The position numbers were made by a program, and so were the translations under genes. A DNA stretch of 64,000 nt from Phallusia mammillata (taxonomy: Eukaryota): NCBI GenBank assembly GCA_965637545.1, contig OZ281495.1, positions 27,590,001 through 27,654,000 on the forward strand, written 5' to 3'. Below the pieces are notes generated by a model. The model had not been told where the DNA came from and made no database searches. It saw only the letters and a list, made by a program, of their open reading frames with translations. Of the stretch, positions 1 through 64,000 are shown in pieces (the first letter of the stretch is position 1; the number at the start of each line of letters is the position of its first letter).

Positions 1-3000
1 TAAGTCAACTAGCTCATACTAAAACGTCCTTGTTTACTAACAAACTTTGTAGACTTTATTCGCTAAATATTTAAATGTTAAAACGAAACGCCCTCTTTTA
101 TACTTTACAGTAAAAGCTAAAAAGATGCAATGCACACCCAGGTCAAGCAAAACAGACCTTTCCATTTTTGAAATTGGTAGAATGAATGTACGATATCAAT
201 GATAAGAAACCAGAATGTTTAACTACAAATCATTGCCAAGAGATTTGCCAATCTTCGGACCATGAAAAAAACGTTTGCTACAGTTCACTACATTACATTT
301 TCGTTATAATCGTTCACGTTAAGATGCCAAAAAACGACACATTGCAGAGTTCAAGAAGTCTAAAGTCATGCACCAATGGATCGGTTTCCTTTCCGTGCGC
401 AGTCGTGCGTATCGGTGGTTTTATTTTTAACAGTTCAAGTGTCAATTTCGACCCAAGCCTGACACGAGATTTTTGAATGTCGGTCCATCACGAACCACTT
501 AAAGGGATGGACAGATTTCTAGCAACCGCTGCTTGGCTCAAATCTAAACTGTCAAACTTAATGATATAATTGTCCCTGTTAAGAGCTTGGCTTGCCAACA
601 GATGCACGTCAGCACTCTTGCTGGACCGATTGAGGTTGCTGAAATTTACTTAAAACAGGTATTGACCATTTAATCAACACTGCGTGTGCCAAGTTAAAAG
701 ATATGAATTCGTAAGTGTTCAGATCAGCTATTGGGATACAGGAACAATAAAAAGGGTAAGAAAATATTAGGAATGGTTACAATAGGGTGATTCTTGAAAA
801 GTAAATATACTTTTGATAATACATAACATGAATATTAGTTCTGTTTACTGCTTTTACCAAACAGCCACAACAAGTTTGCAATAAATGGTGCAAATACCAA
901 ACAGCCGCAAGAGTTTGCAATAATGGTGCAAAGACATCACCGTTGAAGCTACCACTCTTAAGTCATTTAAACGTTCTTTGGAGAAATTAAAACCACTCCC
1001 AAAAATAGGCTCTGCGTTCCAACGCAATTAGTCGCTGCACCGGCCTTCTTTTCACGCTTGCGGTTCAAGTTGCTTGACATTTCGTCCGGCGGGCACTCAG
1101 CAATTAAGGAAGTATCCAATTTGAAACTTTACCGCGCGGCCTGACTAATACCAGCGGTTCAGCGAAAAAAATAACACTCGCCTTTGTTTAAGTTATTTCT
1201 CCAAACTTTGATCAACTTTGGAACACTGAATATGACTTACGATGTAACGGTCCAAACAGACATAAAAATCGAAACACTTTATTATTTCACCGTCAACTTG
1301 ACTATTATTTTTAGTGACGCTTATGATGACATGAGCTTTTTGTCGAAACGTTTGAATAATGAAGCATGTAGCATTTTACGTCTATTTCGGCGGTTATATT
1401 CGTCATGAAAAGTAATCAATTTGTCCTTAGTCAAAAAAACGGCCAAGGAAAAACTGTAAAAAACTAGCCAGTTCGGTTAAATGTCTTGTCACCAGCTGTA
1501 CCTTATTGGTTACAACAGTTTGCATTGTTTGCAGCTAACTTGCTTAAAGAAATTTCTTAAAATAGAATATTTTGATCTTAATGCGTCAAACAAAAATATG
1601 CTAAAACCTAAAAAACAAAAATTACTGCCGGTAAAACGCACGTTAACTTCTGCATGTAATAATGCCAAAAATACTTCATGTGGGTTATGAAACTTCAACC
1701 ATTGTTTGTAAAAGGCCTTATTCCATTAGTAGTGTCATAATATGCCAAGATGTGATTGTTCGCAATTTAACTCACTTTGAAATATATTACCATTTGGACG
1801 TATGCCCTGAGGGGCAGACGAGTGCAGCCAAAACGAACGAACCGTTTTCACCTCCTATTTAACTGGCTCAAGTCTCGCGACGACGTAAATCAATGGGACC
1901 TTTGTGGCCTGTTGCTAACTGGCGATTCAGCTAGCGATTGGAATCGAATTACAGCGGGTGATTTGTCCCCGTCGACATCGGCCAATGCACGGTCGACGCG
2001 CCGGACAAATAGCCTCTTCTCATTGGATGTAACGAGACACGAGCTGTTGATTGTCGACTGATGGAAACCTTCCACCTGTTTCTCAAGTTTCGTAGAGGAT
2101 ATTACCACTGGAAAATAACTTTGGTACTCAAACAGTTCTTGATCTAGCCTTTGAACTACGTCCAGCTTTGGCAGTGTTTATTGTACTGTCGTGGTAGATT
2201 GATGGTCTAATATTTGGCGAAAATTACATCGTTGACTTTTGACGATTTTTGCCCGGAGGCAAATTGATAAGAGAGTGATATTGTACGCATGCCATCGATA
2301 ATCAGATTACAGATAAAAGCGACAAGATGCTCGATGCGTCTGCAGTAATGAGCTATATTTACATGATGATATTATGCCCGTGTGAATGCGTTTGGCCTTC
2401 ATTTCGACATGTAAATAAAGTCGGTAATTTTTGGTCCAATAGGCACACCAATTCGTCCAAAGAATGAACTCCGAAACGAGCCTATACCAAACAATTTAAA
2501 AATACAAAATGAAACATTGACATGCGACGAAGCAAGGTTAAAACTAGTTTACTGTAAAGTTTCCTTTTCCACTTCTTAAAGATTGTGTGCCAATCTTTAA
2601 TCTGGCGGGTGTACTAAAGCTATTCTTTTTTTGGTCCAAAACCCTTCGAAGTTTGAATGCTAAAGAAATTGATTTTCCACACAAAATATTAGAATTCAAA
2701 AGTGAAAATTCCAAGTCTTTCTCTTGTACCAAACTTCACAGAACATGCCCAGGTTTTGAAATCAACGAAGAGAGTCCATTACCCTTGTTTGAGGAAGCTC
2801 AACATACCATTGTCGCCAACTGACCGGTAATCACGCCCTCAAGTGCTCGTCACGGGTCCTCATAGCAGGAGAAATACTCACCAGGGTTAGCTCTCTTCTT
2901 TTAATCACAATTCCTGTGATTTTAGCGCCGCGCCCCCGAAGATTCTTGACTCTCCAGGTGTTCGTGTGATAAAAATACGGGTCAGACTTTGGCACTTTCG

Positions 3001-3002
3001 AG

Positions 3003-3147
3003 CAGTGTTCTTCAACCGGTGTGCACCAAAATATGCATGGGGTGCACCAGTACGAAAAGGTATACAGGAGTGCATCACAAACTTTTAATGAACCATTAAT
3101 ATTTGATCTTTAGGATATTAGGAAATATGTAGGTTTCAAGAGCACTG
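3003..3147. mobile_element. Short degenerate hAT (Buster-type) MITE
   Basis: Termini CAGTGTTCTTCAACC ... GGTTTCAAGAGCACTG; 8-bp TSD CTTTCGAG/CTTTAGAG (7/8 match). Confidence 0.65.
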
Positions 3148-6100
3148 CTTTAGAGCATAAGAGGCACTAGAGGGCACCATATGACTACACGTTAGAGATT
3201 TTGTTATTAGACTCGGTTATGCACAATTAGATACGCAGTGTTTTCATAAGCCGTGATTTTGTTTGTTGCGTTTTTCCTTTTGGAATACAGAAAAAGTGTA
3301 AAAAAAGACACTCTGCGACTGAGACAATTAAGTCTCGATATAGGTATATTTCATATTTGTTACCTTTTAAAACCCGGATTTTATTGACCAAAACTTGCTC
3401 GTTAACAGATTTTTTAACATGTAAATTAGCAACAACAGTCATTTTGTCTCCCTTACTTAAATTGATACTTCATGGCAGAGCACCTGCTAGCAAGAGAGAA
3501 ATAACACACCTAAATTGAGGTGCAAAATATAAGGTCCATATTCTTGTAAGAAGTTAGTCATTTAATAAAAGCTTTTATGGCATCAGTTAGGTCTTAAATG
3601 ACAATACTACTGCAACAGAATAACATACGGAGAGATGGGCTTTTGTAACCAATAGACATAGGACAACGCAACATTGAATAGCTTTATATTTAGGCCAAGC
3701 TATCAAGTTACACTTGCTTTCATGGAACGTAATCCACAACCAAACGTTTACATCCCAATCACCCACTTAACCTGTGTCGACCCAGTTTGGATGTATATAC
3801 ACGGGTCTAGGGGAAAAAGCATAAAGCCTTCGTCCGGCAAGCGGCCTATATTTGTAAAGACAGGCAAACAAGACTGGGCACTTAAGTATCCAATTGACCG
3901 GCTTTTTAAATTGCTTGTAATTGTGTCGGTAAGTCGAGCGAAGTGCGACGCGAAATGTACTCAATTGACGCCTATTTTGCCGACCCCTTAAAGACTTCAA
4001 TATATGGGTTTCGCTTTTTTGACTGGCTATAGGACGCGTTTCCGCCAGCAGAGCACCATTCATCGGTCTCGTTGCCCCGGCTTATGAGCTTCAACAGGTA
4101 AACATATGTCAGCACACTTGTTAAGCGACGTGGCAACAGCTTTAAAGGGTACGGCAAATTGCTACAAAGTGCAACTTAACCTCAATATGTAGAAATTGTG
4201 GATGATCGCTTAAATGACAGTATTTTAGTGGTGATTGTAAGGATCGTATTGAGACAACGTTTTTGAGTGACGTTTTGGTACTGCTTTCCAAACCTGAAAA
4301 GCCAAAGCTTGTTAGGTTTGCATTGTCACGCACAGACGAACAATAACACCTTCATATGCATATGATGCAAAACGCATGCACGGTGACCTGCTGTGACCTT
4401 AACAGCTACTATTATAAATGCAAAGCGCTGGAACAGTATACATATGCACTGTTCCACCTATTTTTTAACCTTGGGCAATATTGAAATCACTTTTATCAGT
4501 CCCACGTAATCAGTTTCAGACAGCCGCAAAGCCTGCAAATTTAATGGTTTCAACTAATAAACTTTCCATTAACTACCTTTGCCGCACGAACGGGATTTTT
4601 TGCGCGCGCAACCATTAACCTCGCAGCAGCCTGCTTCCGGGAAGCAAGCGCATCGTGTTTTTCACACAGGTAGTGCTTTTCCTGTTAACAGCACTTTACC
4701 GGCAGTTTAAACGCGGCTATGACGTAACAATGAAGTGATTGTAAACAAGCGTTGTTCAAAACCAGGCTGTACAGTAAGCCTATCGTGTGCTGCAATACAA
4801 TACACCCAGTAAACACTTTACCGTGGGTTTGTTTATTATTTACATAAAAGAGTGTGCTGTTTGTTGCGGCTATCCTGGCTTTAAACTGTTTACTGTTTAT
4901 CAAAAAAAACGCTGAACGTAACAGCAACTTAATTAAAATTAATCAAAAAAATGTTTATAGCTTACCGTGTTGAAAAATAAACGTGCAGCATTTGTTATGC
5001 ATGCAATGTATATTTCTGATATGTCTGAGAAATGTCGATTCACCACACGCCTCATGTAAGAATAGCATTCAAATTGGTGTATATTTAACTATTGCATTCT
5101 AATGACAAGAACCATACGGAACGCCCCAAAACATCTCAAACCTACACTTCTGATGGTATGCAATGATATAGATTGCAGACAAATGAATTTTCATGCAAAA
5201 TGGCACTTTGAATTGTGGTGACAAATGGTAGAGGTAATTGAATGCAGGGAAGTTACACACACGTAGACGTGTACGCAAACCTGAGTTAAATTAACCCAAA
5301 TAAAACCCTAACCATGTGACGTAAAATCCCGCGCCATTGCAGCATTGCATAACCTTTGTTCACACGTTGGCAATGGCTTTGCGAGATTAAAACGGGAAAC
5401 ACAGAACCCGCATCTAAATTAAGCCAAACCGCTATGAACGCGGACGAAAATTCCTTGACATTAAACCTTGCTTTCTGTAATTGAGACGATTATATTCGCA
5501 CAGATGTGCAGTCCCTAAGATGTGTCCCGTGCCGACAAGACACGCTAAAGCGGTCCCGTGCGTCTAGTGACGTTAACAGCGTGACGTAGGGCGCTATTCT
5601 CCTATGAAATGTGCTAGTGCACGACCTGAGCTAAGACGTCAAGCCGTGTGCACAACGGTGTACGCGCCAACAACAATCAACATTTCATCATTGTCCTATT
5701 GCGTAGCATTACATATTGCTTGGCTACACATGCGAGTGTACTTTCTGTGAAAATAAGTCCTTGGAAAAGAAGTTGTTAGTTGCAGAAGCTATTTTTAAAA
5801 GTTTGTACTATTATGGATATAGTTTGGCCACATATGTCAAACAGACATAAAATGGTGAAAATGTAAACATAACGTAAAAATGCCTAAAAATCGGAAATTG
5901 GTACTTTTACGTAAATATTAGTTTTTTGAATGCACGAAAGGATCAGAAAATTGTGTAGCCATGATTTAAGTAACTTGCTTGTTGACGACTAAAATGCAAT
6001 GCAATGGCGATCATTTGCAAACCACTAAACATCAAGGCCAACACCATCCACCCGCGCCTTCCTGTCTGCATTCATGCACGAACGCAAAGTGACGTCACAA

Positions 6101-9100
6101 TGCCCTCAACGGTTGTGAAGGATTTTTTTGCGGTTATGTTTTAAGCCTCAAAATTTACGCGGAACCCACGTCAGTGAACCCACGCGTTTCTGCTCAAAAT
6201 TACGTACTTTTGCATACAGCTGGGACATCTTTGGCGTGACCAGCCGATTTTTGATGCGCAATTAGTCGTGAAATGGTAAACGCAAGCGTGTTTTTGGCTC
6301 TATTTTTAGCCCAGTAGTAACGCCTCATGGAAGGCGCCGGCATCGTGCAGTGATACGCTGCCCCCCGGATTCTGACAGACCCACTCAGGTTGCTGTAGAA
6401 ACTGGAAGCGTAATCATTGACGTACAAACTCCGTGGCTTCAATTACTGAACCTTTGAAGACCCAAGGATTGTTTTTTTGTCCAACTTAAAACGTGCGTGA
6501 GCGGTTTCTGGGTGTTTTTGATTTAGTCCGGGTGCAAAGATACGTTTGTGTACCTGCTTGTTTATTCCTGATGCTTGGCCCTGCGTACAGGGCAACACTT
6601 TATTTGCGGGTTTTTTTCCTACTTTCTGTAGGGAGTGGAACATGATAAAAAATACTTTGGCAATATTTTGGGACTGGAAAAAAAACCCACTTATATTGGA
6701 GAGCAATTATGCATTTTGTTATAACTTTTATAAATTTAAGTTGCCAGATACTAAATACCAATAAGGCATGAAAATTGTGGCTTTAGCTTAGTCGATTAAG
6801 TATTTTCTTAAATTTGTTTCTAAAGAACAAAAAATCGTTAGTTTTACAATCAATGAATCCCAACTGGAGGCATTTTTAGCCGTTCGTTTATAAACACCAA
6901 TGCTACGCAAATATGTGCAAACAATACTTGACCACGAGGTTGTATAACCTCAAATCAAATCGTTAGTTTTTCGGTGACCACAGTCATTATCACGTAAGCG
7001 AAAAAAGCGAAAAAAGAAACCGATCAGACTCATGGTTAGACAATCATCACCAACGTCACAAACAGACGCGCCGCCGGCATAAGATTTACGTAAAATCAAC
7101 AAATTTTATCATGTAGTCTAAAAATAGACGCGGCGTGATCGACATTTTGTCACGTTTCGACCGGGTAAAAATTAATTACGGAATGCCGAATTTTCGGAAA
7201 CAAGATCATTCTAGAAGAGAATGATTTGCTGCTTACGCATCGTCCAAATTCCAACCAAGTCTCATTTTACTCACTGCTCTTACGCATCCATTGGCTGTCG
7301 TTCAAACATTCTAACCAGCTGGGAACGTTACATGGAAGATATTTTTGATTGGCCAACCCCCAATTTGAAATGCAGCAGGCCAGCAACAGTTTCGCAAAAC
7401 TAAAAAATCATGTTATTCATACCATGACTAATTTCTATTTTTGTTAGGCTATGTTATGTAATCTACATCGACTTTAATGCGCAGTAAACTCTTTGTATAT
7501 TTAAACAGGCTATTGACGTTGCATAAGTCTGAATAAGAAAAGCATTTGGATAATTATAGCAACCGCTAGTTAAAATTGTTGTCAGTATTATAGCGGGTAT
7601 TACTCATGGCAATGTTATAAAAACAATACGTCTAAATTTAGGTTTATACAACAAATATTAAGTTGCGATGTGTATAAAGCAAAATATACTTTTATGATGC
7701 TATTCCCAGCTAACTATCAGTACTAAATTAGGCACAAGGGCGTCTGATATCGGACTAGTTCCTATGCAAAGTTTTTGAAAATTTGCAAAGACGTTGCGCA
7801 AAAATAACCAAAAAAGTTCCGGTTTCGGTTTCGTGTAGTTTATCCAGGTTTCATTATCCAACGTGAGGTCACCAATTGACCTAAATCTAGTTTCAGTGTA
7901 GTCATATAGGAAAAATTGCACCAACCAAACCCCCTTGCAAGTGATGAAAACGTAAACGTCAGGCCCCTGTACAACGTAATGATTCACTTTGGGCACATGA
8001 CGGAAACTCTTGGTTTAGTCGCTTGAATTGGACACGTGATCGAAAGTGTATGATTGCGACATTTTTCAATGCACCATCGGTACGCTATATTTCCGATTGC
8101 GTACGCAATACAATCTTCTGGAAATGGTGACGAAATCATTACGTTACTGCGGGTCACCGAAAATGGTGAGGTCGCGTAAATGTAAAAGCACACAGCATGC
8201 ACTTAAATTAAGGCAACGTCATTTGATTGGTCGACGTTTAAAGATTTGCAAACTTTTTTAAAACTCTTTGTAAGGAAGGGGGTATGTTGACTGAGAAAAA
8301 AAATCAGTTGTATCACCTCCTCAAGGTCAAATTTACGTACCATTTGGTTTTTGGTTAGTCAAGCAGAGGAAAAAATATCAAAGACGAAAAATAACACGAC
8401 TCTTTGTTTAGTCTTTATATCATTTTTGGTACACAAACATACGCAACACGTTTTAAACAAACAATTGCTCAACGGACCGGGTATAATGAACACGTTTACT
8501 AATCAGGGTGAACATATTCTGAGCTACGCTGGAAATTACAAAGTGAAAAAAAAACGCAAAACACCTCGTTTTAAATTGTAGCTGAGGTTCTGATTTTGCA
8601 AAAGTTTATGGTTCAGGGCAGAAACCAAATGATTCGGTTGCCGCTTTTGGAAGTTAAAACTTTTTTAGTAAAGTTTTCTTGAAATGTCGCAATCAAGTAT
8701 TGACACAACTCTGTGGTAACGCCAAAAACAAAACATAATGTACGTGACTATCGTTGCAAATCACATGGGCTGAAATAGGGTTTCCATGTTTAGATTCCAA
8801 GGCACCTAAAAATAAGCACCAGTAGAGGAGAAAAACTTGTCACTCCTATCAGGAGAAAGTTTCCGAAAAAAATCAATTTGGGTAACTCCGGATTGTAACT
8901 AAACATTGGTTGGCCAAATTTCTCCTTGACAATTAAAACAAAAACCTTCAGCGAAACATGCTTCTATACTGATGACGTATGTGCGTAAAACGTTATCTGT
9001 CTATGTGTATTGTTTTGCACACTTCCCCTGTATACATTTAACTTCCGCATATTATCATGATATGTTCCGACCCCCACTCGTGTGTCCAACACAAATACGT

Positions 9101-10573
9101 AACAGGAAGCATGTTTGACGGTCAGCAGTGGCTAACCGGAAGTGCGCACAGAGATTGGCAACAAGATCTCTGTTTACTGATGACACTTTAGCAAACGGTG
9201 ACGACACAAATAACCTCGGGTGATATGACCCACTTTGGCATCGAAGCAATTTTCTGGGCCACGGCGTCAAACTCTGTATTTCAAATCACGTCTTGGCCCA
9301 TCGTGGTGCCTCCGAGTCACTAAACCTGCATGAGGCTGTCAACAAGTGAATGAAATCGGAAGGGTGATCCCGGTGACACACGCAGCAATGCTATGACTCG
9401 ATTCAAAAGCAATGACAAACTGCAAAAACTGCAGCAATGATCATTATCATAACTGCGCTGAAATTTGAGCGACTTTTAAATTTGTGGCATTAACAAGGCC
9501 AAACCTTTAGTATTGACGCGTGATCGACACTTTACATTGAAGCAAAACGGAAAAAATGCCTTTATGTTTTTTCTTTGCGTTCTGGCAACAAAATGGAAAC
9601 GGCGTTTACTGATGAACGTTTAATGATAACGGACACTTCTAAAAACGTCACGAAGTTTGCTAGTTTGAAATTAAATGGTCTTAGCTTCCGATGTTCGAAC
9701 CATCATTATGTCACGCTGTCATGAATTACTTTGCAAGTTCGTAATGTTATTTACACTTCTTTTTTATGCATATTTAAACAGGAAGCTTTGTTATATTTGT
9801 AACATCACATGCATTAAAATATAAAGTCTTCAAATCTTGTGAATTTCGAAATGATAAACCCTTTTAAAGATGGACTATTACGGAAATCGTTCTCATCCAC
9901 TGATGCTCAACAGACGATTCCAGTCACATATATTAACATATTTTATCTGATAATTTCAGTACACTCGAATCAATCTGTGTATTTCTTATCAGACTGAGGA
10001 TATCGATTTAGCCTAAAAATGCAACTTCAACCCTATTAAGTTAGCAAAAGAATTTTGTGAGCTTCACAAGAAAAACATTGCTTTTGGTTTTCTGTCGAAT
10101 ACGCACGAAACGTTTTGGCTAAAAACTGAGCAATCACAGGAAAGACTTTCTTCTATTTTGTAACTGCATTTGTCAGACTTGCATGCAAACGTTTCTCAGT
10201 ACTTTCTCCTTAGCCTAAAATCTATCACGAACGAAGCGACATGCCGCAGAAAACACTTTTTATTACTTTTAATGGCTCAAAGTGGTACTTGGAACTTCAT
10301 AAGCATGTGTCCCTTTTCCCTTTCATCATTACCAAACAAAGCGTATTATATAGGGAGCAAAACGCAAAGGTGTACAGTTGGTGGTTTGCTAAGTTAAAAA
10401 CACGCAAGTCAATATGATGGCCTAACCAACACCACTTTTCCGACAAACCAAACGAGTTTCGGTACAGTTAATATAGTGCAATAAAACATATAAGCAGGGT
10501 TATACCATCAACATAGACCCAAAAGTCTCGCGACAACTCAGGGCTAGGTTTCCTTCTACTTAAGTTCCATACA

Positions 10574-10809
10574 ATGTTACAAACAGTTTCTTGTCAATTG
10601 TAGTGTTGGTCGCAGCAATTGCCACATACGTTGCTACTGCGGCTAACCCTATATGGCCTTACATTCGTCCGGAAACATCAAACAGGCGCGATTGCCCTGA
10701 CTACTTCTACAATCAAATGTACACATCTGACTGGAAACACGTCAAATGGGAGAAAATATTTGTTGAGACCGCAGACCATGCAACTTGCAAAGAAGTTGAA
10801 ATTAGATAA
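10574..10809 (+). other. Candidate small secreted-peptide gene or pseudogene (1-bp frameshift after codon 4)
   Basis: The ATG at 10574 is one base out of frame with FLSIVVLVAAIATYVATA-ANP...SNRR-DCPD...TCKEVEIR*. A TATA-like CATATAAG lies near 10488. Confidence 0.35.
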
Positions 10810-11239
10810 ACGATTAAATCTCTGTGATCTTTAAAATGAGTTCAATGCAAATTGGACCCGAAGATTTATTTCGATAGGCGTACCTGATGTAGTGTTGACC
10901 TTTATAATATTTGTGGTGCAGAAATAATATACAGTTGGGCACGCTTGTCAAATTAACATGCATTTTTGGTTGATGAAATCTGTATACAGTTTGCCAATGG
11001 GCTACACTGGCAAGTACAGTTCCTTTTACAAATCTTACCCATTGCAGTTAAAGTGGACCTTGGTTAACATTACAAATGTGTTTGTTTTCGCCTTTAATAA
11101 TCGTTTTATTTTATATTCGTTGACACCCTGTATTGAGTTTTAAGTCTGGGTGTTAACTTTAGCTTGTGACAATATATCATGCACTTTCTGGTGATTGCAA
11201 ATCACACTAGTACAGTTGGTCGTTGGAACTGACATAATC

Positions 11240-11360
11240 ATTTTTCGGAGCACTTCAGGGCCTTCTTCACAACACTTTTTAATGTCGGAAACATGAAAAG
11301 GTCAAAGATGTAAAATGGTGACAGAAAAAGCATCAGGCCATGTCTGAATGCTGTCTACGA
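11240..11360 (-). pseudogene. Possible decayed Tc1/mariner transposase fragment
   Basis: The minus frame reads LSPFYIFDLFMFPTLKSVVKK, resembling the mariner YSPDLAPCDFFLFPKLKSVLK segment. No TIRs were found. Confidence 0.25.
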
Positions 11361-12665
11361 CAAAACGCCTTTGGTGAAAATAGTGGTAAACAAAGGCGTT
11401 GTTTTGGTGGTTGTGCCTTATCATGTGGCCAATGTACTCACTATAACGCATAATGGCTAGTGAACTGATAAGTGCAGCTGGGATCTGAATCTATTGTAGA
11501 TTGTTTTTTGATTGTTTTTATCTTTTATACGAAGGAGATGTCTGATAAGCTGTAAAGATCAGTGGGGACACAACATAAATCTCGAGGCATAAAAATCCAA
11601 TTGCCAGTAAAGTTATACGGTTTAATCAAAAGCTGTTTCAATGTCAATCGTAAATCAGGTTCTTAAATTGAATTGTTTACTACCAATACTGCTTTATATT
11701 CAAGTCAGACAAACGTAAACGAAAGAATAGTAATAAAAACGAAACTGGAAATTGAGACGCCATAAATTTAAACTGTTTACTGTTGTAAAATGCAAACGAA
11801 AATCAAATGGGAGGTAACAATTGTTCGGTGCCAATAACAGGTTTAAAACACTTCACGGAAAAACATCAGCCATTCTCAGGAAAATTAAATGCCACTGCAC
11901 AAGTTTACCAACGAACCTGAACCTTTTCTCTGGTTAACGCACGCGCCCACATAGCCTGCAGGCAATCACACGGCTCACAACGACAAATTAACCTCCAACA
12001 AGCGTTTTCCAGTTTCATGTAAAAGCCAATTTGATTACAAGTATCTCAGCGACGCGTGCAATCAAGTAGTCCGGCAGCCTTCATACCACAAATTATGACT
12101 TGTGTTCAGGCCTACGCCGTCTTGTTATAGTTTATGTGTTCACGCCTGCGTCGCTAGCTTATCAATGTTCCAATTACTTATTAGTTGTTGGCGTTTTGAT
12201 GGTAATCATGTTGAGGCAGTCGTTCAGTCCGCCCCTAGGGTTAACTTCAAAGACTTCTTTACCCGCAGAGGGCGGATGCTTTGTTTTGACTGTGACGTCA
12301 CACGGCGACGCGTCATCTGATCGTCGCGATCGTTATGTCTGAGCGACCGCCAGTACCCCTTCATTTACAAGCTATATCGATGTAAAGTTGTTTACAATTC
12401 GTGTAAGTTTAAAGTCTAGAAACATAACGGTGGGAGGTTTATCGGAGGCACGGGTACACAAATTTCCGCTGCCGCAAGTTACATCATCCACCAATATAAC
12501 TCGAAAAGAAAACAACAAAGCAATGTTGTGTAAGTGCACTACAAAATAGGCTACCTACGCGTGTGGGTTATATGCGACACGCTTAATTTCTCTCAGGTCA
12601 TTTTGCCATCTCTTTGTTACGCATCAAATCAAGTTTGACTCTAGAATTAACACAAGGGCCATTAA

Positions 12666-12727
12666 TGTTTGTAAACACGATGAAGTTAGTAAGTATTGTT
12701 TGTAAACACGATGAAGTTAGTAAGTAT
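12666..12727. repeat. 31-bp perfect tandem duplication
   Basis: TGTTTGTAAACACGATGAAGTTAGTAAGTAT twice in tandem. Confidence 0.9.
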
Positions 12728-12761
12728 AAGCACTTGGGTCATTAGTCGTATCACTCCACAC

Positions 12762-13102
12762 CAGTGGTTCCCAACCTTCCATGAACCGTGGCCCCCTAAA
12801 AGTGTCATTTTTGCCTTGTGGCCCCCTTCATGTAACCTTGTAAGTCCTGTGGTCCCCTTAAAATGTAAATGGCAAACTCGTGTGGAAATTGGATACTAAT
12901 ATCGGCTTTAAACGCAGGTCGAATAGAGTAAATAAGGGTCCGCATTCGTAAAAAAGCCTCAATATAGACAAATAGTATGCAAAATAGTTGATTAATTTAG
13001 GGAATTTTTAGTGGGTGTTTCTGGTAAATCTACACCTCTGACCCCCCTGAACACAGCTCGTGGCCCCCCTGGGGGGCCATGGGCCCTGGTTGGGAACCAC
13101 TG
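12762..13102. mobile_element. hAT (Buster-type) MITE, 341 bp
   Basis: Perfect TIR CAGTGGTTCCCAACC; TSD CTCCACAC/CTCCAGAC (7/8 match); subterminal GGCCCCC repeats. Confidence 0.88.
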
Positions 13103-15998
13103 CTCCAGACTGACACAAAAGTCTGTTTCATACACTTTCGTCACAACGTACAAAAATAAAGCATAAACATAATGGAATGCTGATTTACGATGCAGCATTC
13201 GCAGCTATCGCAACTAAAAGGCAGTATGAAATAGGCTATTGCTGCCAGGCATACTGTATAACAAAGTATTGCTCATCCAGCAGTTTTTATTATAAATAAT
13301 CGACGTTTCGACGTCCTATACAAGGCAGTATCTCTACTGCCGTGTGATGTTTGTGTTAAACGTGACTGGTACTGCACAGAAATTGTGTTTTGCTTGACGG
13401 CTTATCACCAAAATGATCTCGTCTAGTCAATAACCAGCCAATATGTCACTTTGATTTGGCAAGGAGAACAGTAACAAAACATACATGGAAAGGCTGAAAC
13501 CTCAACGTATATGGAAATGGTGTTTATACGACCTGTTTTGGCTAGGCAGTACTAGCCTTTAGGGATTTTAAAGAATAAGCATTGTCCAGTCCGTACTGGT
13601 CGATGGACCCGGAAAAGCCAAGGGAAGCCAATGACGTGAATCAACAAACAGTTGCGTCACTGAACGGATGACCAAAAGTTGTCCCTTACATAACAGATCG
13701 AATTTACTCAGCTGGTGTAGTTTTAGCGCACTTGTATGCATTAATTCTCTCTCCCAGTCAATAACAATGACTTCGTTGTTTGGTAACAATCAGGGTGCTG
13801 ATGTTCATGTGCTAGCACCCTTAATGACATTCATTGGTAATACAAAAAACACATAAACAGCTGGAATTTTTCGCAGTGTTTTGATTTGTAAATCTTGCGG
13901 GAGCTTTAGGTTCCTGAGAGAGGTGCAATGGGCGCCGCAATTCCCAAGGGTTTTGCGCAAAGCGCTGAGTTGGCATGCGTCATCAAAACAACAGTTCACT
14001 CCCGTTCAGTAGCCGGGCTGTGGTTTAATGGAGGCTTTTCACTGGGTTATAGATATTGTTCAATTACTCATCGCTACGTGGGCGCGCGGAGAAACGCCTT
14101 TTAACAGACTCAGCATTTACTCGTGGGCATAATGTAGGTCATGTAAGTGTAAATATTCTTTATTCAAAGGAAACTACCAATCATAACCACTCGCTTTTTA
14201 CAGTGCCATATATAGTGTTCCCCTTAATCCCAACAGTAAAAAAATATTTGTACCAACAGCAACTGGGTCATACTTATTGTTAAGCCACGTATGCAACAAT
14301 TTTAACAGTCTCATTATAGATGTAGAGTTGCAAAGCCTACCTAAAGCGTTGCCTTATAGCCAATAATACAGCCGTTTCTTATCAACCCGCTAAAAGAGCA
14401 AATATTTGGAAACGTCGCTGCGGTGTAATTGCTTCCAACAACTGTGGTGCCACACATCCAAATACACCGTACAGTCGTGTCACTCCTAATTAAGTTCCCG
14501 CCATTAGGTTTGCAGTAAAGGCCTCGGATTCCAGGAAAGTGAATGGGCTGATTTGTCTGTGGACATAAATAAAATGCTCCATGCGATATTTATAAGACAG
14601 TATGTTGGTGTTTGTTGACAACTGTTTTTGTTTTCAAGGCACCGTTCGGTTTCCGTCTGGCTTCACACACTGTAGTGATAATGGCAGGTTACACTGCCAC
14701 GAAATTCCGTTGCTTATTCGACCAAAAGGAACTCGGTCAATTACTTTTGGCCTCCCAACGGCGGCACAGCCGACTGCTTGGCGTCAAAGGGAACCCACTA
14801 AACTTGATACAAATGTACGCGCACACACCAAGTGCGAAAACCAATGCGGTTTATCGGCTTTTAAATCAGATTCGCGGCCACAAATTTACACCAAGAATGC
14901 TTTGTTTCTTCTGCCTTGGCGGAAGCCTGTTAAGCCGCCGTGTTTAGTCAAAAGTTGGTTACCAAAAGCAGCAACGAACACTCAGGGTTGGCACGTATCG
15001 AATTGCTTGTTTGTAAAAGATGATTCATACACTCCGTGAGAGCAGTCTGCTGAGAACAAATAATCATATGATATTCAAAAGATCCACCCACAACCTAGTG
15101 CTACGACCTCGTATAAGGAAATCGATTTGATAGTGTTGATTTTTGACACAATACCAAATGATGATTCGTTGTGACACAAGACTAGGTTGAAACCAAATAC
15201 GAAAGTTACTTAAAAATTTCCTGATGGAAAGCTATGCAAATGTTTTTTTTGTCATTTTAATGCAAGCCAAAGTGTATTTGTTTAAATTGTTCTGACGAAA
15301 CCAAATGCTAATTTGGTTTCAGCAAATTTGAATCACAATATATTCATGCATAATTTAAATATTAGCCTATTTTTGTACTCTACATCAAGGAACATACAAA
15401 CTTGGAAAGCCTAATAAACTTGCTTGGTTGAAAAGCAGAACAGAGAACAATCCTATGCAACAATTCATTGCTTATCAGCATTGTTCAATAACAATTGCTG
15501 ACAATAGCACATATTCACATCAGCGAAGGGTACAAAAGGTTATCTGTTGTTTGCATTTCGCCGGAACTTGCTTTAAACCTCGCAGTAGGGCGCGCGAAAA
15601 AAACGGCTTGTCTGTTCTGTCCGTCAACCGGTGGTAAAAAAATGCTCATAGGAAACGACAGTCAAAGCCGTTGTGTTGGAACAGTAAAGCCTTGCAGATG
15701 ACTCACTCAGTCAACACTTTATGCCAGCCCGAAACCATTCCAGTTCCTTTGTGGTTGGTTTGTGGCAAAAGGTGATTAATAAATAAATCATCACACATGC
15801 ACAGTGTATCGAAATTTTAAATGTTTTTCAAAACTATTGTGGCCATCAATGAATGACAAGCTAAATGGCAAGTTTTCGTTTTTGGACTTAAAGCTATTCT
15901 AACAGTTTACTTTTTCTAGTCCATAATCACAAGTGCATGATGCTTTTGTTGCATAAACAACAATCCATTCAAAAACGACTGAAGCTTTCCGAATAGTC

Positions 15999-16496
15999 CA
16001 GGAGTCACCAAACTACGGCCCGCGGGCCGGATCCGGCCCGCGAGGTCATTTCATCCGGCCCGCGACCACATTTTTTAGGTTGCCAAATTGTATCAATAAC
16101 TTTGTAACATTAAAAGTTAATCTACTCCTTACAAAAGTTTTTCTGTGGGGATATTTAGAATTGATATTACCGAGTTTCATGGGATTACAACGCCCAGGAT
16201 TGATCCAAAGCCAGTTTGTTACGTCACAGGCAAGACTACACGTGTTAATTGTGCGCAAACAATTACCCTCTATAGTTACTTGTGCCGTAATATACAAGCA
16301 TTGCTCGTAAGATGAGACTAATTATACAGTTCAACATTCGCATGACCAGTTTTTGAATGGGATTGTAGAAAGACCATATCTTGGCGCACCTAAAAAATCG
16401 CCTCACGTGCTAAGTTTGGGCATGTAAATAATGCGGCCCGCGCGAATCATTGTTAAACTTATCCGGCCCGCAGTGAAAAAAGTTTGGTGACTCCTG
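15999..16496. mobile_element. hAT (Buster-type) MITE, 498 bp
   Basis: TIR CAGGAGTCACCAAACT; perfect TSD GAATAGTC; subterminal CGGCCCGC repeats. Confidence 0.93.
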
Positions 16497-19400
16497 GAAT
16501 AGTCGATTAAAACGCAAGTTTTCGGATTGTTAAACGCACAACATGATTCATATGTCACAAAACAATGCTGCATTTTCTTTAAATTGCAGTACATGGTGAA
16601 ACATAGCTGAGTACATACAAGATTTCATCTCTTGCATGACGCTAGGGTGAGTCATCACATTGTGAATTCTTCAAACAGGGTCTGTTTTTTCGGTAATTCT
16701 TTGTACAGATCCAAGTCATTGACACTCGGGTATCTGTTTCCTGGTGATTCGATGGCTTTCTATCATAGGGCACTCACGCCGAGCGACCCTTTGTAAAACA
16801 ATTGATAAGCGGTTGTCATTTGCATATACACCGCCTCTTCATGCAGAAGCGGACCTTAATGCGAACGTACCATTTCCTTAAACTGAAAGACCATTTAGTG
16901 TTGTAATTTATAAAGACTCAGGCTGTACCAAACGTCGTGCAAAACATCCTAAATTGTCTAAATTTTGTCACGAGCTCCCGGTATCAATAACTTCATCACT
17001 TAAATGTTAATTGGGTAAATAGCTAATAGTTGGCATTTGAGAGTTTAAAAAGAATGTACTTCACATGTATTCACATTTTGTAAATCAATCAAACAATTCG
17101 CACAACTCGTGCAGTGACATAAATGTTGCAACGATAGGTTCACGCAGAGGTATTGTTTACCTTCTGGTCAAAGCTAATCGAAAACAATAAAGCGTTCTGC
17201 CTTAACGTGACTTAATTTCCCTTCGTGCGATTAGTGCCTTCGTGTACCGGCATTGATGAATTGACAGCTAGTAAGAGGTGTTGACTTTTGCCTTTTACGT
17301 ATGAGCTAAAGGGTGTATACTTGCAACACCGGTGTAAAAGAACGGCTTGGTATCCAGACTTAATCATGCGTTAAAAAACACAAGCCTTAATTAGAGGGTG
17401 AAAAATTCTGTTTTAAACAATTTACATGAAAATGATTTAGAATCCAACGCTTGTTAGTCAACGCCCAAAATTTTTTCGCCTAATCAACTTACTTTTGGCT
17501 TTTTACGTCATGCTATTGTCGGACAGAATGTTTGTACAAGAATAAGCCATCGAAATCCCAATTAGGAATACCAGACCCAACATTGCGTCTAATTTGAATG
17601 GTTTAACGTCCCCAGACAAGCAACTTACCAGTAATTTACCAATCACAATCATTTATGACGTGATAACAACACCATCTTTGAGGGTTAAAGCGTTTAAAAA
17701 CATGACAATTTCGAGTGACAGTAAGTTTAAAAAACATCACTCAAAGGGTTCAAACCTATTAATTGTTTAATTAAACCACATGTAGGTTTACATCGACTTG
17801 ACGAAAGTCCAAACGTGTTCCCTGTACAAAATGACGTTCAGTGTCTGTGTTTATCGGATATTTGGTACGTAGGCGCTTGTTGGTAATTTGTCTGTTAATT
17901 TCTTTCTTGTCTCTATTTTTAGATGTGCATTTTTCTACGTCTGCCAGTTGCCAAGCACTTGAAAATGCTTTTCATAACATTGCAGAAGGTGACACAATAA
18001 ATTGAAAACCACTTTCGTTTTGCAGTTTCTTATTGTACTGTTGTAGCGCGTGTGTTTATTTGATGAATCACCCAGATAAATGCTTCGTCAACATTCGGTC
18101 CCATTTGGAGTCACTTACCGTAAAACCTTTACAGCATTAAGTAACGAGCGGGCATTGTTTACATTCGAGTCAACAGAGCGCGCAGGGGCCGGAAATAGGC
18201 AAATGTCAGTTTCAATGGTGGTCTGCGAGACCTTCGGACGCGCGCCCAGTCGCCAAGCGTTTATCGTTTCCTGTTGCTCGCGCTGCAGTACAAGGCTCCA
18301 ACCATAACATTCGGCCAGGCATCTTCCTTGAGACTTGTAATGACCAAGTACCGGCTGTTTTCAACACGAAAGCAAGATATGTATGTGTTGGAAACAAAAA
18401 GTTGGTGGCGATAGTTGCTTTCGTATTACACAGCTGTTGCGCAATGCAGGCACGCTTTCAATTGGTGTTTTTCTCAACGAAGGTTGAAAACAGGATTTTG
18501 GCATATAGAGGCTTTGTGCTGTGCGGGTGTCAAATTTCGTTTCAATCGCTTCTGGTGCGCGGGACATTCTCCGAAACGGACGCTGTTTGCCTTCCCGGCC
18601 GTGTGCGCGCAACTCGCATAACAATGTTTGGAAGCAGCCAATAAATTTGTCCGGCAAACAGACACATATGGCGCGCGAAAACAGCACGACCGACCCCGTC
18701 AAGGTTCGATGCTTCGTGAGTGCAATGATCTATTTCAATTCGTCATATAGTCTGAATCTTTTAACCGAATTCCGTACGGCTTCACGGTGTAAAAAAAGAC
18801 GCCGGTGTAGCGACGACGCGCCATATACAGTCCGTCGCGCATCACTGACGAACGTGACGTCAACGCCAAAGTTTTCGCCAAGTGATGCCTGGCGGCTATG
18901 TTTCACAAGCGACTGCCTCAGCGTCTCGACTTAAGGCTACGCTAACTTGCTATACCATAACTACTGGTTTTCCTGTCTGTCTGGTGTGACTGCCTAAAGC
19001 TGCTTCAAGGAGGTCAAACCGAGAAGTCGTGAAGAACGAAGTACAAGTTTTAATGGCAAAAAATAAAATTCTTTACAATCTCTTTCAATACTTTCCAAGC
19101 AACAAGAGTATCAGCAGCGTCTGCGACATACACTATAGGCCAGCCAACCGATCGAATTGTGTGGCGGCGGTGGTATTGGAGCACTCTACGAAAATCAACG
19201 TGGGCGCATTTTTACGTATATAACACATCAACACAGAAGGATATGTTGCACAAATGGCAGCAAAATAAAAATCTACATTTTTTGTGATACAGCGCTCCTC
19301 GTCGTATGCAAAAGATATAATAATATGTGGGTAACAGTATGCACAAGGGTAACGAATCGTTCCCGTTCGTTCAGCCGACAGAACACATAAAAAAACTGAA

Positions 19401-21147
19401 AAGGGGAAACAATAGTGGTGGGCCCTGGTAAACATAATCGCTAAGAAAGAAATGAGAACTTTTCGCCGAACTCGGTTTAGGTGTAAACAGAATTGGGACG
19501 CACAAAATAAACTTTGAAGCCAAAGGAAAGGAATTTTAGGCACTTGCTTACTGCCACTTTGTTAAGGCCACGATTGAGTTAAAGTTAAAGGTTGGGTTAT
19601 AGCCTACTGCTGGGTTATTGGTACATTTTGCCTTAAACAGCGCAAAGGGGTTTGGTGTTGGTTTTTCTCCTCGAGGTAGACAGAGATATGCGCGCAGTCT
19701 GAAAAATTGTGTGTGCCTGCGCGGCGATCGCGGAGTGCGTGTGCGCCACCGCAATGCGATAGCCGTGTTTTTGCCCAAGTTCCAAGGCGCATTTTAACCA
19801 AAAAATACAGGCGAGCAGTTTTGTAGCAGCAATTATCGATTGGCGATGAACTAGCCCAGCGCTCGGTCGCTTTTTACCTGGATACATTTGAAAGCTTAAC
19901 AGAAAAACCTTGTTATATAGCACCATGGGTAAACTGTTACTAATAAATTGAACCGGACTTTTGTGAAAAAGCGCAAGTTTTAAAACGTTGGCAATGGATT
20001 ATGGCACGTTAAAATAAGGGCACAACTAAGCCGCAATTATGTTTGTATGTGCATAGCAATAGGTACTGGGTGAAATAGTAAACCTTTTTTTACTGTATTT
20101 CTATCTATGTTTAGATACTGTTTAAAGGCTCCCAAAAACACAGTGGATAAAAGTTAGGGGCAGCGGTATTTTTTAAAGTCGTTTTGTCATCTGCTATGCA
20201 AAATAAAAATAAAAGGTTTCTGTAAAACAAAAAGGTTTGCCATTGCAAAAATAAGTCGGACAGTGAATGGGGAACATACATGTTTTTGTCATCAACTTGC
20301 AACGCTTGGCAGAGTAAATAGCTGGGTGAGTGCACATGATAAAACAAAAGGGGTGTGACTTTGTAGAACACAAGAAAAAAAACCTTTAACTCTGGTGGGA
20401 ATAAACGAACACGAAAACCAGTGAATAAGCAGCAACGCTAACTAAAAGCATAGTCAATGAGACAACAATAAAACAGAGAATCTGCCATACAGAGAATATA
20501 CAAAATATATTATTTAGTAATAAATAAAAAAATAAGAACTCATGGGCCTGAATAAAACTACACCCATTGTGTGTCAAACAGTAAATGAGGATTTCAAGGG
20601 CCCAAAGAGCATTTTTGATTGTTTCTAACTTCAAGGCAGTGACTAGCAGGCAATTCTATACACAAGCAGTCAAATAACATAATGATTGTGGCTGTTTTGT
20701 GCCGTGGTAGGTAGAATACCCCTAGCTATGATTATGGGGCAAAACAACAATGGCAATTTTGGTGTTGGTGCAGTGGATCTAGGCATTACCAGAATACACA
20801 AATGTGGCAGCTATTTTCAAAGGGTTTGCACAGAAAATTTAGGCAATATGTGATACATCCATACATGGCATATATGAAACGCATACCTAAATGAAAATAT
20901 AATTCTTGATACAAAACATGAAATATCTGTTTATGGAATTTGTTAGTGGAAGACAACTCTCACTATAGGTTTATGCATGGCAGTAGAGAACAGATATAGT
21001 ATGTATAAAATATGAATGCACACTCACACACACGCACACAAGAACAGGCACACTATTTGAAATGAAATTAAGAACGGAAACCTACCAAACATCACAATTG
21101 ACGTTTTGTACAGCAGCAAACAAAGAGTTTTGAAAGACCGTTGGTCC

Positions 21148-23486
21148 TTACTTTTTGATCAGCAAAGCCATTGAGGCTGTTTGCTTGCAGCATGGGCATG
21201 CAGCACAAGGTTGTGAAACTACCTCGTTAGCGCAGGTATAGCAGAAGTTGTTGTGGCCACAAGGAACTAGGGCTGCTACCACTGAGCCTTCTCCACATAT
21301 GATACATCTTTGTGGCAAACGTTGCTTGCCAGTGGTCTCCATTGCTCTAGCTGTCAAGTGGCTAAGAGCACTGCTTGTTTCAATGGGAGATCCAGATGTT
21401 AGACTGTCTGTGGCTTCACCTGCAAAAACCATTAACACTGATTACACAACTGATCACCGAAAATACTAACTATGAACAATATTGTTAAGGGTTATGTTTT
21501 TTATTTACCTGATGAATATCCACTCTCAATGTTTAAAGCAGGTGTCATGGCAAAACTGCTGAATGGGCCCAATCCATTTATGGAGGAATGGTCAATGCTG
21601 CTGGTTGATGAATCAACAGAGTCTGAACCAACCCTTCTGACAGGATTGTGGCTGTTGATGTTGGAAGGCATAAACGGGGGCAGGATGGAAAAATCTGGGT
21701 CTGACAGTGTAGGAGATAAGCGCTGAAGACCGTTATTTCCATACGATGAAGTGGGGCTAAATCCACTGCTGGTGCTGCCTCCAGTGCTTCCTGTAGCACT
21801 GCTGCTTCTCATTGGAGTAAATGGGAATTGTGTGGCAGCACTGTTGATGTTATCTGGCTGATTATTTTGAGATCCGGTGCTCCATGCAGGGGTTGTGTTT
21901 AGGCCAGCTATGCTGCCAAGTACAGTGGAAGGGATGTTGTCAGCTTGTTCGAAGGCACTTGAGGAATAGGAAAAGCCAGGAATGAAGTTCGGTGCAAAAG
22001 AGGAATCTGGAAAGAAAAGCAAAAAAAAATGTTTATTTTCCTGTTCGACCTTTTAGTTACTATGTGGCTATGACAACCCTTACCTAAGTTGTTGTTCATT
22101 TGATTGGCTTGTGACATGGATAGAAGGTCTGATTGGTGCAGATTTTGAGCACCAGCGTTGGATGGAATAAAGCTAGGTGCTTGTGAGCGAAGAGCACTGT
22201 TCACATTGTTGGTGTTGTAAGGCAAGAAGGCTGATGATGTTGAAACCAGTGAACTGCAAAAACAAATGGATAAAAATCAATTTCAATGTAATGTGCTACA
22301 ATAATACATCTACCACAAAAGTGTTTAAATAAAAGTATATGTAGGAAAGCAATGAATTACCTCGTCTTGTACAAAGCATTGGAAACTGAACTTGTTGGTT
22401 TGATTTGAGCTTGCAATGGGCTTCCTACTTCAGTGCCATTGTTTTTGAAGTCGTCATCGACACTGACTTGCTGGGTGCCAGTACGTGCAGCAATGTGCGC
22501 TTCAATTTCCTCTTTGGCCTTTTCAACATTTTCAGGCAGTCCTGAATAGAAAAATGTCAAATTTAAACCTTTGATTGATCATACATATACATCATATATT
22601 ACTTTAACAGACATTTACATACCTGTAACTTCAAACACCGGTTCCTTGTCACGGCTAGGTGTCACAATGTATGTGTGGGTTTGCTGCTGAATTCTTTTTA
22701 TGGTAGCACCCTTTGGGCCAACAACCAAGCCCACAACTCGGTAAGGCACACGGACTTGCAGTGTTTTGGTGCCTGCATTGCCATCGTTAACATTGTGTCC
22801 ATTCATTAATGCAGCATGTCTGTTTCTGGAAGCTCTGCGAAGTATAATTGACCCATTAATTACAGTAAAACAAGACAGATTTTTACTGGTAAAATTTAAC
22901 AACAGTTACACATTTGTTTGTAGTTTTCTTTTGAAATGATATTTACCTGATTTGTGTGAAATGCTCTGCAGCAGATTGGACTTCTCTTCTTGCCATTGCC
23001 ACATCTTCCTTTCGGCCAGTAACAACAAACACTGGCTCCTCACCCCTCACTGGTGTTTTGATGTAGGTGTTTGTTTTAGCACGAAGGGCCTTTATTTTGC
23101 AACCTGAAAAAAAACAAAATATACCATTTTAATACGCAGCAATGCTTTTTTTACATTACATAGTCCTAAAGTTTTTTAACATGCAACTCGCCAAGAAATG
23201 TTTAAAAAACAAACCAATTTTTTAAATTATACATACCTTGGCGGCCGACGATTTCTGCAACATGTTCAGAGCTTGGTACTGGGACACATTCAGTCATATT
23301 TTGACTTTTCTTGTTTTTCATAGCCTCATCAAAACTGGAAGTAGATCCATCATCATCGCAATTGCCCAGCAATCCAAGGTTCGATAATTCCAAAGCTATT
23401 TGCAAAGCGCGCTGGTCTTCCTGCGTGCTGCCGACGGTCGGTTCCGAAAAGACGGTCGGGCTTTGCATCACGACTTCTGCCTTCAT
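21148..23486 (-). CDS. MEX3: MEX3 / pem-3-like RNA-binding E3 ligase (2 KH domains + C-terminal RING), 579 aa
   Basis: Exons 23486-23237, 23103-22947, 22834-22623, 22541-22361, 22253-22084, 22006-21509 and 21419-21148. All introns are GT-AG, phases are consistent, and the total is 1740 nt. Motifs: [15 protein letters not shown]; KH1 [46 protein letters not shown]; KH2 [45 protein letters not shown]; [22 protein letters not shown]. Confidence 0.97.
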
Positions 23487-26400
23487 TGGTCGATTTCAAG
23501 GTAATCCAAATAGGCTAAGCTGTACAGCTGTTATTTCTTTATTCAAACAATAAAATCCTGGCAAAAAAGCAAAAATATTTTAAGTACAACTTACAGAATT
23601 TTAGCCTAATTGCACAACTGTTGCTTCCGTTTGACGCAAGGCTGTCGCAATAATGAAATCTAGTTTTGTTGTCTAAAAAATCTGCGTGCTTGACTATTCT
23701 AACTTCAGTAACACCGAGCAAGAATACAAAAATCAGCCAGTTTGCAAGGGTACAAACACAGCCAGTAGACTAACAGACGGCCCAGTTCCTCTCATACAAC
23801 CCACTCGTCGCGTCTCGAACACAAGTATGAGCTGCGCACGAGCTCTTCCATTCCTACTTATGACGCTGCCTCGTGTTGTCGCGCCTTTTACCCGCGCGTT
23901 GTCCAATCGCAGTCGCAAACCGACACACGTGATTCACCACCTCGCGTTTCTACCACGAGGCCCTGCGCTCCAAAGAAACAAACAAAAGCCTACCGCACGT
24001 GTAAAGCTTTTTTCGCGCCACAACCAAGCTCACTCTTCTTTGTGTATTGCAACTGCTGCTGTCAGACATATTACGCACCTAAAGCAAACTTACGTAAGCG
24101 CTGGAACCCTTTTTGAACATTGGTATTTGACACAAAAAATACTTAATATGTTGAAGTTTGAACTTTGAAGTTCGCGATTTACATCAGGCAATTGTAAGTC
24201 AAAGCAAATAGGACAAAATTCACCGTCGTGGCTGAAAGTTAAGCAAAAACGTACCCTAGAAGCAACAATTCCACGAACTATTTTACAGAGCTGAAAAACA
24301 AACAAAGACGCTATCTCGGTGCATACGGTACACTGAAACCAATCGATAATAACTCATTAGCGCCCCCACATGGCCTTTTGCTATACGATTACTGCAGTAA
24401 CAAAACTTATGCTGATCTGATCTCTAGGATCACACAAGGGCACGTTTTGAATGATGAGGTTCCACCGTGAGTAGGTTCATTTAAAGCTCATTTAATCCGC
24501 TGCCTTTTTTCTGGGAAGCCATGGATATGGGATTTGCCTGTGGGTGCTAATTTGTTGTTTACTTTGGTGCCCCGCAGCGACGATGTGGCAGAGGCGGCAA
24601 CTTTATTTGGCTTGCGATTCTTGATCAGCGCCATGCAGCGTTCTAAATGGCCCAGCCAGGCTTCTAAATTCTGTAGAAGGCTAGCAACGGGATATGGCTG
24701 GAGCGCTATGGAAGACAGCCAACTTGTTAATTGGTAACTGGATAGCATGGCGAACCTGGCCAAGGCACAAAAGCGGTCAGGTAATAGCCCATTTCCATCC
24801 AATTTCCCCGTGCTATGGGTGTCGCCGGCAATTATGAGAACGGCGTCCTTTTGCAAACGCGGCATCAATGTTTATGCAACCCGAAATATGGTTACCGAAA
24901 GGTTGAAGCGCCATGCCTGGGCCAACAGTATAATATTATGTGAATTTTTTGCCATTGACATTTTTAAAAAGGGTAACTTGGAAATGTTAAACACAATAAA
25001 AAAGCCAAGCATAAATTCGTCGTATTTATCTGCTGCTTAGAAACTCTAAACTACAGAACATAGGCTACATTACAACTACTTTTACTATTCAACCCATAGC
25101 CTACACTAGGCAACAAAAACCCTGTTATTGCTGAACACCCAAGCAGTGATATTGTCACTACAGCAGTGGGAGGTATCCAAAATCCAGCTAAAGCTTTAAT
25201 GGGCCATAGAGGTCACACCGTTAATCCTTGAAACTGCAGGTCCCGGCTGCAGCCACGCCACGCGGTCAACCTTTCAAATAGGCGCGCACCCCAGCAGGAA
25301 AGGAATTTAGATTACAGGGCTACTTCACTGCATTCTTGTTCGCAGGCCGCGCCTTCTAATCAACGTGAGAAGTTAATTGAAAATGTGAAGCCTGCGGAAG
25401 TACGGAAAAGCCTGCGCGTCTGATTTAGCAGCGAATGTGCTGCAAACCTCTGGTAATAAAACCTTTGATCGACCTATTTTTTGTGCGTTGGTGGAAAGGC
25501 AACAATCAGGTTAAAGCATTTGCAAGCAATTGGCGCCGCCAAAAAAACGTGTGCATTCCTAGTATAAAACCAAAAGTGTATGCCACCACTAGTTTGCTAG
25601 TATATAACCAATAAAAGTGTTCTTAAAGGTCAGGTGGTGTTTATGCTGCATTGCAATGCTCAATTTCGAAAAAAATGTATTTGAAGTATGACCCACTTAA
25701 TAGAAAGCAAAAACATGCAACCCGAATGAAGTGTTAAAATATATTTTGTACCCACCTTTGGCGTTGATGACCACAATTGTAATTTCCAGTGAAGAAAACT
25801 GTTTTTTTTTTTTTGGGGGGGGGGGTGCTTTACTAATATCTATTGTACGGGAGATTGAACAGCCTTATCCTTATATTTCTACAAGAACACAAAACCAGTT
25901 ATTTTGTTGCGTTTTTTATTGGAAAAGAGGAAAAGCGATGAAACAAAAGTGGGTCTTCACCGAACAGGAGACCGAAGCGCGCCGCGCAAAACTGAGAATA
26001 GCCCGAAAAAAAGCAGCGAGGAAAAAACGTGTGTGGGGCAAAAGCCTGTGACGAAACAAAAAAGCAACAAAAATTGGGCCACGTGATAATAATGACCCGG
26101 CAGTGAACAAAATTGGTCGCGAGAAAATAAACTGTTAAAAGAACGCAAGGTATTTACTCAAAAAATAGTTTTAAGGTTTTTAAACGTGTGCTTTTTTATG
26201 GTGTCCTGTTCTGTTTTTTTTACCATTTTAAGGCACGCAAGAGGTATGACTATGGCTGGCTGAAAGCATAGCAAATATAGCAGTTATACGACTGAAATAC
26301 AACAAAAATGTCACACTGAAAAAACGAGCAAAATTGCTACTGAACGTATCAGTCAGTTTGGCTATATTATTGACAGCTGTATAAGCCTACCAAAAAACAA

Positions 26401-27423
26401 TGAGTAATACCGTTTGTCACAACTATTTCGTTTTGAGAAATTTACTCGTTTTACGCGTTATTAAAAAAAAATTAAAGGGGGAAGAAAATATCTGGTGTCA
26501 TTGGTTTTCAGTGAACATTTTCTATTTAAAAATGCCGGGTGTGTAACAACAGTACATGTCAGGCAAAAACACTGAAGTACTAAAGAAATACCAACACGGA
26601 AAATGCTATTATCGGTCAACATTGTACATCACGGAACAAAGCTTAACTAGTAATGTGCTTTTCACCTGTGTTACGCGTGTCCAGCGCACAAATACATGTG
26701 TACACTTCAAACAAAGGCCACGATTAGCGCCATGAAAAATAAAAGTCCTTAAACACAAATAGTCCATCACTGCCGTCAGACTAGAAAGTACGTTTCGCTA
26801 CACTTTGTAATATATGGAGCCAAAAAAGTGTCATACCGTACCAAGACAGTTGTGATAAACCAATGATATCTACAATAGTATACGTGGTTTTGGAAAGAAT
26901 GGCAAAATAACTGAAAAATCACTCGAAACGACAAATCATAAAAAGTCAGGAATTGAAATGTCCGAACGTTTGACCACTGTTTTGACTGCTGTACATTTGT
27001 GTGTTACTGTGATTTCTCATTTTTTGCAACTTTCATTACAGTATGGACATGTAAATTGACTGTCTGCTGTTAGTACACTAGTGAAAGTGTACGTTTTAGT
27101 GGAAAGGAACCCGTAGAAAAGAAATTTGCCCTTCGACCTTCGTGGCAGCACACGGCACAATAAATGCTCAGAAAGTCTGGAAATGTGTCTGTAACAAAAA
27201 TAAATCATATTACAACAATACGGTAAATTTTTTTTAAGTAACACACTAATACAGCAAACATAACCGAAATCACAAGTTGCTTATTCCAAAAACGCATGTT
27301 TGAAAACCTCATGGTTTTTGCCTTAAACCGAGTAATTTATTTTAGGACATCAATAACATAATTCCTATTCTAAACCAATGCTTTTTTGGGTAACTGCATC
27401 CAAAGAGGTAGTTTGCCTTAGGG

Positions 27424-27743
27424 CAGTGGTTCCCAAACTATTTTCTTTTAAGGCGCATTTTAGAAAAAACAAAAATTATTTGGCGCACTTCGAACATTTG
27501 AATAATTTTTTTAGCTGACAAAGGCACTAACTATGAGGTCATAAAGCCGCTATACAGGTCACTTTCATAGTTAAATAGCCTAGTTGAACATCTCAGAGAC
27601 GTGGAGCATGTTGGCCTAGTGGTCTAAGCACCTGGTACTACTTCCCTACTTGATTGATTTTAATTTCAATATTTTTTTGCGGCACACCTAATGACATCTG
27701 GCGGCACACCAGTGTGCCGCGGCGCATAGTTTGGGAACCACTG
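27424..27743. mobile_element. hAT (Buster-type) MITE, 320 bp
   Basis: TIR CAGTGGTTCCCAAACTA; perfect TSD CCTTAGGG. Confidence 0.93.
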
Positions 27744-29487
27744 CCTTAGGGTAATAGTTTTTGTTCCGTGACGTCATAGTGGATAATTTTAGCTTTAAAA
27801 CAGGGGTAAAAAAGATTCGTTTGGGTATTGACACGGGCGACAAAAAAGTTAAGAATTACAGTCCGATGTCGTTCACTAAACTAAACCAGTAAAGCTTAGG
27901 AAATACCTAATAAGGGACAAGCAATTTTGGGCATGTACATCTACATACAGTACATAGCAACAAAACTAGGCAAAGTAATCACGGGCGCGTGCCGGTTTGA
28001 CAGGTGCAGCCAGTGACGACATAAAAAACACCGTAATCCGCCAGGACTTGCGTAAGACCTGCAGGTGCCCTTTGACAAACAGCCCTACGTGTTCCACACA
28101 GTTCATTGCATTTGGAAAACCAGGCGACACACAAACAATAGAGACAGGCGCCTTAGAACAAACTTCGACACTGATAAGTTTGTTTGCTTATGACGGGCCG
28201 TGTTGGGAAAAAGCATGCCAAGCATCGATGTAACCCAATTTTCGTGTCGTCCAGTACGCAAGGGGCCACTTGTATTGGATTACTGTTTGCATTGCTGAAT
28301 TAAATTTATATTGTCGTGTTTTATAGGTGAACCTGTGTTTATCATAATACGATTAAATAGCTGGGCCTGTTTAATTAAATTTTTTGCATCTGAATTTTTA
28401 TAATTTTATTTTTGCATATGAATTATTTAATTGGATTTCTGCATAGAATTTTTTCTAATTTTATTTTTGCACAGGAATTATTTCAAGGTTGTCGAAAGGT
28501 CACACTAGACAAAAACTAGTGACACGAACGCATGGCATCAACGTGTCACGCTACTTAAATTTGGCGCAACGAGCAATTGGCAAAACATCCCACTGTAAAG
28601 CAAAATTGAAAATTTAAAGCCAGTTTTATAAAATTTAATTTTAGCGATTCCATTCTGGCCGGCTTTGTTTTAGGTTGCATTTTCAGGCATCAAGGCTACT
28701 AGAAAAAAACTGTAAATGTTAACAGGTGAATTATTCGAGTTTTCTTCACAAAAGCATATTTCTGAGGCTTTCTCATTCCTCTAAAATCGAATTAAACGTC
28801 ACAGAGTATCGATTAATCAACTCAAATGAGGCGAGGAGGCCAGAACCCCGCGTACATACATGGGCGGCACAGGAAGGCATTCATTACAAGCCCTGTAACC
28901 GGTAAATTCGATCTCGTTTCTGCACACAATCAACGTGCCTCGACCTCGGCGAAAACACGAAACAAGGTTCCGATAGTGAGGCATAGAACCAGCTATTGGG
29001 GGAAACCTTCTGACGAGTTTTGATGGAATAACTTAATTGCTATAACAGGCGGTCGCCCGGGGTCGCGGAAAAAGAACGGGAGTGCTTCTACTCGCTGCGT
29101 ATACAGTGTAATGCGAGTCTGCGGCTTCCCATTTTCAGTCACAAGTAAGCCTTGCGCTATTAGTGTTTTCTGTTTTCGCCCTTGGGATAAAAAACACGGC
29201 TAGATTTTTCGTTGAACGCTTGGAAAAATAGAGGATGACGTGTTACAAATTAACTACGTCATGAATCGAGAAACTCTACTCATTGTGTAACGCACAAAAA
29301 ACACACAGCCTTATCAATAAAAAATGGGCATACAGCGGTCATTTGGAACTAAAAATCCACGTTGGGGTATTTTTTGACGGCCATCTACGTCAAGAAACTG
29401 ATAAAATTGGGACAAAACCCGCGTTCAGAAAATGGAACTTATATTGACGTGCATAAACGCAATTATTTTCCATTCATAAAACAGGAC

Positions 29488-29501
29488 GTTTCTATGGTAA
29501 C
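29488..29501. promoter_or_regulatory. RFX X-box in a CpG-rich putative enhancer
   Basis: GTTTCTATGGTAAC, with nearby TGACGTCA and CAGGAAGT/CTTCCGG motifs (about 29670-29780). Confidence 0.45.
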
Positions 29502-30857
29502 CGCACACCCATAATTCTGCCATTCAGTATCCCAATAGTTGGTGTGACCTTCCGACGACCTTTACTTAGAAACTCATAAGTTATGAATAGAAAAATAGTT
29601 TTCTTTGCACTGCCAGGCAACCGAAAATCGCTTCCGCGCTGGTGCTTGCAACCGACCCTGTGATGTAACGATGACGTCAGCTGCACAAATGACGCGCAGT
29701 GTAATAGAGAGCAACAGCATGACTGACACAGGAAGTTCGCGGAACGAAACGAACTTACTGGCAAAAAGGCTTCCTTCCGGGTGGTTAAAAATCACCGAAA
29801 CTGGATTTTGCGGTGGAATATTATGCACTGCTTAGAAGATTGGGCCTTGTTTGGTCACCACCCAAGGCAAAACTGCAACTGATCTTTAGCCCGAGTACTT
29901 GTGCGTATATAGAATACTTTAGGCAGATGCAACAGCGATTATTAAAACGTCTGCATGATGGCAGTTACGTTTTTGATGAAATAACTTTTCAAGTCCGTGT
30001 ATAGTGTTCTTAAGTCTTTCGCTATTATTTCAGAAGCTTTTTCAACGGAAAAAAAATCCTACATTCATATGTAATGACAGTACTTGTAAATGTAAAACAC
30101 ATTCAGCTTGTCGAAATTTAAAATGAATTTGAAGTGCTGAAAAATAGGTTGTCAACGTTTTTTCTCTCGTTTATCAAGTGGCATAGAAGTAACATCTACT
30201 ACCAAGTTTCTTTATCACGCTACTCAAACACACCCACCCAAAATAGCGTCTGTTCATATTTACTCCAACAACATAAAGTGAAATTTAGCCCTGGTTAAAA
30301 ACCCATAGTTGTTACATAACTAATTCGTCAATACATGGGCTGTGCAAAAACAGCCACCAGACAAGACGTTTGCATTTTTTTCCAGTACATTTAGTGGGTC
30401 ATTGAAGCCACATCGACCAATACATGCGACCTATTTTCTAAACATTAAGATAAACATGACAAAAAAATCTCATGTGAAAAGTGGACACCTGTTCTGATGC
30501 AACATTGTTACGACATCGAGGTGTTAAAAACACAAGCGTGGCCTGAATTTCTATGACTAAGCTAACGCCGCATATTGGCTGCCACAATGTTTCAAGGGCC
30601 GCCAGCATTTCAGGGTATGTGTGTTTTCTGACCGAAGTGCCACAAGACAATTGGCATGCTCCAACGTATGTTTAACGAAACTCGCCTCTTTACAAAAAAG
30701 TAGGGACATATATTCAGTTCTACAAATGACAAGAGACATGCGATTGCGCATTAAAATGGACACAAATTTATCTTTGAAATCGTGCAAATCTAAAAGTAGT
30801 TTTTAGTTACTCCTTTATTGTATTCCGGGTTACTATCGACATGGTCCCCAACATAAG

Positions 30858-31004
30858 TGTAGTGAATTTGTGACGTATTTATACGCTTGGGTGGTTTTCT
30901 ACTACGTAGTCTTTCTTGTACCTCTCCACCTTCTTGGAGGTCATTCTAGTTACGCGCGCGTGCTGTGCGGTTGTGCTTTTGGCTCCTGGCAATAAAACAC
31001 TACA
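30858..31004 (+). repeat. 5' LTR (147 bp)
   Basis: Base-by-base identical to 34016-34162; AATAAA near the 3' end. Confidence 0.98.
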
Positions 31005-32092
31005 TGGTGTCAGAAGTGGGATTCGAACCCACGCCTCCATTCGGAGCAATGAAGGACATTCAACTGGAAAGAACAAATGTGACTTTAATCGCTTATGGCG
31101 GATCAGTAATCCGCCCTGTTGGAAAAGTTAATTTAACATGCACGTACAAGAATAAAGAAATCACGGAAGTGTTTTACGTTGTCCATTCAAATTCACCACC
31201 AATTTTGGGGTTAAGACCAAGCATAGAGTTGGGCCTAATAAAAATACTGATGCAAATAAATAAAAATATTCCCTGTCAAACTCCCGACTATCTGTGTAAA
31301 GAATATTCAGATGTGTTTGAAGGTATTGGATGTTTTTCAGAGCCTTACCACATTATTTTAGACAACAGTGTTCAACCGTCCGTAAGTCCACCAAGACGTA
31401 TACCGTTTGCTATTCAGGAAAAAGTGAAAGACGAACTCGACTACTTAGTGAAAAAGAAAATTATTGAACCTGTATGTGAGTACACTGACTGGGTAAACGC
31501 AATTGCAGTTGTTAAAAAGAAAAATGGTAGTGTTCGCCTTTGTTTGGATCCACGTCCTCTTAACAGAGCAATCCAAAGAGAACATTATCAACTACCAGTT
31601 ATTGACGACATTTTTAGTAAATTATCTGGTGCCAAATACTTTTCGATATTAGACGCACGATCGGGCTATTGGCAAATTCCGCTCGACTCAGTTTCCTCAA
31701 AACTTACTACTTTTAACACTATTTTCGGAAAATACAAATTCTTAAGAATGCCATTTGGTCTAAAAATGGCCCAAGACGTTTTTCAACAGAGAATTGAACA
31801 AGCCTTGCATGGTTTACCCAAACAAGCTGCCATAATCGACGATATATTGCTATGGGCGGACACGTTAGATGAAGCAATAGATAACTTGAGACAAGTGCTG
31901 CAACGTTGCCGGGAACAAGGTATTAAACTTAATCTTGACAAATGCAAATTTTGCTGTCCGAAAGTAGAGTATTTTGGACATGTGATCGGCCAGAATGGCA
32001 TTCAGCCCAATCCGAAACGTATTGAGGCAATATCAAAAATGAAATCGCCAACATCCCTAAAGGAACTTCAGTGTTTTTTCGGGAATGGTTAA
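31004..32092 (+). pseudogene. pol: pol 5' part: C-terminal half of aspartic protease plus reverse transcriptase
   Basis: RT motifs DWVNAIAVVKKKNGSVRLCLDPRPLN, FSILDARSGYWQIPL, RMPFGL and IIDDILL. The protease D[ST]G catalytic motif is missing. The frame ends at a +1 frameshift near 32074-32084. Confidence 0.9.
31005..31046 (-). other. 42-nt reverse complement of the mature tRNA-Leu(CAA-type) 3' half, including CCA (extended PBS)
   Basis: The minus strand reads CTCCGAATGGAG-GCGTGGGTTCGAATCCCACTTCTGACA-CCA, i.e. variable arm, T arm, acceptor strand and CCA. No D arm or anticodon is present. Confidence 0.9.
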
Positions 32093-33947
32093 CTACTTGC
32101 GCAAATTCTCGCCGCAGGTTTCCGAAGAGACTTCTGTGTTAAGGCAATTACTCCAACACAAGCAGTGGTGCTGGGAAACAGAACACGAAACAGCTTTCAA
32201 CGCTGTAAAGAAACACGTTACTCAAACCGGTAAAGTACTTAAATTTTACGACTCTAATTCGCCATTAAAAATTCAAGTGGATGCATCGCAACATGGTTTG
32301 GGCGCTGTCTTGTTACAAGACAATGGTCCTGTCGAGTATGCATCCCGAGCATTAAGCGAAACTGAACAAAAGTACGCACAAATTGAAAAGGAAATGCTAG
32401 CAATAGTTTTTGGGTGCGCAAAGTTTCATCAATATATATATGGCCGACATTTTTCAGTTGAATCCGATCACAAACCTTTGGAAATCATCTTCAAGAAACC
32501 GATTTCGACAGCCTCTGCTAGACTGCAGCGAATGATGATAAAGATTCAAGATTACGATTTTGCTGTTTCGTTTAAACCTGGAAAAGATATCCCGATTGCA
32601 GATGCCCTATCTCGAAACCACCCTCAAAACAGTGACGAATCGGACCAATGTGACAACAATTTGCATGTTAATTTTATAGATTTGCCATCAGATGGGATTC
32701 ATGATCTCAAAGAAATTCAACGCGCTGTTGAGATGGACCCATGTATGCAAATGCTTAAAAGGTATATTCTTCACGGTTGGCCCACCGCGCGAAATTCATG
32801 CACTCCGCAGACACGTGATTTTTGGGGATTTCGAGACGAACTGTCTGTAACAGAAGATGTCCTGTTAAAAGGTGAGAGAATCGTTGTTCCTTCGTCTCTG
32901 AGACAACTTGTCACAAAACGCATTCATGGTGGACACATGGGAATTGTAAAGTGTACAGAAAAAGCACGAGATTTGTATTTCTGGCCCGGAATGACAAATT
33001 GCATCCGTGATTACATTGCCAAATGTAAAGTTTGCCAATTGTTTCAAAATAAGCACCCAAAAGAACCCTTAGTCAATCATGAAATACCTAGGACGCCATG
33101 GGAGCAAGTCGCTATAGACCTATTTCAATGGAATGGAAATGAATATATAGTTGTAGTGGACTATTACAGCAAGTATTTTGAAGTGGTTTTGTTGACAACT
33201 ACAACTAGTCCAGCTGTAGTTTCTCATTTAAAATCTTTATTTTCAAGGCATGGGATTCCGAAGGTTATCATATCAGACAATGGTCCGCAGTTCAACAGTC
33301 AAAACTTTAAAGATTTTTGTACAAATTGGAACATATTACATAAAACATCGAGTCCATTATATCCACAATCAAACGGTTTGGCCGAGAGAACTGTACAAAC
33401 TGTAAAACGTTTGTTAGATAAAGCCTTCAAGTCTAATGAAGACCCGTATTTAAGTTTTTTGCAGTACAGGAATACGCCGATCGGAAACGAAGGCTCGCCA
33501 GCGCAATTGCTGATGGGGAGAAGATTAAGAGAATTGTCACCTATGACATCCAGACATCTTGAGCCAAGGACTGTGCCTGTATCAGTCGCACAACAATATA
33601 TGCGTGAGAGGCGGAACCAACAGAAGAAGTATTTTGATAGAGGTGCTCGACCACTTCCACCACTTCAAACTGGAGACAAAATCTATCACCGACGTGACAT
33701 AAATCTAGAACCGGCCACTGTTATCAAAGCCTCTCACAAGCATCGTTCTTACATCATCAAGGATAAAAAAGACGATTTGCTCAGGCGAAATCGACGGTTT
33801 CTGTACAAGGCTCGGTTTGAGCCCATTATCCCTCACACAGAAGATGTCGAAAGAAATGATGACGCTCGGAGTGCTTCACTGGAAGGTTCAACATACCACA
33901 CTCGGTCTGGTCGGACTATACACGCACCGCAGCGATTTAGCGAATAG
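32085..33947 (+). pseudogene. pol: pol 3' part: RT thumb/connection, RNase H, integrase (HHCC + DDE), no chromodomain
   Basis: RNase H: VDASQHGLGAVLLQ, IEKEMLAI, SDHKPL. Integrase zinc finger: HGGHMG..CKVC. Catalytic core: VAIDLF, ISDNGPQF, NGLAERTVQ. Confidence 0.93.
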
Positions 33948-34015
33948 TGTTACGTATTTTTCGTTTTGTCTATTATTGTTATGTTTGTATTTACAATCTT
34001 TCTGAAGAGGGAAGA

Positions 34016-34162
34016 TGTAGTGAATTTGTGACGTATTTATACGCTTGGGTGGTTTTCTACTACGTAGTCTTTCTTGTACCTCTCCACCTTCTTGGAGGTC
34101 ATTCTAGTTACGCGCGCGTGCTGTGCGGTTGTGCTTTTGGCTCCTGGCAATAAAACACTACA
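34016..34162 (+). repeat. 3' LTR (147 bp)
   Basis: Preceded by the PPT, followed by TSD ATAAG. Confidence 0.98.
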
Positions 34163-35838
34163 ATAAGGACAACCGAAAAATTAAACTTTCATACGAAACG
34201 AAACAAACTTTTTTGAACAAATCTTTGCATTTATACGACCCTAACATATCACATGCCATGTTTTTTTAGCCAGAAACAATCTATACCAGCAACTCTTTGT
34301 TCGTAGAAAATGTACTTCGTGCATCTCACGACAGCTCAAGTTTTGGTTTACTTTTGCTTGTAGCAGGAACTTGACATGTAATTGTTAAAAAAAAACAAGA
34401 ACATTTCTTAGAAATACGGATAATAAATTTTTCTAAGACGTTGTCCTTTAAAATAAGGACAAATCTTAGAAATAAAGACGGTATGGCAACCCTGAGTGTA
34501 TTGCTTTTTTAACAGTTGCCGAATCTTAGTTCAGTAACTGTAAAAGGTTGAAAAGCGTTGCGCAATAGGATTTTAAAAAGTACAAATTCCTCACTAGTTT
34601 GTGAAAATAATTATTTTTAAAGGCATTATGATTTTTTTATGACGAACTGCTTTCATTTAGTGAAAAAGCTATGGTGCGTGAAAGTTCAATACCGTGCGAA
34701 AAATCTCACACTATATATCAGCCTAAAATACTAGGTACTGGTAACATGGTGGAAACGGTAGCAACTCTATTTTGAAAAGCAACCGACGCTATAAACAAGC
34801 AAAAATTATAGCTTTGCAATCTTTGTTAACGATTATTTTTCGCCTTTGCGGTAAATTAAGAAACCTGTTCTAAATTTAAAAACCGAATTCTATATTTAAC
34901 AATAGAGTAGGTTACTGTGCCAAAGATGTGACTTCAAAACTGTTTTAATTCTGTGTCAAAAATAGAAATGAACGCAAGATGTGCAGAAAACAATATATTT
35001 TTAACATACAGTAAGACTTTATGAACAGATTTTAACACGATTTTGTGGGTTTTCTTAAACGGATCTGACCCTAAAGTCAAGTATTGTCGGCGAATTTAAC
35101 TGACCGGACCGCAATTTTAGTGAGCTTTACGTCAGGACTGTTACGTCAGAAACCAGGCCCGAGGGCTTTAAGTTCTATATATCCGCCGTTTGCCGGAAGA
35201 AACTGAATTGGACTTCTAAAAATCTAAAATTACTAGGTTGTTAAATTTTGGCCCTCACATACCTTTAAATAGCAACACAACTTATTTTTACAAACTGGAG
35301 CCACTGCAATTCATTTTGGCTCATAAGGCATGTTTGTATGGTTAAGTGTACGAAACCATTAGACGCATTGTGTACATTCGTCATTTTTCACCACAGCCTA
35401 AAATTGAAATTTTTTAACACACCATCTACGCAAGTGGGTCCAAAGTGCGTATATTTAGCATCGCTAAAAAATTGGGTGAGCTATTTTCGTGTGTTAAGTC
35501 GGTTTTGGTGGCAACAGTCGATTTTGTAATAAATGTGTGTTATGGCAATATGCAAATGCACAATGGATAAAAATTAACCGAAAATGCTTCCTTACTTCAT
35601 TTCCATATCTCGACCGCCAGTTTATATTGAGGGGAATTACTAAAAGACACGAAGGTTTCCTAAGATTTAGTAAAGGACAAAATAAGCAATTAACGTAAAC
35701 TGATTTAGCAATAGCACAGGACTGACGAATAGGAACAGGCCAAAACGTTAAAAATCCCACTTTTCAAATATACCAGCGTTTTTATGACAAAGCAAAAATT
35801 TAAAAAGTCCGTTGCTATCCGAAACGCACAACATTCAA

Positions 35839-36125
35839 GTTGCCATGACAACCAAACCCGCATGAAAACATTATTGCGCTACTATGACAAAGTAAAACAA
35901 GAATAGCTCACAAGAAAATCGGTCCGTATCTGAACACACACAAACTGGATTGCCATAGCAACGACCTTTTTTTGGGTTGCCATATAAACCGAAACCACAC
36001 CATCATTTCAGCGTTCACACCAGTGCATATAAAATCGAAAATGTATATGATGCAAAAAAACAATAAAATGAAAAGCCACGCGTGAATCAGCCAGTCACAG
36101 CGCAGATCTGAGTTGCTATGACAAC
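35839..36125. promoter_or_regulatory. Cluster of three RFX X-box motifs
   Basis: GTTGCCATGACAAC at 35839, ATTGCCATAGCAAC at 35949, GTTGCTATGACAAC at 36112. Confidence 0.65.
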
Positions 36126-39100
36126 CGTAGTGTTTGTTTTTGCAACAACAGGCACGGTGCTTTCCAGGATGAGCAAACAAACAAAAGTAATTTGCTTAAC
36201 TCTAAAACAAACGCAATTTGCATTGATTTTGCATCGCGTTTTGGCGTTGACCTCTAGGTTACAAACAAAGCTGTTTACGTTTACGGGACTGAAATTAAAC
36301 TGCAAATTTCTGAAGGTCATTGAGGTAAAATATTCTGATGCTCTTTGTATTGATTTTGTACACAGTGTGTACTTTGTATGATCTACGGTTTATTTGGTTA
36401 CGCTGTGACAACGTTAAGGTTAAAAATATTAAATACATAAATAGTAATAAACATCAATGTACTGTATTGGCATTTGCTTTGAACCAACCCACCGCGAAAT
36501 GAACTGCGGCTTTCGGCTCAAATCGACATATTGAAACTCAAGCCATTTCGATGTATCTGATCATCGTATGTTTTTGGGCCCGTTGGTGTACGTGACATAC
36601 TGAACATAAGTTACTGTGGCCAATACGCCAACACATGGTTAGTAATGTATAGATGGCTACTCATGTATGTTCACGCTTGGTTTCTGTCATATGGGCTTCA
36701 ACAAAACAAAGACTTTGGTTTACAACTAAAAGGTAATGAACTGATTTTTTGTGGTCCATAAAAACATTTTTTGTGAGGTTCGAACCCACGACGCTATAAA
36801 GATACGAATTTAAATCATTTTTTTGCGTATGTATATGGGTCAAGCGCACTGGGTTAATACTGATGGGCCAAGACATAGTTTAACAGGCAAAACATTAATT
36901 TAAATTTCTCTTTAGGTCGAAAAACCCTTATTCAACGGGTGGCTCCAAAATACGCAAAATACGGAATCTAGAAATAAAACTTAAAAATGCTGACAGCAAG
37001 GGCTATTATACGGCCAGGTTTGTAAACACTATATAATTCAACTTTATTTTCTTACAAGCGTTAACTTGCGGTACTATATGATGTGTTCACAAACCCTCAC
37101 CCCGACCATAAAAGCCCTAACCGTAAACATTTAAAAAAATTCCGTACGTTTTATAAGTAGATTGCGTATTTTGGAGGAGGCTTTATTCAACGGGCGGCTT
37201 TTTTGTACATCCCTGCCCTTTCAATCAACCAAGGACTTGTACGTCAAATGAAAATGTACGTCAAATGCACCACCTGTTGTAGCAGATGTACGCGGTAGGA
37301 CAATCATAAGTGTGCTTGTTTTAGAGGGCAGCAAAAATGGTTCTGCCAAAATGAGTTGCAACAACTGTAAAGGATTATAGCCATGCTGTTTGTTGTTTTA
37401 TGGAAGCGCAATGTTTAACTTTAAATGCCCACCATGTTTTGGTTTGAGCTTAAAATACGCTGCCAGAAGCGTCGAAGCTGACATGTGGGTTTATGTGCAA
37501 TACGACCAAATCTGACACAACATGACTTGCTATTCGAATGATTGTCAGCGTGAAAATTGGGGATAAACATACAATCCAACACTTGCGCGAGAAATGCAAA
37601 ACAATACCCTAAAATTGAGAAGTAATTTTTTAAATGACAAACAGTTTATTTTGTTTATTAGCATCACATTAGCAATTAAAGCTGTAATCCACTTTTTCCG
37701 TAATGCGGTGCATGAAACGTAGGCCTTACTCGATACGGTGTTACGAAGAAGCAGTGTTAACCACAGTCGGAAATGTTAGGTTATGTTTGATATAGAAGGG
37801 GCCGTAAATACATTTGGTAACTACATAATTGCAGTTGTCTATAATTCAAACAGTTAGCTTACAACAAAATATTTAGTTATTTTAGCTTTATGTGAGCATC
37901 CATTCACCTGGAAGTCTTACCAAAAAGCAGTGTACTACGCATAGGCCTATACGTATTTGAAACTTAGCAGCCATACGCCCGACAGGATGTTGGCTAGTGT
38001 TAAGTTACGTTAAGCAACAAAACACCGTCAGTTGCAAACACATTTCCCCTCCTTTACCCACGAATACGATATACCGCATAAAGTTCCACAGGAATTGGTA
38101 TACTCATTCGCGCAAGCTGTTAACCGTACAACCGATAGGCTATGTCTAAAACTAAAGCACAGCATGAACGGTTTAATTTCTTGAGAGAAAACTGCATTTG
38201 GTTGTAGACGGGAATTTTTATAATTATGGTTGTTTAAGAAAAGTACATAAAGTTGCACAAATTGTGAGCCATGTTCGTGCATGCATCTAGCCGTATATAC
38301 AGCCGGTAGGCTATCTAAAACTATAGACCTGTGTGCCCGGTTTAAAAATCAACAACAAACTACCTTTTGTGCCTTGAAGGGGGCACATTCATACAATTTA
38401 TACAATTCCCATCATACAATTGTTTAAAAAGGGTGCATACTTTAAGTGTCTGGTAACACCTTTGATAATATAGGTAGCCCCCTGCGAGATACTTGCAACG
38501 CTCAACGGAGTGTCTTTTCAAACAATTTTAAAGCAACGTGTTCACTGCAAGTTCATTAACTAAATTGTCAAAAAATTGCAACAAGCCGATTTTTAGAGCA
38601 GCAATCAACTGTGTGCAGCAAGATGGCGTTTTTGACGTTTCCGTTTAACACGACTCGGATTGCAGGATAAACTTGTGGTCCAGGGTTCGTCTGACTTGAA
38701 CCACGAGTTTTACATCAATCTCATAAAAAATATTTTTTTAAAACCGAAGCGCAGCAAATGGCAGAGGTATATTGAAAAATTGGAAATTACAATACCGTGT
38801 TAGGGGTCTTTGTAACTGAACCACCAACATAACAAGTTGTAAAAAATATACATCAGATTCTTACTTAATACAAAACTAGCAGTATTGGCAATGTTGGAAA
38901 AACAGTCGAGTGTATAGCCATTGGTTTTCAGTTACCAACCAACCCAAATTTACTTGGCCTTTCCTACGCACAGTAGATACGCCCCTGTGGCAACCGTGGT
39001 CTTGTCGCCTTATTGACATTGCGTCATTAATAAACTAGAGATATTTACCAAGCCATAAATCTCACTTGGGATAAAACGAATCCAGATCAAATAGTGCTTT

Positions 39101-51860: not shown

Positions 51861-52169
51861 TTATTCTTGGAATTTTCCTAAAATGTCTGTGTCGCGGAAT
51901 AAGAAGTAATCCTCATTTTCCAGTGTAACAGTTGTGCCACCATATTCAGGCAAAAGTACTTTGTCACCTGCCGCAACATTTAACGGGCGGACCTTTCCAT
52001 CTTTGTCTGCCAAACCAGGCCCAGTGGCTACAACGGTAGCTTTTAAAACTTTACCACTGCTTTTCTCAGGGATGACAATTCCACCTTTCGTTCTTAGTTC
52101 TGGAGCAAATCTTTGCACAAGCACTCGGTCGAAAAGAGGCATAAACTTCTTGAAAGCTTGAGATGCCAT
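51861..52169 (-). CDS. HSPE1: 10 kDa mitochondrial co-chaperonin HSP10 (GroES family), 102 aa, CDS intronless
   Basis: MASQAFKKFMPLFDRVLV..TKGGIVIPEK..VVATGPG..GDKVLLPEYGGT..FLFRDTDILGK. There is a probable 5'UTR intron at 52585-52186 (GTATGT..TACAG). Confidence 0.97.
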   Translation of the reverse strand: MASQAFKKFMPLFDRVLVQRFAPELRTKGGIVIPEKSSGKVLKATVVATGPGLADKDGKVRPLNVAAGDKVLLPEYGGTTVTLENEDYFLFRDTDILGKFQE

Positions 52170-52920
52170 TATAATATAAAACAGCTGTAACACTTTGGTG
52201 GCAAGGAAAGAATGTTGCTACTTCTAGAAAATAAAATACACAAATAATAAAACAAAGACAAAAAAAGTTGCACACACTTTTAAAATCATTTGTAAACATT
52301 GCTGAAGCTATACTTTCATAAACTACAAATGTTCATTGTCAGAAAATTATTGGTTTGTATATAGTCGCTGCATATTTACCACAGCAGAATTGCAGCAGCC
52401 AACAACATACAAGAATACACCAATTGACACCACCAATTTCAAACCCCATTCCTTTATTCTGACTTTTTTATAAAAAATACACATGTTATCTTTTCTGCCT
52501 CTGTTTTTTAGGAATCTTAGTTTTTCATAATATCACTTAAACAAAATTTTCCAAACAATTTTGCAGTTTGCTTTCCGTCACATACGCAAAATAAAAAGAC
52601 AGAAGAAGCAGTTTCTTCTTGCCGCTGACGAAACACCAAGAAACTGCAAATCAAAAACGCACGTGCGACCTTCTCCAACAAGCGGCATGTACGCAGTCTA
52701 TGAAAATTAGCCAACCATTGATTTGTGCGACGGTCAAAAAACAACACAAAAATCTGCTGTCTGTTGTTCATTTTATCAACAAATATTAAAATATTGCAAC
52801 AGGATTAATATATTGTACTACAGTACTGCTATAGTTCTAATAAAGTTTATTATTGTTGTTGTTTCTATCAAATTAAGAAGTGAAGCATATTCTTCTAAAA
52901 CGCATTATTTTACAGCAGTT

Positions 52921-52935
52921 AGAAAGTTCCCGAAA
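52921..52935. promoter_or_regulatory. Heat-shock element in the HSP10/COQ5 divergent promoter
   Basis: AGAAA GTTCC CGAAA is a perfect nGAAnnTTCnnGAAn, located upstream of a chaperonin gene. Confidence 0.75.
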
Positions 52936-53387
52936 TTTTCGACAAATTTACGGATCGTAAATATAAAATAGGTCAATATATTTTTTATTCGGTCAAAATA
53001 ATTTGTTATCTAAAACACTGTTGCATTCCAAGATTATTTTCAAAAAATGCAAACTTATATATTGTTTGGTTTTGAATATGACAATGAGGTACCGGTAACT
53101 TCTATTGCAACCAGCAAAATTTTACTAATTTGCTACAATCGTATATTACTGGAGTTGATTCTTTCGAGCGTAAAATTACTAATTTAAATTATGTCGTTAC
53201 CGTATTTGAGTTCAAATTGAACCTTTTGTAAAATCGATTTTTTTGATCTCGCAAAAGACGTGGGGAATTTCCCTAGTATATTGATGATGTTTGCTGCCTT
53301 GTGGCCAGAATTTATTTATCAATAGTGAAAATGTTGTATTGTTGTTGGTTACCCTGTAGTATTGCTATTTAGATTATTTCACTAAAA

Positions 53388-55127
<1,740 letters not shown>

Positions 55128-55552
55128 ACCGTTATTCATGGAAATAAAGTGTTTTTGCTTTCTGCCTAATACCGGACTGAAAAACTTTTTATGGGGGAAT
55201 TTTTCTGGTGTGTCATGGTTTCTGTAGTACAAGGGATTTTTAGTTTTGTAGTTTTATTTTGTAACAAAGCACCATGAACGCATTGTAACTTTGTGTAAAT
55301 GGAAAAATAATGAAACAGGTCGGTCTCTTTGCCAAATAGTGCAAAAATGCTGCTCAGCTTTATGTAATTGTGTTCAAGAAATGCAAGCACCTTTCAGAAA
55401 AACGCAAAACCACTGGAACAGTCAACAAAGGCAAAACAACATACCTTACATGCGGCACATTGAAGCAACAGAAAAAAACAGTTGTACATGTAAAAAAGAA
55501 TGCAGCATTTAAAGAACACTTGTAGCTAAGTCCAGCACATAGCTCTGGAAAT

Positions 55553-55974
<422 letters not shown>

Positions 55975-56493
55975 TTTGCAGCTTGATTATATCTAAAACA
56001 TGAAATAAAAAAACACTTTAAGATTTTTAATTAAGATGTATTTAACAACACCAGTCCTTTTTTATAAATAGAAAAACGTAGCGTAGGTAACTTATATACC
56101 AAATAAAAGTAACAGTTTAAGATTATGTATATGTTTCGCTCTATCTGGGCCCTTAGCATGCTCGTAATGCAGGCAAATCAAAATTGCTCCAATTATATAT
56201 TTGCATTTTACTTGTATTGCCTTGGGCAAAGTTACGCTAAAAAACACCTGAAAATGCAGTTTAAAACATGCTACTTTTCCTTACAGAACACTAACAAACG
56301 GTTAAAACTTAGGCTGTAAAGGGTTACCTCAACGACGAGTAGATCAAAGGGCAACTTTACGCTGGCTGACCTCTTCGGGATACAATCAGATGTGACTTAA
56401 CTGCCGCACTCGCGCTGGGATTAGAAGGTAACGAACGTTCTTCCGAAGAATACCCAGGCGGCATAAAGCGTTGCCAACAGATACAAAACGCTG

Positions 56494-56548
56494 ATTGGTC
56501 GGCTTGATGTAAATATTTGAGCCGGCGGCACTCTCATTGGCTGATTGG
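56494..56548 (-). promoter_or_regulatory. Three CCAAT (NF-Y) boxes upstream of DYNLL
   Basis: ATTGG at 56494, 56536 and 56544, in a CpG-rich segment. X-box-like GTTGCCATG (56639) and TTTGTTATGGCAAC (56923) lie further upstream. Confidence 0.55.
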
Positions 56549-59474
56549 TGCGTTTTTATGTTAACCTCGAAGCAGCCGTATTTTCCGACGATATTGTACA
56601 ACCAGCGTGTAGGAAGACGTAAATCAATTGTATCGTGGGTTGCCATGCGTGATTTTGCTCTGTTGAGACTTGTGCCTTGACCAAATATTGCCGGACCACG
56701 ATGAAAGTTTTGTTGCGAAGGGCGAGGTTTCATTGATGACGTTTTGGGGATTCGTGCTTATCAAAAAGAGCACTTTTAAGTTTAAACATACATATGGAAA
56801 AAATGTTTTTGTCTGAAAAGTAGCCTTACTGCATCGTAGACTAGGTTACATATATTATTCATTCTCCATCAATCAATACACTATCTCTGTGAAAGTTTCG
56901 CACATGAGGAATGTCCCAAATGTTTGTTATGGCAACGTATACTTTCAGATTTTCGCTTCATCCGTGATCTTGGTTTTATTGACACATGGCACTGTTAAGC
57001 TTGGCCTAAGTATCAGTGGACAAAAATGCTGATTGTCTACATGGAACTATTTGTCATGCTTACGGGTTTAATTATAGCGCTGGACAAGTTCATTCGTTGT
57101 GTGGTTGACCTTTCCATTTGCGTAGGTAACATTTTTGGGCAGATTCGATGCTTTAAATAACAGCTGGAGCATAACGGCTAGAGATAACTTGTTCAATGGT
57201 GTGTATCGGCGCAATTGTTTGTGTGGTTCTACTGTTCCTCTGGCAAACCTCTTTTTTATGAAACACCAAATATACGTTTTGTTTTGTGAATATTTTCACA
57301 AATAGAAATGTATTTTACATACGAAGTAGCCTAGGGTAGGCTTCATTGTGACATTTTCATTTCAAAACATCAACTAGCCGTGATACGATATCTTACTTAA
57401 TAACTATTCATGTTGCCTGAATAATCTAGCTGTAGGCTAATTGTGTAATGCAAGCGCAAGATAGAGCGTACTCCATTCAATCATGATCCAATTATGATTT
57501 AATCCCGTTGCCCAGCAACGCGAGCACTCAAGCTTCGATAAGTAGTTTACGTATTTGTTTAAACTTAAAAGAACGCAACATTTCAGAAGCGAAATCGTTA
57601 TTTCAAACTTGGTCTGCGCGTTGGTGGTCAACGTGTTAGTGTACCCGTAGGCAACTACATTTGCCATTATTGTCGTATTGAAAAGGTTGCGTAGGTCGAA
57701 ATACAGCTTAAACCAACAACCCAATACCGAACGAACATGCCATTGCGCTTGTGGGTCGCACATAGACGTTTCCCTGAAGGCTAATTTGCCCGCATCTGGT
57801 TGGTGTTGTGGTCTAATTGAAGGGTTACAACAAGAAAATATGTGCTATAATGACATTAGCCTACGGTGTAAAAACGCAATTTGATCAGTTAACGATTGGC
57901 TTTTTCGTGTTGATGATCAAGTCATACATCTGAAATACGTTTGGATAACCACAGTTGGAACAGAAAAAAAAATGATTACATACCCCTTCAGACAGAACTA
58001 GCCTACATGCGAGTAGGCATATAACATTTTGCTTGTTGAAAATTTTCGGCAAATTTTTGGGTAAAACAAAGGATATTATTGAGTAAAGCCTCCGATTTGT
58101 TCTCCATGTTACTTTATTCGTGTTAGAAGAATAAAACGTCCAAACTGATAAGTTCTGATATCCCTGTGGCCAAAGCAAACTTTTCGCTTCCTTGAAAAAT
58201 AAAAGATTTAATTCATAAAATATTAGATGTATGATCATGCGTGACGTACTTAATAGACCGTGACAACGTCAAAAAACGGGAACGTGTGGAAAATCTACTG
58301 ACACCATACCTCACGGCAGACCCACATTTAGCTAATTTTCGACAGGTGGCGGAAATTCCATTAAGCTACGGGAGGAGGGGCGCGAAAGACGAGACAATTA
58401 TGTTCCTGACAAAGTATTCTAGTTTGTTTATCAACCATCAAGATCCGATTTTAAAGCCTACAAAAACACACACAAAAAAAAACGGCAGCAGAACTTTTTC
58501 CTATACTTTTCTATTGTAAACGCTGAAATCTTACTGGGCGCGTTCAAGCGAAACCAATCTTAACACTTGCAGAGAACATTTTTGTTTTTAAAACACAAAC
58601 AAGGTCTAATATGTATCAGATTAAAATGCCTAAAATCAAATTAATTAACTCAAACTTTCATGCAAAAATTTTGTTCGATCCGTTACTTATAGGCAAAGAC
58701 ATCGCCCGATTTATTTCGTCGCTAAGCGGGCTGTGTGCAGTCTCTGCTTCGTAGTCTCTGGTCTAACTTGTTCTGCCGCCATTACAATCTTGTACTTTGT
58801 CACAAGACTAACAACACTAAAGCAGGTGTTTAGTTGCCTTCACTTCAAGATTAGGGTTCCCAGACGTCCGACATTTCTCGGGCATATCCGGTATTTTGAC
58901 GTAAATCTGTTTTCAGAAATTTTTTTTAAAACGGTCTTAAATTTGACGTCTTGCAGCCTAACCTGCAGCAGTTTTCACAATTCTTTTTCTGGGGGACTTA
59001 AAAGCTTACGTTTTACATGTTGTCGGTGCTGTTTATAAAGCATGATGCTGCCTACATTGATATACAAAACAACTTATCAACATGAATTAAAGGCTATTTA
59101 GTGTTTTTTGCTTCTAAAAAGCTAACAATACTCGGTTAAAAGGACCAGATCCTGTAAAATTTTCTGTTTTGAAAAATACTGCACTTTTTGTCTCTGTAAT
59201 AGTGATGCTATTTGCCAAGAATGGTACTGTCTGGGTTAGTTACTAACATGTAACAACATACGATAGATAACGCATGTTTGGTGTCGCCTAAGATATTTAT
59301 TAAAACCGTCCAGAATTTTGCTCACGCAGATGTGATAACCGTATTCAAGACAGTCTCACAGATGAGCAGAGTGCAAGACAATGTAAAGTCTGTCCAGCAA
59401 CACCATTTAGGCCTATTGCAAAGTCAGGACATATCTGTTTTCGGAGCTTACAGTCCAACGTTTCTCAACAGACC

Positions 59475-60026
59475 TGTAACGTCCCGTGAGCGCGCCCCGG
59501 TTACAGCGCGGAACGTCACACGAGGGGGGATTGAAACGCGATTCCTAAAGGTCTCCAACACGCAGTCCACACAGATAGGGTGTTTTGTAGATCTTATATT
59601 CAAACACTTTCAATGAAGAATGAACAGGACGGTGGGAGGCGATAGAAACGATGGAAAACGAATGGGAAACGGATAGGAAGCGGTTTCAACTGTTATGGGA
59701 ACCGGAAGACAACAAATAACATGGGCGATCCCAGAAATCACTGTCACACACCAAGCTATGTAGAGCAACAGTGTAGAAAGTCACGCTTCACGTGAATATC
59801 GTACAAAAACGCAATAATCGTCAATAAACAGCTTTTCTACAAAAACCGACGCAGCACCGTGCTCCACGGAAGTCAGCAACGAAAAGAACTAAACCACGTT
59901 GCGTTATCACACAAAACTGGCAGTCCATTGTTACGTCACACAACGCAATAGATTACAACACAAGTTGTACTGAGGAAATGCGGGAATCTATAGAAATCGG
60001 CAATTACTGGCAAATAAGATGTAACA
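59475..60026 (+). mobile_element. Probable solo LTR (552 bp)
   Basis: Begins TGTAAC and ends GTAACA. Flanked by the 5-bp direct repeat AGACC (59470-59474, 60027-60031). Internal AATAAA at 59823-59828. Confidence 0.65.
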
Positions 60027-60125
60027 AGACCCTCATGCTTTATTTAGATCGCTTGCTAGATGGAGCCACAGAGTTGTTACGTTTCATCCTTAACAATATA
60101 GGGCCTGGTATAACATTTACAAAGG

Positions 60126-63100
60126 ATGTCTTATTTTAACCATATCGCACTGTCACAAGTTACGATGACTGACCAAGTTGTAAAGATAGCAGAAATTGAA
60201 AATGGAAAAGTTGTTGTCAAATGGGACCGATTGAAAGAAATCTTTAATCGGAGTGATTTGGAAAAATTACCAGTTCTTATCTATTCCATTTCTGGAAAAG
60301 CTCGTGGTGGCAAATCGTTTTTGCTAAATATTATATGGAGATTTTTGAACAGCAAGTACTCTCAAGTTAACCAGGTTGGTTTTAAAATCCATGTTTTGCA
60401 ATTAGGTTTGCTTCGTGTTAAAAAATACTTTAACTGACTTAAAAATGTTAATAAAATGTTGCTTGTAAATGCATGAAGCTTGTTTTGCTTTACTGCGAAA
60501 CTGCTGCACTTAGCATGTACCAAGCTTAGCAAATATTTTTGTGCGCTTTTTCGTTTTCTTTGTTAACGCCATGTAATTATTTCAAACTTCAGAAAATTTA
60601 AAGTTGAAAATTTTTCGTTTTTGCACCTTATAGTTATTGTAGTTATCCACGCATAGGACGCAGCCAGTTTGTTTGGAGGCTTTTTTGTGCCGTTAAGTAG
60701 AAACGTGGTGTTGATGCTGATATGTGGTGGGTTGCAATGTGCCCTTTTAACATTAATGTTTTTTTGTATTGGTTTTTGCGAGCTTTCACATAATTCGGAT
60801 AAACAGTTTTGGTATAGCGAGTTGGCATGGTGGTTTCGTTTGCAAGGTTAATAATTAACAGCACCGCCAAAAATTGCCAGGCCCAATTCCAATAATTTAG
60901 GGTTAATTCCAATGCCCCGATTTCATTACAAATCTTCCTTTTTTCAGGAGCCCACTGACGATATTCCAAATATATTCTCTTCTGCGCATCAAGTTGAGCC
61001 AGCTACAGTTGGGATTGATATTATGAAAGAACCATTTATAATCTGCACTGCGCGTGCGGATGTAAGTTACCATTGGGACGCGTGTCTCTTTATAGAAACA
61101 ACTATTAGGAAACATTTAAAATAGCAAAGTATTTTAACATTACAATAACTATACAGTAATCTAAAATGTATACTTTCACTGCAGTATATCAATATCTTTA
61201 AACCATTACACCGACAGTAAATTAAATAACATTTTTTTTGTTTATTCCTACGCGCCTTTTGTCCGTTCATTTTTATCAGTGTTTCCGCCATTGGTTTTTA
61301 CAACGCTTCTGCCGTTCTTATCTACCTTCTTTTGCCCCGCGCCACAGATTGAGCGTTTTTCCCTTTTTTTCCTTTTCTTTCCATCTTTACTAGTGCGTGT
61401 TTGGCCGCGCCATCTGCAGGTCCCAGTTCTACCTTACTGTCAGCAGTTTTTAATATGTTTGTTTGTGCTTTATAGTTAAACTTGCATACCATTTTTTAGC
61501 GCTGTTTTGTTTTTAGATACTGACGATGCCTATTACTTAGGCGAAATATAAATGTCTAATAAAACGGTGGACGACTTCAGACTTGTCAAAGTTTTCAGTC
61601 TATTACACCGACAGTGTGCAGTATTTCTTATGGACACACAAGGCAATGAGGCAGATAAGGAATCCACTTTACAGGATCCGCACATTTTTGCGTTGAGCGC
61701 TTGGCTCGGTTCTTATCAGATCATAAACGTCAATCGACGAATTGACTGGGGCGAGGTTGATTCGAAAGCTGTGAGTAAACCCTGATGGTGACCAAAGTTA
61801 TTCATTACCTGTGATAACGAACAAGCATCAAACATTTAGGGGTATTGTGTGCACGTACAACAAAACAGCAAGGACATCGACCCATCGAAGCAACCACACT
61901 CTGTAAGCATTCTATATTTTGTTGCGTAGTTTTGTTGTGAAAACATTGACAAACCTTGATTTTTAGAATTTGCTGTTGTTGGTTCGAGACTGGCCAAAGG
62001 TCCCGACTATTTCACACGGCCTAGAAGGTGGAAATAAGTATTTTGAGCAGGTTGGAATTTATCGTTGCGGTTTTTAGCAACCTTTTTAACAACATAACTT
62101 TGTATTCCTAAGTTTGCCTATTTATTTGAAGAAATATGCCGAAGCTAGTGATGAAATGAAGGACCTTGTAACAATTTACAAGAAAGTTAGTTGTTTTATT
62201 CTTCCCCATCCCGGACTTCAAACAAGTGAAGAAGGCTGCCACCAATGGTCTGGTGTGTAATAAGACAACATCTCCATTAACTATTAAATCTGTTTGACTC
62301 GAATTGAACGTTAAACCTCCGATGCAGAAATACTAACGCAGAAGTGTTTTTGTCACCGCAGTTGTACGAGATGAATGCCGAAAAAGTATCACGAATCTTT
62401 TTGAGCAACTCTTCTCGGAAAGTACGTTGCAAGGCTTAGCAGAGTGCTCGCTAACAGGCAGCGACATGTTGGCGCTTATTGAAAAATTGAAAAATCAAAA
62501 CAACTTGAGTACAACAGAACCAGCAATATCTGGACAATTTCAGGTAAAGTTAATGGGATAACACCTTTATGTCAGGAGGAAAGTGTATATAGTAGGCTCA
62601 TATTTCCGAAAATTGTTTTTAAGAGTTACAAGGACATCTACATGGATAGGAAAATGGAACGTTGCGTTGAGTCGTACGAGGAAAAAATGAAAACTCAGGC
62701 AAACACAAAGAATATTTTGGAATGTGTTATTAATGTTCAGAATCGAGCATCTGACAGAAAAAAATGTTTGTTTTCTAAACACATTTTTCCTGCTTTTATA
62801 CTGTTATGTTTTTCCAGCTAAAATGTTAGTGATTGTTTTTGTTTAATGGCCATCAAAAGTGTGTATTCTTCAAATCGTAAAACGAGGGACACAACTTTAG
62901 ATTTTTATGCACCTGGTTGCTTGTTTTGAATTCTGCTTGTCGCCATTAATCAATTCCACACCCTTCTTTACAGATAGTCGAAAATGAAAACATATCACAA
63001 TTACAACAACGACACGAACGTATTCACGAAATTGTAAAGGAAGAATTTAAAGAAGAAAAACTAATAATAACAGATGAGTACATGAACGAATTTTGCAACC

Positions 63101-64000
63101 GTTTGGAAACGGCTTTTGAGGTAAAGCTGTGGACATAACCATACACTCGTATATAATTTTCAACCGCGTATGACAACCTTATTTGTCTTGCTAATATCAG
63201 TAATGTAAAAAGAAGTGTTTGAATACCTATAGGTTACTATTGATATTATTCTTGTTGATGGTGGTTTGGGCATAACCGATAGCGACGAGTAGTTTTAATT
63301 TGCTTTCGATATTATTTTACTGTATATATTGAAATAATTCCCTTTCAAAAAACAAGAAGAACAACAAAGTACTAAAATGTCATGCAATGATCTTAAAAAT
63401 CTGCACTTTGTTTTTTTTATATTTGGAAAGTTTTTTGTTCACTTATTGTTTTATATTATATTCTTCACATATTTAAACGCAGATAATTCTGGGCAAACGC
63501 CTTATCCAAACGTACAAAAACGAATGGAAGAAGACATATGATGTAAGTAAGAAAGAACTAGATTACTTCTTCACCTAAAGTGATCATTTATTTTTTTATC
63601 CAGAAATTGTCAGTTCCAGAAAAGATTGCTGCGACGTTTTCGCAGGATGCCATGCGGAAAACCTTTACAGCAATAGGAGAAAAGCACCGTAAAGATTTAA
63701 AAAGATATATAACCGACGCAAAAGTGTTTCAACAAACCGTAAATGACTATTTGAACTTCCTCAATGACATTTACGAAGAAAAAGACAAGGATGTAAAGCA
63801 AAACAACAAAATTGCGCTTGCCGTCGGCGGTGCATTCGCAGGTTTTGTTGGATGTGCTGCTTTGATTGCTGCACCGCCACTGGTAGCATTAGCAGCTGCA
63901 GTGAGTATACCTACTGCGCTTGCGATGGCTGGTGGAGCTGCTACCATGGGCGCCCTGGGAGGAGCTGCTGGAGGTAGCCTAGGCGTCGGTGTCAGCAAGG
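60126..64000 (+). CDS. Atlastin/GBP/RNF112-like large GTPase (dynamin superfamily), 3' end outside window
   Basis: Exons 60126-60374, 60948-61061, 61615-61770, 61840-61902, 61967-62050, 62132-62252, 62362-62543, 62974-63120, 63483-63542 and 63604 to beyond 64000, with consistent phases. Motifs: G1 SGKARGGKSFLLN, G2 EPATVG, G3 FLMDTQG, G4 LLVRDW, CFILPHPG, and a Gly/Ala-rich hydrophobic C-terminus. The exon 6 acceptor is a weak AAG. Confidence 0.85.

What the first reader, a model, noticed from the sequence alone, without database searches (positions are those of the whole stretch)
30858..31100. Gag-less gypsy element whose PBS is a 42-nt tRNA-Leu copy fused into the protease: fossil of a strand-transfer error
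Directly after the 5' LTR come 42 nt exactly complementary to the mature tRNA-Leu 3' half, from CCA through the T arm into the variable arm (31005-31046). The next base already lies in the C-terminal half of the protease (AMKDIQLERTNVTLIAYGG...). The leader, gag and the protease D[ST]G motif are absent. Normally plus-strand strong-stop synthesis copies only about 18 nt of the primer and stops at m1A58. The inferred mechanism is that RT read through an under-modified tRNA and then transferred by microhomology into pol, deleting everything in between. Such deletion-plus-tRNA-insertion products are known from retroviral single-cycle experiments. Intact LTRs, PPT and TSD show the product was integrated by the normal integrase. 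If multiple copies share this junction, it would instead be a propagating non-autonomous family that supplies RT/IN and borrows Gag.
Basis: partly seen in the sequence, partly recalled or inferred. Interest (0 to 1): 0.85.

Follow-up and report, generated by a model that had tools for sequence, protein, structure and literature searches.

The report
Truncated Gypsy element with tRNA footprint
A young 3.3-kb copy of a Ty3/Gypsy retrotransposon in an animal genome has a 42-base copy of its primer tRNA-Leu(CAA) joined straight onto the middle of its protease; this is most simply the scar of one faulty reverse-transcription event, a neat natural example of a known error and not a new kind of element.

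Summary
Two identical 147-nt LTRs (30858-31004, 34016-34162) with TG..CA ends, a 5-bp target duplication and a polypurine tract enclose 3,011 bases. The first 42 of these (31005-31046) are the reverse complement of the 3' end of metazoan tRNA-Leu(CAA), including the CCA. They match 41/42 to a published human isodecoder. Pol homology resumes about 17 residues after the point where relatives carry the protease D[TS]G motif. About 334 codons (gag and the protease start) and the leader are absent.

Nine relatives whose 5' ends I could read carry gag. Seven have a tRNA-Leu-type PBS of only 9-18 nt and two use other tRNAs. None extends past 18 nt. The antisense orientation, the start at CCA directly after U5, and the faithful copy across A58 fit read-through of the primer tRNA during plus-strand strong-stop synthesis, followed by an illegitimate transfer into pol.

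No sister copy of this family was found in any collection. Microhomology at the junction, the parent element and the number of copies sharing the junction therefore could not be tested. A one-off product cannot be told apart from a small non-autonomous family.

Verdict: real, explained by a known mechanism, moderately interesting.

The parts
30853..30857 (+). Left copy of the 5-bp target-site duplication (ATAAG)
   Evidence: Read directly; the same five bases follow the 3' LTR.
30858..31004 (+). 5' LTR, 147 nt, TG..CA ends, 7-nt terminal inverted repeat, AATAAA 8 nt from its end
   Evidence: 100% identical to the 3' LTR.
31005..31022 (+). Canonical 18-nt primer-binding site, complementary to tRNA-Leu(CAA) positions 59-76 including CCA
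   Evidence: The same 18 nt form the whole PBS in L001 and L002.
31023..31046 (+). 24 further nt copied from the same tRNA: the complement of A58, the rest of the T arm, two linker bases and the whole variable arm
   Evidence: 41/42 to the published human Leu-CAA-2-1. No relative has this extension.
31047..33947 (+). Pol remnant: protease lacking its start and catalytic motif, then RT, RNase H and integrase. It is broken once by a frameshift, with no internal stops in either piece. The first in-frame ATG is at 31049.
31049..31249 (+). Protease remnant (approximate bounds), from after the missing D[TS]G to the conserved ILG region
   Evidence: Alignment with 24 relatives. The protease domain was placed in relatives by Pfam and by match coordinates. 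The remnant itself has no Pfam hit.
31511..31987 (+). Reverse transcriptase domain (Pfam RVT_1)
   Evidence: E 3.5e-25, full model length.
32172..32555 (+). RNase H domain (Pfam RT_RNaseH / RT_RNaseH_2)
   Evidence: E 1e-30.
32886..33365 (+). Integrase: H2C2 zinc-binding domain and catalytic core (Pfam Integrase_H2C2, rve)
   Evidence: The HHCC and D,D,E residues can be seen in the translation.
34004..34015 (+). Polypurine tract, 12 purines directly before the 3' LTR
   Evidence: Read directly.
34016..34162 (+). 3' LTR
34163..34167 (+). Right copy of the target-site duplication (ATAAG)

Best explanation
This is a defective copy of a single-ORF Ty3/Gypsy retrotransposon that uses tRNA-Leu(CAA) as its primer. 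The junction was made during reverse transcription. Plus-strand strong-stop DNA normally copies 18 nt of the primer tRNA and halts at methylated A58. Here it ran on through the T arm and the variable arm, 42 nt in all, probably on a tRNA or tRNA fragment that lacked the methyl block. The extra 24 nt had no partner at the PBS of the minus strand. Synthesis was therefore completed at an illegitimate site about 1 kb downstream, inside the protease. Either the overlong 3' end primed there, or the growing minus strand jumped early onto the overlong tail. Leader, gag and the protease start were lost. The product kept both LTR ends and was integrated normally, giving the 5-bp duplication. Shown: the anatomy, the tRNA origin and orientation, the missing region, and the normal state in relatives. 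Inferred: the read-through, the lack of methylation, the site choice by microhomology, and the timing. As it stands the copy cannot make capsid or active protease, and its pol is frameshifted, so it is not autonomous.
For: (1) The tRNA copy starts with the complement of CCA directly after the LTR's terminal CA. CCA is added after transcription in eukaryotes (established knowledge), so the source was a mature tRNA and not a tRNA gene. (2) The copy is antisense on the element's plus strand, as expected when the primer attached to minus-strand DNA is the template. (3) The base opposite A58 is the correct T, which fits an unmethylated A58. PMC8599865 shows that m1A58 is needed for the strong stop, and that synthesis past position 54 gives DNA that no longer matches the other strand. 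(4) One end of the deletion coincides exactly with the end of the tRNA copy, which a single event explains without coincidence. (5) Nine relatives with readable 5' ends have gag. Seven have a tRNA-Leu-type PBS of 9-18 nt and none is longer. Complete relatives are 4.56-4.65 kb with 176-183-nt LTRs and one ORF of about 1,300 aa. The window copy is 3,305 bp and lacks about 334 codons. (6) Identical LTRs, the duplication and the polypurine tract show ordinary integration of a recent product. (7) Apart from one frameshift, pol is open with its catalytic residues in place. Pol without gag would not be kept by selection, so this fits a recent origin from an active parent.
Against: No parent or sister copy was found, so neither microhomology at the junction nor an 18-nt PBS in this family itself is shown. 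The relatives used are only 45-55% identical in pol. The copy stops 42 nt into the tRNA, which is not a known hard-stop position, and the reason for stopping there is unexplained. The host's own tRNA-Leu(CAA) was not available, so the single difference from the human sequence is unassigned: host isodecoder, copying error or later mutation. PMC8599865 argues that over-extended products cannot be integrated; here one would have been rescued. The frameshift could mean that the source RNA was already defective.
Confidence: 0.7

Rival explanations
1. The junction arose as described above, but this copy is one of several. It would belong to a small non-autonomous family that inherited the 42-nt PBS and the gag deletion and was copied using the proteins of full-length relatives.
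For: Identical LTRs and a clean duplication show that the RNA behind this copy was reverse-transcribed and integrated normally. A 42-nt PBS would be inherited through the minus strand (inference from the standard replication scheme). The frameshift in pol would be expected if pol were no longer needed.
Against: There is no second copy or solo LTR in the 64-kb window, and no match to the junction or to either pol piece in any collection searched. These collections seem to lack the host genome, so this is weak evidence. Pol is nearly intact, which is unexpected for a lineage that has propagated without needing it. In relatives gag starts 12-100 nt after the PBS. RNA packaging signals may therefore lie in the deleted region (inference).
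Confidence: 0.2
2. The 42-nt complementarity is a functional extended primer-binding site of this lineage, comparable to the extended or bipartite tRNA contacts of Ty1 and Ty3, and the gag deletion is a separate event.
For: Ty1 and Ty3 RNAs pair with the T arm of their primer in addition to the acceptor end (PMC5371799).
Against: Those contacts are split boxes, not one contiguous perfect copy. None of nine relatives has more than 18 nt. The deletion would have to end by chance exactly where the tRNA complementarity ends.
Confidence: 0.04
3. Assembly artefact: reads from a tRNA-related sequence and from a Gypsy pol were joined wrongly at 31046/31047.
For: Nothing positive. Read data cannot be inspected with these tools.
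Against: The join sits inside an element with identical LTRs, a matching duplication and a polypurine tract. The tRNA copy begins at exactly the PBS position. There are no Ns in the window.
Confidence: 0.03
4. A free tRNA was captured by template switching during minus-strand synthesis (as in hairpin-induced tRNA-mediated recombination in HIV-1), or a tRNA gene recombined with the element at the DNA level.
For: tRNA insertions that replace deleted segments are described for HIV-1 and MLV (summarised in PMC12220202).
Against: Copying a free tRNA into the minus strand would leave the tRNA in sense orientation on the plus strand; here it is antisense. The copy starts at CCA exactly at the U5 border, the primer's own place. 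A tRNA gene would lack CCA.
Confidence: 0.02

Closest known systems
Single-ORF Ty3/Gypsy elements of fish and marine invertebrates, annotated 'K02A2.6-like' or 'Gypsy retrotransposon integrase-like' (e.g. goldfish locus L007, metagenome loci L003, L006, L008)
   Same: Same pol domain order and 45-55% identity. Short LTRs with TG..CA ends. PBS complementary to the 3' end of tRNA-Leu. Short leader.
   Different: Relatives are 4.56-4.65 kb with one gag-pol ORF of about 1,300 aa and a PBS of 9-18 nt. The window copy is 3.3 kb, lacks gag and the protease catalytic motif, and has 42 nt of tRNA complement. I suspect these belong to the Mag lineage; this comes from memory and no reference sequence was tested.
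Retroviral deletion mutants made by errors in plus-strand transfer, and tRNA sequences found in retroviral DNA (Pulsinelli and Temin 1991; Colicelli and Goff 1986; HITME recombination; Gurgo and Franchini 2025)
   Same: Primer or other tRNA sequence copied into the DNA product, together with loss of internal sequence. Dependence on the m1A58 stop (PMC8599865; PMC12220202).
   Different: Those cases are laboratory observations in retroviruses. Several concern other tRNAs, circular forms or sense-oriented inserts. This is a fixed genomic copy of a retrotransposon. The two oldest papers were not readable here, so the comparison with them rests on citations and on my memory.
Non-autonomous LTR elements (LARD, TRIM; ETn, which depends on MusD)
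   Same: LTRs, PBS and polypurine tract are present without a full set of genes. ETn is copied by MusD proteins (PMC7472051).
   Different: Those are multi-copy families. Here only one copy is known and most of pol is retained.
Extended or bipartite primer-binding sites of Ty1 and Ty3
   Same: Element RNA is complementary to the T arm of the primer tRNA as well as to its 3' end (PMC5371799).
   Different: Those are separate short boxes that are conserved within the family. Here there is one uninterrupted 42-nt copy that is absent from relatives.

Membership tests
LTR retrotransposon, Ty3/Gypsy (Metaviridae) | Direct long terminal repeats with TG..CA ends, flanked by a short target-site duplication | tested here: met
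   147-nt LTRs, 100% identical; 5-bp ATAAG duplication.
LTR retrotransposon, Ty3/Gypsy (Metaviridae) | tRNA primer-binding site after the 5' LTR and polypurine tract before the 3' LTR | tested here: met
   The tRNA-Leu(CAA) complement starts at 31005. Purine run at 34004-34015.
LTR retrotransposon, Ty3/Gypsy (Metaviridae) | Pol order RT, RNase H, integrase | tested here: met
   Pfam RVT_1, RT_RNaseH, Integrase_H2C2 and rve in that order.
Autonomous Ty3/Gypsy element | Gag (capsid/nucleocapsid) coding region | tested here: not met
   Pol homology starts at the equivalent of residue ~335 of ~1,300-aa relatives, and only 42 nt lie between the LTR and that point.
Autonomous Ty3/Gypsy element | Protease with catalytic D[TS]G | tested here: not met
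   The motif is present in 137/140 relatives about 17 residues upstream of the window's start and is absent from the window translation.
Autonomous Ty3/Gypsy element | Uninterrupted pol reading frame | tested here: not met
   One frameshift; no internal stops.
Product of primer-tRNA read-through in plus-strand strong-stop synthesis | Antisense tRNA copy that starts at the complement of CCA directly after U5 and continues past position 58 | tested here: met
Product of primer-tRNA read-through in plus-strand strong-stop synthesis | Parent family has a normal PBS of at most 18 nt followed by leader and gag | tested here: inconclusive
   True for nine relatives at 45-55% pol identity or with a similar LTR end. 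No copy of the same family was found.
Product of primer-tRNA read-through in plus-strand strong-stop synthesis | Short homology between the end of the tRNA copy and the parent sequence at the rejoining site | not testable with these tools
   This needs a full-length sister copy, and none was found.
Propagating non-autonomous LTR family | Several copies at different loci sharing the same internal junction | tested here: inconclusive
   One copy in the window. No match to the junction in viral contigs and no sister proteins. The host genome appears to be absent from the searchable DNA collections.

The most novel reading that the evidence does not exclude
The copy is one member of a lineage that has spread without gag and with a 42-nt PBS, relying on capsid and enzymes from full-length relatives. 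That would make a strand-transfer error the founding event of a new non-autonomous family. It would also show that a PBS needing the T arm and variable arm of the tRNA to unfold can still work.
Probability: 0.15. Interest if true: 0.6.

Novelty: new member of a known kind. Interest (0 to 1): 0.4.

Why it matters
The m1A58 stop on the primer tRNA is a textbook step of reverse transcription, but its failure has been studied almost only in the laboratory with retroviruses. This integrated retrotransposon copy records such a failure at single-base resolution: which tRNA was used, how far it was copied, and where synthesis resumed. It is a natural data point on how deletion derivatives of LTR elements arise. 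It also hints that under-modified tRNA can be used as a primer in the germ line of the host. As a single copy it remains a curiosity. Its value would rise if a genome-wide survey showed many such footprints or a family descended from this one.

Tried and rejected
Searches for sister copies all failed:
- BLAST of the LTR, the 42-mer, the whole element and both pol pieces against the window found only the element itself.
- Exact look-ups of both pol pieces found no record.
- A word-indexed protein search with the downstream pol piece gave a best identity of 51%.
- An exhaustive representative search with the upstream piece gave at most 49%.
- A profile of the upstream piece plus a full-length relative, used to reach proteins of about 1,300 aa, gave no hit above 55% to either piece.
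- DNA scans for the junction (viral contigs), for the tRNA-sense 39-mer and for an LTR end plus a 28-nt tRNA complement all returned nothing.

The one metagenome scan returned two contigs. They share the LTR terminus I had put in the pattern, but they belong to a different family: 32% identity over 72 aa of RNase H.

The host tRNA-Leu(CAA) is unavailable. There is no tRNA gene in the window and no paper prints the exact variable-arm variant.

Pfam does not recognise the protease remnant itself, so it is assigned by alignment with relatives.

I wondered whether the Phe-Gly encoded at the end of the tRNA copy marks parental sequence and hence a longer microhomology. The alignment with 24 relatives does not place it in the matching column, so I dropped the idea.

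Rfam's full-length tRNA alignment across 31008-31083 (20.5 bits, below the gathering score) takes its score from the 3' half. The supposed 5' half is pol coding sequence.

Three old papers and Pulsinelli and Temin 1991 are not held.

The two pol pieces were never joined. Each was searched on its own.

Full report
**Anatomy.** The window holds one LTR element at 30858-34162 (3,305 bp).
- Its two LTRs are 147 nt and identical.
- The LTRs begin TGTAGTG and end CACTACA.
- The element is flanked by ATAAG on both sides.
- A 12-nt purine run lies directly before the 3' LTR.
- There is no other copy, solo LTR or related pol anywhere in the 64 kb.
- The window has no Ns and no tRNA gene, and no Rfam family reaches its threshold.

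**The tRNA copy.** Bases 31005-31046 were compared with published tRNA sequences.
- They are the reverse complement of the last 42 nt, CCA included, of tRNA-Leu(CAA).
- Against the human Leu-CAA-2-1 sequence printed in PMC10359600 there is one mismatch, and no shuffle of the window gave a match.
- A mouse Leu(CAA) probe printed in PMC7997516 is identical over its first 36 nt.
- Four Drosophila Leu(CAA) genes in PMC4536317 share the T arm and acceptor strand but have another variable arm.
- The single mismatch is in the variable loop, the part that differs among these species. It may simply be the host's isodecoder; I could not check this.
- The Rfam tRNA model recognises the T arm and acceptor strand at permissive threshold.
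- The 42 nt consist of CCA, discriminator, 3' acceptor strand, whole T arm, two linker bases and the entire variable arm.
- Homology to the tRNA ends there; the next bases do not match the anticodon stem.
- The 19th base, opposite A58, is the correct T.

**What follows the tRNA copy.**
- From 31047 the sequence is pol. An in-frame ATG lies at 31049, and the frame also stays open upstream through the tRNA copy into the LTR.
- Pfam finds RT, RNase H, the integrase zinc domain and the integrase core in the usual Gypsy order.
- Pol is interrupted by one frameshift and has no internal stops.
- The catalytic residues of RT, RNase H and integrase are visible in the translations.
- I searched the two pieces apart and did not join them.

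**What is missing.**
- The exhaustive representative search places the start of the window's pol at about residue 335 of relatives of about 1,300 aa.
- In 137 of 140 such relatives the protease motif D[TS]G[AS] lies a median of 17 residues upstream of that point (alignment).
- The window has no such motif.
- Relatives with a Pfam protease hit show that roughly the first third of the domain is gone.
- Two complete relatives are 4.56 and 4.65 kb, with 183- and 176-nt LTRs and a single gag-pol ORF.
- The window copy therefore lacks the leader, gag and the protease start, about 1 kb in total.

**The normal state in relatives.** I could read the 5' end of nine related elements.

| Locus | Source | PBS found |
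|---|---|---|
| L001, L002 | metagenome contigs with the same LTR terminus | exactly the 18-nt Leu(CAA) PBS, then a 14-nt leader, then the gag ATG |
| L003 | relative | 18-nt PBS matching Leu(CAA) at 16 of 18 positions |
| L007 | goldfish | 13 nt |
| L008 | closest relative, 51-55% identity | 11 nt |
| L006 | relative | 10 nt |
| L009 | relative | 9-10 nt |
| L004, L005 | relatives | a different tRNA |

All nine have gag directly downstream, and none has more than 18 nt of tRNA complement. These relatives are distant, however, and are not the parent family.

**Mechanism.** The copy is antisense, sits exactly where the primer sits, and starts with CCA, which eukaryotic tRNA genes do not encode (established knowledge). 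It was therefore copied from the mature primer tRNA during plus-strand synthesis. PMC8599865 shows that m1A58 is required for the plus-strand strong stop. It also shows that synthesis beyond position 54 gives DNA that no longer matches the other strand. A 24-nt unmatched tail explains why synthesis had to be completed at an illegitimate site. It also explains why one end of the deletion coincides with the end of the tRNA copy. Two variants fit equally well. In one, the overlong plus-strand end primed inside the protease region of the minus strand. In the other, the growing minus strand switched early onto the overlong tail. The faithful T opposite A58 suggests an unmethylated A58. Why copying ended after 42 nt is not explained; a primer fragment ending there is one possibility (inference). 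A capture of free tRNA during minus-strand synthesis, as summarised in PMC12220202, would leave the opposite orientation and is rejected.

**One event or a family.** This is the open point. No sister copy was found by any route.
- Exact look-ups returned nothing.
- Three protein searches gave a best identity of 55%.
- DNA pattern scans returned nothing.

The window's Hsp10 protein is in the protein collection, but its contig is not on record. The host genome therefore seems to be missing from the searchable DNA, and absence of hits says little. The nearly intact pol argues for a recent origin from an active parent, because pol without gag has no obvious way to be kept by selection (inference). 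The frameshift and the identical LTRs are compatible with either reading.

**Host.** The window also carries an intronless mitochondrial Hsp10 gene. Its best named matches are ascidians at 71-72%, with bivalves at about 70%. The host is an animal, probably a marine invertebrate; I cannot say more. Nothing suggests human sequence.

**Literature.** Related laboratory observations exist: tRNA between the LTRs of a circular MLV DNA, tRNA-mediated recombination in HIV-1, and tRNA-Gly next to deleted HIV proviruses (PMC12220202). My recollection that it describes read-through into the primer followed by aberrant transfer is from memory. I found no report of such a footprint fixed in a retrotransposon copy, but the library is incomplete.

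- My tool calls used the same bounds as queries, and my reasoning noted the residues around it.

**Verdict.** The class of event is known, so this is a new natural example and not a new kind of element.

Noticed in passing
window 51864-52169 (-): An intronless 102-aa mitochondrial Hsp10/Cpn10 gene (Pfam Cpn10, E 1.5e-27). The exact protein is in UniRef/nr. The best named relatives are ascidians (Ciona 72%, Styela 71%), with bivalves at about 70%, so the host is an animal of uncertain phylum.
   Followed up: partly
window 60126-60434 (+): An ORF with a weak match to the N-terminal domain of guanylate-binding proteins (E 0.0055, below Pfam's cut-off), with a P-loop-like GKSFLLN stretch. It is probably an exon of a GBP/atlastin-type GTPase.
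   Followed up: partly
L002 1-330 (-), contig MKWU01007186.1: This unrelated Leu-primed Gypsy copy seems to carry its own internal deletion. The protease DTG motif is followed within about 100 nt by RNase H-like sequence, with RT missing. The break lies a similar distance after DTG as the window's junction, possibly by coincidence.
   Followed up: partly
L006, L007, L008, L009 (5' ends): Several relatives have a tRNA-Leu PBS of only 9-13 nt. If their plus-strand strong-stop DNA also copies 18 nt of primer, it would routinely end in an unmatched tail, as is known for Ty1. This clade may therefore be prone to untidy plus-strand transfers (inference).
   Followed up: no
window 30992-30997 and 34150-34155: The only AATAAA in the LTR lies 8 nt from its end. 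Cleavage at the usual distance would then fall outside the 3' LTR, so U5 would be very short or transcripts would read into flanking DNA.
   Followed up: no
window 36773-36790 (+): An 18-nt stretch resembles the T-arm complement (16/18 to the element's tRNA copy). It is a chance match or a decayed tRNA-derived repeat, with no LTR context.
   Followed up: partly
window 31075-31083: Read on the minus strand, this bit of pol pairs imperfectly with the 3' acceptor strand of the tRNA copy. As a result Rfam draws a full cloverleaf of 20.5 bits across 31008-31083. It looks like chance; the stretch is protease coding sequence.
   Followed up: yes
window 21504-22022 (-): A 173-aa Ser/Thr/Pro-rich ORF with no Pfam match, among the longest ORFs outside the element. 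It is possibly an exon of a low-complexity protein.
   Followed up: partly
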